In this document: positions 1 through 7,047 of the stretch, piece after piece | Numbering within the stretch: the first letter of the stretch is position 1 | Layout: the number at the start of each line of letters is the position of its first letter | Assembly (NCBI RefSeq): GCF_053078305.1 | Contig: NZ_CP166877.1 | Source of the DNA: a plasmid | Strand: one strand, 5' to 3' | Length of the DNA: 7,047 nt | The notes under the pieces: generated by a model | What the model was told of the DNA's origin: nothing | The model's database searches: none | Seen by the model: the letters and a program-made list of their open reading frames with translations, nothing else | Program-made: the position numbers and the translations under genes

Positions 1-1599
1 ATGATAGTTAAGTTTCATGCCAGGGGAAAAGGCGGTGGCAGTGGTCCGGTTGATTACCTGCTGGGCCGGGAGCGTAACCGGGAAGGGGCGAGAGTTCTGC
101 GGGGTGCTCCCGAAGAGGTGCGGGAACTCATCGATGCCACGCCGTTTGCGAAAAAATACACCTCGGGGGTTCTGTCTTTTGCAGAGCAGACCCTGCCACC
201 GGGAGAGCGTGAAAGGGTGATGGAGAGCTTTGAGCGGGTACTGATGCCCGGTCTTGAAAAAAATCAGTACAGCATCCTGTGGGTGGAGCACCAGGACAAG
301 GGGCGTCTTGAGCTGAATTTTGTCATCCCGAATATGGAGCTGGCGAGCGGAAAACGGCTCCAGCCCTATTACGACCGGGCGGACCGTCCGCGAATCAATG
401 CCTGGCAGACACTGGTGAATCACCATTACGGGCTGCACGACCCGAACGCACCGGAGAACAGGCGGACACTTGTCACCCCGAATAATCTGCCGAAAGCGAA
501 ACAGGAGGCCGCAGAAGCGATTACGAGGGGACTGGAGGCTCTTTACCATGCCGGAGCGCTAAAAACGCGTCAGGATGTCACTGAGGCGCTTACAGCGGCA
601 GGTTTTGAGGTGGTGAGGACAACCAGGAGCAGTATCAGTATCGCCGACCCGGAGGGCGGGCGTAATCTCAGGCTGAAAGGGGCGCTGTATGAGCAATCTT
701 TTACAAATGGGGACAGACTTCGAGAAGAAACTGAAAGAGCGTGCCGTCTCTACAGAGAACATGCTGAACAGCGAGTTCAGGAAGCTCGAAGCGTCTGTAG
801 ACAGGGAACTGAACTTAAACGGGCAGAAAATCAGAGACGCTATCAGCGCACACACAGCAGCGGTGAAAGAACAACTGGAGACGCTGAACAGTGCCGTGAA
901 CGCGCAGTTCAGCGCCACAGAGAACGAACTGGCCCGGCGGCAGGAAGAGCTGCTCTGGAAGCTGATCAAAGGGCGGATACTGTACCCGTCGCTGACGGCG
1001 CTTTGCGTCACGGGCGGGATTTTTCTGGCGTCATGGGGGCTGATTCAGTGGCAGGAAAGCCGTATTGCGGCGAACATCCTGGCTATCAGGGACCAGGAAG
1101 AGACGCTGGCGAAACTCCGGGAAAAAACATGGGGTGTGACGTATCACGAGGGCAGGAACGGGAAATTTCTGGTGCTGCCGTCCGGGGTGAAGGGGGAAAA
1201 CAACTGGACGGTGGAGAAGAAGAACGCAGTAAGACTGGTCAGGGAGTAAGTGAGTATGACAGAGCTGGAAATGCACTTACTGAACGCCTTAGAGCAATTG
1301 CAGCAGGACTATACGCAGCGGCTGAAAGACTGGGAGAGCGCCTTCACGGATTTGCAGCATATGTTCGAGCTGACACGACAGGAGAACGGGCAACTGAGGG
1401 AACAGTGCGACGACTTGAGTCAGCAGGTGCAGAGATTAGCCGGGCAGGTGGACCGCTTGAGTCGGTTATTTATCACGAACAGCAGATAAGGGATGAACAG
1501 GAAAGGCAGGCACGCCTGGAACGGGAGCGTGCGCGGTCCTGGCATGAAGAGCAGGAACGGGAAGTACGGGTATGGCGTGGCCCGTCAATGGGGATGTGA
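1..1599 (+). CDS. mbeA: Mobilization relaxase MbeA (MobA-like, HEN-type relaxase of ColE1-family plasmids)
   Basis: 532-aa ORF starting at base 1. The N-terminus MIVKFHARGKGGGSGPVDYLLGRE matches the ColE1 MbeA N-terminus as I recall it, including the catalytic Tyr in VDYLLG. A His/Glu/Asn motif (WVEHQDKGRLELNFV) fits the HEN relaxase signature. The C-terminal third is low-complexity Arg/Glu-rich and hosts the nested mbeB/mbeD frames. Confidence 0.9.
   Translation: MIVKFHARGKGGGSGPVDYLLGRERNREGARVLRGAPEEVRELIDATPFAKKYTSGVLSFAEQTLPPGERERVMESFERVLMPGLEKNQYSILWVEHQDKGRLELNFVIPNMELASGKRLQPYYDRADRPRINAWQTLVNHHYGLHDPNAPENRRTLVTPNNLPKAKQEAAEAITRGLEALYHAGALKTRQDVTEALTAAGFEVVRTTRSSISIADPEGGRNLRLKGALYEQSFTNGDRLREETERACRLYREHAEQRVQEARSVCRQGTELKRAENQRRYQRTHSSGERTTGDAEQCRERAVQRHRERTGPAAGRAALEADQRADTVPVADGALRHGRDFSGVMGADSVAGKPYCGEHPGYQGPGRDAGETPGKNMGCDVSRGQEREISGAAVRGEGGKQLDGGEEERSKTGQGVSEYDRAGNALTERLRAIAAGLYAAAERLGERLHGFAAYVRADTTGERATEGTVRRLESAGAEISRAGGPLESVIYHEQQIRDEQERQARLERERARSWHEEQEREVRVWRGPSMGM
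689..1249 (+). CDS. mbeB: Mobilization protein MbeB, nested inside mbeA in the +2 frame
   Basis: 186-aa ORF wholly inside mbeA in another frame, which is the classic ColE1 mob arrangement. ATG start is preceded by AAGGGG about 8 nt upstream. The product has a hydrophobic segment (LTALCVTGGIFLASWGLI) consistent with a membrane-associated accessory protein. Confidence 0.75.
   Translation: MSNLLQMGTDFEKKLKERAVSTENMLNSEFRKLEASVDRELNLNGQKIRDAISAHTAAVKEQLETLNSAVNAQFSATENELARRQEELLWKLIKGRILYPSLTALCVTGGIFLASWGLIQWQESRIAANILAIRDQEETLAKLREKTWGVTYHEGRNGKFLVLPSGVKGENNWTVEKKNAVRLVRE
1256..1489 (+). CDS. mbeD: Mobilization protein MbeD (reported entry-exclusion role in ColE1), nested in the mbeA 3' region
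   Basis: Same +2 frame as mbeB, directly after the mbeB stop (TAA 1247-1249). The ORF track starts it at GTG 1250, but ATG 1256 has the better Shine-Dalgarno spacing (GGGAG 1242-1246, 9-nt spacer), so the start is placed at 1256 (alternative 1250). Product is a 77-79 aa coiled-coil-like protein (MTELEMHLLNALEQLQQDYTQRL...). Confidence 0.7.
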   Translation: MTELEMHLLNALEQLQQDYTQRLKDWESAFTDLQHMFELTRQENGQLREQCDDLSQQVQRLAGQVDRLSRLFITNSR

Positions 1600-1759
1600 C
1601 GGTGAGTTGTTCCGGGAGGTTGCCAGATGGTACCGGAACGCGTTAAAAACGCATCCGGGCGCGATTCTGGCGTGTCGTTTTTGTTGCTGTGTTTTGCCTC
1701 TTTGCCAGATCGCGCTCATTCCTCAGCCTCATCCCGCGATGTCTGCGTATGTCATCAAC

Positions 1760-1939
1760 TGAAAAGATGGAAAAAAAACAGTGTCATGAGGTTTACGCAG
1801 GCAAAACCAGCGTTATTCACATGGCTGAATAGCTATGCATACGGTTAAAATTTATCAGGTGCGATCGCGGCAGCTTTTCGGGTGGTTTGTTGCCATTTTT
1901 ACCTGTCTGCTGCCGTGATCGCGATGAACGCGTTTCAGC
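1760..1939 (+). promoter_or_regulatory. cer accessory sequences (PepA/ArgR-binding region), with a candidate ARG box near 1825-1841
   Basis: Lies immediately upstream of the XerC-side of the cer core, as in ColE1 cer. TGAATAGCTATGCAT at about 1826-1840 resembles the ARG-box consensus (TGAAT-4-ATTCA) and sits about 115 bp upstream of the crossover region. Extent of the accessory region is approximate. Confidence 0.5.
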
Positions 1940-1969
1940 GGTGCGTACAATTAAGGGATTATGGTAAAT
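1940..1969 (+). other. cer-type XerC/XerD recombination core (multimer resolution site)
   Basis: GGTGCGTACAA-TTAAGGGA-TTATGGTAAAT at 1940-1969 matches the ColE1 cer core as I remember it: 11-bp XerC arm, 8-bp central region, 11-bp XerD arm. Confidence 0.85.
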
Positions 1970-1972
1970 CCC

Positions 1973-2395
1973 TTACTGTCTGCCCTCGTATCCATCGAGA
2001 TAAACCGCAGAAATGGTGTCTGCCATTAGTTTCATTTTTTTCGGCGAAGGCATATCGCTGTTTGTGTATTTTCTGCCAGCAAAGGTTGTTGTGCTCCGGA
2101 GTGAGTGAAAAAATTTTTCTGAGTGGAATTCTTTTACACGTTGCTGTGCCGTTTCTGCTGATACTCCGGCTGCTTTGTCTTTCACCCCCATATCCCGGAA
2201 CTGCTGAAAGAACGGGAGCATCATACGTATGGTGTCTGCTTTCTGGGTGTAGAAGTTAGGATCAAATCCATCATCTGAAGCATAAACATAATGCCGGGTA
2301 TGTCGTTCCAGGCTGGTCTTTGGTGTGCATCCTGTAAGAGCTATTGTTGCTGTTATCAGAGGTATCAGAAGCAGCCTGGCAGCGGCAGATCTCAT
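1973..2395 (-). CDS. Putative outer-membrane lipoprotein of unknown function (possibly the Exc1-like ORF of ColE1-type plasmids)
   Basis: ORF 1973..2401 (-). The N-terminus has a signal peptide and lipobox (LLLIPLITATIALTG-C). Residue +2 after the Cys is Thr, not Asp, suggesting outer-membrane sorting. Start is placed at the second ATG (2395) because AAGGAG lies 6 nt upstream of it; the first ATG at 2401 abuts the SD. No catalytic motif recognised. Confidence 0.6.
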   Translation of the reverse strand: MRSAAARLLLIPLITATIALTGCTPKTSLERHTRHYVYASDDGFDPNFYTQKADTIRMMLPFFQQFRDMGVKDKAAGVSAETAQQRVKEFHSEKFFHSLRSTTTFAGRKYTNSDMPSPKKMKLMADTISAVYLDGYEGRQ

Positions 2396-2516
2396 AAACA
2401 TCTCCTTGCGTTTTTAATCTTGATACTCAGGGAGTTATATCTCCGAAGAGTATCTCTTATCATACGTCGGTTTACTCCCAATGTGATTTTATGGTCAATG
2501 AGTCAGGAATAATCCC

Positions 2517-2795
2517 GTGAAAAAATGTGTGCCAGTCCTGCTTTTTAGTGTTCTTTCTGCTTCGGTTGCCAGTCATGCGGACAGCAATGTTTTTCAACAA
2601 AAGGCCGAGAAGACAAAAAACGGCATTGTTGCGGATGTTAATGCCAGACAGAAAATGTTCAGTAACAGACTGAAGATACAACTTCAGATCGATGAGTTGA
2701 GAGCAGAGCTGGCTGGCACCAGAGATGCCCAAAAAAGAGAGGATTTGCGTAAAAAACTGGAGTCTCTGGAGCGGCAAAAGAAATCCTTACGCTGA
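2517..2795 (+). CDS. Small exported coiled-coil protein (Sec signal peptide), function unknown
   Basis: 92-aa ORF with GTG start at 2517 and AGGA 8 nt upstream. N-terminus MKKCVPVLLFSVLSASVASHA|DS is a typical signal peptide with an A-x-A-like cleavage site. The mature ~71-aa part is highly charged and heptad-like (LKIQLQIDELRAELAGTRDAQKREDLRKKLESLERQKK). The antisense ORF 2472..2777 looks non-protein-like, which favours this strand. Confidence 0.5.
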   Translation: MKKCVPVLLFSVLSASVASHADSNVFQQKAEKTKNGIVADVNARQKMFSNRLKIQLQIDELRAELAGTRDAQKREDLRKKLESLERQKKSLR

Positions 2796-3104
2796 TGGGG
2801 GCGTATTTTCCCCGGTTTCTTCCATAACCTTTTTACCGTTCAGATATTTACGGGCGAGGCGAATGCGTCTTGCCTGGTATACCGCTGAGTAAGCCTGGGT
2901 GGGATTCACACCATTACTGATTTCACTGACCACATGACGCTGATCAGCCAGTGTCAGCGTGTAAACCTGTTTCTGGATGAGGTCACGGGCTTTGTCATAC
3001 TCATATCCGGCAGCAACAAGGGTGTCGAGAAGTCGTTTGTCTGTTTTGTTCAGTTTATGGCGGGGTGATTTGCTCACATCGTTCTCCGTTTTTTCATGAT
3101 CCAA
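2787..3104 (-). CDS. Small basic protein, possibly DNA-binding (HTH-like), function unknown
   Basis: ORF-track ORF of 105 aa that begins at a TTG (RC of 3102-3104). A more plausible start is the in-frame GTG at 3077 (codon 10), with GGAG 6 nt upstream, giving a 96-aa product. The sequence is Lys/Arg-rich with a helix-turn-helix-like stretch (VVSEISNGVNPTQAYSAVYQARRIRLARKYL). Its 3' end overlaps the convergent 92-aa gene by 9 nt. Confidence 0.45.
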   Translation of the reverse strand: MDHEKTENDVSKSPRHKLNKTDKRLLDTLVAAGYEYDKARDLIQKQVYTLTLADQRHVVSEISNGVNPTQAYSAVYQARRIRLARKYLNGKKVMEETGENTPPSA

Positions 3105-3209
3105 CAGTTTTATATCTCATCCTGATTTGCTCCGGTGTTCTGTTTCGACGTTCTCAATGCCTGCCTCCCCATAGTGTGATCCTTATTGCAAAAATGAAAA
3201 TCCATGCTC

Positions 3210-3238
3210 TTGACACGGACAATGCTGAGTAGTAGGTT
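3210..3238 (+). promoter_or_regulatory. Colicin operon sigma70 promoter (-35 TTGACA 3210-3215; putative -10 TAGGTT 3233-3238)
   Basis: Consensus -35 TTGACA, a 17-bp spacer and an imperfect -10, immediately upstream of the tandem LexA boxes and about 80 bp upstream of the colicin ATG. This is the usual colicin promoter architecture. Confidence 0.7.
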
Positions 3239-3242
3239 TTCA

Positions 3243-3273
3243 CTGTACATAAAACCAGTGGTTATATGTACAG
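3243..3273 (+). promoter_or_regulatory. Tandem LexA (SOS) operators overlapping by 1 bp
   Basis: CTGTACATAAAACCAG (3243-3258) and GTGGTTATATGTACAG (3258-3273), each close to CTGT-N8-ACAG. The double overlapping SOS box is the hallmark of colicin promoters, and the arrangement is near-identical to the colicin E1 operator as I recall it. Confidence 0.85.
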
Positions 3274-3317
3274 TATGCTGTTTTTAATTTATTGTTTTAA
3301 TTATCAAAGAGGAATTT

Positions 3318-4964
3318 ATGGCTAAAGAACTAAGTGGATATGGCCCAACTGCTGGTGAGTCTATGGGGGGAACAGGGGCGAATCTGAATCAGCAAGGTGG
3401 AAATAATAATAGTAATAGTGGGGTTCACTGGGGTGGTGGCTCTGGGCATGGTAATAATGGTGGTCAGGGAAATTCAAATTCATCTGGTTCTACATCAACT
3501 GTGATGAAAACCGGTGAGTCATATCTGACTCCGTGGGGTGATGTTGTCATTAATAATGATGGCCTTCCGGTGATGAATGGTATTGTTATGACAGAAGAGA
3601 ATTCAACTCTGGTTGATAATCCATTTGGAGGGGTCTCCAGAGTTCTTAATTCTTTAATTAGTGATATGCCATCACTTTTTGCAGAAAGCTCAGGAAATAA
3701 CAACAATAACACTGCTTCAGTTAATACTGCACCAACGAATGCTCAGGTCAGTGATATGGATAAGAGTTCGAAGGTGGTGGGTAATGTAATTAATGAAAAA
3801 CAAAAGCAGAAGAATAAAATTGCTACACAGATTAGTGAAAAACAGAAGAAAATAGAGGAGATGAAAAAAGTATTCAAGCATCATTCTTATCATGGTATCA
3901 CTGATCTTGAGAGGGATGTTGATGAGTTGCAAAAAAAATCAAATCAGCTTGATGCAGATATTAGCAAACTTAATTCTTATAAAAATACATTGCAAAGTAA
4001 AATTGGTGATGTGAATAAACAGAAGGAAGCTGAAGAAAAGGCTCGTGAAAATGCAGAGGTCGCTGAACATGAAACTCTTAATGAAGAGAAACAGGCGGTG
4101 GTGGAAGCAGAGAAGCGTTTAGATGAGGCGAAAGCTGAACTGGCGAAGGCTGAAAGTGATGTACAGAGTAAGCAAGCTACTGTTTCCAGAGTTGCAGGAG
4201 AGCTTGAAAACGCTCAGAAGAGTGTTGACGTGAAGGTCACCGGATTTCCGGGATGGCGTGACGTTCAGAAAAAACTACAGCGTCAGCTTGAAGCTAAGCA
4301 GGCTGAGTACTCCGCAGTTGAAAATGAACTTAAGAATGCTGTTAGTTTCAGGGATGGCAAGGCTGCTGAGGTAAAAGAGGCAGAGCAGAAATTAAAAGAA
4401 GCTCAGGATGCTCTTGAAAAGAGCCAGATAAAAGATGCTGTTGATACTATGGTTGGGTTTTATCAATATATAACCGAACAATATGGAGAAAAATACGCAA
4501 AAATTGCTCAGGATTTAGCGGAAAAGTCTAAAGGAAAGAAAATTCAAGGTGTTGATGAAGCTCTGGCAGCATTTGAAAAGTATAAAAATGTACTGGATAA
4601 GAAATTCAGTAAAGTTGATCGGGATGCTATTTTTAATGCGTTAGAGTCTGTTACTTATGATGAGTGGGCAAAGCATCTAGAAAAGATCTCTAAGGCTCTT
4701 AAGGTTACCGGATATTTGTCTTTCGGGAATGATGTATGGGATGGTACCCGGAAGGGATTAGAAACAGGAGACTGGAGGCCTTTATTTGTCACTCTGGAGA
4801 AGAGTGCGGTAGATTTCGGAGTGGCAAAAATTGTGGCATTAATGTTCAGTTTTATTGCTGGTGCTCCTCTTGGTTTCTGGGGGATTGCTATTATCACTGG
4901 TATTGTTTCTTCTTACATAGGGGATGATGAGCTGAACAAACTTAATGAGTTGTTAGGGATTTAA
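3318..4964 (+). CDS. cka: Pore-forming colicin of the E1/K/5/10 family; length and organisation best fit colicin K
   Basis: 548-aa ORF with AAGAGG SD 5 nt upstream. It has the three expected parts: a Gly/Asn/Ser-rich low-complexity N-terminal translocation domain, a long Lys/Glu-rich coiled-coil central region, and a C-terminal channel domain closely resembling the colicin E1 pore domain as I recall it ([59 protein letters not shown], then the hydrophobic hairpin [33 protein letters not shown]). Colicin K is 548 aa; the specific K assignment is from memory. Confidence 0.92.
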
Positions 4965-5251
4965 TATCTCTTTAGAGTGTAATATATGAAACTTGGCAAT
5001 CCTACTGGGATTGCCATTGCCAGGTAAAGTAAATAAAAAAGGTTGTATGAGTACCAAGGCTCTTTTTTTATGTTTGTCGTCTTTTGTATAAAAGAAAATA
5101 TCGTTAGTTTTGAATATGGGTATAGTAATACATGTATTGATGCAAAAAATATAAAAGCTAGAGATATATCATTGTTATAGTTAAGTGTTAAATATAATAA
5201 CCATGGCAGAAGTGATTCAGGTAAATTATGTAGGTAGTATTTTAGATACAT
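4961..5251 (-). CDS. cki: Colicin immunity protein (pore-former type, integral membrane)
   Basis: 96-aa ORF convergent with the colicin gene. It is very hydrophobic and AT-rich with about three predicted transmembrane segments ([12 protein letters not shown]..., [16 protein letters not shown]..., [23 protein letters not shown]). Position and opposite orientation between colicin and lysis genes are typical of pore-forming colicin immunity genes. Its stop overlaps the colicin stop in TTAA (4961-4964). Confidence 0.85.
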
Positions 5252-5275
5252 AATTTTTTCTTTTGTTGGAGGTGT

Positions 5276-5407
5276 ATGAAAATAGTGCTTTTTCTAATTA
5301 CAATATTATCCTTGTCAGGATGTCAAGCAAACTATATTCGTGATGTACAAGGAGGAACCGTTGCGCCATCTTCGTCTTCTGAACTGACGGGGATCGCGGT
5401 TCAGTAG
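5276..5407 (+). CDS. ckl: Colicin lysis (release) lipoprotein
   Basis: Not in the ORF track because it is short. Manual translation gives [43 protein letters not shown] (43 aa): signal peptide, lipobox LSG-C, and the conserved mature motif [11 protein letters not shown] typical of colicin lysis proteins. GGAGG lies just upstream. Confidence 0.85.
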
Positions 5408-5415
5408 AAAAGATC

Positions 5416-5441
5416 AAAGGATCTCTTGAGATCCTTTTTTT
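5416..5441 (+). terminator. Rho-independent terminator-like hairpin plus T-run at the end of the colicin operon
   Basis: AAAGGATCTC-TT-GAGATCCTTT inverted repeat followed by TTTTTTT, 9 nt after the lysis gene stop. The same motif occurs at the equivalent place in pMB1/pBR322. It overlaps the RNAII promoter -35. Confidence 0.5.
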
Positions 5442-5454
5442 CTGCGCGTAATCT
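5426..5454 (+). promoter_or_regulatory. RNAII (replication primer) promoter: -35 TTGAGA (5426-5431), -10 TAATCT (5449-5454)
   Basis: Matches the ColE1/pMB1 RNAII promoter context (TTGAGATCCTTTTTTTCTGCGCGTAATCTGCTGC), with a 17-bp spacer. Confidence 0.7.
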
Positions 5455-5467
5455 GCTGCCTGTAAAC

Positions 5468-5573
5468 GAAAAAACCCGCCTTGTGGCGGGTTCTTCCGTC
5501 CGATCAGAAGTCTTCGACCTCTTCTAATCGGCGGTGGTAACTGGCTATCGCAGAGCACAGGTACCTAAATTGT
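5468..5573 (-). ncRNA. RNAI antisense copy-number control RNA
   Basis: The reverse complement reads ACAAUUUAGGUACCUGUGCUCUGCGAUAGCCAGUUACC..CCGAUUAGAAGAGGUCGAAGACUUCUGAUCGG..AACCCGCCACAAGGCGGGUUUUUU. This gives three stem-loops and a terminal hairpin plus U-run, homologous in layout to pMB1 RNAI but with different stem and loop sequences. Confidence 0.8.
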
Positions 5574-5579
5574 CCTTCT

Positions 5580-5609
5580 AGTGTAGTCAAAATCAGACTG
5601 ATACTTCAA
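5580..5609 (-). promoter_or_regulatory. RNAI promoter (minus strand: -35 TTGAAG = RC of 5604-5609; -10 TACACT = RC of 5580-5585)
   Basis: Conserved with the pMB1 RNAI promoter (TTGAAG ... CTACACTAGAAGGACA) and correctly spaced from the inferred RNAI 5' end at about 5573. Confidence 0.65.
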
Positions 5610-6039
5610 GAACTCTGTTACCAACTTATAAATCTCGCTCTGCTAACCCGGTTACCAATGGCTGCTGCCAGTGGCGTTAAGTCGTGTCTTTTCCGGGTTG
5701 GACCCAAGAGAACAGTTACCGGAGAAGGCGCAGCAGTCGGGCTGAACGGGGGGTTCCTGCATACAGCCCGGCCCGGAGCGAACTGCCTAAGTCGCCCCGA
5801 GATACCAGAAGACGTGAGCTATGAGAAAGCGCCACGTGTCCCGCAAGGGAGAAAGGCGGAAAAGGTATCCGGTAATCGATATGGCGGGAACGTGGGGGCG
5901 CAGGAGGGAGCGATTCACCGGAAACGGTGATGATCTTTAAGCCACGTCGGGTTTCGCCACCGCTGGCGGATTTCATGGTTGAGCCGTAAGGCTCCCACAG
6001 ATGCACCGAAAAAGTGTCTGTTTTGTGAAGTCCGTCAGG

Positions 6040-6100
6040 GGGGCGGAGCCTATGGAAAAAGCGCCTCCGGCGCGGCCTTTTCCGGGGTTTTTGTTTTTTG
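6040..6100 (+). other. oriV: RNAII/DNA transition region of the ColE1-type origin
   Basis: GGGGGGCGGAGCCTATGGAAAAAGCGCC...GGCCTTTTCCGG is homologous to the pMB1 region containing the RNase H processing and DNA-synthesis start site. The exact switch point is not determinable from sequence alone. Confidence 0.5.
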
Positions 6101-6249
6101 CGCACATGTTCTTTCCCGGGTTATCCCCGGATTCTGTGGATAACGGGGTCACCGCCTTTGAGAAAGGAGAGTCCGCTCGCCGCAGCCGAACGACCGAGCG
6201 CAGCGAGTCAGTGAGCGAGGAAGCGGAAGAGCACCGGAAGCGGCATTTT

Positions 6250-6420
6250 CTCCTTACGCATCTGTGCGGCATTTCACACCCGACATGGCGCATTTTTCAT
6301 ACTATCTACACTGATGCCACATGATTAAGCCAGTATACACTCCGCTATCGCTACGTGACTGGGTCATGGCTGCGCCCCGACACCCGCTAAAACCCGCTGA
6401 CGCGCCCTGACGGGCTTGTC
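6250..6420 (-). other. oriT / bom region with a conserved ColE1-type nick site (minus strand CTGG|CTTA; nick between 6330 and 6329)
   Basis: TAAGCCAGTATACACTCCGCTATCGCTACGTGACTGGGTCATGGCTGCGCCCCGACACCCGC...GACGGGCTTGTCTGCTCCCGGCATCCG is near-identical to the pBR322 bom segment as recalled. The nick position is placed by homology to the ColE1 nic site as I remember it. Confidence 0.6.
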
Positions 6421-6475
6421 TGCTCCCGGCATCCGGTCACAGGCAAGCTGTGACCGTCTCCGGGAGCTGCATGTG

Positions 6476-6667
6476 TCAGAGGTTTTCACCGTCATCCCCG
6501 AAGCGTGCGAGGCAGCTGCGGTAAAGCTCGTCGGCGTGGTCGTGAAGCGCTTCGCAGATGTCAGCCTGGTCGTCGGCGTCCAGTTCATTCAGTTTTTCCA
6601 GCAGGGTCAGCGTCTGGCTTCTGATGAAGCGGGCCATGTTAAGGGCGGTTTTTTCCTGTTTAGTCAC
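6476..6667 (-). CDS. rop: Rop/Rom (RNA one modulator; RNAI-RNAII kissing-complex stabiliser)
   Basis: 63 codons ending ...TKQEKTALNMARFIRSQTLTLLEKLNELDADDQADICEALHDHADELYRSCLARFGDDGENL, near-identical to ColE1/pBR322 Rop. The start appears to be GTG (RC of 6665-6667) at the position of the ATG in pBR322. The ORF-track entry 6476..6907 is an artefactual N-terminal extension. Confidence 0.9.
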   Translation of the reverse strand: MTKQEKTALNMARFIRSQTLTLLEKLNELDADDQADICEALHDHADELYRSCLARFGDDGENL

Positions 6668-6710
6668 AGTTCTGTTTCTCCATGTGTGGGGAGTCTGTCG
6701 GAGGTTTTTA

Positions 6711-7047
6711 ATGATACCGGTGAAACGCGAAAGAATGCTCACGATACGGGTCACGGATGAGGAACATGCGCGGCTGCTGGCACGTTGTGAGGGAAAACAA
6801 CTTGCGTCATGGATGCGTAAGGTCTGCCTGGGGGCACCGCCATCGAAAACGTCAGGCCTTCCGACACTGGCACCGCCGCTGTTGCGCCAGTTCGCTTCGG
6901 TCGGCAATAACCTGAATCAGATAGCCCGGAAGATAAACAGCGGACAGTGGTCGGGGCATGACCGGGTTCATGTGGTGGCTGCACTGATGGCCATCGGGCG
7001 TGAACTGAGTGAGCTGAGGGATGAGGTCCGTAAACAGGGAGAACGGG
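6711..7047 (+). CDS. mbeC: Mobilization protein MbeC (oriT-binding accessory protein), 3'-truncated by the window end
   Basis: Manual translation from ATG 6711 (GGAGG 6700-6704, 6-nt spacer) gives MIPVKRERMLTIRVTDEEHARLLARCEGKQLASWMRKVCLGAPPSKTSGLPTLAPPLLRQFASVGNNLNQIARKINSGQWSGHDRVHVVAALMAIGRELSELRDEVRKQGER... with no stop before the window end. It resembles ColE1 MbeC as recalled (..LAPPLLRQ...GNNLNQ.ARK.NSGQW...). An alternative start is ATG 6735 (MLTIRV...). Confidence 0.8.
   Translation, partial: MIPVKRERMLTIRVTDEEHARLLARCEGKQLASWMRKVCLGAPPSKTSGLPTLAPPLLRQFASVGNNLNQIARKINSGQWSGHDRVHVVAALMAIGRELSELRDEVRKQGER

Follow-up and report, generated by a model that had tools for sequence, protein, structure and literature searches.

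Two mobilization genes, mbeB and mbeD, nested in an alternative frame of the relaxase gene mbeA on a ColE1-type colicin K plasmid

By sequence match, the 7,047-nt stretch of DNA analysed here (the window) is a small ColE1-type colicin K plasmid, 99.6% identical to a 7047-bp colicin K plasmid. Its mobilization operon is the standard one of ColE1-type plasmids, in which mbeC precedes mbeA and mbeA encloses mbeB and mbeD. The following features were located:

6735-7047 continuing through 1-11, + strand: mbeC, encoding a MobC-family relaxosome accessory protein; a 107-aa ORF that wraps around the window origin
1-1599, + strand: mbeA, encoding the relaxase (MOBP5/HEN), 532 aa (ORF and NCBIfam relax_MbeA_E1)
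676-682, + strand: putative Shine-Dalgarno box of mbeB, AAAGGGG (sequence)
689-1249, + strand: mbeB, 186 aa, in the +2 frame relative to mbeA (ORF and Pfam MbeB_N)
1241-1246, + strand: putative Shine-Dalgarno box of mbeD, AGGGAG, within the last mbeB codons (sequence)
1256-1489, + strand: mbeD, 77 aa, +2 frame, encoding a coiled-coil protein (Pfam MbeD_MobD and NCBIfam plas_excl_MbeD)
1490-1599, + strand: single-coding 3' end of mbeA, 36 aa (ORF and alignment)
1658-1686, + strand: terminator-like hairpin and T-run downstream of mbeA (consensus scan only)

As in other ColE1-type operons, mbeC lies immediately upstream of mbeA, with its 3' end overlapping the first 11 nt of mbeA, and mbeB and mbeD stand in tandem in one frame, wholly inside mbeA. 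The 107-aa mbeC product is identical to the annotated MobC of NZ_CP129351.1. Positions 689, 1250 and 1256 each leave a remainder of 2 on division by 3, which places them in a frame shifted +1 from that of mbeA, and the nested pair takes up 801 of the 1599 nt (50%) of mbeA, in its last 57%. The original prediction, which placed mbeB and mbeD back-to-back in the +2 frame within the 3' two-thirds of mbeA, is confirmed by the ORFs and by the protein families. A consensus scan found no promoter-like site inside 1-1900; the hairpin at 1658-1686 is possibly the end of the mob operon.

MbeA matched NCBIfam model NF047848 (relax_MbeA_E1) over residues 1-511 with 714 bits (cut-off 500 bits), and the Pfam Relaxase model with an E-value of 7e-6 (26.8 bits, cut-off 24.6). 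Residues Y19, H97, E104 and N106, which we take to be those numbered as catalytic by Varsaki in 2003, are invariant in 24 aligned MbeA sequences. The protein has the motif I Tyr and an H-x6-E-x-N motif that replaces the 3-His motif III, as HEN relaxases are defined (PMC12857230); in the literature, MbeA nicks oriT. From its N-terminus, MbeA consists of a catalytic domain (residues ~1-229), a conserved helix, a variable linker, a helical C-terminal region and the end GPSMGM. Residues 230-282 and ~417-497 are conserved and predicted helical by AF2, with many invariant residues in 230-282 and 417-480. The linker between them was modelled at a pLDDT of about 25 with helices on both sides, in an AF2 model of low confidence overall (mean pLDDT 50, 24-sequence alignment). 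A homologue search with the C-terminal 116 residues, aimed at relaxases that have this region and no mbeD, returned only 17 short fragments of 63-183 aa; gene callers evidently split mbeA.

The mbeB product matched Pfam MbeB_N at 7.2e-24 (84.3 bits, cut-off 22), a domain that spans only the first 52 MbeB residues; no MbeB model of NCBIfam matched, and in RefSeq an identical protein is called 'MbeB family mobilization protein'. MbeB is predicted to form a long helix, within which lies one transmembrane segment (residues ~101-119), and a small C-terminal beta domain (AF2 mean pLDDT 80), and the Kyte-Doolittle maximum of the transmembrane segment is 1.7-2.2 in 5 homologues. The mbeB ATG lies at mbeA nt 689 in 23/24 loci and one codon later in the remaining one (L050). 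It is preceded at 6 nt by AAAGGGG, which falls within mbeA codons for a conserved R-L-K-G-A, and an (A/G)AGG(G/A)G box stands at the same distance in 24/24 aligned loci. The mbeB stop TAA occupies 1247-1249, and this TAA plus 6 nt separates mbeB from the mbeD ATG; the gap from stop to start is 0-6 nt in the 24 loci, all of which have a purine-rich GGAG-like box before mbeD. A GTG at 1250, which opens a 79-aa ORF (1250-1489), was considered as the mbeD start and rejected in favour of the conserved, RefSeq-annotated ATG at 1256. The mbeD product matched Pfam MbeD_MobD at 1e-35 (122 bits, cut-off 21.6) and the NCBIfam equivalog NF033829 (plas_excl_MbeD) with 123 bits (cut-off 60), and MbeD-like sequence is contained in 3033 plasmid records. 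In ColE1-type plasmids two ORFs lie wholly inside mobA, and MbeB serves as an accessory protein in the relaxosome or in mobilization (PMC5935869, which describes roles for both MbeB and MbeD); MbeD has a minor effect on mobilization and confers entry exclusion, the latter stated in PMC2831885 with reference to Yamada 1995. PMC9264714 contains no proteomic evidence for Mbe proteins.

ColE1 (NC_001371.1) has the genes at the same positions, in keeping with the claim that such nesting typifies mob regions of the ColE1 type: its mbeB begins at mbeA nt 689, mbeD (77 aa) follows the mbeB stop after 6 nt, mbeA continues for ~35 codons beyond mbeD, mbeC overlaps the mbeA start, and the Pfam and NCBIfam families are the same. 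Between ColE1 and the window, MbeA is 65% identical overall (85% in residues 1-229, 38% in the linker), MbeB 48% and MbeD 62%; MbeA is 532 aa long in the window vs 517 in ColE1, and MbeB 186 vs 172. The ColE1 mob region was reportedly the subject of work by Boyd, Archer & Sherratt in 1989. The mob region of the window is the ColK-type variant. The 7-kb plasmids of the pColK-K235 type (such as NZ_CP046541.1, NZ_CP129351.1 and NZ_CP074753.1) carry a mob region at least 99% identical and the colicin K operon, and differ from the window by a few SNPs and nothing substantial, with all ORFs intact. No mbeE-like gene was found in the window by Pfam, NCBIfam or comparison with ColE1. ColK and ColA form a subgroup of the ColE1-superfamily mob regions according to Francia et al. 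2004 as cited in PMC5935869. The same layout was found in 27 full-length relatives from different species at 20-45% nucleotide divergence. Relatives at least 99% identical differ by substitutions only and keep all three ORFs intact, and the +2-frame stops or frameshifts that the original prediction had named as contrary evidence do not occur among them.

It could be argued that only mbeA codes here and that the +2 ORFs are by-products of a protein rich in Arg/Glu/Gly/Ala, for whose codons stops in the next frame are rare. In the first 687 nt of mbeA, outside the overlap, there are 9 +2-frame stops; across 689-1489 the +2 frame has only 2, the ends of mbeB and mbeD, and the +3 frame 25. With the MbeA residues held fixed, +2 ORFs of 186 codons or more arose in 2-8% of codon resamplings, which counts in favour of this reading, and ORF length by itself is weak evidence for nested genes. 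The reverse resampling is decisive: with the MbeB and MbeD residues fixed, 13.6 stops were expected in the mbeA frame, which was open in 0/20,000 resamplings, ruling out that it is open by chance. In 27/27 full-length relatives no stop interrupts mbeA over the length of mbeB and mbeD. Substitutions that create stops are depleted in both frames in every segment of the overlap (p = 7e-4 to 8e-11). Upstream of the overlap, in the 5' part of mbeA, A-synonymous changes making mock +2 stops were about neutral (20 observed vs 15 expected), and for all changes 31 were observed vs 49.7 expected. At the level of sequence comparison, all three reading frames are shown to be maintained by selection across the relatives. 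The depletion of stops in the mbeB/mbeD frame argues against an mbeA-only locus, as do the matches to curated families, the number of MbeD-bearing records, the start codons and Shine-Dalgarno boxes kept in 24 loci with a junction of invariably 0-6 nt, the confident MbeB fold with its conserved transmembrane helix and the published genetics of entry exclusion to which PMC2831885 refers; we regard such a locus as highly improbable.

Open runs of 110-229 codons also lie on the antisense strand all along mbeA. Chance occurrence of the nested ORFs in this single sequence would have a modest prior, since genes rich in G+C and purines do contain long alternative-frame ORFs, and the antisense runs count on the same side. 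This explanation is already refuted by ColE1 and dozens of diverged loci, which share the layout and the start position, and we give it practically no credence.

Codon-position-specific conservation, the check proposed with the original prediction, showed that constraint is divided differently between the two frames from segment to segment. Substitution counts were parsimony-based and are approximate, with saturated divergence, and were taken from related, recombining sequences in alignments guided by one frame or the other; rates are given as relative only, because double-synonymous events were too few (0-17 per segment). Three segments were distinguished by divergence:

689-846, + strand: segment 1, MbeB residues 1-52 over MbeA residues 230-282
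847-1249, + strand: segment 2, MbeB residues 53-186 over the MbeA linker, residues 283-416
1256-1489, + strand: segment 3, mbeD over MbeA residues 419-497

Divergence at mbeA codon positions 1/2/3 of segment 1 was 0.20/0.20/0.30, and amino-acid divergence was 0.30 for MbeA and 0.42 for MbeB, the latter equal to that of the non-coding third frame, a point on the side of the reading in which only mbeA codes. Both proteins appear conserved here, with a non-significant trend towards stronger constraint on MbeA (class ratio 0.53-0.70, p about 0.07-0.08). As MbeB_N spans residues 1-52 and MbeA tends to be better conserved there, part of the conservation of MbeB_N may be a shadow of MbeA. The MbeB part encoded by segment 2 comprises the transmembrane helix and the C-terminal domain; MbeA residues 283-416 are hypervariable, with many in-frame indels, and predicted disordered. 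Amino-acid divergence of MbeA in this segment was 0.62-0.64 vs 0.64-0.66 for the non-coding third frame, and changes that alter MbeA and are silent in MbeB exceeded the reverse class 1.6-2.8-fold (p = 5e-9 to 1e-3). By these counts MbeB is the constrained frame of segment 2, which again argues against coding by mbeA only, and MbeA appears to be kept open and otherwise almost free. Segment 3 diverged by about 0.14/0.20/0.23 at mbeD codon positions 1/2/3; each codon position (0.14-0.24) lies below the 0.40 of wobble positions in the N-terminal part. The class ratio was ~1.1-1.3 over all branches and up to 1.7 on the shortest, not significant, and MbeA and MbeD, both helical, seem to be constrained about equally.

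The composition of the overlapped part of MbeA had been described as a low-complexity Arg/Glu/Gly-rich tail through which dual coding is tolerated. Residues 230-532 are indeed rich in these residues (R15 E13 G13 A12 %), but their low complexity is only moderate (entropy 3.82 bits vs 4.03 for the N-terminal part). The explanation fits 847-1249, but not 689-846 and 1256-1489, where MbeA is conserved and helical. Nor is the overlapped part a terminal tail: in 27 loci MbeA runs 28-41 aa past mbeD, through otherwise variable sequence, to a conserved G-P-S/T-L/M end. In the overlap, the wobble position rich in G+C is position 3 of the mbeB and mbeD codons, equivalent to position 1 of the mbeA codons (0.78-0.81 in the two longer segments), and G+C at mbeA position 3 falls from 0.70 to 0.35-0.43; in 1490-1599 the G+C wobble is back at mbeA position 3 (0.67). 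Synonymous codon usage in the overlap is gene-like in the mbeB/mbeD frame and noise-like in the mbeA frame, and in segment 2 the mbeB/mbeD frame scored 0.25 vs 0.23 for non-overlapped mbeA (log-likelihood units per codon), as gene-like as mbeA outside the overlap and a further argument against coding by mbeA only. The products show complementary biases, MbeB and MbeD being rich in L/Q/E/K and MbeA in A/R/E/G. Because the G+C-rich wobble position falls in the mbeB/mbeD frame, the Arg/Glu/Gly/Ala bias of MbeA looks like a result of the overlap and not a precondition for it.

The same codon usage and G+C periodicity would suit the converse alternative, in which only mbeB and mbeD are functional here, the working relaxase ends after 230-290 aa, and what follows in the mbeA ORF is non-functional read-through. 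MbeA residues 283-416, predicted disordered, carry no detectable amino-acid constraint; PGAP truncates mbeA in many records, and the reading of mbeA as a pseudogene 'missing C-terminus' stands in some RefSeq records. Shortly before an intact mbeB, the relaxase frame is interrupted in Neisseria pJD1, an Aeromonas plasmid and Pseudoalteromonas pKW1. We consider a short relaxase very unlikely nonetheless, for mbeA is open through the nested genes and 28-41 codons further in 27/27 loci where ~14 stops would be expected, stop-creating changes in its frame are depleted in all three segments, residues 230-282 and 417-480 are rich in invariant positions and the GPS[LM] end is conserved. The NCBIfam MbeA model covers the whole length, the full 532-aa protein is annotated in other RefSeq records, and a published analysis deems the pseudogene calls erroneous, an annotation error in 487 plasmids (bioRxiv 10.1101/2023.11.08.566193). 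A programmed frameshift was considered for pJD1, the Aeromonas plasmid and pKW1 and rejected, as the positions (MbeA residues ~170, 30 plus 180, and 202, respectively) and directions of the breaks differ; for the same reason the breaks look like independent mutations or sequencing errors.

On the evidence of reading frames, families and divergence, 689-1489 is very probably translated in two frames, with mbeA, mbeB and mbeD giving three real proteins. The mob operon would be transcribed as one mRNA from a promoter near oriT, upstream of mbeC. Ribosomes starting at nt 1 would produce the relaxase MbeA; others would initiate within the gene, at AAAGGGG-N6-ATG (689), and make MbeB in the frame shifted by +1. 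These would stop at the TAA at 1247, and coupling or re-initiation at AGGGAG-N9-ATG (1256) would then yield MbeD. The first 160 nt of the overlap and the mbeD region would each encode two alpha-helical, conserved products with complementary compositional biases. Over the middle 400 nt the sequence would be dictated by MbeB, with its transmembrane helix and small beta domain, and MbeA would only have to remain open there, as a flexible linker of variable length that joins the N-terminal nuclease domain to the conserved helical C-terminal region.

Overprinting may have created the 3' half of mbeA as the younger frame, when a short relaxase of ~230-290 codons was extended across a pre-existing mbeB-mbeD cassette, a proposal that we make tentatively and hold to be somewhat doubtful. 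If it were true, the central 130 MbeA residues would be selected only for openness and flexibility, and their richness in Gly/Arg/Ala/Glu/Asp would be a read-out of G/C-ending mbeB codons. The MbeA part over mbeD would have gained a function later, e.g. a coupling-protein contact or a transfer signal, and MbeB_N would be conserved partly from lying under a conserved MbeA helix. The nested layout persists in a Klebsiella locus with a 59% identical relaxase, where the nested ORFs are Pfam-positive, and at the ORF level in Acinetobacter pRAY* (relaxase 42%), where they fall below Pfam thresholds; the +2-frame ORFs of a Moraxella relaxase gene (34%) are only possible counterparts of mbeB and mbeD.

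Nesting of mbeB and mbeD is already known from ColE1, ColK and ColA, with RSF1010 mobB within mobA as an analogue; the arrangement being textbook ColE1 biology, its confirmation here mainly clears the finding. RSF1010 mobB lies where mobA encodes the linker from the relaxase to the C-terminal domain, and its membrane-associated product aids type IV transfer of the relaxase. Same-strand, out-of-frame overprinted gene pairs occur in phiX174-like small phages and viruses. The window shares with the phiX174-type pairs long dual coding in which one frame is gene-like in its codons and the product of the other is biased and partly disordered; it differs from them in being part of a plasmid operon and in the good conservation of both frames in two of its three overlap segments. 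RSF1010/R1162 (MOBQ) likewise has a small accessory gene out of frame and wholly inside the relaxase gene (PMC2200642), but has one nested gene and not two, and its C-terminal domain is a primase. MOB-suite types a plasmid nearly identical to the window as MOBP, and the relaxase matches the MbeA model; RSF1010 mobA-mobB is an analogue, and the window is not a member of that group.

Automatic annotation is unable to represent the nested arrangement: RefSeq records carry either the full mbeA without mbeB and mbeD, or mbeB and mbeD with mbeA as a truncated pseudogene. Such split annotation can bias estimates of how many ColE1 plasmids bear a relaxase and are therefore mobilizable. With both frames constrained, one frame dominant, and both products helical side by side, the overlap is a small natural example of three ways in which two frames share DNA, and it could be a convenient system for the study of dual coding.

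The window spans an entire small plasmid of the ColE1 type and begins at base 1 of mbeA. Bases 1-1800 matched 1513 plasmid records and were found in plasmids of 849 of 5426 complete E. coli genomes; the top matches were 7-kb colicin K plasmids (99.4-99.9%), among them NZ_CP046541.1 (7047 bp), from which the gene content outside the mob region was taken over by annotation transfer. The features are as follows.

1-1599, + strand: mbeA, relaxase gene, 532 aa (ORF listing)
676-682: mbeB Shine-Dalgarno box, AAAGGGG
689-1249, + strand: mbeB, 186-aa ORF, frame +1-shifted relative to mbeA
1241-1246: GGAG-like box of mbeD, AGGGAG, inside the final mbeB codons and 5' of the mbeD ATG
1250-1489, + strand: mbeD ORF, 79 aa, frame +1-shifted relative to mbeA
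689-846: overlap segment 1, MbeB 1-52 over MbeA 230-282
847-1249: overlap segment 2, MbeB 53-186 over MbeA 283-416
1256-1489: overlap segment 3, MbeD over MbeA 419-497
1973-2395, - strand: Exc2 lipoprotein gene (transferred)
3318-4964: cka (transferred)
4961-5251, - strand: cki (transferred)
5276-5407: lysis gene (transferred)
6476-6667, - strand: rom (transferred)
6735-7047 and 1-11, spanning the window origin: mbeC, whose translation equals the annotated 107-aa MobC protein

The original prediction placed mbeB and mbeD back-to-back in the +2 frame of mbeA, and it is correct in both what it observed and the genes it named, as the ORFs, the family matches and the geometry of prototype ColE1 agree. 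The nested ORFs matched Pfam MbeB_N (7e-24) and MbeD_MobD (1e-35), and NCBIfam scores were 714 bits for relax_MbeA_E1 (cut-off 500) and 123 bits for plas_excl_MbeD (cut-off 60). The conserved mbeD start, used by RefSeq, is the ATG at 1256, giving 77 aa. In the ColE1 record (mbeA 2180-3733), mbeB starts at mbeA nt 689 and mbeD follows after a 6-nt gap, as in the window; the layout is indeed characteristic of ColE1 mob regions. Window and ColE1 proteins are 65% (MbeA), 48% (MbeB) and 62% (MbeD) identical, and the window proteins are at least 99% identical to those of known colicin K plasmids.

The nested arrangement is already known. It is the ColE1 mob organisation of Boyd et al. 1989, as that work is cited in PMC3447787 and PMC9264714, and other ColE1-superfamily plasmids carry two ORFs wholly inside mobA (PMC5935869). 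MbeB is listed there as part of the relaxosome and MbeD as an entry-exclusion protein (PMC5935869), the latter role also being given in PMC2831885 where it cites Yamada et al. 1995. Outside the family, RSF1010/R1162 comes closest: there mobB is contained in mobA/repB in a different frame (PMC2200642); the likeness is in design only, the relaxase there being MOBQ whereas that of the window is MOBP.

Over the 687 nt of mbeA that precede the overlap, 9 stops interrupt the +2 frame; over 689-1489 there are only 2 (the mbeB and mbeD ends), where the +3 frame has 25. ORF length by itself is weak evidence for nested genes, +2 ORFs 186 or more codons long having arisen in 2-8% of trials in which MbeA residues were fixed and codons resampled. 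Resampling with the MbeB and MbeD residues kept was decisive against a chance-open mbeA frame, which then held 13.6 stops on average and was open in 0 of 20,000 trials.

Relatives were sampled as 45 loci obtained by MbeD alignment against one-genome-per-species contigs, to which several plasmid loci were added. The mob region is complete in 27 loci. Each of these keeps mbeA free of stops through both nested genes and for another 28-41 codons, and mbeD starts 0-6 nt after the mbeB stop; mbeB starts at mbeA nt 689 in each except L050 (one codon later). Relatives at least 99% identical differ by substitutions only, with all three ORFs intact, and loci departing from the layout are truncated or deleted remnants, mostly within large contigs. 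The pattern that the original prediction had named as contrary to it, a +2 frame disrupted by stops or frameshifts with only mbeA conserved, was seen in 0 full-length loci. Short contigs in assemblies of unlikely hosts, including a Lachnospiraceae MAG, Halobacillus, Paramuribaculum, Agrobacterium, a Paceibacterota MAG, Cutibacterium and Streptomyces, carry ColE1-type mob fragments (L011, L014, L015, L017, L022, L028, L049), some with a low-coverage label; they probably came in as contamination from enterobacterial or cloning-vector-like plasmids.

For frame-specific conservation, two sets of codon alignments of 24 distinct mob regions were built, one led by the MbeA sequence and the other by that of MbeB or MbeD; divergence was taken per codon position, and parsimony-inferred substitutions were sorted according to what they change in each frame. 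The control, the 687 nt of mbeA 5' of the overlap, behaves as expected of one frame alone, with mbeA positions 1/2/3 diverging by 0.12/0.08/0.40. The substitution counts that follow come from related, mosaic sequences with parsimony saturated on deep branches, and the double-synonymous class held too few counts for absolute omega values. In the control, changes altering MbeA and silent in the mock +2 frame were 0.13-0.18 times as frequent as the reverse class; mbeA-synonymous changes creating mock-frame stops occurred at about the neutral rate (20 observed, 15 expected), and mock-frame stops overall numbered 31 against 49.7 expected.

In segment 1, divergence at mbeA positions 1/2/3 was 0.20/0.20/0.30, and amino-acid divergence was 0.30 for MbeA and 0.42 for MbeB, the latter no better than the third frame. 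Both frames are open with invariant residues, and the class ratio (changes altering MbeA but not the nested protein, relative to the reverse) was 0.53-0.70 (p about 0.07-0.08), a non-significant trend towards stronger constraint on MbeA. Segment 2 diverged by 0.37-0.46 at every codon position, with numerous in-frame indels. Here the MbeB frame dominates and MbeA is under essentially stop avoidance only: amino-acid divergence of MbeA (0.62-0.64) equals that of the third frame (0.64-0.66) and is lower for MbeB (0.56-0.58), MbeA-altering, MbeB-silent changes were 1.6-2.8 times the reverse class (p = 5e-9 to 1e-3), and stop-creating changes in the mbeA frame numbered 12 against 36 expected. In segment 3 the two frames are about equally constrained. 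Divergence at mbeD positions 1/2/3 (0.14/0.20/0.23) was well under the free-wobble 0.40 throughout, amino-acid divergence rose from 0.27 (MbeD) through 0.32 (MbeA) to 0.38 (third frame), and the class ratio, about 1.1-1.3 over all branches and up to 1.7 on the shortest, was not significant. The 36-aa MbeA end past mbeD is variable and closes with a conserved G-P-S/T-L/M. Codon-position conservation, proposed earlier as a check, found both frames conserved in segments 1 and 3, and in segment 2 a dominant MbeB over a nearly free MbeA.

Over 1-847 the bulk of ColE1-like plasmids are about 82% identical to the window, and for these megablast similarity breaks off abruptly at 847-881, coinciding with the end of the conserved MbeA helix and of the MbeB_N region; past the break, MbeB C-termini are of distinct types, e.g. 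...TWGV..FLVLP..W.. and ...GVQLSTCGE..RCV.VNPEAG... The abrupt loss and the distinct types suggest a mosaic or recombining specificity module.

Predicted structures, made from the same shallow alignments, agree with the segment-wise conservation. The MbeB prediction was confident (mean pLDDT 80), with a helix at 2-146 that includes a hydrophobic segment (Kyte-Doolittle 1.7-2.2, kept in five homologues) and a small beta domain. That of MbeA was poor overall (mean pLDDT 50) yet clearly patterned; residues 306-437 were predicted at pLDDT about 25 without secondary structure, with helices at 237-281, 422-458 and 465-525 on either side.

The overlapped part of MbeA had been described as a low-complexity Arg/Glu/Gly-rich tail by which dual coding is tolerated. 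The composition is borne out (R15 E13 G13 A12 % over aa 230-532), and the explanation holds for about half of the overlap, the MbeA linker of segment 2. It fails for the rest: conserved helices lie over the mbeB start and all of mbeD, and the protein runs on past the nested genes. The overlap itself is the better explanation of the bias, given the G+C periodicity, the mbeB-frame codon usage and the wobble position. In the non-overlapped parts it is mbeA position 3 that carries the G+C-rich wobble (0.70 and 0.67), and inside the overlap this position falls to 0.35-0.43; mbeA position 1, the third position of mbeB and mbeD, reaches 0.78-0.81 in segments 2 and 3, and its value in segment 1 (0.68) is that of the non-overlapped part. 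Any protein that takes its first codon base from the G/C-ending wobble of a second gene must be enriched in Gly, Ala, Glu, Asp, Val, Arg, Pro and Gln. Scored against non-overlapped mbeA (+0.23 on itself), synonymous codon usage was gene-like for mbeB in segment 2 (+0.25 per codon) and noise-like for mbeA in all three segments (-0.17 to -0.27, comparable to mock frames). The bias would also fit an mbeA whose 3' half is the younger, overprinted frame.

The layout is kept in a Klebsiella plasmid (relaxase 59% identical, nested ORFs Pfam-positive) and, at ORF level, in Acinetobacter pRAY* (42%), whose ORFs fall under Pfam thresholds. In three distant relatives, Neisseria gonorrhoeae pJD1 (L055), Aeromonas caviae (L056) and Pseudoalteromonas pKW1 (L057), the relaxase frame is broken shortly 5' of mbeB, at about MbeA aa 170-200. 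Past the break the MbeA-like frame runs on without a stop for about 290 codons in the first two, where mbeB is intact, and about 380 in pKW1, whose open mbeB-like ORF has a weak MbeB_N match under cut-off. A shared programmed frameshift was rejected as break positions and directions differ; the breaks are probably independent frameshifts or sequencing errors.

A purine-rich Shine-Dalgarno box, (A/G)AGG(G/A)G, lies 6-7 nt 5' of the mbeB ATG in 24 of 24 non-identical loci, and the GGAG-like box of mbeD falls inside the end of mbeB. Over 1-1900 no promoter-like sites were found; 3' of mbeA, at 1658-1676, lies a terminator-like hairpin. From the boxes, the lack of an internal promoter-like site and the hairpin we infer that the likeliest expression mode would be one co-transcript with internal initiation at mbeB and mbeB-mbeD coupling.

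Directly 3' of mbeD, an 89-aa ORF in the +2 frame (1493-1762, + strand) overlaps the mbeA end. It had no match in Pfam or NCBIfam, is missing from the 85%-identical relative L004, and in ColE1 the corresponding frame is closed; over 1490-1599 the G+C periodicity tracks mbeA alone. The ORF is probably spurious and no mbeE. Antisense ORFs lie opposite the overlap at 559-1011 (- strand, 150 aa) and 1031-1276 (- strand, 81 aa). A fourth gene was rejected, since antisense stretches of 110-229 codons without a stop are present throughout mbeA in 24 of 24 loci, the non-overlapped part included, and are generic to this G+C-/purine-rich gene. The coding strand shows strong purine excess over the dual-coding stretch, 600-1500 (GC skew +0.15 to +0.31, AT skew +0.16 to +0.32), waning past about 1650.

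RefSeq/PGAP cannot represent the nested genes. For the window region 1-1599 and six related loci (L002 to L007), annotation took one of two styles: full mbeA without mbeB and mbeD, or mbeB and mbeD with an mbeA pseudogene of about 320-800 nt ('incomplete; missing C-terminus'), at times named merely 'nuclease'. The PLSDB gene table has no relaxase where mbeA is labelled a pseudogene. A protein database search with the MbeA C-terminal 116 aa returned fragments of 63-183 aa only and no full-length relaxase, which suggests that the overlapped part of mbeA is likewise split or lost by the gene callers behind large metagenome protein sets. The pseudogene artefact has been judged erroneous in 487 plasmids (bioRxiv 10.1101/2023.11.08.566193). 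The by-products of value are the segment-wise map of the constrained frame and this annotation problem, which may skew counts of relaxase-bearing ColE1 plasmids.

Follow-up and report, generated by a model that had tools for sequence, protein, structure and literature searches.

From its sequence, the segment at positions 1760 to 1969 of the DNA analysed here is very probably a cer-type multimer-resolution site with an Rcd-like RNA gene, carried by a ColE1-family colicin K plasmid. The original prediction had described a cer-type dimer-resolution site across 1760-1975, and all the sequence-level features of such a site are in place, namely the core, the accessory arm, the ARG box, the orientation and an Rcd-like hairpin gene. 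The span it gave is also reasonable, since it covers the 30-bp core with ~180 bp of accessory DNA on one side and the stop codon of the neighbouring exc2 gene on the other. Both cer sites and Rcd belong to the textbook knowledge of plasmid stability, and what we describe is already known: an ordinary cer-type site, apparently intact.

The window, meaning the whole 7047-bp stretch that was analysed, is a complete ColE1-type colicin K plasmid linearised at the start of mbeA, with the following landmarks outside the site.

1-1599: mbeA, mbeB and mbeD
3318-4964: colicin K gene (cka)
strand opposite to the colicin K gene: immunity gene (cki); a lysis gene is also present
5466-5572, minus strand: RNAI (Rfam RF00106, 53.4 bits)
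minus strand: rop
running past the window end: mbeC

The nearest record, plasmid pFHI_NMBU_10_02 (NZ_CP046541), is likewise 7047 bp long and 99.3% identical to the window, from which it differs by 49 substitutions that fall in clusters and by no indels. An artificial or erroneous window sequence can be ruled out, given that these 49 differences are clustered, indel free and natural-looking and that the cer variant described below occurs in two other plasmids. Sequences resembling cer have matches in 3807 PLSDB plasmids and in 839 of 5426 complete E. coli genomes, where they are nearly always plasmid-borne.

The elements of the site and its immediate neighbour are as follows.

1760-1823, plus strand: distal accessory sequence, 64 bp, 100% identical to pColK-K235 and 45% to ColE1
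1824-1841: predicted ARG box (ArgR site) GCTGAATAGCTATGCATA, read as GC-TGAAT-AGCT-ATGCA-TA and aligned with the ColE1 box
1825-1851, plus strand: candidate Pcer promoter, with -35 CTGAAT at 1825-1830, a 15-bp spacer and -10 TAAAAT at 1846-1851
1857-1936, plus strand: predicted Rcd-like small RNA gene, 5' end at ~1857/1858, length ~70-80 nt
1858-1925, plus strand: Rcd-like hairpin, with helix 1 at 1858-1874/1909-1925, helix 2 at 1879-1882/1902-1905 and helix 3 at 1883-1886/1892-1895
1940-1950, plus strand: XerC-binding arm GGTGCGTACAA, identical to ColE1 cer, with the arm assigned after PMC5357621
1951-1958, plus strand: 8-bp central (crossover) region TTAAGGGA, identical to ColE1 cer
1959-1969, plus strand: XerD-binding arm TTATGGTAAAT, identical to ColE1
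1973-2395, minus strand: exc2, an Exc2 family lipoprotein gene (NF033828, E 3.9e-53, 179.5 bits against a cutoff of 35)

The plus-strand 30-mer GGTGCGTACAATTAAGGGATTATGGTAAAT at 1940-1969 agrees with the ColE1 core (NC_001371 3909-3938) at 30 of 30 positions, as the original prediction had stated, and is the same in pColK-K235. It is the single match to this core in the window when up to three mismatches are allowed, and 200 shuffles of the sequence returned none. Across 14 cer-like sites the XerD arm is invariant at 10 of its 11 positions, with G1964 present in 12 of the 14. The chromosomal dif site and the psi site of pSC101 have related 11-bp XerC and XerD arms and use the same host recombinases, but their central regions are 6 bp long, whereas the window, like cer, has an 8-bp centre and an ARG box; moreover, dif lacks an accessory arm and depends on FtsK, and psi uses ArcA instead of ArgR (PMC5357621). 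A dif- or psi-type site is ruled out by the 8-bp central region and the presence of an accessory arm that bears an ARG box.

We aligned the window with ColE1 cer (NC_001371 ~3720-3938), pColK-K235 and eleven more divergent cer-like sites and measured identity segment by segment. Relative to ColE1, the core (1940-1969) and the -10 region segment (1842-1857) are 100% identical, 1926-1939 and the hairpin (1858-1925) are each 93% identical, and the ARG box falls to 78% and the distal arm (1760-1823) to only 45%. The 116 bp immediately left of the core (1824-1939) are 91% identical to ColE1 cer overall, so the alignment relates the accessory region to cer. Homology of the flank to ColE1 is thus strong from 1824 rightwards but not in the distal 64 bp. 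This distal sequence keeps an A-run, GAAAAAA, across the cer-like sites and is presumed, by analogy with the ColE1 model (PMC5357621), to be the region that PepA would wrap. The two sites also share the distance of the ARG box from the core, a homologous hairpin, their orientation to RNAII and an exc2 gene converging on the XerD arm, and they differ in one further detail of the stem, whose 5' arm has one extra G in the window (GCGG, against GCG in ColE1).

The plausible ARG box of the original prediction, for which no coordinates had been given, can be placed at 1824-1841, where it occupies the same alignment columns as the ColE1 box (GTTGCATAGGTATTCATA, GT-TGCAT-AGGT-ATTCA-TA) and matches it at 14 of 18 positions. 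Its centre lies ~107 bp upstream of the XerC arm, and T1826, G1827, A1829, T1830, A1835, T1836, C1838 and A1839 are invariant in all 14 cer-like sites. The near-perfect half-site has swapped sides, the pair being TGAAT/ATGCA here and TGCAT/ATTCA in ColE1. By direct count, the window box has four mismatches to the generic 18-bp ARG consensus, as does the experimentally defined ColE1 box. A scan with this consensus at three or fewer mismatches misses the box at 1824-1841, would likewise miss that of ColE1, and has its sole match, a chance one, at 2482, and we therefore describe the box as recognisable by homology and not by consensus.

The promoter of the Rcd RNA, Pcer, has a sub-optimal 15-bp spacer (PMC5935869), and the failure of a standard sigma-70 scan with 16-18-bp spacers to find a promoter in cer is expected for a promoter of that kind. 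A hexamer scan returned two candidates with 15-bp spacers that are common to ColE1 and the window. We consider the one at 1825-1851 most likely, by homology, to be Pcer. Its ColE1 homologue in the same scan is TTGCAT-15-TAAAAT, so that the -35 hexamers differ at two of six positions and each matches the consensus at three of six, while the -10 region (1846-1854) is kept in 13-14 of the 14 cer-like sites. Its predicted start, ~1857, is at the foot of the hairpin, and 70 nt further on lies the other foot, at ~1927. The second candidate, TGAACG-15-TACAAT, has its -10 inside the XerC arm and was rejected: T1946 and A1947 are kept in only 6 of 14 sites, and its transcript would begin in the core, enter non-homologous DNA and miss the conserved hairpin.

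The original prediction had expected an equivalent of the Rcd checkpoint RNA, and this expectation is confirmed at the sequence level. Rcd is a 70-nt RNA with a single stem-loop (PMC5935869, PMC5357621), and the ColE1 region homologous to the window hairpin encodes the experimentally described Rcd (PMC4393325). The plus-strand RNA of 1857-1936 folds as one long hairpin with a minimum free energy of -37.6 kcal/mol (z -4.4), as do its ColE1 and ColK homologues. RNAalifold on 13 cer-like sites, down to ~60% identity, recovers the same hairpin, with compensatory changes at 14 of 25 pairs. With the structure fixed, 91% of cells in the 13 sites are paired and none of 500 column shuffles matches any of five measures; sliding the partners by one to three columns as a control lowers pairing to 33-61%. 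Several positions of the hairpin are mostly G.U, a pairing possible only on the plus strand. A search of the whole window against Rfam at E<=1 found no family over 1760-1975 and only RNAI above its gathering score, and for this reason we made a covariance model, which was built without the window and without ColK-type sequences. The model matches 1853-1938 with 96.8 bits (E ~1e-25) on the plus strand and 11.2 bits on the minus strand. Rcd contains a conserved 15-nt stretch (PMC5935869), and the apical sequence GGGTGGTTTGTTGCC...TTTT, nearly invariant across the 14 cer-like sites, fits this published description. Three T-tracts, at 1875-1878, 1886-1888 and 1896-1900, follow one another at intervals of ~10.5-11 bp. 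The 3' end of the RNA would lie at ~1927 for a length of 70 nt or at 1935, at a UUU run, for ~79 nt; only a weak 4-bp hairpin (1920-1923/1929-1932) followed by this UUU is present there, at 1920-1935.

We also considered a second Rcd-like copy at 1653-1726, which scored 13.1 bits (E 0.03) with the covariance model and whose local alignment was equalled or exceeded in score by 19 of 1000 shuffles. The resemblance to Rcd is not significant and the segment is treated as an independent hairpin. On the plus strand it folds at 1657-1717 as a long hairpin (1657-1672/1703-1717, -25.7 kcal/mol, z -2.8), within which a terminator-like stem and T-run occupy 1658-1686, between the mob genes and cer. This hairpin could shield cer from mob and RNAII read-through.

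The orientation of cer is constant in ColE1-like plasmids, with rcd and RNAII transcribed in the same direction (PMC2831885). RNAI lies on the minus strand of the window, which places RNAII on the plus strand, so that read-through enters the site from the ARG-box side, and the shared direction of rcd and RNAII (PMC2831885) puts the Rcd gene on the plus strand here. In common with other ColE1-family plasmids, the site thus has its accessory arm turned towards incoming RNAII and replication.

A mechanism can be outlined if the findings of this analysis, which are the positions and orientation of the elements, their sequence identity and homology and the covariation in the hairpin, are combined with the ColE1 model, from which we take by homology the binding of proteins, the chemistry of recombination, the activity of the promoter, the ends of the RNA and the checkpoint function. 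XerC would bind 1940-1950 and XerD 1959-1969, ArgR would bind the ARG box at 1824-1841, and PepA would wrap the ~180 bp of accessory DNA on the left. The two directly repeated sites of a plasmid dimer would then interwrap, and XerC would exchange one strand pair in the 8-bp central region, giving a Holliday junction whose resolution by the cell would yield monomers only. The weak candidate promoter CTGAAT-15-TAAAAT in the accessory arm would drive a plus-strand hairpin RNA of ~70-80 nt, the Rcd homologue. In ColE1, dimers are the source of Rcd, which holds back cell division via tryptophanase and indole (PMC5357621, PMC4393325).

Within the cer group, the closest reference is the site of pColK-K235 (NC_006881), from the same type of colicin K plasmid and with the same flanks, to which 1760-1969 is identical at 206 of 210 positions (98%). 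The ColK resolution site is the 'ckr' of Summers et al. 1985. The four substitutions, T1908, T1911, A1924 and G1932, fall within 25 bp, affecting the Rcd-like hairpin in its 3' half and also its tail, and the window differs at these positions from every ColK-type record in PLSDB and the complete RefSeq E. coli genomes. Three of the four correspond to the ColE1 state. With T1911 the Rcd-like stem regains an A-U pair where pColK-K235 has A.A, and A1924 breaks the G1859-C1924 pair near the foot of the hairpin. An identical copy of the full-length site was not found in PLSDB or the complete RefSeq E. coli genomes, while the exact 65-bp variant was found in two other natural plasmids. Judged by these comparisons, the window site is a natural ColK allele, and the clustering of its substitutions is more suggestive of a short recombination patch than of random drift. 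As a separate observation, 6283-6319, between the replication origin region and rop, has 11 substitutions in 37 bp relative to pFHI_NMBU_10_02, which suggests another such patch.

A comparison of NZ_CP075643 5700-7500, from plasmid pS19_141-c, with window positions 1700-1975 revealed a more complex arrangement. The accessory arm and XerC arm of pS19_141-c are identical to those of the window, including all four variant bases, and the identity extends over alignment columns 1-272 and ends inside the central region. From there pS19_141-c continues with a central region and XerD arm unlike those of the window (TTCAGATG-TTATGTTCAAT). This hybrid site is followed by a ~950-bp RelE/DUF6290 toxin-antitoxin cassette with a hypothetical gene, and then by a second core, GTGGCGTACAA-TAAGGGA-TTATGATAAAT, which has no accessory arm and is followed 3 bp on by the exc2 stop. 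Since the identity ends in the central region and a cassette and second core intervene, the window looks like the empty, and pS19_141-c the occupied, version of a cer site with a Xer-type cassette insertion. The window allele and pS19_141-c are of modest value as an empty/occupied pair.

This arrangement bears directly on the possibility that the site matters mainly as a Xer-dependent exchange or insertion junction, besides or instead of dimer resolution, with cargo modules swapped or inserted at the core and unrelated genes consequently flush with the XerD arm. Homology between plasmids does break at the core: pPCP1 has an accessory arm that is 89% identical and a right flank that is 32% identical, Klebsiella plasmid pC262_5 has a right flank at 84% and an arm at only 70%, pS19_141-c departs from the window in the manner just described, and at four other cer-like loci the convergent ORFs 4-10 bp from the arm show no detectable similarity to Exc2. 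Such mosaics could, however, also arise by homologous recombination within the conserved arm, and selection for resolution and checkpoint, but not use as a junction, explains why the accessory arm is conserved in full together with the ARG box and the Rcd gene. We regard a main role as a junction as rather unlikely, and it would in any case be an addition to dimer resolution and not a replacement for it.

A reading that we consider very improbable treats the inverted repeat at 1858-1925 as a bidirectional terminator, an insulator or a structural element of the DNA that sets the mob genes apart from exc2. The repeat does lie between convergent transcription units, there is no other terminator-like site after the exc2 stop, and the minus strand, too, has a stable fold (-27.7 kcal/mol, z -4.3). 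The U-run, however, does not directly follow the stem on either strand, being 7 nt off on the plus and ~9 nt off on the minus strand, and the frequent G.U pairs, workable only on the plus strand, the large difference in covariance score between the strands, an apical loop conserved far beyond the needs of a terminator and the origin of the described Rcd from the homologous ColE1 region (PMC4393325) all argue for an RNA gene. That the site could be a decaying, non-functional relic of the reference ColK site seems extremely unlikely. Four differences from pColK-K235 in 25 bp, the pair broken by A1924 and the lack of an identical full-length copy in PLSDB or the complete RefSeq E. coli genomes would fit decay, but three of the changes restore the ColE1 state, T1911 repairs a mismatch of K235, and none of the four falls in the core, the ARG box or the -10 region; in addition, the 65-bp variant recurs in two other natural plasmids, with the whole arm in the case of pS19_141-c. 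The preferred reading remains a cer-type multimer-resolution site with an Rcd-like RNA gene.

The convergent lipoprotein gene said by the original prediction to end 3 bp beyond the XerD arm can be identified as exc2, whose stop codon at 1973-1975 (TTA on the plus strand) indeed lies 3 bp past the end of the arm at 1969. The encoded Exc2 is 68% identical to ColE1 Exc2 and has an LTGC lipobox in its N-terminal region; no Pfam family matches it. The mechanically listed ORF begins at ATG 2401, and the start codon is probably ATG 2395, which has AAGGAG 7 nt upstream and agrees with the 140-aa RefSeq Exc2 of pFHI_NMBU_10_02. In ColE1, exc2 (3943-4362, minus strand) ends 4 bp from the XerD arm, and the distance is 3-4 bp in nine of nine ColE1-type exc2 loci sampled (>=66% identity), among them a 108-kb IncF plasmid and a Klebsiella plasmid with a cer arm only 70% identical. 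Because of this, the contact is, from the loci compared, a general and ancestral feature of the module boundary and not specific to the window. Near two distant Exc2 homologues (34-37% identity) there is no Xer core. At the four other cer-like loci mentioned above, the convergent ORFs that end 4-10 bp from the XerD arm have no detectable Exc2 similarity and encode products of 63, 81, 91 and 152 aa, of which those of 81 and 91 aa have related ...TFTWQPxRRR C-termini.

On the minus strand, nothing resembling a terminator was found between the exc2 stop and the Rcd region, and the antisense of the Rcd hairpin, although it folds, has no adjacent U-run; transcripts of exc2 probably run through both Xer arms and contain the full anti-Rcd sequence. 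XerCD has been proposed as a repressor of Pcer, and a published argument holds that XerCD might be dislodged, and Pcer derepressed, by transcription arriving from the XerCD side (PMC2831885). By analogy, the suggestion in the original prediction that exc2 transcription could affect recombination or Rcd is plausible, and it would apply equally to ColE1. The stronger proposal, that convergent exc2 transcription is a built-in modulator of the checkpoint and that the strict 3-4-bp linkage is functional beyond compact packing, strikes us as improbable; it might operate by displacement of XerCD, by collision with Pcer transcription or by titration of Rcd by anti-Rcd RNA. The invariant junction of exc2 and the XerD arm raises the testable question, for ColE1 as much as for the window plasmid, of whether convergent transcription tunes Pcer and Rcd or Xer occupancy.

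We note a perfect 9-bp inverted repeat at 1952-1960 (TAAGGGATT) and 1967-1975 (AATCCCTTA) with a 6-nt loop, which links the central region of cer with the 3-bp spacer and the stop codon of exc2 and on the exc2 mRNA would give a hairpin that includes the stop codon. The repeat has a one-base interruption in ColE1 and is absent at the Klebsiella exc2 locus, and it may be coincidental. Upstream of exc2, the minus strand has a promoter-like sequence at 2459-2487 (ATCACA, 17 bp, TATGAT). Whereas ColE1 has exc1 upstream of exc2, the window plasmid lacks it and has in its place a 92-aa ORF with a signal-peptide-like start (2517-2795, plus strand) and a 105-aa ORF (2787-3104, minus strand), both annotated as hypothetical. 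Directly upstream of the colicin K gene, 3239-3275 contains palindromic CTGTACAT...ATGTACAG elements, which resemble the tandem LexA (SOS) boxes typical of colicin promoters, and two of the 49 differences from pFHI_NMBU_10_02 fall beside these palindromes, at 3277-3278.

Follow-up and report, generated by a model that had tools for sequence, protein, structure and literature searches.

In ColE1, the region beside the multimer resolution site carries exc2 (3943–4362) and exc1 (4443–4880), both encoded on the minus strand. The product of exc2 has the historical name "entry exclusion protein 2"; two later papers describe entry exclusion of ColE1 as re-assigned to mbeD from exc, for which they give no known function (PMC2831885, PMC11493245). 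The "entry exclusion" label on Exc2 is not to be read as a function. An Exc2 orthologue of S. sonnei (approximately 70% identical) has been detected in outer-membrane vesicles (PMC3368891, PMC4820968) and, in S. sonnei GMMA, accounts for 0.42% of the vesicle mass (PMC4820968). On plasmid pPCP1 of Y. pestis, the gene between pst and pla, YPPCP1.06, is described as a hypothetical protein of which the function is not known (PMC3010648, PMC5148098).

We analyzed the segment 1973–3104 of a 7,047-nucleotide stretch of plasmid DNA (the window). This segment is probably part of a mosaic accessory region between cer and the colicin K SOS promoter, composed of the backbone gene exc2, a gene for a predicted exported protein (ORF-B) and a gene for a likely nucleic-acid-binding regulator (ORF-C), that do not form a three-gene system. 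The features of the region are as follows:

1940..1969, no strand: cer crossover core GGTGCGTACAA-TTAAGGGA-TTATGGTAAAT, taken as the XerC/XerD core by its likeness to ColE1 cer, left edge of the accessory region (sequence reading)
1973..2395, minus strand: exc2, Exc2-family outer-membrane lipoprotein of 140 aa (NF033828 and PGAP)
2396..2516, no strand: divergent intergenic region between exc2 and ORF-B (consensus scan)
2517..2795, plus strand: ORF-B, 92 aa, GTG start (ORF list and PGAP)
2787..3077, minus strand: ORF-C, 96 aa, GTG start (ORF list and PGAP)
3078..3317, no strand: divergent region between ORF-C and the colicin K gene cka (sequence and alignment of seven homologous regions)

The cer core is separated from the stop codon of exc2 by 3 nt, and comparison of homologous plasmids shows that in relatives other cargo starts at this junction. 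The exc2/ORF-B intergenic region tolerates an insertion of approximately 210 bp in one relative. Within it, a consensus scan alone yielded one sigma-70-like match (ATCACA-17-TATGAT, minus strand, 2487–2459), which could be a candidate promoter of exc2. The 3′ ends of ORF-B and ORF-C overlap by 9 nt. The ORF-C/cka divergent region holds an ORF-C leader that is conserved in the alignment of the seven homologous regions, as well as a CRP-like site (TGTGATCCTTATTGCA, 3175–3190), the colicin −35 hexamer TTGACA (3210–3215) and overlapping LexA boxes (3243–3273). The window also contains mbeD (1250–1489). An Rfam scan gave a single match, RNAI at 5466–5572, and none within the three-gene segment.

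The three ORFs that the earlier note had placed in the segment are present at those positions, and the same CDS were annotated by PGAP in the near-identical 7047-bp plasmid NZ_CP046541.1, as an Exc2 family lipoprotein (1973–2395 in window coordinates, minus strand) and two hypothetical proteins (2517–2795, plus strand, and 2787–3077, minus strand). All three genes are under purifying selection (dN/dS 0.16–0.33), with ratios of 0.24 at a dS of 0.93 for exc2 against ColE1, 0.22 at a dS of 0.96 for ORF-B against a 64%-identical relative, and 0.16–0.33 in six pairs for ORF-C; dS reaches about 1–2 across these comparisons. Alternative frames gave ratios of 0.5–2.6. The frame is intact in 187 of 200 plasmid matches for ORF-C and in 112 of 114 for ORF-B. 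The proposed use of non-ATG starts by two of the three genes also holds, as the GTG starts of ORF-B and ORF-C are kept in all homologues examined; the GGAG Shine-Dalgarno sequence of ORF-C is conserved too. Of the length range given for ORF-C (~96–105 aa) the lower end stands: the extension to 105 aa from a TTG start is not conserved among relatives, so that the product is likely the 96-aa form starting at GTG.

Two other candidate ORFs were rejected. For the 101-aa ORF antisense to ORF-B (2472–2777) this was on the basis of the same-strand frames, of which that of ORF-B is selected and the two others look non-coding. A small upstream ORF overlapping the GTG of ORF-C (MKKRRTM-stop) lacks conservation among relatives.

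The lipoprotein encoded at 1973–2395 is a member of the Exc2 family, in agreement with its earlier description as an outer-membrane-type lipoprotein of 140 aa on the minus strand (with the ATG at 2395 as its start). It scores 179.5 bits against NF033828 (NCBIfam; cut-off 35), with residues 15–141 aligned to profile positions 6–131 of 131, and is 68% identical to ColE1 Exc2. From the sequence we read a lipobox LTGC (...ALTG-C-TPK) followed by Thr as the +2 residue, and therefore sorting to the outer membrane is predicted. All 49 aligned homologues have the lipobox Cys. The alignment also shows a conserved C-terminal YLDGYxG motif, in which D134, G135, and G138 vary little or not at all. The AF2 model has a pLDDT of 91.6. 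No relative was found in the PDB, by profile or by model, and no Pfam family was matched, TraT included. Exc2 was found in 930 PLSDB plasmids, 733 of which are typed mobilisable; distant homologues are chromosomal, and their neighborhoods show no conserved partner gene. Exc2 belongs to the backbone of ColE1-type mobilisable plasmids, and its family consists of small, mostly helical lipoproteins. As to its function, the most likely guess would be an envelope-surface role that aids the plasmid-bearing cell, for instance minor exclusion or a barrier.

ORF-B had been described as a 92-aa protein with a signal peptide and a coiled coil. The first part of this description is retained: the N-terminus reads as a Sec-type signal peptide (MKKCVPVLLFSVLSASVASHA↓DS), with predicted n-, h-, and c-regions MKK, CVPVLLFSVLSASVA, and SHA↓D and AXA-type cleavage, and a 64%-identical homologue keeps it (MRK, FVTALIIGGFSV, SAHA↓E). 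The coiled coil is not, since in a crude heptad test over 47 residues the best register puts LIVMF at 5 of the a/d positions, a result equaled by 87% of shuffles. The mature part (71 aa) is charged, with a pI of 10.2. Neither Pfam, NCBIfam, PHROG, PADLOC nor the PDB (queried with the mature part) gave a match. ORF-B occurs in 114 PLSDB plasmid records, from Escherichia, Shigella, and Salmonella plasmids only; it is found alone on large plasmids, and the 64%-identical copy has no Exc2 or ORF-C nearby. These features are consistent with a small, highly charged protein that would be exported to the periplasm, and that moves independently of exc2 and ORF-C.

ORF-C encodes a basic protein (pI 9.8) modeled as four helices, with an AF2 core pLDDT above 90. 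Its family comprises about 50 clusters, none of which is named, and it was found in 200 PLSDB plasmid records. ORF-C matches PHROG 36305, of unknown function, the sole PHROG match among the three proteins; in Pfam nothing significant was found for any of them. Sequence searches of the PDB with an ORF-C profile gave nothing meaningful, and the relatives of the fold in AFDB50 are uncharacterized proteins only, including proteins of Vibrionaceae at approximately 20% identity. Homology searches placed the exc2 product in a family and left ORF-B and ORF-C without an informative match, and the confident AF2 models of the exc2 product and ORF-C found no informative match by fold. As tblastn against 50,697 phage records and a scan of IMG/VR gave no match for ORF-C, a phage origin was dropped. 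Scanning one genome per species gave 5 loci, most of them on pPCP1 or on contigs that are likely contaminants.

Homology between the window and ColE1 is limited to 1822–2463 (ColE1 3792–4426) and 3177–3319, and stops right around ORF-B and ORF-C, which take the place of exc1 in the ColE1 layout. The suggestion that the block corresponds by position to exc1/exc2 is therefore correct for exc2 and for the site, where ColE1 has exc2-exc1, but does not extend to homology of the other two genes: neither ORF-B nor ORF-C matched ColE1 Exc1 at E ≤ 10, and BLASTP of ORF-C against Exc1 gave no alignment even at E ≤ 100. The earlier note did not decide whether the segment is new or under-annotated. It is already-sequenced, under-annotated material, present at 98–99.5% identity in more than 90 PLSDB records, and consists of one gene of a known family (exc2) and two conserved hypothetical genes.

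That ORF-B and ORF-C, or one of them, are reading frames that arose by chance in a spacer that is conserved but non-coding is highly improbable. Both are short, start with GTG, belong to no described family and are annotated merely as "hypothetical"; one large plasmid has a truncated ORF-B, and a consensus scan combined with comparison of homologues gave ORF-C no sigma-70 promoter that was both conserved and convincing. Against this stand dN/dS ratios that are low at high dS and differ from those of the other frames, the intact frames in nearly all matches, the conservation of start codons, Shine-Dalgarno sequence and signal peptide, and a confident fold of ORF-C that is common to distant Vibrionaceae proteins. 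Greater weight, although it too is unlikely, can be given to the view that the block is one cell-envelope module of lipoprotein, exported partner and regulator, serving entry or surface exclusion or protection against colicins or phages, as the earlier note had proposed in part. Exc2 is indeed a lipoprotein of the outer-membrane type (PMC4820968) with a historical name that refers to exclusion, ORF-B has a predicted signal peptide and is the divergent neighbor of exc2, and 94 PLSDB records have the complete block, which also stands next to three different colicins. However, the genes are distributed independently (930, 114, and 200 records for Exc2, ORF-B, and ORF-C, respectively), and each is also found without the others. 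The occurrence of ORF-C follows toxin genes and backbones of the ColE1 type rather than Exc2, and no partner gene is conserved beside distant Exc2 homologues. None of the three proteins matched a PADLOC family at E ≤ 1, and Exc2 matched no Pfam family. The link to entry exclusion is further weakened by the re-assignment to mbeD, as two later papers describe it (PMC2831885, PMC11493245), since mbeD is itself present in the window. We favor the mosaic.

ORF-C was seen only on ColE1-type toxin plasmids, with toxin genes within a few kb in every context examined. In the window it is divergent from and adjoins cka; elsewhere it adjoins a 498-aa S4-like colicin gene, a gene for an A-like 456-aa ColA_N colicin, a colicin-Z-related gene and, in both E. 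coli and Y. pestis, the pesticin gene. In the majority of contexts, homology covers ORF-C together with the conserved colicin promoter as a single block (2830–3317 in the comparison with pPCP1). It also adjoins a PAAR-like/Pyocin_S/CdiI_5 operon, the promoter of which is not homologous. In Lelliottia, ORF-C is the second gene of a rop-ORF-C operon (ATGA overlap) at approximately 300 bp from toxin operons in 3 of 4 plasmids, and a MobC-like gene comes next. At two loci ORF-C lies immediately next to the cer core, and on several plasmids it occurs without ORF-B or Exc2.

ORF-C would be a cytoplasmic, basic four-helix protein that most likely binds nucleic acid as a plasmid-encoded regulator, and that may tune the adjoining toxin promoter or tie the carriage of toxins to housekeeping functions of the plasmid (copy number or mobilisation). 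Such a role would explain both its head-to-head arrangement with very different toxin genes and its coupling to rop in one lineage. It is conceivable, if doubtful, that ORF-C and its relatives, including YPPCP1.06, constitute an unrecognized family of small nucleic-acid-binding regulators for the toxin cargo of ColE1-type plasmids (colicins, pesticin, and PAAR- or VgrG-type effectors). Several points count against a regulator. As noted above, the search for a conserved sigma-70 promoter of ORF-C was negative. Regulation of colicin K has long been studied (LexA, IscR, ppGpp) and we know of no report of a plasmid-encoded regulator. Most colicin plasmids, ColE1 among them, lack ORF-C, and the association with toxins could be historical linkage, given the shared homology of ORF-C and the colicin promoter in most contexts; on small ColE1-type plasmids with few genes, adjacency also comes cheaply. 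In addition, a microarray of ciprofloxacin-induced genes of Y. pestis lists pst, and not the neighboring YPPCP1.06 (PMC4871873). A less likely reading takes ORF-C for a housekeeping factor of the ColE1-type backbone, with a part in the control of replication, the resolution of multimers or mobilisation, and functionally unconnected to the toxins, which would be adjacent only through a shared cargo slot beside cer. The translational coupling to rop and the following MobC-like gene in Lelliottia fit this reading, as do the two loci that abut the cer core and the position of exc1, a small putative DNA-binding gene, beside the multimer resolution site of ColE1 and of cryptic Rahnella plasmids (PMC2831885). 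It is at odds with pPCP1 and the E. coli pesticin contigs, where ORF-C stays with pst and cer lies elsewhere, with the constant proximity of toxin genes, and with the absence of ORF-C from most ColE1-type plasmids (200 records, vs. 930 with Exc2).

Under either role, ORF-C is a conserved, selected and uncharacterized protein whose gene adjoins the control region of several well-studied bacteriocins, colicin K and the pesticin of pPCP1 among them. If the regulator family exists, there would be an extra plasmid-level control of bacteriocin expression, or a coupling of this expression to copy number through rop. If ORF-C regulates the toxins or links them to replication, any model in which host factors alone (LexA, CRP, IscR) control colicins and pesticin would be incomplete.

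Compared with known systems, the exc2 product is a full-length match to ColE1 Exc2, with the same lipobox, the same C-terminal YLDGYEGRQ and the same place beside cer, and nothing structural sets it apart. Like TraT and the surface-exclusion lipoproteins, Exc2 is a plasmid-encoded outer-membrane lipoprotein that has historically been tied to exclusion, but TraT is twice as large, and Exc2 does not match the TraT family in Pfam and is found on mobilisable plasmids without a mating apparatus of their own, whereas TraT is found on conjugative plasmids. Dedicated bacteriocin regulators do exist, such as PrtN of P. aeruginosa and the clostridial sigma factors of the UviA/TcdR type. ORF-C matches no such Pfam family, and at 96 aa it is too small for a UviA/TcdR-type sigma factor, so that these are analogies only. 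ORF-C has the position and orientation of ColE1 Exc1 (145 aa), between exc2 and the colicin SOS promoter and divergent from the colicin gene. Both are small and resemble nucleic-acid binders, Exc1 by our reading having a putative N-terminal HTH-like segment and a charged helical tail. Cryptic ColE1-like plasmids that carry no toxin are reported to have Exc1 (PMC2831885), whereas ORF-C was in our analysis confined to toxin plasmids. YPPCP1.06 of pPCP1, in contrast, is a homologue of ORF-C (about 71–76% identical) with the same GTG start. It is flanked by pesticin and pla, where ORF-C in the window has colicin K and ORF-B, but it is likewise divergent from a bacteriocin gene with an SOS box, and the DNA homology spans the whole promoter.

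The segment between cer and the colicin promoter belongs to a complete ColE1-type colicin K plasmid. Its three reading frames, as the earlier note described them, are exactly those annotated by NCBI in the E. coli plasmid NZ_CP046541.1 (7047 bp; 99.5% identity to positions 1973-3104).

Features of the segment and its surroundings
1250-1489: mbeD
1940-1969: cer crossover core, 3 nt from the exc2 stop codon
1973-2395, minus strand: exc2, Exc2 family lipoprotein, 140 aa (NCBI annotation)
2517-2795, plus strand: ORF-B, hypothetical protein, 92 aa (NCBI annotation)
2787-3077, minus strand: ORF-C, hypothetical protein, 96 aa (NCBI annotation)
3318: start of cka (colicin K), with overlapping LexA boxes upstream (3243-3273)

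At least 94 PLSDB records contain 80% or more of positions 1900-3250; all content of the segment already has many entries in public databases, and its novelty is low. The block is under-annotated. The earlier observation is correct and its interpretation partly right. We consider it likely that the segment is a mosaic of independent genes and not one system, the first a true Exc2 and the other two representing uncharacterised families.

All three ORFs are real genes on several lines of comparative evidence. The dN/dS ratios (Nei-Gojobori) are 0.24 for Exc2 against ColE1 (dS 0.93), 0.22 for ORF-B against a 64%-identical homologue (dS 0.96) and, over six pairs, 0.16-0.33 for ORF-C; ratios of 0.5-2.6 come from the remaining two frames of the same strand. 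The non-ATG starts noted earlier for two of the ORFs are borne out, as the GTG codons of ORF-B and ORF-C are kept in every examined homologue, as is the GGAG 5' of ORF-C. Of the plasmid matches obtained by tblastn, 187 of 200 (ORF-C) and 112 of 114 (ORF-B) contain the full frame, and all three frames are intact in relatives despite insertions, such as one of approximately 210 bp between exc2 and ORF-B. Among 5,426 complete E. coli genomes, 423 of the 425 places matching positions 2400-3320 (ORF-B, ORF-C and promoter) are plasmid-borne, and most of this stretch is present in 83 genomes. A 105-aa ORF-C product starting at an upstream TTG is unlikely, its extension not being conserved.

The exc2 product is unambiguously assigned by sequence to the Exc2 family (179.5 bits on NF033828, cut-off 35; 68% identity to ColE1 Exc2), and the ColE1 match to positions 1822-2463 spans cer and exc2. 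A search through all 1.84 billion representative proteins yielded 102 relatives; in an alignment of 49 of these the lipobox cysteine is invariant and the C-terminal motif YLDGYxG conserved (D134, G135 and G138 invariant or nearly so). Exc2 is present on 930 plasmids in PLSDB, of which 733 are classed as mobilisable; the more distant homologues are chromosomal and showed no recurring neighbour. A Shigella sonnei plasmid encodes an approximately 70%-identical orthologue that proteomic studies detected in outer-membrane vesicles, where it makes up 0.42% of the protein mass (PMC3368891, PMC4820968), and the family is therefore expressed and membrane-associated. According to two papers (PMC2831885, PMC11493245), entry exclusion was originally ascribed to the exc genes but subsequently traced to mbeD, and one of them explicitly calls the function of ExcI unknown; the window carries its own mbeD. 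Tentatively, Exc2 would be a lipoprotein of the outer membrane that acts at the envelope without being the main exclusion determinant.

The N-terminus of ORF-B reads as a predicted Sec signal peptide (MKK-CVPVLLFSVLSASVA-SHA/DS), with equivalent features in the 64%-identical homologue, followed by a very charged mature part of 71 aa (pI 10.2); the protein may be periplasmic. No matches were found in Pfam, NCBIfam, PHROGs, PADLOC or PDB, and a simple heptad test gave no support for a regular coiled coil. This small family is restricted to plasmids of Escherichia, Shigella and Salmonella. ORF-B is present on large IncF and IncK plasmids too, and a diverged copy adjoins toxin-antitoxin genes; all of these lack Exc2 and an intact ORF-C. 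We found no evidence for the envelope module of lipoprotein and exported partner put forward earlier. In a ColA_N-type colicin plasmid (L027, 596-901), ORF-B has a 9-aa duplication directly after the signal peptide and differs from the window copy at dS 0.30 (83% amino acid identity); the flanking genes are much less diverged (exc2 dS 0.055, ORF-C dS 0.077), which suggests that ORF-B has recombined locally or evolves faster.

The junction of cer core and exc2 (1940-1975) acts like a boundary between modules. In 7.77-kb relatives (L024, NZ_CP129351.1) the two are separated by a RelE/ParE toxin-antitoxin pair, and ORF-C, not exc2, directly follows the core in two other plasmid types (L004, 975-986; L007, 4299-4352), which suggests that cargo is exchanged at or near the Xer site.

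ORF-C is basic (pI 9.8) and modelled by AlphaFold as four helices with core pLDDT >90. Its relatives form approximately 50 protein clusters, none named; it has no Pfam match and matches one PHROG of unknown function. In S4-like colicin plasmids (L013-L016, 4001-4393) a C-terminal frameshift yields a 130-aa product reading through the ORF-B 3' end, leaving the conserved four-helix core unaffected. ORF-C is also found on contigs (L033, L034, L036) from assemblies labelled Streptococcus parasanguinis, Paramuribaculum intestinale and Amphibacillus jilinensis; these contigs resemble pPCP1 or ColE1-type plasmids and are probably contaminant plasmid sequences. Homologues stand head-to-head with very different toxin genes.

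Gene contexts of ORF-C
Colicin K: the window
498-aa S4-like colicin: same three-gene block
456-aa ColA_N-type colicin: same three-gene block
Pesticin: Y. pestis pPCP1 (YPPCP1.06, between pst and pla)
Pesticin: E. coli contigs
Pesticin remnant: Citrobacter koseri
Colicin-Z-related small gene: 5.2-kb plasmids
PAAR-like/Pyocin_S/CdiI_5 operon: Rop plasmids

This pattern could be mere linkage, since ORF-C and the conserved SOS promoter form a single homologous block in most contexts. On the PAAR/pyocin-S plasmids, however, homology is limited to the cer core and the coding sequence of ORF-C; the operon promoter is unrelated, with no LexA box seen in the 116-bp upstream region. That operon (L007-L010, approximately 1266-3924; ColE1-like Rop plasmids) has genes for three proteins: one PAAR-like (163 aa), one of 567 aa with a Pyocin_S domain and a Cys-rich, PAAR-like N-terminal region, and a CdiI_5 immunity protein. 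Small Rop-type plasmids of Lelliottia (L028-L031, approximately 400-4900) temper a purely toxin-centred reading: an 81-aa homologue is second in a rop-ORF-C operon with overlapping stop and start (ATGA), followed 3' by a MobC-like gene, and three of the four plasmids have toxin operons (PAAR/DUF3289+DUF943 or VgrG3-C+TsiV3) approximately 300 bp upstream of rop on the opposite strand. Their toxin genes, including one for an 866-aa protein with a VgrG3-like C-terminal domain that is paired with TsiV3 immunity, look like type VI secretion effectors. Given both the head-to-head and the rop contexts, the family is best seen as accessory to toxin plasmids of the ColE1 superfamily, with a position that varies between toxin control region and replication-control operon.

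A nucleic-acid-binding regulator is the most likely role for ORF-C, to which we commit only weakly; it would act either on the adjacent toxin promoter or on plasmid housekeeping, each of low probability, with the promoter at best slightly ahead. The searchable literature assigns no function to the pPCP1 homologue (PMC3010648, PMC5148098); in a Y. pestis ciprofloxacin microarray study pst was induced and the neighbouring homologue is absent from the list (PMC4871873). No conserved ORF-C promoter was found. A CRP-like half-palindrome, TGTGATCCTTATTGCA (3175-3190), marks the junction of ORF-C-specific upstream sequence and the colicin promoter module shared with ColE1; its pPCP1 counterpart is a better palindrome (GTGATTCAGATCAC), and the site could serve both divergent genes. 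A seven-codon uORF (MKKRRTM*, 3076-3099, minus strand), its stop overlapping the ORF-C GTG, is probably not functional, because in S4-like relatives a change of 1 nt abolishes it and pPCP1 lacks it. The toxin association of ORF-C is a modest, testable lead.

The suggested correspondence to exc1/exc2 stands for exc2 and fails for exc1, as ColE1 Exc1 (145 aa) has no detectable similarity to ORF-B or ORF-C. DNA homology to ColE1 ends at 2463 and restarts at 3177 within the colicin promoter; ORF-B and ORF-C thus stand in for exc1 at the same site. ColE1 Exc1 (L002, 4443-4880) occupies the slot of ORF-C in the window, and its sequence reads as a helix-turn-helix segment at the N-terminus with a long, charged, helical tail behind it, which by appearance fits a protein that binds DNA better than an exclusion factor of the envelope.

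Follow-up and report, generated by a model that had tools for sequence, protein, structure and literature searches.

The locus described here raises the question of whether two small genes that overlap tail to tail by 9 nt depend on each other for their expression, or whether the overlap is a trace of how the plasmid was assembled. The window, that is, the whole stretch of DNA analysed, is a ColE1-like colicin K plasmid of 7,047 bp, and an Escherichia coli plasmid, NZ_CP046541.1, is 99.6% identical to it over the region of the locus. An earlier note on this DNA had located, correctly in every coordinate, a plus-strand gene (here called A) with a GTG start at 2517 and a TGA stop at 2793-2795, and a minus-strand gene (here called X) whose stop is the reverse complement of 2787-2789, the two sharing 9 nt; it had also proposed that the overlap could couple their expression. 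The reading favoured here, to which we assign a probability of roughly 0.6, is instead that A and X are two independent, genuine genes and that the 9 nt came to be shared as a side effect of the plasmid's mosaic evolution.

Around the two genes, the window carries mobA with nested mbeB/mbeD-like ORFs (1-1599, plus strand), the colicin gene cka (3318-4964, plus), the immunity gene (4961-5251, minus), the lysis gene (5276-5407, plus), RNA I (5466-5572, minus) and rop (about 6476-6670, minus). RNA I is the only Rfam match in the window, with no match at the A/X locus. The exc2 gene (1973..2401, minus), annotated by PGAP as encoding an Exc2 family lipoprotein (NF033828, E 4e-53), is divergent from A and co-stranded with X. 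A cer core is composed of an 11-bp XerC arm, an 8-bp central region and an 11-bp XerD arm (PMC5357621), and a cer-type site was taken to be such a 30-bp core adjoining about 180 bp of accessory sequence. An exact core is present at 1940..1969 (plus strand), with the XerC arm GGTGCGTACAA, the central region TTAAGGGA and the XerD arm TTATGGTAAAT; 0 chance matches are expected, and the core is identical in the colicin E1 plasmid L021. The upstream segment 1632-1970 has homology to cer regions elsewhere on small plasmids, and by sequence the site is thus of the cer type. Three nucleotides separate the core from the exc2 stop. Because rcd is always transcribed in the direction of RNA II (PMC2831885), Rcd would be read from the plus strand, across the core and toward the 3′ end of exc2, and Rcd and exc2 would form a second convergent pair on the colicin K plasmid.

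On the other side of the locus, the X-cka intergenic region (3078..3317), which is conserved with the pesticin plasmid pPCP1 of Yersinia pestis and with a Shigella sonnei plasmid, contains the −35 element of cka, TTGACA (3210-3215), and a tandem LexA-box region (3243-3273). The colicin promoter block at 3177-3319 comprises the −35 TTGACA, the tandem LexA boxes and, upstream, a conserved AT-rich segment; hundreds of other colicin and Klebsiella plasmids, which have neither A nor X, carry it at about 77-88% identity. For A and X themselves, a consensus promoter scan gave no passing candidate, and manual inspection found no convincing one.

Both A and X are genuine genes, as attested by their dN/dS ratios, Shine-Dalgarno sequences, confident predicted folds and RefSeq annotation. 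Gene A (2517..2795, plus strand; PGAP CDS WP_000710675.1) encodes a 92-aa precursor and is preceded by a Shine-Dalgarno sequence, AGGA (2504..2507), 9 nt 5′ of its GTG; upstream of A, CAGGAAT is common to the window, pECOED, pVirR1, L007 and L008, the last being a plasmid about 88% identical to the window that carries a colicin A-like gene. Gene X (2787..3077, minus strand; PGAP CDS WP_032330705.1) encodes a 96-aa protein and ends with TAA. The dN/dS ratio is 0.29 for A against L008 and 0.22 against L007, and 0.16-0.40 for X, whose homologues reach down to about 40% identity; the range for the two genes, 0.16-0.40, was measured against homologues with dS of up to about 1 or more.

The start of X had been narrowed by the earlier note to TTG 3104 or, with better support, GTG 3077, there being no in-frame ATG near the 5′ end, and both points hold. 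The first start would give a protein of 105 aa and the second one of 96 aa. GTG 3077 is supported as the correct start by GGAG 6 nt upstream (3084..3087, minus strand), by RefSeq/PGAP, which starts X there in the 99.6%-identical plasmid, by the retention of GGAGA-N-GTG in L008, pPCP1 and the S. sonnei plasmid, and by the conserved N-terminus MSK(S/T)... of the pPCP1 and S. sonnei homologues (DNA about 71% identical), which fits this start; such support is missing for TTG 3104. A start-stop pair, ATGTGA (ATG-TGA), overlaps the GTG of X at 3074-3079 on the minus strand, 4 nt after GGAG, and could compete with initiation at the GTG; L008 has ATGTGA too, and pPCP1 and the S. sonnei plasmid have ACGTGA. 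Codon 27 of X (2997-2999, minus strand) specifies Tyr in the window, His in L008 and in the aligned near-identical copies of colicin plasmids (YEYDK versus YEHDK), and Glu in more distant homologues.

That either ORF is merely a spurious frame antisense to the other, or that the pair is a toxin-antitoxin or immunity-like module, is very improbable. Both are short and are annotated across RefSeq as hypothetical proteins only, and the window holds many chance ORFs of like length; however, both are under purifying selection in their own frames, and homologues of each occur at loci without the partner. Moreover, PADLOC yielded 0 families for the two proteins, and convergent orientation combined with independent distribution is atypical of toxin-antitoxin pairs.

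The overlap (2787..2795) reads TTACGCTGA on the plus strand, where TTA CGC TGA specifies Leu-Arg-stop of A; on the minus strand, TCA GCG TAA specifies Ser-Ala-stop of X. Because the X stop is the reverse complement of 2787-2789 and the A stop lies at 2793-2795, the shared nucleotides are exactly these nine. A convergent overlap of 9 nt and two GTG starts are statistically unremarkable in themselves. The pair is found in 83 of 5,426 complete E. coli genomes, plasmid-borne in every case, and the same overlap is present in L008, L024 and L025, which include colicin S4 and other colicin plasmids.

The absence of an obvious intrinsic terminator, also put forward in the earlier note, is essentially borne out. 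After the A stop, a marginal hairpin at 2796..2814 (plus strand; GGGGG...CCCC with four G-C and two G-U pairs) is followed by the U-poor tail GGTTTCTTCC and is a weak terminator at best; another marginal hairpin, of 5 pairs, lies at 2805-2788 on the minus strand. In a pattern scan of both strands the junction hairpins have 5-6 pairs and interrupted T-runs, and the folding energy of the junction is no better than that of shuffled sequence (z -0.27 and -0.30 for the two strands). Because the terminators are weak, the A and X transcripts may overlap, and because X and exc2 are co-stranded, transcription of X could run antisense through A into exc2; such read-through would resemble, by analogy, the co-directional exc1-exc2 arrangement of ColE1.

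It is nevertheless rather unlikely that the tail overlap and the lack of clear terminators constitute a switch in which convergent transcription, by antisense effects or collision, makes the expression of A and X mutually dependent. Such a switch would accord with the lack of a convincing terminator on either strand at the junction and with the retention of the arrangement in every plasmid that has both genes, including the approximately 88%-identical L008. However, A and X are found apart on other replicons, the overlap stems from one inherited junction and lies in the fastest-changing, disordered part of X, and both genes are found lost or broken where the partner and plasmid function persist. 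The proposed coupling thus finds no comparative support in the independent distribution of the genes and their single junction, and overlapping of the A and X transcripts would be tolerated noise and no selected switch.

The proposed origin of the overlap in mosaic evolution is best seen by comparison with plasmids that carry X alone. In these, X sits between a bacteriocin promoter and the cer site, and the codons of its end, Asp-Leu-Pro-stop, match in reverse complement the XerD arm TTATGGTAAATC belonging to a cer-type core. Since the last three codons and the stop coincide with this arm, 11 nt are natively common to X and the Xer core. The core that contains the X stop is exact in the S. sonnei plasmid L003 and in L016-L020 and degenerate in pPCP1 (L002); the sites at which X and the core overlap include L003 2778-2806, L016 4611-4639 and L002 2787-2814.

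Homology of the X-only plasmids to the window stops at 2830/2831, which corresponds to residue 82/83 of X. L003 matches the window at 1632-1970 and 2830-3276 with merely about 30 bp between the two matches, and therefore window 1971-2829, a segment of approximately 860 bp that contains exc2 and A, is extra DNA between the cer core and the body of X. From the other side, homology ends at 2819 for pVirR1, which has A only, and at the A stop for L007. The A-side end at 2819 and the X-side start at 2830/2831 together place the joint between the A module and the X body at about 2820..2830, and all plasmids that have both genes carry this one inherited junction. The joint shows no recognisable Xer site, and a reversed XerD-like match of 8/11 positions at 2818-2828 is within the estimated chance expectation.

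Downstream of the joint in the direction of X, residues V84-A96 (2790..2828, minus strand) form a lineage-specific C-terminal tail, which is encoded on the antisense of the 3′ flank and last codons of A and is unlike the tails of other lineages, which end in ...DLP. When the window is compared with L008, 3 of the 13 tail residues of X differ as against 1 of the 83 in the body, and the last four residues of A change from KSLR to NALH, so that the overlap lies within the least conserved part of both proteins. In the lineage of the colicin K, colicin S4 and L008 plasmids, the approximately 860-bp segment with exc2 and A is located between the cer core and the X body, and the native X tail is absent; the X frame would then read the antisense of the A 3′ flank for 13 codons, to the first stop, which lies 9 nt inside A. 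The last 13 codons of X would thus be new as a consequence of the position of the exc2 and A segment between cer and X, and, because the new tail is variable and predicted to be disordered, it is probably functionally neutral.

The other end of A may also bear a trace of module assembly. A XerD-arm-like sequence, TTATGGTCAAT, which agrees with the arm at 10/11 positions, is located at 2489..2499 (plus strand), 17 nt 5′ of the A GTG. In L007, the exact arm TTATGGTAAAT (1099-1109) precedes the A homologue, and the homology between the window and L007 starts at 2481, where the central region would lie; no convincing XerC arm was found beside 2489-2499. The sequence is possibly the remnant of a module boundary, and it could alternatively belong to the A promoter. 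In pPCP1, directly repeated Xer cores (L002 2787-2814 and 4886-4914) flank a segment with pla, an HTH gene and RelE/ParE. These cores look arm-exchanged, with GGTACTGATAA...TTATGGTAAAT by X and GGTGCGTACAA...TTATGTTAAAT by the cer accessory sequences, and the pattern would be the one expected if a circle had been integrated by Xer recombination.

Decay of one frame in related plasmids, which the earlier note had named as evidence against its own proposal, is encountered in part, in individual copies. In pColK-K235 (L004), the reference colicin K plasmid, IS2 (L004 868-2199) is inserted in X after about codon 28 (window about 2990-2995), and A has a 1-nt deletion with a frameshift after about codon 63, which may be a sequencing error; the A copies of pECOED and pVirR1 contain in-frame stops. 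Most copies of A and X, in contrast, are intact and under purifying selection. The insertion in X and the frameshift in A of pColK-K235 indicate that colicin K can be produced without either gene, and A and X thus appear to be dispensable for replication and colicin production. The two genes also part company elsewhere: X occurs without A in pPCP1, in 5.2-kb S. sonnei plasmids and in metagenomic plasmids, where its divergent neighbours are pesticin, a colicin Z-like remnant and a PAAR-pyocin S operon, respectively, and A occurs without X in L007 and L022 and as decayed copies on large plasmids.

As the earlier note had described it, X is a basic protein (pI 9.8), and from its AlphaFold2 model (pLDDT 81, four helices) it is predicted to be a cytoplasmic four-helix protein of about 11 kDa; residues 83-96 have pLDDT < 50, and the last 14 residues are predicted to be disordered. 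X matches phrog_36305, a family with no assigned function (E 2.1e-38, 132 bits), with residues 11-93 of the 105-aa form aligned to profile positions 4-86 of 101, so that it covers 83/101 of the profile. PHROGs gave just this family, and no significant Pfam, NCBIfam or PADLOC family was found for X. An exhaustive HMM search of 1.84 billion cluster representatives with an X profile retrieved 19 relatives, all uncharacterised. A weak and tentative resemblance of X to the CW_7 (Cpl-7) three-helix cell-wall-binding repeat was also noted, and an internal helix-Gly-helix repeat was rejected as 69% of shuffles score equally well. By its distribution, X is a backbone gene of ColE1-like plasmids: all contexts found are ColE1-like plasmids, with no phages, and in every one a toxin operon is divergent from X or from rop-X. 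The X homologue of pPCP1, conserved next to pst, is listed as a hypothetical protein whose promoter region is common with pst (PMC3010648), and no study of function emerged from literature searches on YPPCP1.06, pColK-K235 and the protein accessions.

These contexts give some weight, though not much, to the idea that X binds DNA and regulates the bacteriocin or toxin promoter divergent from it, in which case its adjacency to A would be irrelevant; this idea is compatible with an origin of the overlap at a module junction. The divergent partners comprise colicin K, S4, a colicin A-like gene, pesticin, the colicin Z-like remnant, PAAR-pyocin S and PAAR-DUF3289/VgrG-like genes, X and the whole intergenic region are co-conserved with pPCP1, and X is small, basic and helical, with weak sub-threshold matches to HTH-type proteins (P27 small terminase, E 0.015; a PHROG repressor, 0.16; Phage_rep_O, 0.3). 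The first of these, to the P27-family phage terminase small subunit TIGR01558, reaches 15.2 bits over 42 residues against a cut-off of 45.6 bits; Pfam-A gave no significant HTH or other DNA-binding domain, and the structure search gave no significant neighbour with known function and no DNA-binding fold match. In addition, X is split by IS2 in pColK-K235, ColE1 itself lacks X, and in plasmids of 5-7 kb that have a single cargo region adjacency says little; across the 5-10 kb plasmids in which X is found, its proximity to toxins is weak evidence of regulation.

The most distant relatives of X (81 and 95 aa) occur in L010-L014. There the ATG of X overlaps the rop stop in the form ATGA (e.g. L013 4155-4158), which suggests translational coupling of X to rop; L011 has its ori region directly downstream of X. 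A function of X in plasmid maintenance, whether in cer/Xer multimer resolution, the Rcd checkpoint or copy control by Rop and RNA I, together with a function of A as an envelope protein that cooperates with Exc2, perhaps to exclude entry or protect the envelope, is conceivable, if doubtful. This apparent coupling and the native end of X inside the XerD arm of cer speak for the first part, and for the second the predicted export of A and its position divergent from exc2, with whose 5′ end it travels in the fragments of pECOED and pVirR1. However, X is broken in the stably maintained pColK-K235, A is without exc2 in L007 and L022, and neither protein is homologous to a known maintenance or exclusion factor. 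Our best guess, held with low confidence, is that X is a nucleic-acid-binding accessory protein of the backbone with a role in plasmid maintenance or regulation. A more speculative and still less likely possibility is that X, as a small nucleic-acid-binding factor dedicated to ColE1 plasmids, physically connects the cer/XerD site, or copy control by Rop, with expression of the adjacent bacteriocin or toxin operon and so reports the dimer or copy-number state; a weaker variant would have A on an Xer-mobilised cassette, with the antisense overlap of A and X co-opted for regulation.

The export of A proposed in the earlier note is upheld as a prediction. Sec export was judged from a positive n-region, a hydrophobic h-region and small residues at -3 and -1, and the putative signal peptide MKKCVPVLLFSVLSASVASHA (2517..2579, plus strand), read from the sequence, has all of these features of a signal-peptidase-I substrate: MKK, then CVPVLLFSVLSASVA, then S-H-A, with predicted cleavage before D22. 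Signal-peptide-like N-termini are retained in the homologues P0060 (63% identical) and P0085 (36%), the latter the one further distant homologue retrieved by a profile search with A. Full-length homologues, with protein identities of 83% in L008 (aligned positions), 63% in L007 and 36% for P0085, all keep the signal peptide and the charged helical region. Mature A would have about 71 aa, a pI of 10.2 and a mass of about 8.3 kDa. Its AlphaFold2 model (pLDDT 83; residues 1-17 below 50) is a helical hairpin with helices at 16-67 and 71-90, and A is accordingly predicted to be Sec-exported and to form a basic helical hairpin of about 8 kDa in the periplasm. No Pfam, NCBIfam, PHROG or PADLOC family was found for A, the similarity to a FlxA-like protein (PF14282; E 0.65, 10.6 bits) is insignificant, and the fold search returned generic coiled coils only. 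Neither A nor X matches the Exc2 family NF033828, and A has no lipobox. In L007, a BaeS/AdeS-like sensor kinase gene (3-782) lies upstream of the distant A homologue, and in L022 (3883-4194), a ParA/KfrA plasmid, the A homologue is near a fragment of an OmpR-type regulator and ABC transporter and outer-membrane efflux genes. That distant A homologues are plasmid-borne or near two-component system genes is only a hint of a role in the envelope.

If the favoured reading is correct, the overlap requires no regulatory explanation and is an ordinary outcome of a mosaic junction. X then marks a site in the backbone, delimited by the cer XerD arm, at which cargo has been placed, exc2 and A here and pla in pPCP1, in line with earlier proposals that modules of small enterobacterial plasmids are bounded by Xer sites. 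Few small replicons have been studied as much as pPCP1 and the ColE1-type colicin plasmids, yet A and X, although conserved, have no assigned function in them. If X does regulate bacteriocin expression or plasmid maintenance, it would add an extra plasmid-encoded layer to known circuits. What remains of interest at the locus is a pair of conserved small proteins that have escaped study on classic plasmids, and the connection of the 3′ end of X with the XerD arm of cer.

Among known systems, the small periplasmic stress proteins Spy, CpxP and ZraP are helical hairpins. A is comparable to them by analogy only, being small, basic and predicted to be a Sec-exported helical hairpin, with two distant homologues near two-component genes; unlike a member of these families, A has no sequence or profile similarity to them. 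The exc1-exc2 region of ColE1 has the same general layout as the locus, with a cer core, a minus-strand exc2, one or more small genes and a divergent SOS-regulated colicin promoter, and in the ColE1-type plasmid L021 the part corresponding to window 1822-2463, which covers exc2 and cer, is 78% identical. ColE1 differs in having one 145-aa gene co-directional with exc2, whereas the colicin K plasmid has A, on the opposite strand, and X. In L021 this gene (2448-2885, minus strand) encodes a protein with an N-terminal HTH-like region and a C-terminal coiled coil. The protein at the ColE1 "exc1" position was considered as a relative of A or X and rejected, as BLASTP gave no match to X at E <= 100 and E 5.9 to A.

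Module boundaries at Xer sites have been reported for ColE1-like qnrB19 plasmids (Tran et al., 2012; PMC3318318), and the pdif modules of Acinetobacter are likewise bounded by Xer sites (PMC5790767). The segment with exc2 and A is similar in that its left edge is the XerD arm of cer and a XerD-arm-like sequence precedes A, and the pla segment of pPCP1 is similar in lying between two directly repeated, hybrid-looking cores. The segment differs from such modules in that the A-X joint at 2820-2830 lacks an Xer site and the sequence at 2489-2499 lacks a XerC arm. Finally, the overlap resembles the ordinary convergent overlaps of compact bacterial and plasmid genomes, which are short, involve terminal codons only and place each stop in the end of the partner gene; it differs from them in that its origin can be traced, to the replacement of the C-terminus of X at a mosaic junction.

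Follow-up and report, generated by a model that had tools for sequence, protein, structure and literature searches.

The colicin K plasmid and its genes

By sequence comparison, the stretch of DNA analysed here (7047 bp, referred to as the window) is a complete and circular ColE1-type colicin K plasmid of E. coli. After a rotation of 1495 bp, it is 99.3% identical from end to end to NZ_CP046541.1 (pFHI_NMBU_10_02, a plasmid of E. coli that also has 7047 bp), from which it is separated by 49 substitutions and no indels. These substitutions are partly clustered, with nine of them located in 6283-6319 and four in 1908-1932, for example. Identity to the prototype of the family, pColK-K235, is about 95%, and the prototype carries an IS2 insertion that is missing from the window. 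The annotation found beneath the match comprises cka, an oppositely oriented immunity gene of the Cki family, the lysis gene for colicin release, and rop, together with mobC, mbeB, and mbeD for mobilisation. Rfam recognises RNAI in the minus strand (5466-5572).

The colicin gene, cka, extends from its ATG at 3318 to 4964 on the plus strand and encodes, according to the ORF list and Pfam, a full-length colicin K-type pore-forming colicin of 548 amino acids. Its product matches the Pfam pore-forming domain Colicin (E = 8.8e-32), as well as ColA_N, and the corresponding gene of the 99.3%-identical plasmid is named cka in RefSeq. The immunity gene (4961-5251, minus strand) encodes a protein of 96 amino acids that belongs to the Cki family (Pfam CKI, E = 5.6e-48), and it is followed by the gene for the colicin release (lysis) lipoprotein (5276-5407, plus strand; 43 amino acids; Pfam Lysis_col, E = 1.6e-23), the translation of which shows the lipobox LSGC. 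The three proteins have the same lengths in pColK-K235 (548, 96, and 43 amino acids), where the genes also appear in the same order, with cka, the immunity gene on the opposite strand, and the lysis gene. A search of NCBIfam returned no specific family for the three proteins of the colicin locus, but just weak coiled-coil matches far under the cut-offs.

The genes for the colicin, the immunity protein, and the lysis protein are intact. The preliminary description of this region had reached the same conclusion from the operator, which on its own cannot show intactness; the conclusion holds because the three ORFs are full length. The term operon that was used there also needs to be narrowed. It is adequate for cka and the lysis gene, which read in the same direction, but it leaves out the immunity gene, which is not driven by the LexA-controlled promoter because it is located on the minus strand and reads the opposite way.

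A G+C-poor hairpin followed by a T-run (5416-5437, plus strand) appears nine nucleotides past the stop codon of the lysis gene, and this terminator-like site is likely to represent the end of the cka-lysis transcription unit. The wider region at 5416-5450 (AAAGGATCTCTTGAGATCCTTTTTTT) is terminator-like on both strands, and RNAI lies just beyond it. By analogy with ColE1-type origins, this region presumably overlaps the promoter of the RNAII primer, for which an apparent TTGAGA and TAATCT separated by 17 bp can be recognised. Another palindrome, with a 9-bp stem (TGGCAATCC...GGATTGCCA), is found at 4994-5016, within the 3' end of the immunity gene and 30 nucleotides past the stop codon of cka. 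This one is terminator-like on the minus strand only, and on the plus strand it is not followed by a T-run. If the palindrome has a role at all, it might be to restrict read-through towards the lysis gene.

A variant colicin and immunity module

The colicin encoded in the window has the same length as Cka from pColK-K235, from which it differs by 28 substitutions. Most of them (26 of the 28) are concentrated in residues 446-540 of the pore domain, a segment in which the protein follows colicin 10. The immunity protein exhibits 69% identity to Cki from K235 and 79% to Cti, the immunity protein of colicin 10, and an identical protein is encoded in only one plasmid of PLSDB, NZ_CP046541.1. Neither the immunity protein nor this segment of the pore domain fits the prototype colicin K type. 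Judged from these comparisons, the protein is K-like overall, with an immunity module that is variant or mosaic. This variant of colicin K appears to be either a mosaic of the K and 10 types or the holder of a distinct (third) immunity type within the K/5/10 group.

The promoter and leader of cka

The region 3210-3273 is almost certainly the sigma-70 promoter and SOS operator of cka. This reading relies on the sequence elements, the matrix scores, their non-random occurrence, the conservation in homologues, and the intact genes, all of them observed in this study. The promoter holds a -35 hexamer TTGACA (3210-3215, plus strand) that matches the consensus at all six positions and is invariant in the 16 aligned bacteriocin promoters. 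The -10 hexamer, TAGGTT (3233-3238, plus strand), is located after a 17-bp spacer and matches TATAAT at only three of six positions. A generic promoter consensus scan of the window did not call the cka promoter, because its -10 matches fewer than four of the six consensus positions. For this reason, the -10 was not assigned from the generic scan, but from the conservation of TAnnTT in homologues. The positions T1, A2, T5, and T6 of the hexamer are invariant across 16 homologous promoters, and the motif is found in the same register in all 19 sequences. In the TTGACA/-10 promoter proposed in the preliminary description, the -35 is a full consensus match and the spacer falls in the range of 16-18 bp, while the -10 is weak by consensus and conserved in its TAnnTT positions. 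From the usual distance of 7 ± 1 nucleotides past the -10, transcription of cka is predicted to start around 3245-3247, within the first LexA box.

Between the operator and the ribosome-binding site lies a conserved T-rich leader (3274-3306, plus strand) of the form TAT..TTTTTAA..ATTGTTTTAA..TCAAA, which contains many invariant T columns in the 16-sequence alignment. It is followed by the Shine-Dalgarno sequence AAGAGG (3307-3312, plus strand), located five nucleotides before the ATG and included in an AAAGAGG that is nearly invariant in the alignment. [quoted passage not shown] The same applies to the designation of the region as a colicin promoter, considering that the downstream ORF is that of colicin K and that the operator is the one of pColK-K235.

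The double LexA operator

The operator is located between the -10 and the Shine-Dalgarno sequence of the bacteriocin gene cka, and it consists of two 16-bp LexA boxes on the plus strand, both identical to those of pColK-K235. Box 1 (CTGTACATAAAACCAG, 3243-3258) adjoins the -10 hexamer, with a gap of 4 bp, in agreement with the preliminary description, which had located the boxes immediately downstream of the promoter. Box 2 (GTGGTTATATGTACAG, 3258-3273) is gene-proximal and more degenerate. Direct reading and string extraction showed that the two boxes have a single base in common, G3258, so that the two overlapping operators and their shared base had been located correctly to the nucleotide. 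The complete 31-bp operator is a near-perfect inverted repeat, self-complementary at 28 of its 31 positions, with arms (3242-3257 and 3259-3274) that are 94% complementary. Its outer half-sites, CTGTACAT and ATGTACAG (CTGTA/TACAG), are consensus-like, and the inner ones, AACCAG and GTGGTT (CCAG/GTGG), are degenerate.

The two boxes were scored, as the preliminary description had advised, with a LexA weight matrix, a symmetrised 20-bp model built from 18 chromosomal SOS boxes of E. coli (Table 4 of PMC3009722). The 20-mers at 3241-3260 (box 1) and 3256-3275 (box 2) reached 17.9 and 16.0 bits, respectively. These are the two best sites on both strands of the window, the third one scoring 8.6, and both values are within the range of the training sites (13.8-27.5). 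Box 1 is thus nearer to the LexA consensus than box 2, and the same has been described in PMC11332147 (after Gillor 2008 and Ebina 1983) for the left box of the consensus colicin operator. Among 1000 random windows generated with a first-order Markov model, the score of box 1 was reached in 0.3% and that of box 2 in 1.0%, and none contained two such sites 15 bp apart. The skeleton CTG-N10-CAG-N12-CAG has one match in the window, at 3243-3273, while dinucleotide-preserving shuffles yielded a mean of 0.06 matches, with any match at all in 12 of 200. A loose search for CTGT-N8-ACAG allowing one mismatch, which returned three matches versus 2.5 expected and found only box 1 of the two boxes, was replaced by the weight matrix and the skeleton pattern.

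Comparison with other colicin promoters

Relatives of the promoter segment can be recognised in 1418 plasmids of PLSDB, from Escherichia, Klebsiella, Salmonella, Yersinia, Shigella, and others. The comparison covered 18 of these relatives, namely two colicin K plasmids, the loci of colicins 10, E1, R, and E2, those of several tRNase colicins and of the pesticin of Yersinia pestis, and unannotated bacteriocin loci on large plasmids. In all 18, the CTG-N10-CAG-N12-CAG skeleton begins 27-28 bp past TTGACA, and TAnnTT is present in the -10 register. In the alignment of 16 sequences, little or no variation is seen in the -35, TAnnTT, most operator columns, the ATTGTTTT motif, and AAAGAGG. Scores across the compared promoters range from 14.4 to 24.3 bits for box 1 and from 10.9 to 18.3 bits for box 2. 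The arrangement found in the window is that of colicins E1, E2, R, and 10, the tRNase colicins, and pesticin, with the same offset.

The operator of pColK-K235 (from which pKCT1 derives) is identical to that of the window at 31 of 31 positions, and the -35 and -10 are identical too. Near the operator, the two plasmids differ by four substitutions, with C instead of T at 3216 and at 3241 and GC instead of AT at 3277-3278 in the window. The last two are adjacent changes that fall within the conserved leader, 4-5 nucleotides past box 2, and a G at the first of these positions is also seen in the promoter of colicin 10. The promoter/operator of cka from pColK-K235/pKCT1 has reportedly been studied by the groups of Žgur-Bertok, Butala, and Busby.

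The consensus double SOS operator of enteric colicins likewise holds overlapping boxes just past the -10, one of them nearer to the LexA consensus. Compared with it, the operator described here shows no structural difference, but only changes of individual bases, such as CTGTAC in place of the CTGTAT of colicin E1. Work on this type of operator is said to include that of Gillor, Vriezen & Riley in 2008, Ebina et al. in 1983 (colicin E1), and Lu & Chak in 1996 (ColE operons). Chromosomal SOS genes with several boxes (lexA, recN, umuDC, and ydjM) are controlled by the same repressor through the same 16-bp CTG-N10-CAG motif, and in them too multiple sites lead to a tighter control. However, the boxes of those promoters do not overlap (PMC11332147), whereas those of the colicin type share one base pair, and therefore their centres are only 15 bp apart.

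A near-identical promoter/operator module (96-98% over 181 bp) drives csa (colicin S4) and cta (colicin 10), with examples in the RefSeq E. coli plasmid NZ_CP173543.1 (1492-1672) and in a second locus (749-885). Because the same module precedes csa and cta, it is common to toxins that differ in their receptor and translocation parts.

Reported regulation of cka by LexA and IscR

The evidence on how this operator works comes from the literature on the identical sequence, which covers LexA binding, occlusion of the RNA polymerase, slow dissociation, SOS induction, and co-repression by IscR. It has been demonstrated that the tandem cka operators of the colicin K plasmid pKCT1 bind LexA, which occludes the RNA polymerase (PMC3159453, PMC2655658, PMC4482635), with EMSA, SPR, and in vivo DNA sampling being the published methods. 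In SPR experiments, LexA leaves the cka tandem operator significantly more slowly than that of tisB or the single box of recA, and this slow dissociation has been offered by the authors as the reason for the late induction of cka (PMC3159453). In vivo, LexA has been recovered on the cka promoter, and upon addition of nalidixic acid its presence goes down while that of RNA polymerase goes up (PMC2655658). The LexA site has been located just downstream of the -10 of cka, where it blocks RNA polymerase (PMC4482635), and the induction by DNA damage has been reported to be dependent on RecA and LexA (PMC2655658, PMC4482635).

Colicin genes characteristically carry a pair of overlapping SOS boxes (PMC2994835). 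According to PMC11332147, the binding of LexA to the two boxes of the consensus colicin operator is cooperative, and cooperative binding is reported there for colicin E1 as well. The cooperativity attributed to the double SOS box at the outset is in line with this source. The statement that the operator keeps the operon repressed is well founded regarding LexA, but it is incomplete, since LexA is not the sole repressor. IscR is reported to co-repress cka, stabilising LexA and delaying induction well past that of other SOS genes (PMC4482635).

A tentative IscR type-2-like site (AAATCCATGCTCTTGACACGGACAA, 3198-3222, plus strand) overlaps the -35 hexamer and matches six of the nine specified positions of AxxxCCxxAxxxxxxxTAxGGxxxT. 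It is the best match in the promoter, at a level reached by about 0.9% of the window positions and not above background. In the same register, three promoters of the colicin E2 type match 2-3 of the nine positions, and the other promoters retrieved match 4-7. This pattern parallels the published dependence on IscR of pore-forming, but not nuclease, colicins (PMC4482635). The putative IscR site at 3198-3222 is a lead; promoters of pore-forming colicins that are double-locked by LexA and IscR were reportedly described by Butala et al. in 2012.

According to the mechanism that can be proposed, two LexA dimers would occupy the two 16-bp boxes in undamaged cells, with their centres 15 bp apart and each dimer contacting one consensus outer half-site and one degenerate inner half-site. 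The dimers would cover the DNA from 4 bp past the -10 to roughly +30, including the predicted transcription start, and RNA polymerase would be excluded. Heavy and persistent DNA damage would generate RecA*, which would promote the self-cleavage of LexA, and as free LexA falls the operator would be cleared late. IscR, the second repressor reported, would keep the promoter shut for longer. Transcription would then proceed through cka to the lysis gene, so that colicin would be made and released at the expense of the producing cell. We infer that transcription from the LexA-controlled promoter runs through cka to the lysis gene as its distal gene, and that this plasmid is SOS-inducible and behaves like the characterised cka.

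Alternative explanations

The palindrome could be a product of chance, devoid of any role in regulation, in intergenic DNA that is AT-rich, as the loose CTGT-N8-ACAG matches, which occur at the expected level (three versus 2.5), might seem to indicate. The probability of this is negligible, given that none of the 1000 random windows holds paired matrix sites at 15 bp, that the skeleton is expected 0.06 times per window, and that the same arrangement with the same offset appears in the 18 other loci. A chance origin is excluded by the random windows, the skeleton count, and the conservation in homologues. It has also been considered that the palindrome might act mainly in the cka mRNA, by forming a stem-loop at its 5' terminus, or be the target of another protein such as AsnC or IscR, and not serve as a LexA operator. 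In the predicted fold of the leader, the two boxes do form a hairpin at the 5' end, and across the 19 sequences the pair 3248/3268 is always C-G, T-A, or T-G, with C-A absent. Nevertheless, RNA structure was rejected as the main explanation because the energy of the leader fold is ordinary (z = -0.92), which leaves the palindrome itself as the support for a hairpin. Moreover, some homologues lack inner pairs of the stem, with C·A in the H22 plasmid and A·G in the promoter of pesticin, and the matrix, which was built on unrelated chromosomal genes, recognises both halves as LexA sites. AsnC, for its part, has been found to bind a fragment of the cka promoter in vitro, yet it has little influence on the expression of the gene in vivo (PMC4482635), while binding of LexA to this very sequence has been published (PMC3159453, PMC2655658, PMC4482635). 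Thus, a main function in RNA or for another protein is highly improbable, although not to the extreme of a chance origin.

Only slightly less improbable is that the nearby substitutions (C3216, C3241, and G3277/C3278) alter the function of the promoter, rendering it leaky, silent, or differently timed, and without the classical tight SOS control. C3241 does reduce the score of the box 1 20-mer from 19.9 bits in pColK-K235 to 17.9, and the GC at 3277-3278 is absent from the records of PLSDB and from those of complete E. coli genomes in RefSeq, where identity over 3150-3330 reaches 98.9% at best. Against this, the window and pColK-K235 do not differ in the 16-bp cores, the -35, or the -10, the natural plasmid NZ_CP046541.1 also has C3216 and C3241, and the altered positions correspond to variable columns of the alignment. 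In addition, proven chromosomal boxes span a range that includes 17.9 bits, and box 1 of other functional colicin promoters, such as that of colicin E2, scores lower (14.4). The reading of the region as the SOS-controlled promoter of cka, which no observation contradicts, is therefore preferred. A somewhat better, though still small, chance can be given to a more elaborate proposal, in which the 31-bp palindrome may do double duty, as LexA operator and as a 12-pair stem-loop at the 5' end of the mRNA that would set its stability or translation, so that the pairing of 3248 and 3268 would reflect selection on the RNA too; separately, C3241 and the GC at 3277-3278 might shift the threshold at which the K/10 mosaic is induced.

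Significance of the operator

Colicin promoters have been known to carry a double SOS box since the 1980s. As the exact operator had also been characterised biochemically before, the cka promoter/operator of this plasmid was already known and adds no new biology. Its value is mainly that of an anchor for annotation, as it marks a colicin K-type plasmid and fixes the direction of transcription of cka and the lysis gene. The operator further predicts that production of the toxin would be SOS-dependent and confined to heavily damaged cells.

Follow-up and report, generated by a model that had tools for sequence, protein, structure and literature searches.

Modular organization of the low-complexity N-terminus of a plasmid-borne colicin K and its probable role in Tol-dependent translocation

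The colicin gene of this plasmid encodes colicin K (ColK), and the Gly/Asn/Ser-rich stretch flagged at positions 3370 to 3740 belongs to its N-terminal translocation domain. We consider it very probable (about 0.88) that the flagged stretch makes up most of a Tol-dependent (group A) translocation domain in which short functional modules are joined by flexible Gly/Asn/Ser linkers, the functions of the modules being assigned wholly by homology to colicins A (ColA) and E9 (ColE9). The window is the whole of a 7-kb ColE1-type plasmid (7,047 nt); position 3370 lies within codon 18 of cka and position 3740 is the end of codon 141, which places the flagged stretch at residues 18 to 141. This is already known, ordinary biology that had been correctly recognized in an earlier note on the sequence, and it shows that a colicin translocation domain is recognizable from composition alone on a first-pass reading. 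The refinements presented here (a modular domain, a first low-complexity part under strong purifying selection, a motif resembling OmpF-binding site 2 (OBS2) of E-type colicins, a ColA-type TolA module and no canonical TolB box) are useful for annotation and for the engineering of colicin T/R domains as delivery vehicles, for example, in lysin fusions (PMC10100823). The features are listed in Table 1.

Table 1. Coordinates of the colicin K gene, segments of its N-terminal region and neighboring features in the window
Feature	Positions	Strand	Basis or remark
LexA-box-like site, CTGTACATAAAACCAG	3243-3258	+	Pattern search, 1 mismatch; upstream of cka
cka, colicin K structural gene, 548 aa	3318-4964	+	Open reading frame list
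Conserved head, residues 1-26	3318-3395	+	Common to colicin S4
Asn/Ser run N29-S34, AAT AAT AAT AGT AAT AGT	3402-3419	+	AATAGT x2 at 3408-3419, copy-number site
OBS2-like motif, residues 36-45	3423-3452	+	Sequence match to OBS2 position of E-type colicins
Gly/Asn/Ser-rich linker, residues 46-61	3453-3500	+	20-residue entropy down to 2.16 bits, Gly/Asn/Ser up to 85%
Putative TolA-binding module (ColA_N type), residues 64-117	3507-3668	+	Pfam PF22348, PDB 3qdr_B / 3iax_B
Second low-complexity stretch, residues 124-141	3687-3740	+	Linker, TolA module to coiled coil
Immunity gene, 96 aa, CKI	4961-5251	-	Pfam PF17500, E 5.6e-48
Colicin release lysis lipoprotein gene	5276-5407	+	Pfam Lysis_col, E 1.6e-23; near-identical plasmids annotate likewise

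Annotated cka genes were 93 to 100% identical at the DNA level to the open reading frame at 3318 to 4964, whose product consists, in order, of the translocation domain, a coiled-coil receptor-binding region and a C-terminal pore-forming domain. The Pfam pore domain Colicin (PF01024) was matched at residues 364 to 545 (E = 8.8e-32), and the colicin E1 channel domain (PDB 2i88) matched the C-terminal pore region (E = 1e-76). None of the three gene products (colicin, immunity and lysis proteins) was hit by a specific NCBIfam model. Compared with Cka of pColK-K235 (NC_006881.1), the present colicin was identical over residues 1 to 261 and 95% identical overall; the DNA was 95 to 100% identical in each 60-nt block between 3310 and about 4626. 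The flagged region itself did not differ, and the two plasmids had a common gene order of colicin, opposite-strand immunity gene and lysis gene. Both near-identity to Cka across the translocation and receptor regions and a pore domain were, as expected for a colicin K, found. The LexA-box-like site lies 60 nt 5' of the cka start, a placement that we take to suit SOS-regulated colicin promoters; matches to the LexA-box pattern were no more numerous within the window than expected by chance, and a sigma-70 promoter scan over 3100 to 3800 gave zero sites. ColK is a group A pore former that binds Tsx and depends on a porin and on TolABQR (PMC9558359, PMC10100823, PMC10424213), and its Tol and porin dependence is further covered elsewhere (PMC3739937, PMC8561637). 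Residues 146 to 440 were 98 to 100% identical to reference ColK, which suggests that the present colicin likewise binds Tsx.

The earlier note described the first ~140 residues as compositionally extreme and quoted two peptides from them. Both peptides were present where it had placed them, the first beginning at residue 17 and the second spanning residues 124 to 141, and the description held for residues 16 to 60 and for the Asn-rich segment at 124 to 141 but not for the central third. Gly, Asn and Ser account for 33 of the 45 residues from 16 to 60 (73%); the binomial P of this excess is about 2e-17 when the remainder of ColK serves as background and about 2e-16 with E. coli-like frequencies. 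The lowest entropy of any 45-residue segment of ColK was that of residues 17 to 61, at 2.66 bits, compared with 3.33 +/- 0.08 bits in shuffled sequences, none of which (0/2000) was as low. Additionally, residues 123 to 142 were 35% Asn (P about 1e-4). ColK therefore carries an N-terminal Gly-rich low-complexity segment ahead of its receptor-binding domain. In contrast, the central third (about residues 62 to 118) could not be called low complexity, having normal entropy, a Pfam match and a conserved module of the TolA-binding type; residues 63 to 122 had an ordinary 20-residue entropy of 3.1 to 3.65 bits, with 30% Gly/Asn/Ser and 40% hydrophobic residues.

The proposal that this translocation domain is intrinsically disordered was supported by structure prediction and by crystals of related colicins. 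In the AlphaFold prediction, residues 1 to 61 and 115 to 139 had no secondary structure, with pLDDT values of about 30 (about 31 in the linker at residues 46 to 61 and about 28 to 35 in the second low-complexity stretch), and helices began at residue 140. The run used a shallow alignment of 11 sequences only (pTM 0.37), and low values (pLDDT 40 to 55) were also given to the pore domain, whose folded state is certain; thus, low pLDDT alone is weak evidence of disorder. However, residues 1 to 67 were unmodelled in the crystal of colicin S4 (ColS4), which matches ColK at 98% over its first 43 residues (PMC2649078), 12 of 107 residues were ordered in the ColA(1-107)-TolB crystal (PMC2821528), and colicin N-terminal domains are described as intrinsically unstructured (PMC3739937). 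Together, the prediction and the ColS4 and ColA crystals suggest that the ColK N-terminus is disordered in solution.

The central third matched the TolA-binding region of ColA. The Pfam model ColA_N (PF22348) aligned with ColK residues 71 to 114 (E = 9.5e-18), PDB searches returned 3qdr_B (ColA 53-107 with TolAIII; E = 1.4e-12) and 3iax_B (E = 7e-18), and the module was 57 to 59% identical to ColA (59% by tblastn). The TolA motifs of ColA are 57-SYNT-60 and 89-PYGR-92, residues 52 to 97 bind TolAIII and Tyr58 is essential (PMC3365938). The corresponding ColK motifs are 68-SYLT-71 (3519-3530) and 102-PFGG-105, the essential Tyr58 aligns with Tyr69 in SYLT, and the RVLNSL strand is conserved, so that by sequence homology ColK contains a region of the ColA 52-107 type, including the Tyr. 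AlphaFold placed beta strands within residues 68 to 110 (pLDDT 65 to 70). At the TolA-strand site, ColA R92-R96 reads RGFTR and ColK reads G-VSR, and with this one-residue deletion strand addition may not proceed in quite the same way. The protein sequence of the module was 100% identical in nearly all ColK alleles, and modules of the ColA_N type were found to precede unrelated cargo, namely, an Erwinia DNase, other Serratia pore domains and a Klebsiella colicin-Z-related domain. Homology to ColA thus points to TolA as the probable partner of the ColK module. ColA (TolB box 9-20, TolA-binding region 52-107; PDB 3IAX, 3QDR) and ColK have in common the order of N-terminal epitope, GGGS-HGN-GG Gly-rich stretch and TolA module, but the DGTGW TolB box occurs in ColA only, ColK has an extra 10-residue insertion that ColA lacks, and the receptor is BtuB for ColA and Tsx for ColK.

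Within the first low-complexity part, residues 36 to 45 resemble OBS2, which in ColE9 comprises residues 54 to 63 (PMC8561637). These ten residues matched residues 54 to 63 of an E-type tRNase colicin at all positions (10/10), those of ColE3 at 9/10 and those of ColE9 at 8/10. Over the 21 residues from ColK 32 to 52, which correspond to E3/E9 residues 50 to 70, identity was 18/21, 17/21 and 16/21, respectively, and none of 5000 composition-preserving shuffles scored as high; an exact match of 13 residues to an E-type colicin at the OBS2 position likewise lay beyond all 5000 shuffles. The likeness extended to the DNA, with 80 to 85% identity to E-type colicins over 48 to 60 nt (blastn, E = 2e-5). 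BLASTP with composition adjustment did not report the OBS2 match, so its significance rests on the shuffle test and the DNA match. The ColE9 and ColE3 sequences were retrieved with an E-type colicin N-terminus as the query. The likeness to ColE9 and ColE3 suggests that residues 36 to 45 may bind OmpF. Barneoud-Arnoulet et al. are said to have named OmpA, not OmpF, as the outer-membrane translocator of ColK in 2010, and the choice of porin is therefore open to dispute. Other authors give OmpF as the ColK porin (PMC10100823, PMC3739937, PMC9558359). Like ColK, in which disorder is probable, ColE9 and ColE3 have a Gly-rich disordered N-terminus, with an upstream epitope at a co-linear position. 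They differ from ColK in carrying OBS1 (SGGDGRGHN...) and a two-Trp TolB-binding epitope, both missing from ColK. ColK likewise lacks their folded T domain (Pfam Cloacin) but has a putative direct TolA-binding module, which ColE9/E3 do not have.

It is unlikely that the Gly/Asn/Ser stretches are instead a passive flexible spacer, devoid of sequence-specific epitopes and dependent on composition and length alone, although their extreme composition, the lack of predicted structure and the blindness of composition-corrected BLASTP to the E colicin similarity would all agree with such a role. Selection separated the two low-complexity parts. Against the M3-type homologue, dN/dS was 0.08 for residues 1 to 62 (dS 0.55), 0.13 for residues 63 to 122 and 0.37 for residues 123 to 145, and in the second stretch the values of 0.37 to 0.49 contrasted with 0.08 to 0.18 in the adjoining segments. 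Residues 1 to 62 are thus under purifying selection as strong as that on the TolA module, which a mere spacer would not explain; neither would it explain the 13-residue and 18/21 matches to E-type colicins at OBS2 nor a head motif that is kept across colicins of differing downstream sequence. Residues 123 to 145, with their high dN/dS and tolerated indels, do fit a spacer, and residues 124 to 141 are a fast-evolving linker.

Among 1.84 billion representative proteins, 17 contained the head, and those retrieved were colicin N-termini or short fragments thereof; besides colicins K and S4, it is present in an M3-type colicin and in one from Escherichia albertii. The first 138 to 147 nt of cka were 94 to 96% identical to colicin S4 genes, corresponding to near-identity over the first ~46 residues, beyond which ColS4 has its own translocation domain (Pfam PF22512) and not a ColA_N module. 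The head shared by ColK and S4 is a recombined cassette. A word-indexed protein search with residues 1 to 161 gave 12 matches, mainly short fragments with little diversity, and phmmer against the PDB with residues 1 to 62 returned colicin S4 alone even at E <= 10, without ColE9. A search for Tol-box motifs had been suggested, but the canonical TolB box core, DG[ST]GW(SSE), was absent from translated ColK. The head is co-linear with the TolB box site of ColA and the E colicins, yet the anchoring Asp, Trp and Glu have been lost: of the ColA residues D11, T13, W15 and E18, which are essential for TolB binding (PMC2821528), the Thr alone has a counterpart in ColK. We tentatively suggest that the head may be a distinct, uncharacterized periplasmic or porin-binding epitope, the likeliest forms of which would be a non-canonical TolB site or an OBS1-type OmpF plug, and which would travel by recombination among the four colicins that carry it, but we regard this as doubtful. 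If it were true, ColK and S4, both of which genetically require TolB, would engage this protein in a structurally new way; which ColK segment engages TolB is an assignment that we infer.

Taken together, the preferred reading of a Tol-dependent domain of modules and linkers would order the N-terminus as the head (residues 1-26), the Asn/Ser micro-repeat (29-34), the OBS2-like motif (36-45) and the Gly/Asn/Ser linker (46-61), then a 55-residue TolA-binding module homologous to ColA 53-107 that would fold only upon binding, and then the Asn-rich linker (124-141) that connects to the coiled-coil Tsx-binding region. In a scheme modelled on ColE9 and ColA, import would start with the binding of the central domain to Tsx. 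The unfolded N-terminus would pass through the porin lumen, where Gly-rich segments would suit the narrow eyelet, and its epitopes would be displayed in the periplasm. The TolA module would join TolA domain III by beta-strand addition, with Tyr69 in the role of ColA Tyr58, and coupling to the proton-motive-force-driven TolQRA would pull in the pore-forming domain.

Expansion and contraction had also been expected at the Asn runs, and this was borne out on a small scale only. Every indel among homologues preserved the reading frame and fell within one of the two Asn/Ser runs, the second of which includes N127-N131 at 3696 to 3710. In the DNA alignment, the AATAGT hexamer was present in three copies in 550-aa ColK alleles, in two copies in most ColK alleles and S4, and in one copy in the M3-type colicin, while one-codon insertions in the second stretch occurred in one aligned homologue and in the M3-type colicin. 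The form with 6 additional nucleotides was carried by five complete E. coli genomes. On the other hand, of the 32 full-length matches listed among complete E. coli genomes, no fewer than 23 were unchanged in length, and most ColK alleles had the same length and sequence across the flagged region. Copy numbers of 1, 2 or 3 in runs that hold every indel are a slipped-strand signature, and they might be read, together with the longer allele, as a contingency-type hypermutable repeat that diversifies or switches colicin function. We consider this very unlikely, since the TolA module is nearly invariant, the repeat has only two copies here, and all indels being in frame leaves no on/off switching. 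A true tandem array in 3300 to 3800 was rejected because Tandem Repeats Finder returned 0 rows there; the only repeats were the two-copy hexamer and short AAT/AAC codon runs.

The closest relatives of ColK in the receptor-binding and pore regions are colicins 5 and 10, the latter being 77 to 100% identical to the present protein over residues 262 to 548 (Tsx-binding and pore regions), which might suggest a TonB-dependent (group B) translocation domain as in those colicins. This is almost certainly wrong, because the N-terminus is of another kind: BLASTP detected no similarity between ColK(1-145) and the N-terminus of colicin 10 (lowest E value 2.4), the aligned N-termini had no conserved blocks and 23 to 48% nucleotide identity, and ColK carries the ColA-type TolA module. 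Colicins 5 and 10 are TolC/TonB dependent and ColK is listed as TolABQR dependent (PMC9558359). Thus, of the Tol/Ton partners envisaged in the earlier note, Tol stands and Ton does not, and the suggested length comparison could draw on rare in-frame variants among ColK alleles and homologues but not on colicins 5 and 10, whose unrelated N-terminus makes them unusable for it. Equally improbable is that the composition reflects another DNA feature, for instance an RNA element or a gene that overlaps cka or runs antisense to it. Although the region is overlapped by minus-strand open reading frames at 3361-3483 (40 aa) and 3464-3712 (82 aa) and a terminator-like hairpin lies at 3624 to 3641, substitutions relative to homologues were concentrated at third codon positions of the plus-strand frame, where 52 of 88 fell, against 8 at second positions. 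No Rfam match was found there, and it is the plus-strand product that is significantly matched in Pfam and the PDB.

Outside the flagged region, the present plasmid departs from pColK-K235 in pore residues 441 to 520 and in the immunity gene, both of which are colicin-10-like here. Residues 441 to 520 were 70% identical to ColK and 91% identical to colicin 10, and a cognate Cki with the matching immunity-determining hairpin was not found. Judged by sequence, the module of pore hairpin and immunity protein is colicin-10-like and not that of canonical colicin K. The immunity protein was 69% identical to Cki and 79% identical to Cti, and the NCBI annotation reads "Cki family" only.

The low-complexity region at 3370-3740 comprises codons 18 to 141 of cka, the large ORF that near-identical public records annotate as the pore-forming bacteriocin colicin K (ColK). 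The window, 7047 bp long, is an entire ColE1-type plasmid, small and mobilizable, that carries mob genes. Its closest match, NZ_CP046541.1 (pFHI_NMBU_10_02), is of equal length; over 3250-5450 the two share 99.5% identity and differ at 11 nucleotides, and the exact colicin protein is present on 41 public contigs.

Coordinates of the colicin operon and the replication-control RNA, with the basis of each assignment
Feature	Coordinates	Strand	Basis
Colicin ORF, 548 aa	3318-4964	+	ORF list
Immunity gene, 96 aa	4961-5251	-	Pfam CKI
Lysis lipoprotein gene	5276-5407	+	Pfam Lysis_col
RNAI gene, ColE1-type origin antisense replication-control RNA	5466-5572	-	Rfam RF00106, 53.4 bits

A LexA-box-like sequence, CTGTACATAAAACCAG, followed by GTGGTTATATGTACAG, lies within 3243-3277, some 60 nt before the start of cka, where a putative SOS-induced colicin promoter would be expected; a simple sigma-70 scan returned no promoter in 3100-3800. 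Two of the 11 differences from NZ_CP046541.1 fall at 3277-3278, directly downstream of this box, and two others cause the coiled-coil changes A262V and A269D.

The tract is not uniform, and the description of the first ~140 residues as compositionally extreme in the earlier note was only partly confirmed, while the peptides quoted there occur at the positions assigned to them. Residues 16-60 are indeed extreme, with Gly, Asn or Ser at 33 of 45 positions (binomial P about 1e-16 to 1e-17), and the minimum 45-residue Shannon entropy of the protein, at residues 17-61, was matched by none of 2000 protein shuffles. A second, shorter low-complexity stretch, 35% of which is Asn, spans residues 124-141. 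However, residues 63-122, flanked by these two segments, have ordinary entropy, with just 30% Gly/Asn/Ser and 40% hydrophobic residues.

Residues 62-118 match Pfam ColA_N (PF22348; E 9.5e-18), in agreement with the earlier assignment of the region to a colicin translocation domain. Solved colicin A peptides match as well, at 57 to 59% identity: chain B of 3QDR, which is ColA 53-107 in complex with TolA domain III (E 1.4e-12), and chain B of 3IAX (E 7e-18). The ColA region binds TolAIII through beta-strand addition, and its TolA motifs are 57-SYNT-60, in which Tyr58 is essential, and 89-PYGR-92 (PMC3365938); the ColK counterparts are 68-SYLT-71 and 102-PFGG-105, after which the RVLNSL strand is conserved. 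Judged by sequence, a clear TolA box is present in ColK. The protein sequence of this module is 100% identical in nearly all ColK alleles. Elsewhere it precedes unrelated cargo (an Erwinia DNase, other pore domains in Serratia, and a colicin-Z-related domain in Klebsiella) and thus appears to behave as a portable TolA-recruiting unit. A terminator-like hairpin at 3624-3641 (TTTGGAGGGGTCTCCAGA with a T-rich tail), inside the cka coding sequence in the codons of the module, is probably a chance match.

The search for Tol boxes proposed in the earlier note therefore gave a clear TolA box but no canonical TolB box (DG[ST]GW) in ColK. The literature lists ColK as TolABQR-dependent (PMC9558359; PMC10424213), yet it lacks this box of ColA and the E colicins. 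In alignments, the ColK head (residues 1-26) takes the place that the TolB box holds in ColA-type and E-type colicins. Four residues of ColA are essential to its binding of TolB (D11, T13, W15, and E18; PMC2821528); just the Thr has a counterpart in ColK, and the colicin S4 paper says likewise of the shared head (PMC2649078). ColK and colicin S4 have this head in common almost unchanged (94 to 96% nucleotide identity over the first 138 to 147 nt), and it is also found in an S4-like colicin of large IncF plasmids, a 408-aa colicin of a mouse E. coli strain, and an Escherichia albertii colicin. Among 1.84 billion representative proteins scanned, only 17 matched the head at E <= 1e-3, and those fetched were colicin N-termini or short fragments beginning with the head. 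Across the compared proteins (P0048-P0058), the head motif (3318-3395) runs from M[AS] to [QE] (19 protein letters between them not shown). Some of the head proteins continue with ERPDNS.PGGGSHGNSGG, a close parallel to the colicin A sequence ERGSGPEPGGGSHGNSGG directly after the TolB box, and this parallel suggests that the head may be a diverged positional equivalent of that box.

Within the first low-complexity segment, ColK residues 36-45 agree at all 10 positions with an E-type tRNase colicin (L007, residues 54-63), at 9 of 10 with ColE3, and at 8 of 10 with ColE9; over 21 residues the identities are 18, 17, and 16, respectively, values reached by none of 5000 composition-preserving shuffles. 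The segment was also recovered by blastn against 7.3 Gb (80 to 85% identity, E 2e-5). The ColE9 segment at 54-63 is OmpF-binding site 2 (OBS2), which is Gly-rich and spans the porin eyelet (PMC8561637). We found no mention of the WGGGSG motif of ColK in the searchable literature, the coverage of which is incomplete.

The first ~140 residues were also thought to be probably disordered, which is likely right for the free protein, judging from crystals of related colicins, although the middle is not compositionally extreme. AlphaFold2, with an 11-sequence alignment, assigned no secondary structure and a pLDDT of about 30 to residues 1-61 and 115-139, short beta strands (pLDDT 65 to 70) to residues 68-110, and helices from residue 140. 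The pore domain likewise scored low (40 to 55), an effect of the shallow alignment, and pLDDT taken by itself is therefore weak evidence of disorder. The crystal proxies offer stronger support: residues 1-67 of colicin S4, which shares 98% identity with ColK over its first 43 residues, could not be modelled (PMC2649078), and in the ColA(1-107)-TolB crystal only residues 9-20 were ordered (PMC2821528), which argues that the TolA module itself may be disordered until it meets TolA.

Compared with the M3-type homologue (synonymous divergence 0.4 to 1.2), dN/dS was 0.08 for residues 1-62, 0.13 for residues 63-122, and 0.37 for residues 123-145; the counts are small but the direction is clear, and the segments ranked identically against the 549-aa variant L005. 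The first Gly/Asn/Ser-rich segment is under as much constraint as the TolA module, which would be expected of a sequence that holds linear binding epitopes. The second, which joins the TolA module to the long helices predicted from residue 140, evolves in a spacer-like manner. Third positions of the + frame hold 52 of the 88 differences, an excess that rules out a concealed gene in a different frame or on the other strand.

The whole region is carried by 42 records from complete E. coli genomes, and indels were tallied in the 32 full-length rows listed. Length was unchanged in 23 of these, increased by 6 nt in five and by 3 nt in one, and decreased by a net 3 nt in three, all M3-type. The +6 allele has a third copy of AATAGT, normally present twice in ColK and S4 and once in the M3-type colicin, and the remaining indels are one-codon insertions within the Asn run at 3696-3710. 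All are in frame and inside one of two Asn/Ser runs, a pattern that supports slippage-type events, but rare ones. Thus, the expansion and contraction expected of the Asn-rich runs do occur there, but infrequently, and Tandem Repeats Finder reported no tandem array in the region, where the sole DNA repeats are the two-copy hexamer at 3408-3419 and short AAT/AAC codon runs. The proposed length comparison with colicins 5 and 10 falls away, their N-termini being unrelated and TonB-type (BLASTP E 2.4).

The best-supported reading transfers the ColE9/ColA import model to ColK by homology. The sequence comparisons establish which gene this is, its composition, the homology of its modules, the selection acting on it, and where its indels lie; binding and disorder are inferred. 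Francis et al. stated explicitly that the ColE9 mechanism is likely valid for ColA, ColK, and ColN (PMC8561637). The central coiled-coil region would bind Tsx, and the unfolded N-terminus would then reptate through a porin, the 7-Angstrom eyelet of which would suit the Gly-rich OBS2-like segment. The periplasmic end would present the epitopes, residues 64-117 would fold onto TolA domain III, and the proton-motive-force-coupled TolQRA complex would drive import of the pore-forming domain. The ColK translocation domain is a textbook object; the OBS2-position identity with E colicins, the strong constraint on the first low-complexity segment, the varying copy number of the hexamer, and the way in which head and TolA module are shared like cassettes are refinements and no new kind of feature.

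Over about 4627-5226, the window has 55 to 87% nucleotide identity with reference ColK (pColK-K235) versus 92 to 97% with colicin 10, the latter dropping to 68% where the immunity gene has its 5' end. In the pore domain, residues 441-520 share 91% identity with colicin 10 and 70% with ColK; the immunity protein, named just "Cki family" by NCBI, shares 79% with Cti and 69% with Cki. By these identities, 4627-5251, which holds the immunity gene together with the stretch of the pore domain that determines immunity, is not canonical colicin K. The ColK uptake chassis may be joined to a third, possibly unnamed, immunity type, which fits the mosaic evolution that Pilsl and Braun reportedly described for colicins K, 5, and 10. 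The pore/immunity module occurs in 2 of 72,556 PLSDB plasmids, but 123 contigs carry the exact immunity protein.

The ColK-type T domain itself is, on the arrangements compared, a shuffled module. The mouse E. coli M3 plasmid (L008; NZ_CP010185.1, 4980 bp) has, at 629-2205, a locus for a 408-aa colicin whose translocation domain is ColK-type (79% identity). The central region of this colicin is far shorter and its pore domain is of another kind; after the colicin gene, on the other strand, comes an unannotated immunity-like ORF of 117 aa. The same ColK-type T domain is joined in P0045, a protein of 436 aa, to a pore domain whose C-terminus ends like colicin A. Another mosaic colicin locus may lie at 2501-4894 of L009 (NZ_CP075633.1, a 120-kb IncF plasmid), where a colicin of 498 aa, its translocation and receptor regions being those of colicin S4, is upstream of a cki-like immunity gene (96% identity with Cki), with two small membrane-protein-like ORFs between them.

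Follow-up and report, generated by a model that had tools for sequence, protein, structure and literature searches.

The window analysed here, a 7,047-bp stretch of DNA from contig NZ_CP166877.1, is a complete small ColE1-type mobilizable plasmid with a colicin K-type operon, and its colicin, immunity and lysis genes (3318–5407) are markedly AT-rich. This raises the question of whether these genes were acquired as a cassette by a GC-richer ColE1-type backbone, as an earlier note on this DNA had proposed, with junctions near the LexA-box promoter on the left and near the RNAII promoter/terminator on the right.

The window is 99.3% identical to NZ_CP046541.1 over its full length. From its RNA and protein content, the replicon is assigned to the ColE1-like (RNAI/RNAII-primed) mobilizable plasmids. 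RNAI, which overlaps the 5′ end of RNAII, was matched at 53.4 bits (gathering score 47, E = 6.6e-8), and Pfam recognised the core proteins as Rop (1.2e-35), Relaxase (6.9e-6), MbeB_N (7.2e-24) and MbeD_MobD (1e-35); MobC is annotated in a near-identical RefSeq record. As in ColE1-like plasmids, Rop is accompanied by a MOBP (HEN) relaxase, MbeA, with MbeB, MbeC and MbeD, and by a cer site whose XerC/XerD core (GCGGTGCGTACAATTAAGGGATTATGGTAAAT, 1938–1969) is a 32-nt exact match to ColE1. The operon has the layout of the group A pore-forming colicins, namely a C-terminal pore-forming domain (PF01024 at residues 364–545), an immunity gene that lies between the colicin and lysis genes but is read from the other strand, and a terminator downstream of the lysis lipoprotein gene. 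AT-rich toxin genes within a GC-rich replication and transfer core are an ordinary, previously described plasmid build. The features are as follows.

1–1599, plus strand: mbeA, relaxase (GC 0.564, Pfam Relaxase), with mbeB and mbeD nested in it
689–1249, plus strand: mbeB (Pfam MbeB_N)
1250–1489, plus strand: mbeD (Pfam MbeD_MobD)
1–1747, plus strand: second part of the GC-rich core, with mbeA, mbeB and mbeD
1748–1969, plus strand: cer multimer-resolution site (GC 0.437), left end of the proposed exchangeable arc
1940–1969: cer core (XerC arm, 8-nt central region at 1951–1958, XerD arm), preceded by accessory sequences
1973–2401, minus strand: exc2, Exc2-family entry-exclusion lipoprotein (GC 0.457, GC3 0.43, NCBIfam NF033828, E = 3.9e-53)
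2517–2795, plus strand: orf92, hypothetical secreted protein (GC 0.444)
2787–3104, minus strand (2787–3077 in RefSeq): orf105, hypothetical protein (GC 0.484)
3171–3317, plus strand: colicin SOS promoter, 5′ UTR and ribosome-binding site (GC 0.313)
3318–4964, plus strand: cka, pore-forming colicin of 548 aa (GC 0.402, GC3 0.32, Pfam PF01024, E = 8.8e-32, and PF22348)
4961–5251, minus strand: cki-family immunity gene, 96 aa (GC 0.282, Pfam PF17500 (CKI), E = 5.6e-48)
5276–5407, plus strand: ckl, lysis lipoprotein of 43 aa (GC 0.417, Pfam PF02402, E = 1.6e-23, lipobox LSGC)
5416–5444, plus strand: operon terminator from a terminator scan, a hairpin (5416–5437) and then a T-run; right end of the proposed exchangeable arc
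from about 5465, plus strand: RNAII
5466–5572, minus strand: RNAI, antisense copy-number regulator (Rfam RF00106)
5636–7047: first part of the GC-rich core, with RNAII/ori, rop and mbeC, continuing through 1–1747
6476–6667, minus strand: rop (Pfam Rop, GC 0.568)
from 6735, wrapping to position 11: mbeC (ORF-based, GC 0.58–0.59)

The exc2 gene is also annotated in the near-identical RefSeq record, and neither orf92 nor orf105 gave a family match in Pfam or NCBIfam. The stretch 2400–3317 accompanies K/10/S4-type operons in the comparators, and orf92 alone is also found in one IncK plasmid. The terminator hairpin lies directly upstream of the RNAII start. RNAI belongs to the core by function, yet it is positioned in the low-GC compositional block.

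The compositional contrast that had been read by eye between the colicin genes and mob, ori and rop is real. The GC of 3318–5407 is 0.386, compared with 0.524 for the other 4957 nt (chi2 111.7, p = 4e-26), and the minimum-GC arc of 2090 nt on the circular molecule, 3249–5338 (GC 0.375), lies only 69 nt off the proposed interval. The AT-richest feature is cki, and the ori region (5561–6475) has a GC of 0.565. The supposed AT-rich spacer at 4965–5300 is in fact occupied by cki, followed after 24 nt by the first part of ckl. Within the operon, the GC of cka is uneven (0.30–0.49 per 100 nt), and in ckl the signal-peptide part is AT-rich while the 3′ part (5321–5407) has a GC of 0.49.

Permutation-calibrated segmentation, in which the change-points exceeded all 300 permutations, divides the molecule into three tiers: the core (5636 through the origin to 1747, GC 0.571), the cer-exc2-orf92-orf105 region (1748–3170, 0.455) and the colicin operon (3171–5635, 0.386). 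The rest of the plasmid is thus GC-richer but not uniformly so. A significant shift exists, but its main steps do not lie at the operon: the left one is at 1747 (LLR 89), the right one at about 5635, some 230 nt past the ckl stop, with none at 5407, and the step near the LexA-box promoter, at 3170, is genuine yet minor (LLR 8.7, p about 0.003). The composition shift therefore does not coincide with the module edges, as it would for a cassette defined by its anomaly. It also overshoots the homology junctions described below (about 1950 and about 5410–5475) by roughly 160–230 nt per side. Because the cer accessory and RNAI/RNAII 5′ regions blur the boundaries, composition alone cannot place the junctions.

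The junctions were located by detailed comparison with only about a dozen plasmids. Homology to other plasmids begins or ends at the cer core, in a region that is 90–97% identical to ColE1. In pRHB42-C04_3, an arc of about 1938–5475 is 97–100% identical to the window and the remainder 72–92% (backbone about 80%), and the mismatch density switches at 1937/1938 and again at about 5475–5482, where identity falls from about 99% to about 80%. Plasmid pTA109-2 shows the reverse situation, with 99.2% identity over 1–1975 and 93.7% over 5321–7045, and colicin D in between. Restriction-modification and cryptic-cargo plasmids lose homology right after the cer core (1969/1970), while in cargo-free ColE1-like plasmids the match resumes at 5408–5420, directly past the ckl stop. 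Finally, a 130-kb IncF plasmid carries the equivalent of 1917–3455 plus a cki-like/lysis remnant (4942–5432), with a different colicin and cui between them; on the outside, this copy stops at the cer core on one side and within the terminator hairpin, at about 5432, on the other.

In every informative comparison, the left junction is therefore the cer XerCD core, about 1.3 kb left of the LexA promoter, and the exchangeable block consequently also carries exc2, orf92 and orf105. On the right, the proposed junction near the RNAII promoter/terminator was borne out by the positions in the cargo-free plasmids, the IncF copy and pRHB42-C04_3. The same module in different backbones and different modules in the same backbone are both seen for this larger unit of about 1938–5475. 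This supports an exchangeable unit whose left end would be the cer XerCD core, instead of the LexA boxes, and whose right end would be the ckl terminator/RNAII promoter. Comparison with plasmids carrying other colicins thus upholds modular exchange as the earlier note expected, but moves its left edge to cer. The orf92 gene is 98–99% conserved in the K, 10 and S4 plasmids and in the IncF copy. The same ColE1 backbones are known with bacteriocin, resistance or no cargo, and recombination has been suggested to occur at oriT and cer sites (PMC8683028).

The region at the LexA boxes looks different in kind from such a junction. A putative sigma-70-type promoter with a −35 TTGACA at 3210–3215 is followed downstream by a candidate LexA box (CTGTACATAAAACCAG, 3243–3258, a pattern match) and by a candidate second, overlapping box (GTGGTTATATGTACAG, 3258–3273), which was read by eye, ends in ACAG and has two left-half mismatches. 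A promoter-like consensus scan over 3100–5700 gave 3 matches versus 6.4 in shuffles and missed the known SOS promoter. The promoter region matches ColE1 (3177–3319, 81%), a colicin D plasmid (3237–3312, 87%) and Klebsiella bacteriocin plasmids (about 3242–3314). Two stretches are conserved even where the colicin operons are unrelated in other respects, the promoter region (3177/3237–3317) and the 3′ part of ckl (5309/5321–5407), and these look like shared ends ("handles") of the operons rather than backbone junctions.

These observations bear directly on the proposal that 3318–5407 is a single acquired cassette with junctions at the LexA promoter and the RNAII promoter/terminator, its AT-richness being foreign. 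Several results agree with it: the lowest-GC arc nearly equals the operon, a significant change-point lies at 3170, homology to ColE1 is absent over 2464–3176 and resumes at the promoter at 3177, and the right junction is found at 5408–5475. However, no comparator breaks at the LexA-box promoter against backbone sequence, the 2400–3317 stretch travels with K/10/S4-type operons, and whole-arc transfers end at cer, while exchanges within the operon break in cka and cki. Furthermore, the promoter and lysis gene are conserved among unrelated colicins, and a low GC3 is common to all colicins compared and to non-colicin cargo. We therefore regard the single cassette as improbable; an exchangeable block on a ColE1-type core does exist, but it is larger than proposed and has breakpoints within cka and cki.

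We consider it likely, instead, that the plasmid consists of two compartments, a GC-rich core and an AT-rich arc that is exchanged whole, reshuffled inside and AT-biased as a class. The core (RNAII/RNAI ori, rop, mbeC-A-B-D and cer; about 0.55–0.57 GC) would be common to thousands of ColE1-like plasmids, and the arc, from about 1950 to about 5410–5475 with exc2, orf92, orf105 and the SOS-controlled cka-cki-ckl, would be swapped as a whole between such cores. While the junction positions are read directly from the alignments, the recombination route is what we infer: most likely XerCD-mediated or homologous recombination at cer on the left, and, on the right, homologous recombination within the conserved sequence that spans the lysis gene, the terminator and the RNAII promoter. 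The cer site normally acts within one molecule only. RecA-dependent homologous recombination could explain the cer junction equally well, and the present data fit it and Xer recombination alike. In either case, what moves between ColE1-type plasmids would be the entire arc between cer and the RNAII promoter, and the example illustrates that the eye can pick out a genuine compositional island and yet misplace its edges.

The AT bias itself is not particular to this operon. GC3 is 0.31–0.34 in colicins E1, K, 10, S4, D and a U-like colicin (IncF), which share little or no DNA homology, and the immunity genes of ColE1, Col10, ColS4, ColK-K235, ColD and the IncF colicin have a GC of 0.26–0.36. In all arcs examined, the cargo has a GC of 0.354–0.445 compared with 0.552–0.560 in the cores, non-colicin cargo being equally AT-rich. 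Since unrelated colicins and non-colicin cargo share it, low GC alone is no proof of acquisition from a foreign donor. For the pore-end/cki segment (4600–5320), all matches among complete E. coli genomes were on plasmids and none was chromosomal.

The contrast is largest at third codon positions, and the expected difference in codon usage was recovered at synonymous sites: GC3 is 0.32 in cka, 0.26 in cki and 0.34 in ckl, compared with 0.72 in mbeB, 0.73 in mbeD, 0.70 in rop and 0.60 in mbeC. Under the synonymous preferences of the core, the same amino acids would give the module a GC3 of 0.64 versus the observed 0.29, and amino-acid composition is thereby ruled out as the cause of the GC contrast. 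For the eight classical rare E. coli codons, no clear module-specific enrichment was seen in cka (53 per 1000; core genes 16–118); the values for cki (156 per 1000) and ckl (140 per 1000) are higher, but these genes are short.

The same test weighs on a second alternative, in which the module is AT-rich through its Lys/Asn/Ile/Leu/Tyr-rich proteins and the core GC-rich through overlapping mob frames and the structured RNAII/RNAI. In its favour, both cki and cka have a low second-position GC (0.27 and 0.35), mbeA overlaps mbeB and mbeD, and the core, at 0.55–0.57, lies above both the E. coli average of about 0.51 and the Enterobacterales mean of 53.0%. Mean GC in Enterobacterales is 57.7% for the relaxase, 52.8% for the ori and 53.0% for host genomes (PMC8683028). 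The biggest difference is nevertheless synonymous, which refutes such constraint as the sole cause; rop overlaps no gene and still has a GC3 of 0.70, and the comparisons show physical exchange of the arc. Constraint may contribute to the first- and second-position differences, but as the explanation of the contrast it is very unlikely. That chance alone produced the difference in so short a sequence, an idea for which only the small size of some features speaks, has a negligible probability given the chi2 value, the permutations and the recurrence of the same GC pattern in six other plasmids.

The AT-richness would thus be a stable class-wide trait of colicin and immunity genes and of ColE1 cargo, residing mainly at synonymous sites, and not evidence of recent import. 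As its cause, we infer most likely that these genes have long resided in the mobile accessory gene pool, where mutation is AT-biased and their codon use is selected only weakly because expression is rare and comes in bursts. It is less likely that they were recently imported into the present plasmid from a low-GC donor. Possible sources of the low GC3 are mutation bias with weak selection, regulatory rare codons, H-NS targeting or an ancient low-GC donor.

Inside the arc, the operon itself is a patchwork rather than one cassette. Compared with colicin 10, S4 and classical K plasmids, intragenic breakpoints lie in cka at 3327, 3455, 4067 and about 4651, and in cki at about 5130. The first part of cka (3318–3455) is common to colicin S4, 3456–4066 is K-specific, 4067–4650 is common to colicin 10 at about 84%, and 4651–4964 is colicin 10-like (91–94%). 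In protein alignment, residues 1–445 are identical to the K235 Cka at 443 of 445 positions, which covers the K translocation and Tsx-binding parts. Residues 446–548 are 94% identical to colicin 10 and 75% to K, this colicin 10-like pore end carrying six substitutions. The immunity protein, named by RefSeq just 'Cki family', shares 79% identity with Cti and 69% with Cki, and its N-terminal 40 residues match neither. The immunity-specificity determinants of colicin K proper, a K-type pore end with K-type immunity, are thus not those of the window, and judged from these alignments the colicin is a K/10-like chimera.

Homologous recombination at the handles (SOS promoter/5′ UTR to the ATG, and the lysis gene) and at domain borders would have further reshuffled the operon, leaving a colicin whose translocation/receptor part is K-type and whose pore end is colicin 10-like and was inherited along with the corresponding portion of the immunity gene. 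We tentatively raise the possibility of a third immunity specificity in the K/5/10 family, combining K-like entry (Tsx, Tol) with a 10-like pore end on an arc that moves as a block. Should the immunity give no cross-protection with K or 10, joint recombination of pore end and immunity gene would have formed a natural new colicin type. For colicin typing, the chimera and its rare immunity allele offer a modest lead; the significance of the overall finding otherwise lies mainly in correct annotation.

Among known systems is module exchange bounded by Xer sites or oriT in small ColE1-like plasmids, for which PMC8683028 cites Tran et al. 2012 and Zakharova et al. 2002. The likeness is that homology starts and stops at the cer core, a role of Xer in the window being suggested by junction position only; the difference is the cargo, qnrB19 and restriction-modification there and a colicin arc here. 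ColE1 (NC_001371.1) shares the architecture (ori-rop-mbe-cer-exc-colicin-imm on the opposite strand-lysis), with DNA identity of about 80% in mob, promoter and lysis gene through rop and an identical cer core. It also shows the same contrast (cea GC3 0.31 and imm GC 0.29 versus GC3 0.59–0.76 in rop, mbeB and mbeD). However, its colicin is E1, of which the pore domain alone aligns (71%), and it has exc1 where the window has orf92/orf105, without homology over 2464–3176.

The classical colicin K plasmid, pColK-K235 (NC_006881.1), which Rijavec et al. reportedly described in 2007 as a ColE1-like mosaic, has the same gene order and is 99–100% identical over 1–4600 (mob, cer, exc2, orf92, orf105, promoter and cka codons 1 to about 430). 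Its operon is likewise AT-rich (cka 0.394, cki 0.261), and it contains an IS2 insertion that is absent from the window. In contrast, identity is only 67–89% over 4650–5300 (pore end, cki) and 62–81% over the RNAI/RNAII-ori region (5500–6300), in both of which the window is closer to the colicin 10 plasmid. With backbones about 99% identical to the window, the colicin 10 plasmid has 3328–4066 replaced and the colicin S4 plasmid 3456–5415, the Tsx-binding and pore region being common to K and 10 from 4067. Domain reassortment among colicins K, 5, 10 and S4 was reportedly described by Pilsl and Braun in 1995 and Pilsl et al. in 1999. The receptor and import assignments of this group are confirmed (PMC9558359), and reassortment of colicin domains is textbook 'diversifying recombination' (PMC5821083). 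The combination in the window, the N-terminal 445 residues of K with a 10-like last 103 and an immunity protein of the Cki family distinct from both Cki and Cti, is less common, and plasmid D10-B carries the reciprocal chimera.

The window is a complete circular plasmid of 7,047 bases that is already present in RefSeq; it is 99.3% identical to E. coli pFHI_NMBU_10_02 (NZ_CP046541.1) with zero indels and an origin rotated by 1,495 nt. The 49 substitutions between the two are partly clustered (13 in 6283-6319 and 4 in 1908-1932), and these clusters may be small recombination patches. The following features were located:

1-1599, mbeA
689-1249, mbeB, nested in mbeA
1250-1489, mbeD, nested in mbeA
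1938-1969, 32-nt core of the cer site, identical to the ColE1 cer core
1973-2401, minus strand, exc2, entry-exclusion lipoprotein gene (NCBIfam, 3.9e-53)
2517-2795, plus strand, hypothetical ORF (orf92)
2787-3104, minus strand, hypothetical ORF (orf105)
~3243-3273, SOS promoter with LexA boxes, predicted from sequence
3318-4964, cka, colicin gene (Pfam colicin pore domain)
4961-5251, minus strand, cki, immunity gene (Pfam CKI, 5.6e-48)
5276-5407, ckl, lysis gene (Pfam lysis protein)
5416-5437, terminator hairpin
5466-5572, minus strand, RNAI (Rfam)
6476-6667, minus strand, rop
6735 past the window end to its start, mbeC

GC skew is positive on the plus strand nearly throughout (whole-plasmid skew +0.165, with a monotonic rise of the cumulative skew), which fits unidirectional ColE1-type replication with the plus strand leading and bearing most genes. 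The products of orf92 (92 aa) and orf105 (96-105 aa) matched no Pfam or NCBIfam family; the former has a signal-peptide-like N-terminus, and the latter is encoded on the opposite strand. Both sit where ColE1 has exc1. As a pair they were seen only beside K/10/S4-type colicin operons, while orf92 without orf105 is also carried by an IncK plasmid of 99.8 kb, adjoining a recombinase gene.

The earlier note had described an AT-rich colicin module in a GC-richer remainder, and this was borne out. GC content was 0.386 in 3318-5407 versus 0.524 in the rest of the plasmid (chi2 111.7, p = 4e-26), and the minimum-GC arc of 2,090 nt on the circle (3249-5338) nearly coincided with this interval. GC at third codon positions (GC3) was 0.32, 0.26 and 0.34 in cka, cki and ckl, versus 0.72, 0.73, 0.70 and 0.60 in mbeB, mbeD, rop and mbeC; for the same amino acids, the synonymous preferences of the core (the ori-rop-mbe-cer backbone) predict a module GC3 of 0.64, whereas 0.29 was observed. 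The contrast is real, strong and concentrated at synonymous sites. What had been taken for a spacer at 4965-5300 is cki on the opposite strand. Permutation-calibrated segmentation, which defined the tiers and step positions, yielded three tiers instead of the proposed two: 0.571 from 5636 across the window end to 1747, 0.455 in 1748-3170 and 0.386 in 3171-5635. On the left, the large step lies at 1747 and the one near the promoter (3170) is present but small; the right step, at about 5635, falls 230 nt beyond ckl rather than at its end. The GC edges (1747, 5635) overshoot the homology junctions by about 160-230 nt, and two segments that belong functionally to the core are not GC-rich: the cer accessory region (GC 0.437) and the RNAII-promoter/RNAI stretch (0.439).

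Junctions were mapped against plasmids having one compartment in common with the window and not the other. pTA109-2, with the same core and other cargo, matches at 99.2% over 1-1975 and at 93.7% over 5321-7045; its middle carries colicin D with its immunity gene, where only the LexA-box promoter (3237-3312) aligns, and in the junction alignment identity breaks off at the cer core's central region. Homology to a restriction-modification plasmid, a cryptic Salmonella plasmid and hundreds of cargo-free ColE1-like plasmids ends at the same base, 1969/1970, right after the cer core, and the cargo-free matches restart at 5408-5420, directly 3' of the ckl stop codon. pRHB42-C04_3 (CP056942.1), with the same cargo on another core, is 97-100% identical from ~1938 to ~5475 but drops to 72-92% in mob, ori and rop; its mismatch density switches at 1937/1938 (cer core start) and at ~5475-5482 (RNAII 5' end). 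The sole large difference in its otherwise ~99% identical arc is an insert of about 200 bases (its 4133-4338) between exc2 and orf92.

These restarts and this switch agree with the right junction as originally placed, at the RNAII promoter/terminator, whereas the left junction, assigned to the LexA-box promoter, was about 1.3 kb off: the comparators break at the cer core. By these comparisons and the IncF copy described next, the exchangeable unit is the entire arc, bounded by the cer core on one side and the operon terminator/RNAII promoter on the other, and it holds exc2, orf92, orf105 and the colicin operon. Exchange on a ColE1-type core is supported, but not with the operon as its unit.

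A 130-kb IncF plasmid (IncFIA/FIB, NZ_CP129349.1, 8516-12496) carries the equivalent of 1917-3455 and a cki-like/lysis remnant (4942-5432, including an extra cki-like gene), with a different colicin and cui between them. The outer ends of this copy lie at the cer core and within the terminator hairpin. Metabolic genes and a Phd/Doc toxin-antitoxin pair border the copy, and neither end has an IS element; it looks like a ColE1 arc captured through the cer core.

Beyond the observed composition steps, homology junctions and chimeric structure, we infer that the arc would be exchanged by recombination, with cer as the left site and the conserved stretch of lysis gene, terminator and RNAII promoter as the right one. 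Every comparator is compatible with a crossover in the cer core's central region (1951-1958), and work cited in PMC8683028 has put forward recombination at Xer and oriT sites in related small plasmids. Plain RecA-dependent recombination in the highly conserved cer region is a possible alternative source of the left junction.

Within the operon, homology to the colicin 10 plasmid, whose backbone is 99% identical, ends at 3327, ten bases inside cka, and restarts at 4067 at ~84%; that to the colicin S4 plasmid reaches 3455 and then ends. ColE1 aligned in the operon region only over the promoter (3177-3319, 81%), the pore domain (4425-4900, 71%) and from 5309, in ckl, onward (80%). Classical pColK-K235 is 99-100% identical up to ~4650. 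Sites informative between the K and colicin 10 types are of the colicin 10 type in 4654-4936 and 5019-5126, mixed in 5138-5314, K-like in 5317-5468, and mixed again in 5482-5569; from 5570 to 6172, through the ori, they follow the colicin 10 plasmid. Colicin residues 1-445 are those of colicin K (443/445), while residues 446-548 are 94% identical to colicin 10 and 75% to K. The immunity protein shares 79% identity with Cti, the colicin 10-type immunity protein, and 69% with Cki, but over the first ~40 residues it matches neither of them. The colicin is a natural chimera of a K front and a colicin 10-like pore end, and together with the unusual immunity protein (pore end and cki, 4651-5251) it may represent a distinct immunity type. 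Plasmid D10-B (NZ_CP010159.1) is the reciprocal chimera, in which a colicin 10 front is joined to a K pore end and cki. The window's allele of pore end plus immunity gene is rare: among 5,426 complete E. coli genomes one carries it at >=99%, as do 2 PLSDB plasmids. Such reshuffling would proceed by homologous recombination at the conserved promoter/5' UTR, the lysis gene and domain borders, the process known for colicins as "diversifying recombination" (PMC5821083).

The RNAI/RNAII-ori region (5482-6172) shares only 62-81% identity with pColK-K235; its identity with the colicin 10 plasmid is 95-100% from 5570 on, and the RNAI portion (5482-5569) matches neither cleanly. This region suggests a copy-control/incompatibility allele different from that of the classical colicin K plasmid.

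The same GC contrast was found in ColE1, colicin 10, colicin S4, pColK-K235, colicin D and the IncF-borne colicin. The module's GC3 shift was confirmed, but low GC alone does not mark the module as foreign, low GC3 being common to all those colicin genes (0.31-0.34). Immunity-gene GC was 0.26-0.33 for pore colicins and 0.36 for colicin D, and the compared colicin and immunity genes have little or no DNA homology among them. Non-colicin cargo arcs were as AT-rich or more (restriction-modification 0.354, cryptic 0.373; cores 0.552-0.560). A survey gave GC contents of 57.7% for ColE1 relaxases, 52.8% for ori and 53.0% for Enterobacterales genomes (PMC8683028); relative to the host, therefore, the AT-rich cargo is the outlier. 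Because it is similar across deeply diverged colicins, low GC3 looks like a stable equilibrium of colicin genes as a class and of plasmid cargo at large, and not like the state of newly imported DNA still to drift toward host composition. Its cause may plausibly be AT-biased mutation with weak codon selection, the latter because cka induction is confined to ~3% of cells, a figure cited in PMC4675545; a regulatory role and an ancient low-GC source are also plausible.

The original observation is correct but ordinary, and its interpretation is partly wrong. ColE1-type architecture and domain shuffling among K/5/10/S4 colicins are both already established, as are modules bounded by Xer sites and the turnover of cargo on ColE1 backbones that stay constant.

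Follow-up and report, generated by a model that had tools for sequence, protein, structure and literature searches.

Where does the message for a colicin end when the colicin gene runs into a convergent immunity gene, so that no intergenic room is left for a terminator, and the lysis gene lies beyond on the same strand? The window, i.e. the whole stretch of 7,047 nucleotides analysed here, is a complete 7047-bp ColK-type plasmid that raises this question at a short inverted repeat placed just behind the colicin stop codon. Positions 4930-5280 are a 100% match to NZ_CP046541.1, from which the gene names cka, Cki-family immunity and lysis protein were taken. The following features of the window are relevant:

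3243-3274, + strand: tandem overlapping LexA (SOS) box-like sequence CTGTACATAAAACCAGTGGTTATATGTACAG, upstream of cka, identified by sequence
3318-4964, + strand: cka, colicin K activity gene, 548 aa; open reading frame, annotated cka in matching plasmids
4961-5251, - strand: Cki-family immunity gene, 96 aa; open reading frame, convergent with cka, 4-nt overlap
4994-5016, + strand (assigned by position): hairpin with a 9-bp stem and a 5-nt loop; from sequence, energy and relatives
5276-5407, + strand: ckl, lysis (colicin release) lipoprotein gene; open reading frame, annotation in matching plasmids, homology check
5416-5437, + strand: terminator-like hairpin with a T-run (AAAGGATCTCTTGAGATCCTTT TTTTCTG), 9 nt past the lysis-gene stop; from a terminator scan
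5466-5572, - strand: RNAI match (Rfam RF00106); from Rfam 15

Following the logic of group A colicin operons, ckl is reached from the cka promoter only if transcription passes the hairpin at 4994-5016 and continues antisense through cki. The sequence at 3243-3274 was taken to represent SOS boxes on the basis of the established CTGT-N8-ACAG consensus; such LexA boxes are expected in an SOS-regulated colicin promoter, and they are presumably the source of the transcripts reaching the hairpin. The hairpin at 5416-5437 is a T2-type operon end, in contrast to the U-less hairpin at 4994-5016. It is directly followed by the RNAI match, i.e. the colicin operon adjoins the ColE1-type replication control region. 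The immunity gene of the window is a rare variant, carried in PLSDB by NZ_CP046541.1 and CP056942.1 only. It shares 77% identity with the canonical cki and 85% with the immunity gene of Col10, and the region of cka, cki and ckl (3200-5500) is overall ~93% identical to ColK plasmids. The immunity region of the window therefore appears to be mosaic or diversified.

The original prediction described a perfect 8-bp inverted repeat inside the immunity gene, about 30 nt past the colicin stop, and the repeat is present as described. It consists of GGCAATCC (4995-5002), TACTG (5003-5007) and GGATTGCC (5008-5015), the distance from the cka stop (4964) to its stem is 30 nt, and it lies on cki codons 79-86. 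Perfect pairing is one base longer on each side than first noted and comprises 9 bp (TGGCAATCC-TACTG-GGATTGCCA, 4994-5016), with predicted energies of -14.3 kcal/mol in the colicin-sense and -13.4 kcal/mol in the immunity-sense RNA. In the colicin-sense RNA a tenth pair, U.G, is possible and closes a 3-nt loop; the greater stability in this sense may result from the G+U-rich composition of the strand. The hairpin is palindromic and consequently folds in both transcripts. Its codons, M79-P86 (MAIPVGLP), lie ten codons before the cki stop.

With 9 bp of perfect pairing, 5 G:C pairs and a loop of 5, the stem has the properties of an intrinsic terminator. The T-run is missing, as had been stated earlier: the + strand tail (TTGCCAGGTA / UUGCCAGG) contains 2 U in the first 8, and the hairpin was not called on the + strand by the terminator scan of the window. 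It does not have the form of a bidirectional terminator either, as it is located inside cki with GAAACT and TTGCCAGG as flanks and lacks an A-tract/U-tract pair. No family of Rfam 15 matches the hairpin, the RNAI match being the sole one in the window. The frequency of such repeats by chance was estimated from 500 dinucleotide-preserving shuffles, searched for perfect inverted repeats with a loop of 3-8 nt. Repeats of at least 8 bp occur 0.64 times per window (41% of the shuffles contain at least one) and repeats of at least 9 bp 0.14 times (11% of the shuffles), which agrees with the earlier assessment that the repeat, taken alone, is statistically unremarkable in 7 kb. The significance of the hairpin arises only through comparison with relatives. 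Further perfect 9-bp repeats are found at 1952-1975 (TAAGGGATT-ATGGTA-AATCCCTTA) and 6434-6456 (CGGTCACAG-GCAAG-CTGTGACCG), and the window contains four such repeats in total, versus 0.14 expected.

As close relatives, 13 ColK, Col10 and related sequences with immunity genes 67-85% identical in nucleotides were aligned. Both arms of the stem are invariant in these 13 ColK/Col5/Col10-type sequences, with the exception of the outermost pair in L007. The loop is variable (TACTG, GATAG, GATCG), also at the third position of P82, a synonymous site at which CCA, CCT and CCG occur. L007 (NZ_CP021102.1, a Col10 plasmid) has one inserted nucleotide, and G replaces T at the outermost stem pair (positions 458-496); its immunity gene is frameshifted, unannotated and pseudogene-like, and no other sequence was seen in which the stem is altered. 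In the group, all five degenerate codons of the stem are invariant, as are 24 of the 44 residue-invariant degenerate codons (hypergeometric p ~0.04). Given this 24/44 background, codon conservation within the group is suggestive, not decisive, and was not accepted as proof.

ColE1, with a pore domain 64% identical and an immunity protein 38% identical to those of the window, possesses a homologous hairpin on the AIPxGL codons of its homologous immunity gene. This hairpin (GTCCTAGCAATCC-AAATG-GGATTGCTAGGAC) is a perfect 13-bp stem of -22 kcal/mol, begins 23 nt after the cea stop and occupies the homologous codons in the same frame (LAIPFGLL). It shares with the window the core GCAATCC/GGATTGC, the 4-nt overlap of colicin and immunity gene and the lysis gene downstream. 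It differs in its stem length (13 bp versus 9 bp, i.e. four extra pairs), in pair 2, which is A:U instead of the G:C of ColK and thus compensatory, and in a T5 run on the immunity side. The formal covariation count is weak, with one compensatory pair (G:C to A:U) besides seven invariant pairs. The codon comparison of the K and E1 groups was discarded, because 17 of the 19 invariant residues also share their codon; on its own it does not tell whether the constraint acts on the RNA or on the protein. For ColE1, a terminator T1 located between cea and kil was reportedly described in the 1980s. In the full-text literature searched, which excludes the key older papers, no account of a terminator of ColK or ColE1 turned up.

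A profile search of 1.8 billion representatives recovered immunity homologues at 18-44% identity, nearly all of them with an AIPxGL-like motif, and the DNA of nine was fetched. In L022, L024 and L026 the motif codons form a hairpin whose stem measures 9-11 bp, plus lineage-specific extensions. The colicin and immunity genes overlap by 4 nt in L024 and L026 and are 6 nt apart in L022. Outer stem pairs differ by lineage, with up to 13 bp in ColE1. The motif codons read:

ColK (window): ATG GCA ATC CCA GTA GGA TTG CCA, hairpin
L009: ATG GCA ATC CCT ATC GGA TTG CCA, hairpin
ColE1: CTA GCA ATC CCA TTT GGA TTG CTA, hairpin
L022: CTA GCA ATC CCT GTT GGA CTG CTA, hairpin
L024: CTA GCA ATC CCT CTA GGA TTG CTA, hairpin
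L026: CTG GCA ATC CCA GTG GGA TTG CCA, hairpin
L030: TTT GCC ATC CCA TTA GGG TTG TTA, no hairpin
L027: TTA GCC ATC CCG CTG GGA TTG CCA, no hairpin

The four stem codons GCA, ATC, GGA and TTG are identical in 23 of 24 cases over the six hairpin lineages, versus 11 of 19 in hairpin-less homologues, and between these lineages the codons of identical residues agree at a background rate of 0.23-0.63. Hairpin-less homologues (L027, L030, L031, L032) encode the same residues with other codons. Synonymous recodings were generated with each gene's own codon usage, and the fraction folding at least as stably as the native sequence, in the colicin sense, is:

window: 0.02 (0.007-0.02 across tests)
L009: 0.017
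ColE1: 0.0002
L022: 0.0014
L024: 0.0002
L026: 0.0004
hairpin-less controls L027, L030 and L032: 0.13, 0.09 and 0.54

Native stems of the hairpin lineages are more stable than 98-99.98% of the synonymous recodings, which fold to -6 to -9 kcal/mol on average. As the native stems are extreme among recodings, the hairpin is under selection beyond the needs of the protein: the structure exists, is conserved, and is selected in excess of what the immunity protein requires. Conservation at synonymous positions of the immunity gene, on which the original prediction had made its proposal depend, is borne out by the stem codons, the variable loop site and the recoding tests alike. The window hairpin combines all features of this group, i.e. 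a position on the AIPxGL codons of a Cki/ImmE1-family gene overlapping or abutting the colicin gene, the shared core and the excess stability.

In L022 and L023 a colicin-like gene and an ImmE1/Cki-family immunity gene are located on scaffolds of 0.7-1.1 Mb, which are apparently chromosomal; no lysis homologue is present within 1200 nt, and the embedded hairpin is still there. Colicin K and E1 immunity modules were furthermore encountered on the short contigs L019, L020 and L021, labelled Terrisporobacter mayombei, Bacillota MAG and Lachnospiraceae MAG, and are almost certainly E. coli plasmid sequences that got there by contamination or mis-binning. A genome-contig search for further relatives yielded only ColE1/ColK copies, on apparently contaminant contigs.

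Other relatives carry their hairpin outside the immunity codons. L016 (ColIa-like), L030, L031 and L032 possess the AIPxGL motif without an embedded hairpin; a hairpin set apart from the motif lies 1-12 nt beyond the stop codon of the colicin gene. Such a separate hairpin, at the same distance, is also present in L015, L017 and L018 (ColY), where the immunity gene is unrelated or unannotated. These junction hairpins sit in the gap between the genes or across the immunity stop codon, and their sequences are unrelated to each other's and to the window's. Clear colicin-sense U-tracts follow four of them (L015, L030, L031, L032), none with a downstream lysis homologue. In the eight sequences with a lysis gene, all hairpins are without a canonical colicin-sense U-tract, an association that is suggestive only, because the eight represent about three independent lineages. 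Each colicin gene examined has exactly one stable hairpin within ~45 nt past its stop, and the embedded hairpin is found exactly where a separate junction hairpin is absent: its distribution is complementary to that of the junction terminators. Since the relatives have junction hairpins at this position, several of them with U-tracts, it is probably here that the colicin transcripts of the family end.

Between the cka stop and the ckl start, no other hairpin is conserved among the relatives compared. An AT-rich perfect 10-bp inverted repeat at 5223-5256 (AAATTATGTA / TACATAATTT) spans the cki start codon and codons 7-10, is followed on the + strand by TTTTTTCTTTTG (a T-run) and lies just upstream of the ckl RBS. 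It is common to the window and the ColK variant L002, weakened in other variants and not conserved in Col10-type or ColE1 sequences, and was rejected as an alternative T1. A second structure at ~5033-5071 (A-run/T-run), with weak A:U pairing only, encodes the conserved KKEPWY loop and was set aside. Rho-dependent termination in the spacer is unlikely, as its + strand is poor in C (9% C, 20% G). A reading of TGGCA...TTGCCA as a sigma-54 or sigma-70 promoter was dismissed by inspection due to its misfitting spacing.

We therefore favour, with confidence that is about evenly balanced, the explanation that the hairpin is a selected nucleic-acid structure and the coding-embedded equivalent of the colicin/immunity junction terminator hairpins of related operons. 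Most likely it would mark or protect the end of the colicin message and limit read-through into the lysis gene. Upon SOS induction, RNA polymerase would transcribe cka, the ribosome would leave at the stop at 4964, and the hairpin, 30 nt further on, would fold in untranslated RNA. We propose that only a fraction of the polymerases would be halted or paused, because no U-tract follows the hairpin, and that the stem would block 3'-to-5' exonucleases after cleavage in the AU-rich spacer. The outcome would be an abundant, stable cka-only message and less full-length RNA extending, via antisense cki, to the lysis gene 260 nt on. As the 4-nt overlap of cka and cki leaves no intergenic room, the structure would have been written into cki codons 79-86 (GCA, ATC, GGA, TTG).

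The colicin direction is suggested by several observations. The hairpin lies downstream of the cka stop and ten codons ahead of the cki stop, and is therefore a post-ORF element only for cka. The U-tracts of the relatives' junction hairpins face the colicin direction, and the change of TTG to CTG in L022 retains a G.U pair in the colicin-sense RNA, with A.C in the immunity-sense RNA. Counter-evidence comes from the U-tract, which is missing in the colicin direction (0-3 U in the first 8 in the embedded lineages), so that termination in this sense should be inefficient under the canonical model, and from L022, which keeps its U-less hairpin with no lysis homologue within 1200 nt. The original proposal of a T1-like partial terminator consequently holds in part: position, synonymous-site conservation and complementary distribution speak for it, whereas the lack of a U-tract, the distance of 260 nt from the lysis-gene RBS and the occurrence in L022 without a lysis gene speak against it. 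We infer the active strand as well as a terminating or stabilising activity; the hairpin may terminate, pause, or only protect a processed 3' end.

The same stem may be read in the opposite direction, as an intragenic intrinsic terminator for transcripts of the constitutive cki promoter that fires only if these are untranslated, and that curbs both the antisense transcription entering cka and the collisions with SOS-driven polymerases; we give this a minor chance. The terminator scan calls the window hairpin on the minus strand (tail AGTTTCATAT), the ColE1 hairpin has the look of a textbook terminator in the immunity direction (14 pairs, then TTTTATATCA), all five embedded lineages have U-rich tails in the immunity sense (4-6 U among the first 8), the immunity strand gives recoding p-values equal to or lower than those of the colicin strand for the window, ColE1 and L026, and for ColA transcriptional interference between the convergent promoters of colicin and immunity gene is documented, as cited in a passage of PMC5001618. 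However, the stem ends ten codons before the cki stop, and termination would cut the message there (five to six codons before the stop in ColE1), producing a non-stop mRNA for the essential immunity protein. Codons for hydrophobic residues (S-F-I, L-F-I), in a gene of 28% GC, make up the U-rich tail, which is weaker in L009/L011 (AGCCUCAU), the CTG variant of L022 loses a pair on the immunity strand only, and the junction U-tracts of relatives face the colicin, not the immunity, direction. Termination in the immunity direction is unlikely as the main function and possible for untranslated transcripts. A two-way conditional switch, which in the colicin sense throttles lysis read-through and in the immunity sense (stem plus U-rich codons) terminates untranslated cki transcripts only, is improbable; if true, ribosome occupancy would govern how far immunity transcription proceeds into cka, and a single 23-nt element on both strands would set the balance of colicin, immunity and lysis. 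It is also unlikely that the palindrome lacks a function of its own and represents a by-product of the AIPxGL motif, shared ancestry and low synonymous divergence at conserved residues. The motif is indeed kept across the whole immunity family, recodings still fold at -6 to -9 kcal/mol on average, K and E1 share the codon of 17 of 19 invariant residues, and only one compensatory event is present. Yet the motif is encoded without a hairpin in L030 (GCC ATC CCA TTA GGG TTG), L027, L031 and L032, native stems are extreme among recodings in six lineages and not in the controls, each lineage has different outer pairs (to 13 bp in ColE1), and the embedded hairpin occurs exactly where no junction hairpin does.

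Very improbable is a control site for RNA-RNA or RNA-protein contacts, formed either by kissing loops of the read-through cka-ckl RNA and the cki mRNA or by CsrA binding via GGA. The stem is necessarily shared by both transcripts, their loops being complementary, and UACUGGGAUUG in the colicin sense (5003-5013, loop plus 3' arm) resembles RUACARGGAUGU, the SELEX consensus of CsrA. Control of the ColE7 lysis gene by CsrA acts through T1 (PMC2896534), but in the window the GGA is paired within the stem, not exposed, and the ckl Shine-Dalgarno is 260 nt away, far beyond the ColE7 spacing; moreover, the loop is not conserved (TACTG, GATAG, GATCG, AAATG, TAGAG, AACAG, CACTG) and no Rfam family is matched. 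A palindrome acting at the DNA level, as a site for a dimeric protein or as a cruciform or single-strand structure in plasmid maintenance, is barely plausible despite the perfect dyad symmetry: the tolerated G.U-type changes and lineage-specific extensions fit RNA pairing, not a fixed protein recognition sequence, the element follows the end of the colicin gene in plasmids and chromosomes with unrelated backbones, and hairpins at the equivalent position in relatives have unrelated sequences.

If the hairpin sets the ratio of colicin-only to colicin-plus-lysis RNA, as a colicin-sense end element would, then it controls the amount of toxin made before the cell's self-killing, and this ratio is central to models of colicin-mediated competition. 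The locus is also a clear case of dual coding, with five synonymous immunity-gene sites fixed for a structure that would serve the opposite strand's transcript; in relatives with intergenic room, a conventional terminator would have taken over the same job. A recoded or codon-optimised cki or imm in an expression construct would lack the element, and lysis-gene expression could change. The current understanding of colicin operons is not overturned, and dual coding and complementary distribution would not surprise a colicin specialist.

Hairpins of this kind are already known in colicin operons. The junction terminators of the ColIa-like, ColY and ColA-type operons resemble the window in having one stable hairpin ~45 nt or less past the stop at a convergent junction, but they are located in the gap or across the immunity stop, are unrelated in sequence and often possess a colicin-sense U-tract, whereas the window hairpin is wholly inside the immunity ORF and has none. 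Intercistronic stabilising hairpins, such as the REP elements in malEFG and those of the puf operon, are U-less, protect the upstream cistron from 3' exonucleases and result in unequal expression within an operon. They resemble the window hairpin as U-less stem-loops after an upstream cistron, but are intergenic and not encoded in an antisense gene.

For ColE2/E7, a throttling of the lysis gene of the T1 type is documented (PMC4353708, PMC2896534). In the nuclease colicins ColE2, ColE7 and ColE9 the T1 stem-loop is credited with holding lysis below colicin expression (PMC4353708, PMC2896534, PMC7372221), with an abundant short transcript and a rare long, lysis-including one in ColE2/E7 (PMC4353708). 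T1 of E2/E7 is intergenic and directly upstream of the lysis gene, includes the Shine-Dalgarno, binds CsrA and belongs to an operon with a co-oriented immunity gene. In contrast, the window hairpin lies within a gene coding on the opposite strand, 260 nt ahead of the GGAGG of the ckl RBS, and does not overlap the lysis Shine-Dalgarno or CsrA sites as in the ColE7 type; sequence homology between the two was not seen. As in the nuclease colicins, the SOS-driven operon of the window has a stem-loop that separates the lysis gene from the genes upstream; at 4994-5016, it falls between 4964, where cka stops, and 5276, where ckl starts.

Follow-up and report, generated by a model that had tools for sequence, protein, structure and literature searches.

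The DNA analyzed here, the window, is a stretch of 7,047 bp. BLAST identified it as a complete, rotated copy of NZ_CP046541.1, a circular E. coli plasmid (two pieces together give 100% coverage; identity is 100% across positions 5200-5700). With an identity of approximately 95% to pColK-K235 and to many other 7-kb colicin K plasmids, it is an ordinary ColE1-type colicin K plasmid. The genes and features of interest are compiled in Table 1; other genes annotated on NZ_CP046541.1 are rop, mobC, mbeB and mbeD. Upstream of cka lies a promoter with the -35 element TTGACA (3210-3215), a putative -10 element TAGGTT (3233-3238) and two overlapping LexA-like boxes, the first being CTGTACATAAAACCAG (3243-3258) and the second extending from 3258 to 3273, where it ends in ACAG. 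The -10 element and the second box were read by eye. A promoter with LexA-like boxes is what would be expected for an SOS-induced colicin operon, and the LexA boxes are followed by colicin, immunity and lysis lipoprotein genes in the order of an SOS-regulated colicin operon. Transcripts of this operon cross cki in antisense orientation before they reach the lysis gene. The stop regions of cka and cki share four nucleotides (4961-4964). In addition, a strong 10-bp hairpin (GGCAATCCCAGTAGGATTGCC-type) is present at 4994-5016, 30 nt past the cka stop, in the 3'-terminal part of the convergent cki. Neither strand has a T-run there, and the hairpin is a candidate for an internal T1 attenuator of the colicin operon.

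Table 1. Position, strand and supporting evidence of the features discussed (window coordinates).
Feature	Position	Strand	Evidence or detail
SOS-type cka promoter	3210..3273	+	sequence and pattern CTGT-N9-CAG
cka, colicin K, 548 aa	3318..4964	+	ORF list; RefSeq annotation of NZ_CP046541.1
cki, immunity gene	4961..5251	-	convergent with cka; ORF list, RefSeq annotation
lysis (colicin release) lipoprotein gene, 43 aa, lipobox LSGC	5276..5407	+	stop codon TAG at 5405-5407
four GATC (Dam) sites	5392..5433	.	starts at 5392, 5412, 5420 and 5430
hairpin, 9 bp, three G-C pairs, -9.3 kcal/mol	5416..5437	+	consensus scan and fold
RNAII primer promoter	5426..5454	+	identity to ColE1-like plasmid and CloDF13; invariant columns in 97 variants
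run of seven T	5435..5441	+	U-tract of the putative T2 terminator, also promoter spacer
RNAII pre-primer to approximate origin	5462..6060	+	homology to ColE1-type replicons
RNAI antisense regulator	5466..5572	-	Rfam RF00106, 53.4 bits (gathering score 47)

The replicon was assigned to the ColE1 type because the RNAI family of Rfam was found on the minus strand (5572..5466). The terminator hairpin of RNAI, at approximately 5467-5499, has a U6 tract and a predicted folding energy of -24.8 kcal/mol. The RNAII primer promoter consists of the -35 element TTGAGA (5426-5431), a 17-bp spacer (5432-5448) and the -10 element TAATCT (5449-5454). It was missed by a generic promoter scan, since TAATCT fits TATAAT at only three of six positions. 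Sequence comparison nevertheless identifies TTGAGA/TAATCT as P_RNAII, by its identity to the ColE1-like and CloDF13 promoters, its position relative to RNAI and its conserved columns in an alignment of 97 variants. The promoter faces the 3' end of RNAI, a homologue of RNAII and the origin lies downstream, and there are thousands of matches to ColRNAI replicons. We place the predicted RNAII start at G5462, assuming homology to ColE1, and the end of the pre-primer at approximately 6060, which we take from similarity to pMB1.

A hairpin begins 8 nt past the stop codon of the lysis gene. It is formed by the 5' arm AAAGGATCT (5416-5424), the loop CTTG (5425-5428) and the 3' arm AGATCCTTT (5429-5437), and the first three residues of the adjoining T-run pair with the AAA of the 5' arm. 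Of the -35 element, TTG is part of the loop and AGA part of the 3' arm. Direct reading of the sequence thereby bears out the central statement of an earlier note on this DNA, that the hairpin and T-run behind the colicin operon contain the -35 element of the RNAII promoter. The same note placed the end of the RNAI terminator about 30 bp away on the opposite strand, which is acceptable (the RNAI end given by Rfam, 5466, is 25 bp past the T-run), and it was right that read-through would enter the replication region in the RNAII sense direction, as this is the way in which escaping transcripts run. The stem-loop alone folds with -9.3 kcal/mol (z = -3.0; 2 of 200 shuffles were as good), and the fold of its 61-nt context has a z of -2.7. 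A consensus scan returned 10 terminator-like sites between 3000 and 6300, with 2.5 expected from shuffles. The site at 5416-5437 has a stem-loop with G-C pairs, which is at the weak end for intrinsic terminators, an adjoining U-tract and a position just 3' of a co-directional gene, and it is the sole site with the shape of an intrinsic terminator between the lysis gene and RNAII.

The consensus scan scored 5416-5437 as terminator-like on both strands. The hairpin could accordingly be read as a bidirectional back-stop, which also ends minus-strand transcripts and so shields the lysis gene from antisense transcription and the immunity gene from read-through. The tail of the minus-strand site (GATCTTTTCT), its fold of -11.5 kcal/mol and the flanking tracts, A upstream and T downstream in the manner of a bidirectional terminator, are consistent with such a function. 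We consider it most improbable, however, since the very strong RNAI terminator (-24.8 kcal/mol, U6) would let little read-through pass and the minus-strand tail is interrupted (GAUCUUUU). Furthermore, G-U and A-C mismatches were compared in divergent variants as a test of pairing kept only in the plus-sense RNA, and they showed no strand bias.

The hairpin coincides with a cluster of Dam sites. Four GATC sites are located within 42 bp, with spacings of 20, 8 and 10 bp; the whole plasmid contains 19 such sites, compared to 26.9 expected. The sites at 5420-5423 and 5430-5433 are the cores of the two hairpin arms, and the latter overlaps the end of the -35 element. These two stand 10 bp apart, about one helical turn, at the primer promoter. 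Because GATC is self-complementary, two GATC sites always make a 4-bp inverted repeat. This Dam-site basis of both arms was overlooked in the earlier note. Patnaik, Merlin and Polisky are said to have dealt with GATC sequences in the ColE1 primer promoter in 1990. Their study is among the references in the accessible part of a recent preprint (bioRxiv 10.1101/2025.02.19.639193). According to that part, the hemimethylated Dam pair of ColE1-like plasmids is bound by SeqA after replication and re-replication is delayed, and point mutations abolish this "eclipsing" effect (bioRxiv 10.1101/2025.02.19.639193).

The distribution of promoter, Dam pair and terminator shape was surveyed in related replicons. 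BLAST of positions 5200-5700 against plasmids yielded at least 5,000 ColE1-type records. Sixty rows were sampled evenly down the ranking, and in 30 of them homology started at 5408-5420, exactly where the hairpin lies; these are plasmids without the lysis gene, and a lysis gene was named under the match in only one of the 30. Anchors downstream of the promoter were used to find 181 loci, 61 on genome contigs and 120 in metagenomes, which represent 100 distinct well-anchored variants. TTGAGA was exact in 82 of these 100, and TAATCT or TAGTCT was found exactly 17 bp downstream in 87. A GATC overlapping the -35 end was present in 79 variants, a GATC at most 10 nt upstream of the -35 in 78, and both sites (GATC-N6/7-GATC) in 71. 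A MAFFT alignment of 97 variants showed invariant or near-invariant columns for TTGAG(A), for T-A-x-T-C-T and for part of the GATC sites. A T-run of at least five was detected in 37/100 variants, and the full terminator shape, that is a stem of at least eight pairs together with such a T-run, in 27/100.

Some of the loci showed peculiarities of their own. Identical pMB1- or p15A-type origins occur in assemblies labelled, among others, Streptomyces, Nitrospira, Methylobacterium and Spartobacteria MAG (L004, L007, L021, L034, L038, L045, L059, L062 and others); these origins are almost certainly cloning-vector contamination. In the CloDF13-like RNAII 5' region of a Lamprocystis purpurea scaffold (L017), a palindromic insertion of 66 nt is a duplicate of the first RNAI/RNAII stem-loop; either a real rearrangement or an artefact of assembly may be the cause.

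We then related the terminator shape to the gene upstream, counting ORFs that are lysis-like or at least 60 aa long. A co-directional ORF ended within 45 nt upstream in 20 of the 27 terminator-shaped variants and in 21 of the 73 others (odds ratio 7, Fisher p = 7e-5; the ORFs are predicted, and the figure is inflated by shared ancestry). The terminator shape thus appears enriched behind co-directional ORFs, which is suggestive only. NCBIfam named one of the ORFs that precede terminator-shaped variants, a cytosine methyltransferase. Nine lysis-adjacent variants were flagged by phmmer, and eight of them have a stem of at least eight pairs and T7. The palindrome is shared by most ColE1-type replicons and is kept in many plasmids without an upstream co-directional gene or colicin operon, several lineages are without any hairpin, and several replicons have a co-directional upstream ORF yet no T-run. 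A metagenome contig (second match of L097) encodes a divergent lysis gene of 51 aa with the lipobox LAAC, whose stop codon TAA lies inside the 5' arm of the hairpin. Its promoter spacer is without a T-run, and the lysis gene is followed by the palindrome and no canonical terminator.

Conservation of the stem as an RNA structure was examined in the 97 aligned variants. No covariation support for the 9-bp stem was found beyond what relatedness gives: 74% of the cells were paired compared to 69.9% after shuffling, and the covariation score of 0.170 was no better than the 0.181 obtained with the partners slid by +1. Pairing is mostly lost where the arms diverge from the consensus, and pair 13:29 is a standard one in only 48/97 sequences. 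A few lineages have the appearance of compensation. The arms of L008 look compensated (GGAGGATC...GATCCTCC, GGAGG/CCTCC), those of the p15A-type L021 (AAGATGATC...GATCGTTTT) pair with G-U pairs, and L065 and L131 have lost both GATC sites and kept a different 6-bp stem, AATGAA/TTCATT, around the -35 element. These lineages are isolated cases and count as anecdotes.

With a Dam/SeqA role, the conservation of the palindrome core across the family would be explained, and RNA structure need not be invoked. It is conceivable that the locus is a promoter with a Dam/SeqA architecture only. The inverted repeat would then follow from the need for two GATC sites at a distance of about 10-11 bp on the -35 element, the upstream A-tract would be a UP-like element and the T-run plain spacer, the terminator shape would be a by-product, and operon transcripts would end elsewhere or run on. 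This reading agrees with the survey, in which the GATC pair is family-wide (71/100) and the extended stem with its T-run belongs to a minority (27/100), with the missing covariation, with the clustering of GATC on a plasmid otherwise depleted of it, and with the retention of the palindrome in many plasmids where no co-directional gene precedes it. The experimental role ascribed to the origin-proximal Dam pair in the accessible part of the preprint (bioRxiv 10.1101/2025.02.19.639193) points in the same direction. However, a 9-bp stem with U7 placed 8 nt past a stop codon has the textbook geometry of an intrinsic terminator, the full shape is more frequent behind co-directional ORFs and occurs in eight of the nine lysis-adjacent variants flagged by phmmer, L065 and L131 have a stem without GATC, and L008 has its compensated GGAGG/CCTCC arms. 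We regard a purely promoter and Dam-based origin of the terminator shape as unlikely.

The explanation we favour, and hold to be probable, is that of an ancestral boundary element of ColE1-type colicin plasmids, in which promoter, Dam pair and operon terminator are combined in approximately 40 bp. Its first layer is the RNAII primer promoter, TTGAGA-17 bp-TAATCT. The second is the pair of GATC sites one helical turn apart, which flank and overlap the -35 element and would be hemimethylated after replication and bound by SeqA. As a third layer, the extension of the repeat by AAAGG...CCTTT, together with the T7 in the promoter spacer, would yield an intrinsic terminator in RNA arriving from upstream. 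Hairpin and T7, located 8 nt past the lysis stop, would represent the distal T2 terminator of the operon; the likely job of this terminator is to end the SOS-induced cka-ckl transcripts, and it would probably also stabilise their 3' end. This would leave RNAII to be initiated at its own promoter and to have a defined 5' end. The A3/T3 plus T7 extension, which is seen in the ColE1/ColK/CloDF13 lineage and in some others, would serve whatever gene is located upstream. The sequence comparison establishes the anatomy, its conservation and the identity of the promoter, and termination at this site, its efficiency and any consequence of leakage for replication are inferred from these.

The AGA of the -35 element and the TCC of the Dam site leave the 3' arm of this boundary element no freedom, so that its stem is limited to three G-C pairs and is weak; termination is thus probably incomplete. 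The present analysis adds the view of approximately 40 bp with three overlapping codes, those of the primer promoter, the Dam/SeqA pair and the operon terminator, and with such an overlap the terminator stem cannot be strong. A point against a terminator is that the A-tract at -59 to -39 and the T-rich spacer could be UP-like features of the promoter.

Partial read-through of a stem of -9.3 kcal/mol is plausible. The earlier note regarded read-through from the SOS-induced colicin promoter as a built-in route for DNA damage to perturb copy-number control. A measurable share of the SOS transcripts might continue as RNAII-sense RNA with an extended 5' end, or might be held up at the -35 element and spacer. 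The few cells with an active colicin promoter would then have an altered primer supply and RNAI synthesis and hence an altered copy number, either as a gene-dosage feed-forward or as a shut-off; this coupling would be common to ColE1, ColK and CloDF13. We consider this chain of events rather improbable. Very doubtful, in our view, is a deliberately leaky terminator, by which SOS colicin transcription would enter the RNAII/RNAI region and change copy number as an adaptive coupling, for example by amplifying gene dosage in cells already set to release colicin. Such leakiness fits the weak stem (-9.3 compared to -24.8 kcal/mol for the RNAI terminator), the strong LexA-controlled promoter 2.2 kb upstream and the lack of any other canonical terminator from the lysis gene to RNAII, but the same sequence is kept in replicons without an SOS operon, and the overlap with the -35 element explains the weak stem with no need for selection for leakiness.

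The rate of RNAII-sense transcription sets ColE1 copy number: swapping the priming promoter tunes it from 1 to approximately 800, and a priming-to-inhibitor ratio near 1 leads to runaway replication (PMC9263177). In our minimum-free-energy folds, which are weakly informative, transcripts extended at their 5' end keep all 36 pairs of the native RNAII 5' stem-loops in two of three extensions and 22/36 in the third. Other observations count against the coupling, or at least against its sign. Stueber and Bujard reportedly found in 1982 that strong transcription into ColE1 origins interferes with replication, and according to the literature ColE1-type plasmids with higher transcriptional activity replicate less efficiently within cells. 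Moreover, cells induced for colicin lyse, which would limit any benefit.

A search of the searchable literature returned no SOS read-through, copy-number data or 3'-end mapping for this or related plasmids. The coupling of DNA damage to copy number is a reasonable hypothesis, reached purely by inference, and the terminator at this locus is more simply understood as an insulator of the primer promoter than as a link between this promoter and the SOS response. If leakage did alter copy number in SOS-induced cells, colicin induction would be linked to replication control across the plasmid family. It would also be relevant to vector design, as pUC and pBR322 origins carry the same element at their upstream edge.

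The same element is present in the classical colicin plasmids. In a four-way alignment a block of approximately 75 nt (5380-5454), which takes in the last eight lysis codons and extends as far as the -10 element, was identical in the window, pColK-K235, a ColE1-like 6,647-bp plasmid and CloDF13 except for one loop base. This identity extends to the synonymous sites of the last eight lysis codons, and the flanks, that is the body of the lysis gene and the RNAI/RNAII stem-loops, are only approximately 75-90% identical. The block could correspond to an extended promoter/SeqA region or to a recombination junction; both are possible. The lysis stop codon is followed by AAAAGATCAAAGGATCTTCTTGAGATCCTTTTTTTCTGCGCGTAATCT in the ColE1-like plasmid, CloDF13 and pColK-K235. 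By this sequence identity the element is an old shared block that is not peculiar to the plasmid studied here. Judged by identity to the classical plasmids and by titles and citations, the overlap of lysis terminator and RNAII promoter is an already known, long-sequenced layout of ColE1-type colicin plasmids; a statement of the overlap of T2 and P_RNAII was not found in the searchable literature, the classical papers being outside this search. Compared to pColK-K235, the ColE1-like plasmid and CloDF13, the window is without one loop T at 5424-5426 (GGATCTCTTGAG versus GGATCTTCTTGAG), which reduces the GATC-GATC spacing from 11 to 10 bp and leaves a loop of 4 nt. The variant with a loop one T short was also seen in a few metagenome loci (L083, L117, L177).

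Vector-derived contigs with a pMB1 origin retain the element through the TAG of the lost lysis gene. In pBR322-type contigs the sequence ccactgagcgtcagacccc upstream of the hairpin was considered as a remnant of the lysis gene and rejected, because only "gtag" of that gene is left; we take ccactgagcgtcagacccc to be the Tn3 inverted repeat. In a vector-like contig (L004, minus strand, approximately 1455-1600) a further hairpin, AAAAGGATCTAGGTGAAGATCCTTTTTGATAATCTC, is located 98 bp upstream of the one at the origin and is very similar to it. This hairpin, which is found in pBR322/pUC-type contigs, shares AAAGGATCT...AGATCCTTTTT with the origin hairpin and has TAATCT a little further on. It presumably belongs to the 3' flank of Tn3 bla, and the similarity could reflect either convergence or an old exchange of sequence between a ColE1-type replicon and Tn3.

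The closest known system is the junction of kil and RNAII in ColE1/pMB1. Its sequence, ...GCGGTTCAGTAG AAAAGATCAAAGGATCTTCTTGAGATCCTTTTTTTCTGCGCGTAATCT..., is identical between the window and the ColE1-like 6,647-bp plasmid, and both have the same -35 and -10 elements, spacer, T7 run and three GATC sites. The window differs in a loop that is 1 nt shorter (CTTG versus TTCTTG-type). The gene upstream encodes colicin K instead of colicin E1, and the RNAI/RNAII stem-loops differ, so that incompatibility specificity differs as well. This junction is also the left edge of the "ori" fragment of pBR322 and pUC. In CloDF13 the same block of approximately 75 nt is located behind gene H (lysis) of the cloacin operon, which encodes an unrelated type of toxin, and RNAI follows immediately downstream. 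Unlike the operon of the window, that of CloDF13 is nuclease-type with a co-directional immunity gene, and its RNAI sequence differs. Read-through across the CloDF13 origin as the means of expressing its genes K and L was considered as a parallel and dropped, since K and L lie beyond the cloacin promoter and on the other strand.

The origin-proximal Dam pair of ColE1-like plasmids resembles that of the window, as in both the primer promoter has two GATC sites separated by about one helical turn. The accessible part of the preprint treats the pair as DNA-level signals and makes no mention of the sites also serving as the arms of an RNA hairpin downstream of a lysis gene (bioRxiv 10.1101/2025.02.19.639193). 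A further parallel is provided by the distal T2 intrinsic terminators of ColE7 and ColA, in which a hairpin follows straight after the lysis gene, as in the window. We take the ColE7 replicon to be of a different type, in which T2 presumably would not overlap a primer promoter; unlike the T2 of ColE7, the terminator of the window is embedded in P_RNAII. T2 is an accepted feature of colicin operons, which has been proposed to end the SOS transcript and to protect its 3' end (PMC2896534, which cites Lloubes et al., 1988).

Follow-up and report, generated by a model that had tools for sequence, protein, structure and literature searches.

Replicons of the ColE1 type require no plasmid-encoded initiator protein and depend on the DNA polymerase I, RNase H and RNA polymerase of the host. 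In ColE1 the G-run of the pre-primer RNAII pairs with a C-run of the template to form a persistent RNA-DNA hybrid, and many members of the type, though not all, additionally encode Rop (Rom), which stabilises the kissing complex between RNAII and the antisense RNAI. According to the ColE1 model the loops of both RNAs kiss, Rop stabilises this contact, and the full duplex alters the folding of RNAII such that neither a persistent hybrid nor an RNase H-generated primer arises and DNA polymerase I does not start (PMC8683028). ColE1-like plasmids have also been the subject of large surveys (PMC8683028). Antisense control in ColE1-type plasmids, the diversity of RNAI alleles and the part their loops play in incompatibility have been known since the 1980s, and the replicon described here adds little to the basic biology of the system.

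The plasmid and its replication-control module

The stretch of DNA analysed here (in the following “the window”, 7,047 nucleotides) is a rotated copy of NZ_CP046541.1 (pFHI_NMBU_10_02), a circular colicin K plasmid of 7047 bp from E. coli of human faecal origin (Norway). Both sequences share 99.3% identity with 49 substitutions and no gaps. MOB-suite assigns the twin plasmid to ColRNAI_rep_cluster_1857 and to MOBP. None of the 49 substitutions lies within positions 5426-5609. Ten of them are grouped within 37 nt (6283-6319) between the origin and rop. Neither PLSDB nor the complete E. coli genomes contain an exact copy of the whole window.

Besides mbeA-D and exc2 the window contains the colicin K gene cka (3318-4964), an immunity gene (4961-5251, minus strand), a lysis gene (5276-5407) and rop/rom (6476-6667, minus strand). 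The product of the latter, which the twin record lists as Rop family protein, consists of 63 aa and is 96.8% identical to Rop of ColE1 and 98.4% identical to Rop of pO111_5. An NCBIfam scan of Cki, the colicin, Rop and the lysis protein gave no useful family matches.

The colicin corresponds to colicin K up to about residue 450, while over residues 451-500 its identity to the pColK-K235 colicin drops to 60%. The immunity protein shares 68.8% identity with Cki, and its residues 33-95 share 90.5% with the colicin 10 immunity protein Cti. Only one PLSDB record encodes this exact protein. Judging from these identities the block (4650-5251) looks like a chimera of colicin K and colicin 10, the immunity specificity of which is probably altered.

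No Rep gene is listed for the twin by PLSDB or evident among the open reading frames of the window, and the RNAI/RNAII origin is the sole replicon detectable on the 7-kb circular plasmid. In RefSeq a short open reading frame that covers or immediately follows the RNAI/RNAII overlap is named “replication initiation protein”, both in the window (approximately 5455-5625) and in ColE1 (784-942) and pN10b (5607-5750). As ColE1-type replicons require no plasmid initiator, this open reading frame is probably a spurious call propagated by annotation.

We consider the region to be the replication-control module of a functional theta replicon of the ColE1 type which carries a natural mosaic RNAI allele on a pColK backbone, and assign a probability of roughly 0.88 to this reading. 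Every functional sequence element of ColE1 is present and conserved, and activity and transcript ends are presumed to correspond to those of ColE1. RNAI is predicted to be antisense to the 5'-terminal part of RNAII and fully contained in it, both being transcribed from convergent promoters; primer transcripts of the type comprise roughly 550-600 nt.

The RNAII promoter (5426-5454, plus strand) is composed of the -35 hexamer TTGAGA (5426-5431), a 17-nt spacer and the -10 hexamer TAATCT (5449-5454), its activity being presumed by homology. The RNAI promoter on the minus strand (5580-5609) shows the -35 hexamer TTGAAG (5609-5604), an 18-nt spacer and the -10 hexamer TACACT (5585-5580). The hexamers of both promoters are identical in all ten aligned replicons including ColE1, pColK-K235 and CloDF13.

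A generic sigma-70 promoter scan of the window found no site. The RNAII promoter was missed because only three of the six bases of its -10 hexamer match the consensus. This null result was set aside, since the same hexamers occur in ColE1 itself and their eight consensus matches out of twelve fall below the cut-off of the tool.

The RNAII pre-primer is predicted to extend over approximately 597 nt from G5462 to the A-run of the origin (5462-6060, plus strand), both ends being placed by homology. In an alignment of the RNAII bodies of six replicons (the window, ColE1, CloDF13, pColK-K235, pO111_5 and pFHI_NMBU_10_04) a run of six G (5748-5753) is conserved with one substitution in CloDF13. The origin block CAGGGGGGCGGAGCCTATGGAAAAA (6037-6060) is near-invariant in the same six replicons, with one substitution in CloDF13 and one gap in pColK-K235. 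Its A-run (6056-6060) matches the site at which RNase H cuts and DNA synthesis starts in ColE1, and presumably marks the transition point in the window as well. A segment of 42 nt (5971-6012) is shared with CloDF13, pO111_5 and pFHI_NMBU_10_04 and absent from ColE1 and pColK-K235, so that RNAII comprises about 597 nt instead of about 555.

RNAI is the sole Rfam family detected in the window. The RF00106 hit on the minus strand (5466-5572) covers the full model and reaches 53.4 bits (E = 6.6e-08; gathering score 47). The corresponding scores are 73.8 bits for ColE1, 77.4 for pColK and 82.8 for CloDF13, and the lower score of the window is due to its longer stem-loop 2 (SL2) loop and its divergent stems. 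A 114-nt RNA of the minus strand folds into three hairpins with -50.3 kcal/mol compared to a shuffle mean of -28.3 kcal/mol (z = -6.4), and none of 200 shuffled sequences folded as stably.

RNAI itself was placed at 5462-5573 (minus strand, approximately 112 nt) by alignment with RNAI of ColE1 and is complementary over its full length to the 5'-terminal part of RNAII; antisense RNAs of the type comprise about 100-110 nt. Its stem-loop 1 (SL1, 5536-5565) exposes the 7-nt loop CUGCGAU. SL2 (5500-5531) consists of an 11-bp stem (CCGAUUAGAAG/CUUCUGAUCGG) and the 10-nt loop AGGUCGAAGA. Stem-loop 3 (SL3), including the terminator (5466-5499), shows a 15-bp stem, the 4-nt loop ACAA and a U-run.

The first-pass annotation had proposed a ColE1-type RNAI/RNAII overlap with the three-stem-loop layout and the promoter elements retained, which agrees with the Rfam hit, the fold and the promoter alignment. 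Its limits (5462-5609) are exact, as 5462 is the RNAII start by ColE1 homology and 5609 the outermost base of the RNAI -35 hexamer, and the SL2 sequence it gave was recovered unchanged.

RNAalifold on a MAFFT alignment of 11 RNAI alleles revealed compensatory pairs in SL1 and SL3, six pairs being changed on both sides. SL2 was not recovered from this alignment because its sequences are too divergent to align, and its structure was taken exclusively from the individual folds.

With 10 and 4 nt, respectively, the loops of SL2 and SL3 deviate from the classical 7-nt kissing loops recognised by Rop. Since only SL1 has a loop of canonical length, one may speculate that SL3 acts mainly as terminator and that specificity resides in SL1 and SL2. 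Owing to the non-canonical loops of SL2 and SL3 the relative contribution of each hairpin may also differ from that in ColE1. Furthermore, the summed length of the RNAI loops has been found to correlate with copy number, as measured without Rop (PMC9458437). Taking this correlation and the unusual loop lengths into account, copy number and Rop dependence of the allele may differ from those of ColE1 as well.

Replication control in the window would thus proceed as in ColE1. RNAII would be transcribed rightwards from about 5462 and form a persistent hybrid with the template near 6037-6060, where cleavage by RNase H would prime DNA polymerase I. RNAI would be transcribed leftwards from about 5573 to 5462, fold into its three hairpins, kiss the complementary hairpins of nascent RNAII and zip up from its 5' tail. 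This pairing, in which Rop would stabilise the kissing complex, would block primer formation and in this way set copy number and incompatibility.

Mosaic structure of the origin region

The window is 98-100% identical to pColK-K235 except for two blocks, 4650-5300 and 5450-6250. The latter block comprises the whole control region and the origin, and its identity to pColK-K235 ranges between 48 and 92% per 50-nt bin. Positions 5700-6000 share 97-100% identity with pO111_5, the cryptic plasmid p7-S1-IND-02-A, pSCU-171-3, pFHI_NMBU_10_04 and two colicin 10 plasmids. Since 5450-6250 diverges from pColK-K235 yet 5700-6000 matches these other plasmids, the pColK backbone evidently carries the origin of a different, widespread E. 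coli lineage.

As judged from the alignments, SL2, SL3 and the RNAII body belong to the lineage of the colicin D plasmids (pO111_5 type), the colicin 10 plasmids and several cryptic E. coli plasmids, and SL1 represents a variant close to that of CloDF13. We infer that the module most likely stems from a recombination event between co-resident colicin plasmids.

In the 23,411-bp sequence pN10b (NZ_JBUBMA010000003.1) a pColK unit and a pColD unit are joined with a hybrid unit, the colicin D operon of which directly follows cki. Of its three ColE1-type origins one has an RNAI of the pColK type and the other two have RNAIs of the pColD type. Either pN10b is a genuine heteromultimer or cointegrate, or co-resident plasmids were misassembled from long reads. 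As it joins pColK and pColD units, it suggests that such plasmids meet and recombine.

Near-identical RNAII bodies (97-100% over 5700-6000) together with quite different RNAI cassettes were observed in pFHI_NMBU_10_04, the RNAI loops of which read CGCAUA, CUGCAA and CUGCAA, and in the colicin 10 plasmids. Two plasmids that share the RNAII body but differ in the RNAI cassette co-reside with a replicon of the RNAI type of the window. Because the RNAII bodies are 97-100% identical while the RNAI cassettes differ, these plasmids suggest that a control cassette of about 150 bp is exchanged between colicin plasmids independently of the remaining origin. Such modular exchange of an incompatibility determinant among co-resident colicin plasmids would be of modest evolutionary interest.

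Predicted incompatibility specificity and distribution of the RNAI allele

ColE1 (NC_001371) and CloDF13 (NC_002119) served as reference records. The p15A RNAI sequence used here agrees exactly with database records. For pMB1 we used a sequence taken to be its RNAI, which differs by one base from the ColE1 record.

Loop pairing was scored as the duplex energy between the top of an RNAI hairpin and the top of a heterologous RNAII hairpin in percent of the cognate value, a crude measure that considers isolated tops and ignores kinetics and the 5' tail. The window reached 26% with ColE1, pMB1 and p15A and 25% with pColK. Clearly higher values were obtained with pO111_5 (76%), the p7 type (79%) and pRHB39-C22_5 (89%). 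Among known compatible pairs, whose groupings were taken from PMC9458437, ColE1 and p15A scored 39-46% and ColE1 and CloDF13 27%.

Based on these comparisons compatibility with pMB1/ColE1 and p15A plasmids, as the first-pass annotation had predicted, appears quite likely. The specificity of the window is probably orthogonal to those of ColE1/pMB1, p15A, CloDF13 and pColK, predicted to be the same as that of pSCU-171-3, and probably overlaps with that of pColD-type plasmids.

Natural co-residence, observed in two hosts, agrees with this prediction. FHI_NMBU_10, the host of the twin plasmid, also harbours pFHI_NMBU_10_04, a ColE1-type plasmid with an RNAII body 97-99% identical to that of the window and with all three loops different. 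Strain STEC2018-553 carries the colicin 10 plasmid pSTEC2018_553-d, the RNAI of which has the ColE1 loops and differs from ColE1 in one closing base of the SL2 stem, together with pSTEC2018_553-n, which has SL2 and SL3 of the window. The latter is a linear contig of 1448 bp with a different SL1 and thus a sibling allele; several records of this strain are 1.4-2.7 kb in size, the one examined being a linear fragment. The RNAI alleles of ColE1, pMB1 and p15A were found neither in pFHI_NMBU_10_03, _05 and _06 nor in the small plasmids of SCU-171 and S1-IND-02-A, which contain no RNAI or other alleles.

Cross-reaction with a standard vector group, most likely CloDF13 and possibly ColE1/pMB1, would be the main alternative to an orthogonal specificity. 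The SL1 loop is one base off that of CloDF13 (CUGCGAU compared to CUGCGAA) and shares its first four bases with ColE1, all ColE1-type RNAIs share an identical 3' half of the SL1 stem, and CloDF13 scored highest among the standard groups compared (35%), so that partial cross-talk is possible. It has furthermore been reported that divergence of the loop sequences is insufficient to predict compatibility and that compatibility can be directional (PMC9458437). However, SL2 and SL3 show no similarity to CloDF13 or ColE1, the naturally co-resident pairs scored only 21-24%, and ColE1 and p15A are a textbook compatible pair despite an identical SL2 loop and a higher score than that of CloDF13 with the window. 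Taking both sides into account, cross-reaction with one of these groups seems unlikely, and we retain the reading of a separate specificity shared with related colicin plasmids.

That RNAI constitutes a truly new incompatibility group found in this plasmid alone is improbable. An exact copy of the 171-nt control segment was detected in PLSDB in the twin only, followed by three records at 97% and others at 83-90%, and among 5426 complete E. coli genomes, 125 of which matched the segment, only eight did so over at least 80% of its length. Yet 109 records in these genomes matched at 90-95% identity, one genome carrying two records with the RNAI type of the window, and the 97% relatives deviate from the window in the SL1 loop only.

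Moreover, pSCU-171-3 has all three loops as well as the whole SL2 and SL3 identical to the window. SL2 and SL3 are likewise identical in pSTEC2018_553-n and p7-S1-IND-02-A, and pO111_5 of the common colicin D family deviates in a single stem base of SL3. The exact SL2 hairpin occurs in 36 PLSDB records, all from Escherichia and mostly colicin D plasmids of 6.67 kb.

Among 13 alleles the SL2 loop of the window is combined with the SL1 loops CUGCGAU, CCACUAA, CCUCCA and CUGCAAC (loops of MFE folds). The first three share the SL3 loop ACAA, and the CUGCAAC allele of pRHB39-C22_5 has GCAA instead. The exact combination of three loops is thus rare rather than unique, and by these comparisons RNAI appears as a mosaic of known modules and not as a new one.

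The proposal of a distinct specificity made in the first-pass annotation therefore holds only in part. SL2 and SL3 do differ from their counterparts in ColE1/pMB1, as claimed there and confirmed by alignment and loop comparison, and the loops are unlike those of ColE1, pMB1, p15A and CloDF13. They are, however, not peculiar to this plasmid, given the loops of pSCU-171-3 and the occurrence of SL2 and SL3 in colicin D plasmids. The loop identity with pSCU-171-3 partly corresponds to what the annotation itself had named as speaking against its proposal, which goes too far where it suggests a special new specificity.

Compared to siblings that have the same SL2, SL3 and RNAII body, the substitutions are clustered in the SL1 loop. 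We tentatively suggest, as a rather doubtful proposition, that the allele (SL1 loop CUGCGAU, 10-nt SL2 loop, 4-nt SL3 loop) may define a natural, experimentally uncharacterised ColE1-type specificity orthogonal to ColE1/pMB1, p15A, CloDF13 and RSF1030, and that the SL1 substitutions may represent an escape from incompatibility by swapping a single loop. If orthogonal to pMB1, p15A, CloDF13 and RSF1030, the replicon could provide an additional natural, Rop-containing compatible origin for constructs with multiple plasmids, which would be of modest practical value.

That the region is a decayed, non-functional remnant and the plasmid replicates by other means, as its comparatively low Rfam score and the negative promoter scan might suggest, is barely conceivable considering that it is the only detectable replicon of a plasmid whose gene table lacks a Rep gene, that all ColE1 functional elements are conserved, that many independent complete plasmids contain this module, and that the promoter hexamers equal those of ColE1, which would fail the same scan thresholds.

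Comparison with known replicons

The window shares with ColE1 and pMB1 the convergent RNAI/RNAII overlap, the promoter hexamers, a three-hairpin RNAI, the G-run, the origin block and an accessory Rop (96.8% identity). In contrast, its SL2 loop has 10 nt instead of 7 and its SL3 loop 4 nt, both hairpins being unrelated in sequence to those of ColE1 and pMB1 as well as to those of p15A, CloDF13 and pColK-K235. RNAII is longer by 42 nt, and identity drops to 64-67% over 5900-6100. The SL1 loop differs from CUGCUGA of ColE1 in three of seven positions. By its RNAI loops the window is thus predicted to have neither the ColE1/pMB1 specificity nor that of p15A, from which all three loops differ.

CloDF13 has the similar SL1 loop and the 42-nt RNAII segment in common with the window, and both fall into ColRNAI_rep_cluster_1857. 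However, only SL1 is close; SL2 and SL3 are unrelated (loops CCCC and CCCC in MFE folds), and identity across the origin is 75-84%, so that the specificity is predicted to differ from that of CloDF13 as well. The type colicin K plasmid pColK-K235 matches the window in the mob genes, exc2 and most of cka (98-100%) and differs in the control region and origin (5450-6250), in all three RNAI loops and in the block encoding the colicin C-terminus and the immunity protein.

More closely related in the control region is the colicin D plasmid pO111_5 (NC_013368.1, MOB-suite rep_cluster_2401), which together with pColD157 was among the top BLAST matches of one RNA I/II region (PMC5841774). Its SL2 is identical to that of the window, its SL3 is one stem base off, its RNAII body shares 97-100% identity over 5700-6000 and its Rop 98.4%. 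The differences comprise the SL1 loop, which is CCUCCA as in p15A, the spacer of the RNAI promoter with about 25 nt upstream, and the cargo, namely colicin D in pO111_5 and colicin K in the window. Since the SL1 loop differs, the window does not share all three hairpins of the pO111_5-type allele group and represents a sibling allele rather than the same allele.

The closest relative in terms of RNAI is the colicin K-like plasmid pSCU-171-3 (NZ_CP054366.1), with all loops and the whole SL2 and SL3 in common and 97-99% identity of the origin over 5700-6100. It differs in the 5' side of the SL1 stem and the 5' tail of RNAI and, with 8859 bp, in a canonical Cki-type immunity gene and extra cargo. 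The feature is hence an ordinary member of a thoroughly known system, located on a public, typed plasmid and built from hairpins that are common to other sequenced plasmids.

Follow-up and report, generated by a model that had tools for sequence, protein, structure and literature searches.

The origin described here raises the question of whether some forty additional bases close to the 3′ end of a replication primer are an insertion capable of disturbing priming, or an ordinary form of an origin that is already known. A sequence-only reading of this locus had proposed that about 70 nt lie between two conserved blocks where pMB1 has about 30, that the primer would be about 600 nt long and not 555, and that the insertion, being located in the structures that control RNA-DNA hybrid formation, could alter the efficiency of priming. 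The window, that is, the whole stretch of 7,047 nucleotides that was analysed, is an entire plasmid of 7,047 bp encoding colicin K, the 731-nt origin region of which is 99.9% identical to that of NZ_CP046541.1 (E. coli pFHI_NMBU_10_02, of the same length), a plasmid annotated with colicin K, immunity and lysis genes, Rop, MobC, MbeB and MbeD. Both the plasmid and its type of origin are already in public records.

To judge from sequence similarity, the replicon is a theta replicon of the ColE1 type (RNAI/RNAII) with RNAII on the plus strand, since RNAI is matched on the minus strand and positions 5400-6130 share a mean column identity of 85% with the ColE1 origin (745 alignment columns). The RNAI match overlaps the 5′ end of the primer transcript; an RNAII homologue extends from the P2 promoter to the origin motif GGCGGAGCCTATGGAAAAA, which is identical to that of ColE1; both a G-rich RNAII loop and, some 20 nt ahead of the origin, a C-rich tract of the template are found; and the accessory gene Rom/Rop, an optional trait of the family, is also present. 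The general features of the replicon are:

5426-5454, plus strand: RNAII promoter region, nearly invariant and placed by ColE1 homology, with −35 TTGAGA (5426-5431) and −10 TAATCT (5449-5454), hexamers that we take to correspond to those of the ColE1 P2 promoter.
5462-6058, plus strand: predicted RNAII pre-primer of about 597 nt, its start placed by homology with the GCAAAC of ColE1 and its end at the A5 origin motif.
5466-5572, minus strand: RNAI antisense RNA (Rfam RF00106, 53.4 bits against a gathering score of 47, E = 6.6e-8).
6135-6143, minus strand: DnaA-box consensus TTATCCACA downstream of the origin, read from the sequence and presumably a DnaA box by comparison with the anatomy of the pBR322 origin.
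6476-6667, minus strand: rom/rop gene, from the translation of the open reading frame and from the RefSeq annotation “Rop family plasmid primer RNA-binding protein” at the matching position of NZ_CP046541.1.

The start of RNAII at 5462 agrees with the RNAI 3′ end at 5466, and a consensus promoter scan made no call at the RNAII promoter (5426-5454). The score of RNAI is barely over the Rfam threshold, the region around its second stem-loop is 5 nt longer than in ColE1, and the loop sequences differ; these differences would fit a separate incompatibility type. Short minus-strand coding sequences annotated as “replication initiation protein” are found inside RNAII in ColE1 (L001, 784-942) and in two Klebsiella ColRNAI plasmids (L154, 439-552; L156, 404-553), and they look like annotation artefacts, because ColE1-type replication needs no plasmid initiator.

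With regard to the difference in length, the motifs GGGTTTCGCCACC and GTCAGGGGGGCGGAGCC are found in the window at 5949 and 6034, leaving a spacer of 72 nt (5962-6033), and in ColE1 (NC_001371) at 1127 and 1171, leaving one of 31 nt. In the pairwise MAFFT alignment of both sequences, ColE1 lacks 42 nt in one gap and the window lacks 1 nt, which leaves the window 41 nt longer, and in the multiple alignment the extra bases are divided into two segments that flank a shared TTGAGC:

5968-5978, plus strand: extra segment 1, GGATTTCATGG, about 11 nt absent in ColE1, in the upper part of the middle stem's 5′ arm (multiple alignment and fold; exact boundaries ambiguous).
5985-6015, plus strand: extra segment 2, about 30-31 nt absent in ColE1 (multiple alignment and fold; exact boundaries ambiguous).

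The short spacing of 31 nt is also that of the pMB1-type hairpin, ACCTCTGACTTGAGCGTCGATTTTTGTGATGCTCGTCAGGGG, seen in many vector-contaminated assemblies. Thus, the spacing given for pMB1 in the sequence-only reading was not wrong, the approximate figures of 70 and 30 nt agree with those measured, and the region that had been singled out (5930-6040) encloses all the extra bases, the complete hairpin domain being 5949-6051. The estimate for the primer was likewise accurate: from the promoter motif CTGCGCGTAATCT to the end of the A5 run of the origin there are 619 nt in the window and 577 nt in ColE1, so that by homology RNAII would measure about 597 nt (5462 to about 6058) compared with 555.

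The structure prediction that had been suggested for RNAII places the extra bases in the branched tip of its terminal hairpin, whose parts are the following:

5949-6051, plus strand: the last hairpin domain of RNAII, next to the origin, which folds as a three-way junction (−61.9 kcal/mol at the minimum free energy, with a z-score of −7.9).
5977-5996, plus strand: hairpin A, GG..GAGCC-GUAA-GGCUCCC, from the fold, with a conserved stem that includes a compensatory change from CG to UA.
5997-6021, plus strand: hairpin B, ACAGAUGC-ACCGAAAAA-GUGUCUGU, from the fold, with all 8 pairs kept and only one-sided GC/GU variation.

In ColE1, the equivalent stretch from GGGUUUCGCC to GGCGGAGCCU forms a single hairpin (−41.8 kcal/mol, z = −7.4), the 3′ arm of which holds the G6 tract located some 20 nt ahead of the origin. 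Two stems, the basal one (GGGUUUCGCC/GGCGGAGCCU) and CUG.C/G.CAG, are unchanged in the window, which has a longer middle stem (5963-5976 paired with 6025-6038) and ends in a tip branched into hairpins A and B, for which extra segment 2 supplies the 3′ half of the former and the 5′ arm and loop of the latter. The segments shared by the two forms switch partners: GAGCGUC pairs with GAUGCUC in ColE1, while their long-form homologues GAGCC, GUGUCUGU and GUGAAGUCC are each paired to one of the extra segments. The hairpin of the window is about 20 kcal/mol more stable than that of ColE1 (−62 vs. −42 kcal/mol), and the domain of CloDF13 adopts the same Y-shape with −54.3 kcal/mol. When the full 599-nt RNAII is folded (z-score −6.8), the domain remains intact in both the minimum-energy and the centroid structures. 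No Rfam family matched the segment when the covariance models were run on 5900-6100 at E values up to 1.

A fold of this kind could in principle operate in the DNA, either because the displaced non-template strand forms a hairpin that stabilises the R-loop, or because the duplex is a protein-binding site or a promoter, and the plus-strand DNA does indeed also fold as a Y (−25 kcal/mol, z = −4.0, vs. −18.2 for the minus strand). This fold is, however, far weaker than that of the RNA, its minimum-energy structure represents only 0.008 of the ensemble, G-U/G-T wobble pairs are numerous, and there is no promoter-like site in 5380-6200; the scan for promoters and terminators found no promoter-like sites in the extra segment, and its terminator-like hits lie elsewhere. 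Moreover, the opposite strand of 5949-6051 folded as RNA reaches only −38.4 kcal/mol compared with −61.9 in the RNAII sense, the fold being specific to the latter because eight of its pairs are G-U. Covariation alone does not separate DNA hairpins from RNA hairpins, and the modelled energetics would favour the RNA, so that an element acting at the level of DNA seems to us quite improbable.

The comparison between relatives reinforces the idea of an RNA structure that has been kept. When the structure of the window was imposed on 17 distinct long-class sequences, close relatives with a mean identity of 93% and few independent events, and with the tested structure derived from one of their own members, standard pairs were formed in 98.3% of the cells, as opposed to 38-50% if the 3′ partners were slid by 1-3 columns. 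Four pairs present compensatory changes: columns 13/93 (C-G or U-A), columns 18/88 (four pair types, G-U, U-G, A-U and C-G), columns 20/86 (also four, G-C, A-U, U-A and G-U) and, within hairpin A, columns 36/43 (C-G or U-A). RNAalifold, to which the structure was not supplied, recovers the same three-way junction, so this fold is supported across the members of the long class. The two loops of the tip behave in different ways, in that the hairpin A loop shows free variation (GUAA, GCAA, GGAA, UCAC, UCAU, UUAC and 3-nt loops) and the A-rich ACCGAAAAA, which closes hairpin B as its loop, is largely conserved, more so than a neutral tip would predict. The region of this second loop, 6008-6019 (GAAAAAGTGTCT), also resembles the origin site at 6055-6066 (GAAAAAGCGCCT) in 10 of 12 positions, a likeness too short to be set against chance.

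Another explanation considered was that the extra bases are an unstructured and recent insertion specific to this plasmid, in the form of the remnant of a mobile element, an assembly artefact or a coding sequence. Mechanically derived open reading frames do overlap them (5979-6143 and 6001-6324 on the plus strand, 5973-6293 on the minus strand), which would be the one point in favor of such an origin. Homologues of the 72-nt spacer are, however, carried by 1,073 plasmids of PLSDB, 1,068 of them covering at least 80% of the query and CloDF13 (NC_002119) among them; a metagenome scan with the flanks fixed and a spacer of 60-90 nt added 50 contigs, all of the 82-83-nt class described below; and 190 complete E. 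coli genomes out of 5,426 contain the segment, at 202 places, all on plasmids and with no chromosomal copy. With more than 1,000 independent plasmid records and these 50 contigs, with every inspected copy sitting in an origin, and with substitutions that track base-pairing and not codons, the distribution and the way in which the substitutions respect pairing exclude an insertion peculiar to the window, an artefact or a coding sequence, and we regard this explanation as having practically no chance of being correct. A mobile element or a local duplication was also discarded, as there are no flanking direct repeats and none of the 202 places in E. coli is chromosomal. The long form is instead a lineage trait, common to CloDF13 and to most Klebsiella ColRNAI plasmids, and not a new insertion.

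Measured as the distance from GGGTTTCGCC to GGCGGAGCC in a scan for the origin motif across species-representative genomes, the hairpins fall into three length classes that have their basal stems in common and are distinguished solely by the tip: (i) a short class of 40-45 nt, the majority, to which ColE1, pMB1 and p15A-like origins belong, and whose tip is a 7-bp hairpin; (ii) an intermediate class of 52-57 nt, with an extended unbranched hairpin, found in contigs of Tatumella, Pantoea, Edwardsiella, Cedecea and Rosenbergiella assemblies, among others; and (iii) a long class of 82-83 nt with a branched tip, which includes the window and CloDF13, both of 83 nt. The assignment of the window to the long CloDF13/ColK-type tip is based on this distance together with a BLAST match of its spacer to CloDF13 with 88.7% identity. 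Many of the loci collected (within L004-L083) are pMB1- or p15A-type origins in non-enteric assemblies, such as those of Streptomyces, Pseudoalteromonas, Paracoccus, Hymenobacter and several MAGs, and these are most likely cloning-vector contamination. One E. coli plasmid (L158, NZ_CP147577.1, 721-821) carries a hairpin-spacer variant, 72 nt long, in which a ColE1-like RNAII body and 3′ arm (GTGATGCTC) accompany a long-class 5′ part with a degraded hairpin A (TTTGAGCCGTCCCACGATGCC) and a weaker fold (−41.5 kcal/mol, z = −3.0); its tip would be either a recombinant or a long tip in decay.

The manner in which the long form arose is another matter. A neighbour-joining tree, of unreliable rooting, built on the 400 nt that precede the hairpin places the long class in at least two separate clades, that of the window being apart from that of CloDF13, which lies beside ColE1/pMB1. 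The RNAII bodies thus split the long class and its history is not simple, so that speaking of an expansion relative to pMB1 is a description and not a history. The sequences also make it evident that ColE1-type origins are mosaic and recombine at the origin. In a metagenome contig (L129, OKSA01005772.1) the stretch that starts in the RNAII body, includes the long hairpin and reaches the origin motif matches the window at 98-100%, and directly after the GGAAAAA of this motif the contig is 100% identical to ColE1, a switch of identity that implies a recombination breakpoint at the origin itself.

As for priming, in ColE1 RNase H cuts within the run of A and Pol I then extends the primer. The persistent hybrid that precedes this step reportedly needs, according to the work of Masukata and Tomizawa in Cell in 1990, a G-rich loop of RNAII about 265 nt upstream and a C-rich tract of the template about 20 nt upstream. 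The corresponding elements in the window are:

5748-5753, plus strand: G6 tract in GAACGGGGGGTTC, homologous to the G-rich loop of ColE1, without any change from ColE1 to the window, and GGGGGG in most loci.
6038-6043, plus strand: G6 tract (dC6 in the template strand) some 20 nt ahead of the origin, in the 3′ arm of the lower stems of the hairpin, from the sequence and the fold.
6056-6060, plus strand: A5 run of the origin motif, a motif identical in ColE1, CloDF13 and the window; the run is presumably the RNA-to-DNA transition, as in ColE1.

The only one of these elements whose position changes is the G-rich loop, at about −265 from the origin in ColE1 and about −308 in the window. The reading that we prefer, with a probability of about 0.78, is that the extra 41-42 nt are an expansion of the tip of the last RNAII hairpin, in which the hairpin structure is kept and the priming elements remain in place. 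The addition would be enclosed within a single helical domain, and because of this the 5′ and 3′ ends of the domain would stay together despite the greater distance to the G-rich loop; the elements that would drive the hybrid, namely the G-rich loop further upstream, the template's −20 dC tract and the A5 site of the RNase H/Pol I transition, are all retained; and, with these elements retained and the ends together, priming would occur as in ColE1 and CloDF13, with the tip having at most a modulatory effect. Such modulation could consist of a more stable hairpin sequestering the nascent rG tract and in this way freeing the dC tract of the template. What the analysis shows is the indel, its fold, the covariation and how the long form is distributed; this neutrality or modulation and the part assigned to the R-loop are what we infer. 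CloDF13-type origins are, furthermore, widespread and used in vectors, and so the architecture supports normal replication.

The earlier suggestion of an insertion that might alter priming is thus sustained only in part. The difference in length is real, and the region is indeed the origin-proximal RNAII hairpin containing the −20 G tract; but to present it as an insertion is weak framing, given that the long form is normal in a large sub-family that includes CloDF13, that the bases are at the tip of the hairpin, that the closing stems, the G tract and the origin motif are unchanged, and that the fold is supported by covariation.

Some observations concern the immediate surroundings of the origin. 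In one locus (L157) the −20 tract is GGAGGG and the upstream loop is an unchanged GGGGGG, and in CloDF13 (L003) GGAGGG coexists with GGGGAG; a strict covariation between the G loop and the −20 tract is ruled out by L157. Where the −20 tract is GGAGGG, of the CloDF13 type, its A is matched by a U in place of C in the 5′ arm (columns 13/93), and hence it is the pairing of the tract inside the hairpin itself that is maintained. Directly after the A5 run, at 6061-6073, there is a small G+C hairpin, GCGCC-TCC-GGCGC, which the scan records as terminator-like on the minus strand, and equivalent hairpins are found in all three tip classes, in apparently compensatory forms (CGCC...GGCG or CGGC...GCCG). 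The oriV sequence has been described as identical across the family (PMC5935869).

A different possibility is that the branched tip is a module for functional tuning, acting on the rate or stability of the R-loop or binding a host factor, and in this manner adjusting the copy number or the host adaptation of CloDF13/ColK-type replicons. Several of the properties already described are in keeping with it: the structure is kept by compensatory changes, hairpin B has an A-rich loop that is for the most part invariant, the whole hairpin is some 20 kcal/mol more stable than that of ColE1, and there is a bias in the hosts, as 822 of the 1,073 spacer homologues come from Klebsiella and 181 from Escherichia, despite the similar totals of both genera (1,278 and 1,320) among the 3,235 whole-origin matches in PLSDB. 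Against this, the free variation of the loop of hairpin A (GNRA, UCAC, UUAC and 3-nt loops) indicates no specific loop contact, short, intermediate and long tips are all found in successful natural plasmids, and the host bias may simply reflect the clonal spread of a few plasmid lineages. On balance, a tuning role of this type strikes us as unlikely, if worth retaining. Equally doubtful, and carrying the same idea further, would be an exchangeable module that holds the nascent −20 rG tract, presents the A-rich loop, tunes the capture of the R-loop and sets copy number or host preference, its three classes recombining between backbones.

In summary, the tip expansion of the last RNAII hairpin is real but ordinary, a known natural variant, the terminal hairpin of the CloDF13/ColK type, within the well-understood ColE1 family. 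What it teaches is that the length of RNAII and the shape of its origin-proximal hairpin differ among standard origins, which are short in the ColE1/pMB1/p15A type and long in the CloDF13/ColK type, a difference that is useful for designing or comparing vector origins and for models of the origin, and of little importance beyond annotation. If it were true that the tip tunes the capture of the R-loop, it would offer a natural handle on the step that triggers the formation of the persistent hybrid, which a 2016 review considered still speculative (PMC5043065).

Among the known systems, the closest is CloDF13 (NC_002119), which shares with the window the 83-nt class, the three-way-junction fold and the identical origin motif, as well as a homologous stem of hairpin A, hairpin B and its A-rich loop, with the 88.7% identity given above extending over 61 nt. 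The CloDF13 origin is the “CDF” origin of laboratory vectors; its sequence has reportedly been available since the early 1980s and is said to have been compared with ColE1 at that time, by Stuitje et al. in 1980 and Selzer et al. in 1983. Among the papers searched, there was no explicit description of the branched tip or of the difference between tips. CloDF13 differs from the window in its middle stem, by compensatory changes (G.U to U.G, G-C to A-U), in the loop of hairpin A (UCAC and not GUAA), in the −20 tract (GGAGGG and not GGGGGG) and the upstream G loop (GGGGAG), and in an RNAII body that belongs to a different clade.

ColE1/pMB1, and with them pBR322 and pUC, resemble the window in the RNAI/RNAII layout, the G-rich loop, the basal stem, the G6 tract, the origin motif and the position of rom downstream of the origin, but they lack the approximately 42 nt of the tip, where they have a simple stem-loop with 62 nucleotides in the paired region in contrast to the branched domain of 103 nt, and their RNAII is of 555 nt compared with about 597 nt. 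Between both forms are the origins with an intermediate tip (L018, L063, L014, L055, L029 and L057, from the five genera mentioned above together with one MAG labelled Butyricicoccus), which share the basal stems with the window and the ACCGAAAA...TTTTGTGAA motif with the long class, but which are only 10-11 nt longer than ColE1 and form an extended, unbranched hairpin without hairpin A.

Follow-up and report, generated by a model that had tools for sequence, protein, structure and literature searches.

Sequence evidence for a ColE1-type origin of transfer between the replication origin and rop of a colicin K plasmid

The minus-strand interval 6326-6392 of the plasmid sequence analysed here is very probably the oriT (bom) of a mobilizable colicin K plasmid of the ColE1 family. 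The sequence, hereafter the window, is a stretch of 7,047 nucleotides from contig NZ_CP166877.1 (RefSeq assembly GCF_053078305.1), and coordinates refer to it unless another record is named. We base the assignment of a ColE1-type oriT on extended homology to ColE1, on equal spacing to the neighbouring elements, on conservation among relatives and on an intact mob operon. The element is the textbook ColE1 bom/oriT, already known, and its importance beyond correct annotation is small; genome pipelines left the oriT stretch without annotation (“none” under most matches). The initial annotation of this DNA had placed a conserved bom/nic sequence between the vegetative origin and rop, within a 171-bp interval at 6250-6420. 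That placement was borne out by a 42-nt block identical to ColE1 and by ColE1-like spacing to both landmarks, and the alignments described below narrow the predicted functional core from the whole interval to about 6326-6392.

The window proved to be a rotated copy of the Escherichia coli plasmid pFHI_NMBU_10_02 (NZ_CP046541.1, circular, 7047 bp; hereafter the sister plasmid), with window position 1 corresponding to position 5553 of that record. The two sequences are equal in length and 99.3% identical, differing by 49 substitutions and no indels, and typing of the sister record returned a mobilizable plasmid of the MOBP class. The window plasmid belongs to the colicin K type and combines a ColE1-type replicon with a mob operon. 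It has its whole backbone in common, at about 95% identity, with other colicin K plasmids (plasmids of about 6988 bp; pColK-K235, NC_006881.1), a type that is common in E. coli, Shigella and Salmonella. The colicin region comprises cka (colicin K; 3318-4964, plus strand), cki (immunity; 4961-5251, minus strand) and a lysis gene (5276-5407, plus strand), and a gene for an Exc2-family lipoprotein lies at 1973-2401 on the minus strand.

The set of elements that marks a ColE1 replicon was found in full: RNAI, an origin anchor in common with ColE1, and rop. RNAI (5466-5572, minus strand; RF00106, 53.4 bits where the gathering score is 47, E = 6.6e-08) was the sole match in an Rfam scan of the whole window, with none falling inside 6250-6420. 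As RNAI lies on the minus strand, the RNAII primer reads along the plus strand toward the origin anchor, the 12-mer CCTATGGAAAAA at 6049-6060, which has one copy in the window and one in ColE1, at corresponding places. The rop (rom) gene at 6476-6667 on the minus strand starts with GTG, encodes 63 residues (Pfam Rop, E = 1.4e-36), and is annotated in the sister record; its product differs from ColE1 Rop at two residues.

The mob genes are all on the plus strand. The first, mbeC, spans 6735-7047 and continues across the circular junction to position 11, encoding 107 residues that match Pfam MobC (E = 4e-12) and a NikA-like family (E = 6.6e-10); it is annotated at 5240-5563 in the sister record NZ_CP046541.1, and an in-frame upstream ATG at 6711 offers an alternative start. 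It lies directly upstream of mbeA (1-1599), whose start it overlaps and which encodes a 532-residue relaxase of the MOBP/HEN type (Pfam Relaxase). Nested inside mbeA in another frame are mbeB (689-1249; Pfam MbeB_N, E = 7e-24) and mbeD (annotated at 1256-1489, or from a GTG at 1250; Pfam MbeD_MobD, E = 1e-35), both of which have an annotation in the sister record. An accessory gene upstream of a relaxase gene that contains nested genes is the layout described for this family (PMC5703827), and the gene order of ColE1 (NC_001371) is the same as that of the window: lysis gene, origin, oriT, rop on the minus strand, mbeC, and mbeA/mbeB/mbeD.

Mobilization of the ColE1 type requires a cis-acting oriT (bom) together with mob proteins (PMC9282650), and CTGGCTTA has been given as the ColE1 oriT sequence that holds the relaxase cleavage site (PMC5703827). 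This nic octamer, 5'-CTGG/CTTA-3' with the slash at the cut, had been assigned to the minus strand in the initial annotation, and it has a single exact match in the window, on that strand at 6326-6333 and thus inside 6250-6420. ColE1 likewise carries it once, at 1462-1469 on the equivalent strand. Taken alone, the octamer CTGGCTTA is not statistically significant, with 0.20 matches expected by chance in the window and at least one match in 36 of 200 shuffles (18%), and the case rests on extended homology. Alignment with the ColE1 bom, which had been proposed as a check, was gapless from 6100 to 6480 (ColE1 1236-1616), with 340 of 381 positions identical. Within it, identity was 161/171 over the interval first noted, 66/67 over the core at 6326-6392, and complete over the 42-nt block across the nick (6325-6366). 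A BLAST search with the region matched more than 4400 plasmid records (best E = 2e-175), and the region was also matched in 1787 of 5426 complete E. coli genomes.

Spacing agrees with ColE1 in both directions from the nick. The distance to the origin anchor CCTATGGAAAAA is 270 bp in the window and 269 bp in ColE1, the distance to the 3' end of rop is 146 bp in each, and the distance to the mbeC ATG is 405 bp in the window and 401 bp in ColE1. The separation of about 400 bp between nic and mbeC that had been read from the sequence is therefore accurate for the annotated start, and becomes 381 bp should mbeC begin at 6711; rop does sit between the two in the opposite orientation, on the minus strand with mbeC on the plus strand. 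A promoter and terminator scan of 6000-6800 detected no promoter-like or terminator-like site in 6250-6420, and returned two terminator-like matches, one at the origin hairpin and one at 6173-6193.

The nic octamer and the mob genes lie on opposite strands, minus and plus respectively, and the same arrangement is seen in ColE1 and in relatives that lack rop. ColE-type oriTs are nicked on the strand complementary to the sense strand of the mob genes (PMC9282650). The strand of the motif would thus make the minus strand the one nicked and transferred, as the initial annotation held, and ColE1 has the motif on the same relative strand. MbeA is predicted to recognize and cleave the minus-strand stretch GTGTATACTGGCTTAATC. 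By analogy with the ColE1 work reported by Varsaki et al. 2003, we assume that the cut falls between G6330 and C6329.

To delimit the element, 15 ColE1-like plasmids drawn from seven genera (Salmonella, Shigella, E. coli, Klebsiella, Enterobacter, Raoultella and Serratia) were compared in an alignment of the minus strand over 6200-6470; the window was joined by ColE1, the sister plasmid and twelve relatives of growing distance. The nick site and about 60 nt on its 5' side, along the nicked strand, form a conserved core at 6326-6392 with sliding identity of 0.87-0.99, making it the family's most conserved non-coding island. The single most conserved 15-nt window, GTATACTGGCTTA, lies at the nic octamer with an identity of 0.99 over the 15 plasmids. 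Directly 3' of the nick, identity falls to 0.46-0.57 in a variable spacer (6296-6325, minus strand). High identity 5' of nic and an abrupt drop 3' of it are the asymmetry expected if the recognition elements lie 5' of the cut, and the core at 6326-6392 is presumed to be the recognition region for MbeA and MbeC. In practical terms, the conservation profile supplies boundaries for annotating ColE1-type oriTs.

More distant BLAST matches reduced the common piece to window positions 6323-6385, and the context of those matches was informative. Plasmids of the ColE1 superfamily (MOBHEN) from Klebsiella, Enterobacter, Raoultella and Serratia that lack rop have the core of about 60 nt, the stems of the inverted repeat described below and TATACTGGCTTA in common with the window, and their core precedes mobC by about 150-170 bp, oriented relative to it as in the window; their flanks are unrelated to those of the window. 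Since these relatives keep the core upstream of mobC, it is the ColE1/ColK subgroup, and not this type of oriT, that is characterized by a rop gene between oriT and the mob operon. In pJJ1887-1, a Col(MG828) plasmid of 1.5 kb whose replicon is unrelated and which lacks mob genes, only the core is kept. In this record (NZ_CP014317.1) the core occupies 151-213, and similar 1.5-kb plasmids were found among the matches (H131 and H132). Such oriT-only mini-plasmids without mob genes would depend on a co-resident ColE1-like plasmid to provide an MbeA-type relaxase in trans.

Beside nic, the minus strand contains an imperfect inverted repeat (6330-6362) that was predicted as a hairpin in both centroid and MFE folds. 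Its outer stem pairs CCAGT (6362-6358) with ACTGG (6334-6330), and its inner stem pairs CAC (6357-6355) with GTG (6340-6338). The 8 nucleotides TATACTGG separate the inner stem from the inferred cut; a stem-to-cut spacing of 8 nt is familiar from other origins served by HUH relaxases. In the 15-plasmid alignment the two arms, CCAGTCAC (6362-6355) and GTGTATACTGGCTTA (6340-6326), are essentially invariant, and the 14 nt between them vary. The hairpin itself is weak (-4.9 kcal/mol, z = -1.04), no better than that of shuffled sequences, and it is the single-sequence MFE structure in 12 of the 15 plasmids. In the Klebsiella plasmid p65_3 the inner stem is exchanged for a longer, perfectly complementary pair, CACAGCG/CGCTGTG; covariation support for the hairpin comes essentially from this one plasmid, most stem bases being invariant. 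Folded as single-stranded DNA, the 171-nt interval 6250-6420 did no better than its shuffles (z = -0.87) and gave no large structure.

The course of transfer can be outlined by analogy with ColE1 and with HUH relaxases generally. Dimers of MbeC would bind duplex oriT DNA on the 5' side of nic and aid MbeA in engaging the melted nicked strand, where MbeA would recognize the short inverted repeat together with the 8-nt TATACTGG. Tyr19 of MbeA, acting with a metal site formed by H97, E104 and N106, would cut at G6330/C6329 and stay covalently attached to the 5' end (CTTA...), and both the coupling protein and a type IV secretion channel would come from a co-resident conjugative plasmid. As the minus strand reads in the direction of decreasing window coordinates, in 5' to 3' export the variable spacer would lead, the block at 6170-6245 and oriV would follow, and rop, mbeC and mbeA would enter last; MbeA would rejoin the strand once the reconstituted nic arrived. 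From homology we infer that the window plasmid would be nicked, cut at this phosphodiester and mobilized. The oriT core, the strand predicted to be nicked and the intact mbeCABD operon together predict mobilization of this colicin K plasmid by co-resident conjugative plasmids, and the predicted mobilizability fits the wide spread of the type in E. coli, Shigella and Salmonella.

One alternative that we weighed is that the element is a genuine ColE1-type oriT by descent that is inactive or poorly used in the window plasmid. Poor use could arise if the divergent C-terminal half of MbeA failed to couple to helpers, or if substitutions beside nic impaired processing. MbeA is 61% identical to ColE1 MbeA overall, with residues 1-150 at 90-94% and the remainder at 16-68%, and over residues 251-400 identity is only 16-50%; this divergence means that helper range and efficiency could differ from those of ColE1. 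Ten substitutions relative to the nearest record lie within 47 nt of the nick, and F failed to mobilize a related plasmid whose ColE1-type oriT is conserved (PMC9282650). Against this alternative, all four mob reading frames (mbeC, mbeA, mbeB and mbeD) are open, and the catalytic residues of MbeA are intact, namely Tyr19 and the motif HQDKGRLELN, which supplies H97, E104 and N106 (the HEN subgroup of MOBP relaxases is defined in PMC12857230). The substitutions sit in the least conserved stretch of the family, the 5' core has a single difference from ColE1 in 67 positions, and continuing horizontal spread is indicated by how widely colicin K plasmids of this type occur in E. coli, Shigella and Salmonella. 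We consider an inactive or poorly used site very unlikely, and retain the reading of a ColE1-type oriT served by its own mob proteins. MbeC, a member of the MobC and NikA-like ribbon-helix-helix families, is identical to ColE1 MbeC at 81 of 107 positions (76%). Measured in 50-residue bins, MbeA residues from about 250 to 532 show 16-62% identity to ColE1 MbeA, and mbeB and mbeD share this same stretch in another frame.

The substitutions near nic belong to a broader cluster. Seventeen of the 49 differences from NZ_CP046541.1 fall in 6150-6453, a divergence of about 6% compared with about 0.5% elsewhere. Ten of them lie in the 37 nt from 6283 to 6319 (27%), 3' of nic and all no more than 47 nt from the nick, a density that would be wildly non-random for a pre-specified stretch, this one having been picked after the data were seen. 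Eight of the ten, at 6303-6319, are inside the variable spacer. Over the 30 nt that follow the octamer, the window matches ColE1 at 25 positions, leaving 5 differences, and the sister at 23; over 6170-6245 it matches ColE1 at 64 of 76 positions, leaving 12 differences, and the sister at 75 of 76. A search of PLSDB for a donor of the 306-bp tract found none, the best non-self matches being 95.4% identical to the window version and 95.7% identical to the sister version. These patterns suggest a recombination patch or local hypervariability around oriT, and are most simply explained by patchy recombination between ColE1-like plasmids that share a cell, focused on the least constrained stretch. 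That the oriT neighbourhood is instead a hotspot of turnover, in which relaxase- or single-strand-associated recombination or mutagenesis acts at the leading end beyond a mere lack of constraint, seems to us improbable, though worth stating. The idea that the clustered substitutions are compensatory changes within a hairpin of the leading region was dropped, as 6240-6330 yielded no shared structure (alifold 0.0).

Two further elements flank the oriT. Between it and the origin lies a conserved block (6170-6245, plus strand) with two direct repeats of GGAAGCGG, at 6219-6226 and 6236-6243, and a conservation island of 0.8-0.9 at 6201-6230 in the 15-plasmid alignment. ColE1-type replicons have their lagging-strand primosome assembly (n'/PriA) site in this part of the plasmid, and from its position and conservation we take the block to be probably that site. 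AAGCGG occurs in it on the plus strand at 6221-6226 and 6238-6243; over the whole window the motif is found 4 times where 3.9 are expected, not above chance, and the block gave no significant fold.

On the other side, beyond both the oriT core and 6250-6420 and short of the 3' end of rop, is a strong palindrome (6422-6467; inverted repeats I2 and I5). As a DNA hairpin it reaches -20.4 kcal/mol with z = -5.84, and it is significant in ColE1 and in the sister plasmid as well; no run of T follows it. The window substitutions at 6436 and 6453 perfect its inner 9-bp stem, which has two mismatches in the sister (-14.9 kcal/mol). It could be an H-strand primosome site, or a site for MbeC or another protein. 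ColE1 has been described as carrying a primosome assembly site with a presumed role in priming the transferred strand (PMC4595007). Such priming would be well served by a site at the 3' end of that strand, and the assignment of the palindrome is offered as a lead only.

That the conserved island might itself be a replication element, part of a primosome assembly site or some other cis-acting portion of the ColE1 replicon, is suggested by its lying only 270 bp from the origin, by the primosome-like blocks on its two sides (the GGAAGCGG repeats at 6219-6243 and the palindrome at 6422-6467) and by the primosome assembly site of ColE1, yet we find it scarcely credible, because the same 60-nt core occurs without ColE1 flanks on other replicon types (Col(MG828), rep_cluster_2335 and rep_cluster_2401), tracks mobC and not the origin in the relatives that lack rop, and holds the octamer cited above as the relaxase cleavage site, and because pUC-type vectors, which lack the 5' half of the oriT core, still replicate.

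Other features of the window were noted in passing. An exact 30-nt match to the core of the cer Xer crossover site, GGTGCGTACAATTAAGGGATTATGGTAAAT, lies at 1940-1969 on the plus strand and is identical in ColE1 at 3909-3938; four of the substitutions that separate the window from the sister plasmid (1908-1932) fall just upstream of it. Between the Exc2-family gene and cka are two overlapping, convergent ORFs, at 2517-2795 on the plus strand and 2787-3104 on the minus strand, both of which the sister record lists as hypothetical proteins. Pfam gave no match for the minus-strand ORF, and the product of the plus-strand ORF has a signal-like N-terminus.

Follow-up and report, generated by a model that had tools for sequence, protein, structure and literature searches.

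Rop (or Rom) is a homodimeric four-helix bundle that stabilises the kissing complex formed by RNAI and RNAII; in this way the inhibition of primer maturation is strengthened and plasmid copy number is lowered (PMC8683028). In pMB1/pBR322 and in ColE1 the rop gene is located between the mob genes/oriT and the replication origin, and the plasmid described below shows the same disposition. With respect to start codons, about 14% of the genes of E. coli begin with GTG, which yields an N-terminal Met and supports initiation at a level that is 10-100% of that of AUG (bioRxiv 10.1101/063800). A search of a paper collection for an explicit statement on the GTG/GUG start of rop, or on a swap of its start codon, found none.

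The colicin K plasmid

The window, that is, the whole stretch of 7,047 bases that was analysed, is an entire circular colicin K plasmid of the ColE1 type, linearised at mbeA. It contains cka, cki, a lysis gene, mbeA/B/D, exc2, mobC, rop and the RNAI/RNAII replicon. NZ_CP046541.1, an E. coli plasmid of 7,047 bp, matches it end to end with 99.3% identity, and many ColK plasmids of 6,988 bp match it at 95% identity. These colicin K plasmids, together with pColK-K235 (NC_006881.1), are 95-99% identical to the window over the whole plasmid, share its rop leader and GTG, and carry the same Rop or nearly so. The features outside rop that are relevant here are the following:

1-1599, plus strand: mbeA, 532 aa
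689-1249, plus strand: mbeB, 186 aa, in another frame inside mbeA
1250-1489, plus strand: mbeD, 79 aa, in another frame inside mbeA
5466..5572, minus strand: RNAI antisense RNA gene (Rfam RF00106)
about 6050-6065, plus strand: origin region motif CTATGGAAAAAGCGCC, from the sequence
6340-6326: bom/nic-like motif GTGTATACTGGCTTA, between rop and the origin, from the sequence
6735..7047, continuing to 1-11 across the circular junction, plus strand: mobC, translated on the circularised window as MLTIRVTDEEHARLL...GERDDS and a stop

The nesting of mbeB and mbeD within mbeA in other frames is also found in ColE1. In the PLSDB table of the nearest relative, MbeB and MbeD are listed and the relaxase CDS is absent. 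The mobC gene ends in a stop codon that shares bases with the ATG of mbeA at position 1, and the annotation of NZ_CP046541.1 has MobC at the corresponding place. This gene is divergent from rop, the intergenic region being of 67 nt, so that the promoter of each must be near or within the other gene. A consensus scan upstream of rop showed no sigma-70-like promoter. An open reading frame of 143 aa that begins with TTG at 6907 was rejected as a mechanical artefact, since it is an open frame antisense to mobC.

The RNAI gene matches the Rfam model RF00106 over its full length (1-102) with 53.4 bits (gathering score 47, E=6.6e-08). The minus-strand position of RNAI places RNAII on the plus strand, where it extends as far as the origin motif. 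By analogy with ColE1/pBR322, CTATGGAAAAAGCGCC would be the site of the RNAII primer-to-DNA transition. Measured downstream from the 3' end of RNAI, the motif is at about 590 nt; the rop stop is about 410-425 nt away from it, a distance that we take to match the rop-to-ori spacing of pBR322. The motif GTGTATACTGGCTTA is presumably nic-like, an assignment that we made from the bom site of ColE1/pBR322. Transcription of rop goes from higher to lower coordinates, hence in the direction of the origin, and converges on RNAII. The window thus shows the canonical ColE1 layout, with rop on the downstream side of the origin, oriT/bom in the interval, and rop and RNAII transcribed toward each other, in agreement with the first-pass annotation of this DNA, which had described the arrangement as the standard one. 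Just upstream of RNAI/RNAII, at 5416-5437, there is a perfect hairpin with a 9-bp stem, AAAGGATCTCTTGAGATCCTTT, followed by a T-run, which was flagged as terminator-like on both strands.

The rop gene and its product

The elements of the rop locus are:

6476..6667, minus strand: rop (rom), 63 codons plus TGA stop (translation, 1ROP, Pfam and RefSeq match)
6665..6667, minus strand: rop initiation codon GTG, read directly from the sequence
6678..6681, minus strand: Shine-Dalgarno (SD)-like GGAG, 10 nt upstream of the GTG, from sequence and alignment, with a putative function
6660..6683, minus strand: out-of-frame upstream mini-ORF of 7 codons, ATGGAGAAACAGAACTGTGACTAA (MEKQNCD and a stop), from the sequence
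6635..6637, minus strand: internal in-frame ATG, codon 11 of rop, an unlikely start

Translation of the minus strand from 6667 to 6476 gives VTKQEKTALNMARFIRSQTLTLLEKLNELDADDQADICEALHDHADELYRSCLARFGDDGENL and a stop, from the GTG at 6667..6665 to the TGA at 6478..6476; the 5' codons are GTG ACT AAA CAG GAA AAA ACC GCC CTT AAC ATG. This protein is identical to the crystallised Rop (PDB 1ROP) in 61/63 residues (E=1.5e-37), and two substitutions, E33D and S40A, set it apart from the Rop/Rom of pMB1/pBR322 and ColE1. The Pfam profile Rop (PF01815) is covered in its full length (1-57/57) with 125.2 bits, above the curated cutoff of 25, and an NCBIfam search gave no match for Rop. As is typical of Rop/Rom, a protein of about 60 residues (63 codons here) is encoded beside a ColE1-type RNAI/RNAII replicon. 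The RefSeq protein WP_000165980.1 of NZ_CP046541.1 is identical to that of the window, with the same boundaries and a GTG start. The locus is therefore a textbook ColE1-type rop, and the feature is real and was correctly placed and oriented.

Given the 97% identity, the Rop of the window would be expected to act as the characterised protein does. The GTG at 6667..6665 would be read as Met by the initiator tRNA, with the use of the GGAG located 10 nt upstream, and the 63-residue product would form the four-helix-bundle homodimer. This dimer would bind and stabilise the RNAI-RNAII kissing complex, which would lead to a stronger inhibition of primer formation and to a lower copy number.

The start codon of rop in other plasmids

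The codon at 6667..6665 is indeed GTG, as the first-pass annotation had stated. The same annotation had also assumed that the codon aligned with it in the rop of pBR322 is ATG, and this premise was mistaken: the rop genes of pBR322 and ColE1 start with GTG too. The reference records compared were ColE1 (NC_001371.1) and two plasmids with the pBR322 backbone, pOF39 (in which tet(C), TEM-1 and rop occupy positions similar to those in pBR322) and pET3xa (pET3xa-barn36). A GTG start of rop was found in ColE1 (position 790), pOF39 (position 1907), pET3xa (position 1482) and NZ_CP046541.1. In the first three plasmids the annotated rop CDS of 192 nt opens with GTG followed by AC(T/C)AAACAGG and is preceded by ...CACGGAGGCATCA. 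In the window, as in the rest of the GTG-initiated rop group (the ColE1/pMB1/ColK lineage), the GTG is aligned with residue 1 of Rop.

The start codon was also surveyed in one genome per GTDB species and in a metagenome collection, by means of a degenerate DNA pattern for codons 3-12 that was the back-translation of KQEKTALNMA; the start was read two codons upstream of each match. GTG was found at 111 of 145 sites and ATG at 34, a ratio that is descriptive and not an unbiased frequency, because nothing but synonymous variants of KQEKTALNMA can match the pattern and some of the pBR322-type matches, in odd hosts such as Bacillus, Corynebacterium and Bradyrhizobium, are surely vector contamination. 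The ATG starts belong to a close variant of 63 aa that has a different leader (AAGGAGCC...) and to more divergent, Klebsiella-type proteins of 59 aa. Among the complete copies of 63 codons with a leader of the ColE1/pMB1 type (78 copies), the ColK type (28) or the GACCA class (6), all 112 begin with GTG. Among these 112 copies there are 55 different CDS haplotypes; 52 sites vary, and codon 1 contains none of these. Selection for GTG was considered as a reading of this invariance and rejected, a single site being too little for it; one invariant site is unremarkable, since 35/63 third positions vary. The restriction of codons 2-10 to synonymous variation was likewise rejected as evidence of coding constraint, because the survey pattern admitted nothing else.

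Homologues with 52-65% identity, found independently by tblastn and used in place of that variation as evidence, each have a start codon exactly at the position aligned with the GTG of the window. Yersinia pPCP1, pEC886, E. albertii pEA5_3 and an Enterobacter plasmid have GTG there, whereas in Arsenophonus, Edwardsiella and Klebsiella the codon is ATG. All of these homologues conserve residues 2-10 of Rop. The divergent Rop subfamilies (the pPCP1 type, the 59-aa proteins of Klebsiella, and those of Edwardsiella and Arsenophonus) share 52-65% of protein identity with the Rop of the window and several are ATG-initiated, but the position of the N-terminus is the same and the motif xKQxxxALNMAxFI is conserved. 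The Yersinia pPCP1 type has, like the window, a GTG start, with a GGAG about 11 nt upstream.

From these comparisons, GTG is the standard start of rop in the ColE1/pMB1(pBR322)/ColK lineage and not a peculiarity of the window plasmid. It is already known, annotated and widespread, so the finding in itself matters very little. A mildly useful by-product is the descriptive survey, in which Rop genes use GTG and ATG across lineages.

Copies of rop of the pBR322 or ColK type were also present in assemblies assigned to Terrisporobacter, Bradyrhizobium, Corynebacterium, Pseudomonas, Bacillus, Psychromicrobium, Micromonospora, Staphylococcus and others (GTDB contigs L006, L009, L013 and L015; PLSDB entries H57-H65). 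The presence of rop in such odd hosts is most likely due to contamination with cloning vectors or E. coli plasmids, or to engineered constructs.

The site of translation initiation

Protein-level conservation of Rop starts at the GTG codon, and the sequence upstream diverges between leader classes with the exception of the aligned GGAG. Upstream of this codon no in-frame ATG was found, and the in-frame GTG/TTG codons are 25, 29 and 80 codons away (the nearest GTGs being those at 25 and 29), antisense within mobC and devoid of an SD. The PDB chains of wild-type Rop begin with MTKQEK, and the Pfam Rop model likewise begins at residue 1. We infer that the N-terminus actually used in the window plasmid is the GTG-initiated one.

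The next in-frame ATG is located ten codons further in, at codon 11 (6637..6635), as the first-pass annotation had indicated, and initiation there would give a protein of 53 residues. In favour of this idea, ATG is generally the stronger start codon and the truncated Rop still reaches 97.8 bits with the Pfam model. However, the only SD-like element that could serve this ATG is an AGGA situated about 15 nt upstream (predicted -4.3 kcal/mol), and the product would lose the N-terminus (positions 1-10 of PF01815), a loss also foreseen in that annotation. The conservation of residues 2-10 down to about 52% identity, the alignment of homologue starts with the GTG, and the start at residue 1 in the Pfam model as well as in the PDB chains also argue against it. 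Residues of helix 1, among them Lys3 and Asn10, reportedly contribute to RNA binding, which would weigh in the same direction. Initiation at codon 11 is thus very improbable.

Still less credence can be given to the possibility that the GTG is an ATG misread in sequencing or assembly. No supporting points for such an error were found, and the identical leader with GTG is present at the 28 sites of the ColK type, most of which come from independent contigs, as well as in NZ_CP046541.1 and pColK-K235. The reading that we favour, and consider very probable, is that of an ordinary rop (rom) in which translation proceeds from the GTG at 6667..6665 by means of the GGAG, giving the 63-residue Rop, with GTG as the norm of the lineage.

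In pColK-K235, which is an old record, no rop CDS is listed at the rop region (about positions 794-985). Relative to the window, this sequence has a gap of 1 nt, with which the rop frame is lost after ...DADDQADI; the gap reflects either an error of the early sequencing or a genuine pseudogene.

The rop leader and the expression of Rop

The real difference from ColE1/pBR322 is found in the leader and not in the start codon. In the alignment, the GGAG of the window (6681..6678) is the counterpart of the GGAG(G) of ColE1/pBR322, where the spacer is shorter by 5 nt; upstream of the SD the two sequences have diverged. According to a crude energy calculation, the GGAG of the window, with its 10-nt spacer, would form a duplex of -6.4 kcal/mol with the anti-SD, against -9.5 kcal/mol for the GGAGG with 5-nt spacer of the ColE1/pBR322 leader. 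A spacer of 10 nt between SD and start is present in leaders of the ColK (window 6668-6681), GACCA, AAGGAGCC and pPCP1 types, and one of 5 nt in ColE1 (positions 776-789). Since the 5 nt are kept by ColK, GACCA, AAGGAGCC and pPCP1 and are missing in ColE1/pMB1, the long spacer is the commoner state.

The ColK-type leader also contains a small CUCC/GGAG hairpin and the mini-ORF. The latter overlaps the rop SD with its ATG and rop codons 2-3 with its stop. No SD pairing is predicted upstream of this mini-ORF (6683..6660; +0.4 kcal/mol), and MEKQNCD is probably not translated.

The first-pass annotation had suggested that GTG, as a weaker start, could lower Rop levels and raise copy number with respect to pBR322. 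This suggestion did not survive the comparison, because the start codon is the same in ColE1, pOF39 and pET3xa and cannot cause a difference from them; the GTG is no ground for expecting less Rop, or a copy number higher than that of pBR322. A broader version of the proposal is that this plasmid has less Rop than pBR322/ColE1, owing to the GTG by itself or in combination with the longer SD spacer, and hence a higher copy number. GTG does generally initiate less well than ATG (10-100% of AUG; bioRxiv 10.1101/063800), and the leaders differ in SD, spacer and predicted pairing energy as described above. However, besides the identical start codon of ColE1 and the pBR322-type plasmids, the 10-nt spacer is present in four other leader classes, one of them ATG-initiated, and looks like the common state, and the SD energies are crude predictions. 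This explanation is therefore unlikely.

With its weaker GGAG, 10-nt spacer, hairpin and mini-ORF, the ColK-type leader could set a rate of Rop translation different from that of the ColE1/pMB1 leader. It is conceivable, although improbable, that variation of the leader, and not of the start codon, acts as a natural copy-number knob among ColE1-like plasmids. The shortened SD-to-start spacer of ColE1/pMB1 is possibly relevant to the engineering of copy number through Rop expression.

Follow-up and report, generated by a model that had tools for sequence, protein, structure and literature searches.

A 7,047-bp sequence that ends inside mbeC is very probably an entire circular ColE1-family colicin K plasmid

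A stretch of plasmid DNA of 7,047 nucleotides (the window, by which the whole stretch analysed is meant) begins on the first base of the mobilization gene mbeA and runs out within mbeC, which raises the question of whether part of the plasmid is missing or whether a complete circle was opened inside a gene. The original prediction was of an almost complete circular plasmid of roughly 7.1 kb, opened at the start of mbeA, with some tens of bases absent between position 7047 and position 1. Its placement of the two ends was borne out. Bases 1-3 are the ATG of a 532-codon mbeA open reading frame extending over 1-1599, the product of which scores 714 bits against the NCBIfam model NF047848 'plasmid mobilization relaxase MbeA' (cut-off 500), and the frame that opens at ATG 6711 meets no stop through 7047, leaving mbeC with 112 codons and one base. 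The features at the two ends are as follows.

1..1599, + strand: mbeA, HEN-type relaxase of 532 aa (NCBIfam NF047848 relax_MbeA_E1)
6711..7047, + strand: mbeC, MobC-family ribbon-helix-helix relaxosome accessory protein, codons 1-112 and the first base of codon 113
1..11, + strand: end of mbeC on the closed circle, also the first 11 nt of mbeA, with the overlap ATGATAGTTAA
7037..7041, + strand: Shine-Dalgarno-like GGGAG, 6 nt before the mbeA ATG, read directly from the sequence and of presumed function

When position 7047 is joined straight to position 1, translation across the junction completes MbeC as ...KQGERDDS*, with base 7047 and bases 1-11 reading GAT GAT AGT TAA (D, D, S and stop) and the TAA at 9-11; no base has to be added and none removed to restore the split gene. 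The sequence across the junction, if closed as proposed, would be ...GAACGGGATGATAGTTAAG, in which the window's terminal ...GAACGGG is followed immediately by ATGATAGTTAAG, and mbeC and mbeA overlap by 11 nt as they do in ColE1. The mbeC stop thus runs into the mbeA ATG. It had also been claimed that ColE1 mbeC ends just overlapping the start of mbeA, and this holds: in NC_001371.1 mbeA starts with its ATG at 2180, and the stop of mbeC occupies 2188-2190, within GGGATGATAGTTAA. This overlap, at ColE1 positions 2180-2190, is the mbeC/mbeA overlap of the window, and the junction sequence GGGATGATAGTTAA is identical in both. The joined MbeC aligns with ColE1 MbeC from end to end over 115/115 aa, at 77% identity and with no gaps, and both proteins finish in RDDS. 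The gene sits directly upstream of mbeA and overlaps its start, as is expected of a ColE1 MOB-HEN plasmid. The truncation of mbeC apparent at 7047 is therefore attributable to the opening point only.

Completed MbeC scores above cut-off against two Pfam models, MobC PF05713 (46.7 bits, cut-off 23.2) and NikA-like PF21983 (39.3 bits, cut-off 27), in agreement with the prediction that the window ends inside mbeC; NCBIfam models gave no match to MbeC, and Pfam was used in their place. In the part of PMC4175270 that cites Varsaki et al. 2009, MbeC is described as a ribbon-helix-helix nicking-accessory protein of the ColE1 relaxosome. A GGAGG at 6700-6704 precedes ATG 6711 with a 6-nt spacer, and an alternative in-frame ATG at 6735, which is the RefSeq start in relatives, would give a protein of 107 aa. 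A scan of 6400-7047 for promoter and terminator consensus sequences returned nothing, and the mbeC promoter was not located there.

An artificial junction query, composed of the last 600 and the first 600 bases of the window (1,200 nt), was searched against plasmid records. It was recovered as a single ungapped match of 1,200 bases in all 40 of the 40 plasmid records listed; the best match reached at least 99% in 100 records, and at least 80% of the query was covered in 967. The 7,047-bp window contains no N, and its ends share no direct repeat of at least 8 nt; with no terminal redundancy, the record is already trimmed to a single unit.

Both in PLSDB and among the RefSeq E. coli complete genomes, the window has its nearest relative in pFHI_NMBU_10_02 (NZ_CP046541.1), a 7,047-bp circle from E. 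coli FHI_NMBU_10, isolated from human faeces in Norway. It was opened elsewhere; rotated by 5,552 bases, it aligns with the window along its whole length at 99.3% identity, with 49 substitutions and 0 indels, and has the same gene order and length. The join of 7047 to 1 corresponds to its internal positions 5552/5553, a region in which RefSeq places MobC at 5240..5563 and the mbeA start at 5553. The rare colicin K/immunity variant of the window is found in it as well, with 100% identity over 4600-5260, and the two plasmids share their variant of the ColRNAI replicon. At the 49 differing sites the base of canonical pColK is found in the window at 22, in NZ_CP046541.1 at 24 and in neither at 3, and the differences have the appearance of a natural patchwork.

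Of the 49 substitutions, ten fall within a run of 37 bases (6283-6319) that adjoins the nic sequence on the - strand (6326-6338). The best full-length PLSDB match to window positions 6150-6480 reaches only 95.8%. Recombination may have produced the cluster, or this short stretch may be hypervariable. The exact window sequence was not found among the PLSDB and RefSeq E. coli complete genome records searched, nor was an exact copy of a window-specific 46-nt string (6280-6325) found in the genome_contigs and metagenome_contigs collections. For exactly this variant, circularity is accordingly deduced from comparison with its relatives.

Taken together, the closure of mbeC, the collinear relative of equal length and the uninterrupted join in many plasmids indicate that the plasmid is exactly 7,047 bp. 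The window very probably constitutes an entire circular ColE1-family colicin K plasmid (ColRNAI replicon, MOB-HEN), opened at the first base of mbeA. The earlier description of a small circular ColE1-family plasmid opened at this point stands, whereas its 'almost complete' becomes complete and its 'roughly 7.1 kb' becomes 7,047 bp exactly.

If some tens of bases had been lost between the two ends, as originally proposed, this would account for an mbeC that has no stop inside the window and, read linearly, looks truncated. However, bases 1-11 supply the missing end of the gene, and the direct join already yields both the stop and the overlap known from ColE1. Any insertion at the junction would contradict everything that supports the join, namely the closure of mbeC, the overlap conserved with ColE1 and the full-length alignment to its MbeC, the equality in length to NZ_CP046541.1, which shows no indel, and the agreement with the many plasmids that carry the same junction ungapped. 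A gap of this kind was rejected on these grounds and has next to no probability. Nor was any support found for chromosomal or otherwise unrelated DNA between mbeC and mbeA.

It is also conceivable, though very unlikely, that the window is one unit of a tandem multimer, part of a cointegrate formed with a second small plasmid, or a copy integrated into a larger molecule, and that no free 7,047-bp monomer exists. Records of 13.8, 18.0, 20.4 and 23.4 kb hold two to three head-to-tail pColK units, or pColK together with DNA of another Col plasmid, and in E. coli genomes 110 of the 3,440 matching places are on chromosomes, where they are probably partial matches. Multi-unit records of small plasmids are, however, a familiar artefact of long-read assembly. 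The window comprises exactly one unit; its two ends fit together to the exact base, and no foreign DNA flanks them. It carries a cer site, by which multimers are resolved, and its relatives were mostly deposited as monomer circles of 6,987-7,047 bp. A multimeric or cointegrate origin would leave the conclusion drawn here at the level of sequence unchanged, which is that the window very probably holds the whole plasmid.

A complete plasmid of this type is expected to carry a defined set of modules, and all of them are present in the window, each exactly once. The prediction that replication, copy control, dimer resolution, mobilization and colicin functions would all be found was confirmed by the presence of RNAI, Rom, cer, nic, mbeCABD and the colicin, immunity and lysis genes. 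The mobilization region contains, in addition to mbeA and mbeC, the following features.

689..1249, + strand: mbeB, nested in another frame of mbeA (Pfam MbeB_N, 84.3 bits)
1250..1489, + strand: mbeD, mobilization/exclusion, nested in mbeA (NCBIfam plas_excl_MbeD, 123 bits; Pfam MbeD_MobD, 122 bits)
6326..6338, - strand: predicted oriT nic site, GTATACTGG/CTTA, an exact match to GTATACTGGCTTA (0 expected by chance)

MbeA shares 59% identity with ColE1 MbeA over its full length and possesses Y19, H97, E104 and N106, the positions of the HEN signature, to which a catalytic role was reportedly assigned by Varsaki and colleagues in 2003. An MbeB family protein is annotated in relatives at the same place as mbeB of the window, and the RefSeq start of mbeD is 1256. 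In this lineage the RefSeq annotation reduces mbeA to a pseudogene of 318 nt, described as 'partial in the middle of a contig; missing C-terminus'. Despite this call the gene is open over 532 codons in both the window and NZ_CP046541.1, and the call is probably an annotation artefact tied to the variable C-terminus and to the nesting of mbeB and mbeD.

In ColE1, an MbeC dimer binds oriT and aids the HEN relaxase MbeA in nicking the transferred strand. The ColE1 nic sequence is said to be CTGG/CTTA, also on the word of Varsaki and colleagues from 2003, and the segment at 6326-6338 (- strand) matches a nic sequence of oriT, where nicking itself is predicted. The accessory protein MbeC and the relaxase MbeA of the window would act together at this site. 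The two genes form one operon, and translation of mbeA is probably coupled to that of mbeC by way of their 11-nt overlap and of the GGGAG, since this probable ribosome-binding site of mbeA (7037-7041) sits within the 3' end of mbeC. Linearisation at base 1 places this GGGAG and the mbeA ATG at opposite ends of the record.

Replication, copy control, multimer resolution and entry exclusion are represented by the following features, together with two reading frames between exc2 and the colicin gene.

5466..5572, - strand: RNAI, antisense copy-number regulator (Rfam RF00106, 53.4 bits, gathering score 47)
6476..6667, - strand: rom/rop, stabiliser of the RNAI-RNAII kissing complex (Pfam Rop, 125.2 bits)
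1940..1969, + strand: cer-type XerC/XerD core site for multimer resolution, with the core GGTGCGTACAA-TTAAGGGA-TTATGGTAAAT
1973..2401, - strand: exc2, entry-exclusion lipoprotein (NCBIfam entry_exc2_fam, 179.5 bits)
2517-2795, + strand: conserved open reading frame, hypothetical protein in relatives
2787-3104, - strand: conserved open reading frame, hypothetical protein in relatives

RNAI and Rom block formation of the RNAII primer and in this way determine the copy number, and the position of RNAI marks the 5' end of RNAII on the + strand of the window. In replicons of the ColE1 type the transition from RNAII to DNA (the RNase H origin) lies ~550 nt downstream of the RNAII start. MOB-suite assigns NZ_CP046541.1, 99.3% identical to the window, to ColRNAI_rep_cluster_1857, and it is by way of this typing of the relative that a transition point is implied in the window. 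The two frames between exc2 and the colicin gene are annotated in relatives as WP_000710675.1 and WP_032330705.1, in both cases as hypothetical only, and the product of the frame at 2517-2795 (+) gave no match to Pfam or NCBIfam.

XerCD acts at cer to resolve multimers. The core in the window is an exact match to GGTGCGTACAA-N8-TTATGGTAAAT, which we take to be the ColE1 cer consensus, and no match was obtained in 200 shuffles. Four window-specific substitutions (1908, 1911, 1924 and 1932) cluster at 1908-1932, just upstream of the core, in the presumed cer accessory region; at each of these sites both NZ_CP046541.1 and canonical pColK have the other base.

The colicin region consists of three genes.

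3318..4964, + strand: pore-forming colicin of colicin K type, 548 aa (Pfam Colicin, 110.9 bits; ColA_N, 64.2 bits)
4961..5251, - strand: Cki-family immunity protein, 96 aa (Pfam CKI, 161.9 bits)
5276..5407, + strand: colicin release (lysis) lipoprotein (Pfam Lysis_col, 82.7 bits)

With 95% identity to Cka over 548 aa, the colicin is what is expected of the cka gene of pColK. Residues 1-445 differ from Cka by two substitutions only (262 and 268), with the remaining differences located after residue 445, and over its last 148 aa the protein shares 91% identity with colicin 10. The canonical cki immunity gene of pColK was not found; the protein encoded in its place is closer to Cti, the immunity protein of colicin 10 (80% identity), than to Cki (69%). 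At a DNA identity of at least 98%, window positions 4600-5260 were matched only by NZ_CP046541.1 and CP056942.1 among 72,556 PLSDB plasmids. As judged from these comparisons, the colicin is a rare mosaic, in which colicin K is combined with a colicin-10-like, immunity-determining C-terminal segment and immunity gene.

Canonical pColK monomers are 6,987-6,995 bp long, and pColK-K235 (NC_006881.1, 8,318 bp) is canonical pColK with an IS2 insertion. The backbone and gene order are common to canonical pColK and the window, which are nearly identical at 1-4600 and 6400-7047, and canonical pColK possesses the same mbeC/mbeA overlap, and the opening point of some of its records is that of the window. 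In total length, however, the window exceeds it by 59 bp, and relative to the canonical 6,988-bp pColK two segments have been exchanged in both the window and NZ_CP046541.1. One comprises the 3' end of cka and the immunity gene, where identity falls to 63-89% per 100 nt, and the other is 5400-6300, the RNAI/RNAII/ori region, which shows 54-89% identity per 100 nt with gaps and looks like a replicon swap. The layout of ColE1 (NC_001371.1, 6,646 bp) is the same as that of the window, with rom on the - strand, mbeC, mbeA with nested mbeB and mbeD, exc2, and colicin, immunity and lysis genes, and the cer core and nic sequences of ColE1 match the window exactly. ColE1 differs in that it encodes colicin E1 rather than K and possesses exc1, which has no annotated counterpart in the window.

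Other circular pColK-type records have been opened at or near the same position. NZ_JBUBIB010000003.1 starts on the same base, with ATGATAGTTAAG, and its RefSeq MobC is annotated across the origin at 13524..11; NZ_CP018987.1 starts 2 nt upstream of base 1 of the window, and its RefSeq MobC likewise crosses the origin, at 6684..13. The most likely origin of the start on the mbeA ATG is a rotation during assembly, in which circular contigs are turned so as to begin with a gene. NZ_CP082064.1 (17,997 bp), NZ_JBUBIB010000003.1 (13,836 bp) and other 'complete' records are built of pColK units repeated head to tail two or three times; in some, small deletions or frameshifts occur between units, and these records may represent real multimers or long-read assembly artefacts.

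The plasmid type, the gene order and the mbeC/mbeA overlap are already known as textbook features of ColE1 and pColK. Closure of the circle brings no new biology and is a matter of how the sequence is represented. The plasmid is of a known type, and an equal-length plasmid of 99.3% identity has already been deposited. The sequence is best handled as a closed replicon of 7,047 bp, and mbeC must be annotated across the origin, as the gene otherwise looks truncated and the ribosome-binding site of mbeA is split from its start codon. The exchange of the replicon at 5400-6300 may alter incompatibility with canonical pColK. More tentatively, the union of the receptor-binding and translocation parts of colicin K with a C-terminus and immunity gene of a colicin-10-like lineage could confer a distinct immunity specificity within the K/5/10 group, a possibility to which we give less than even weight; if it is true, the mosaic colicin would kill cells protected by colicin K immunity and perhaps also those protected against colicin 10.
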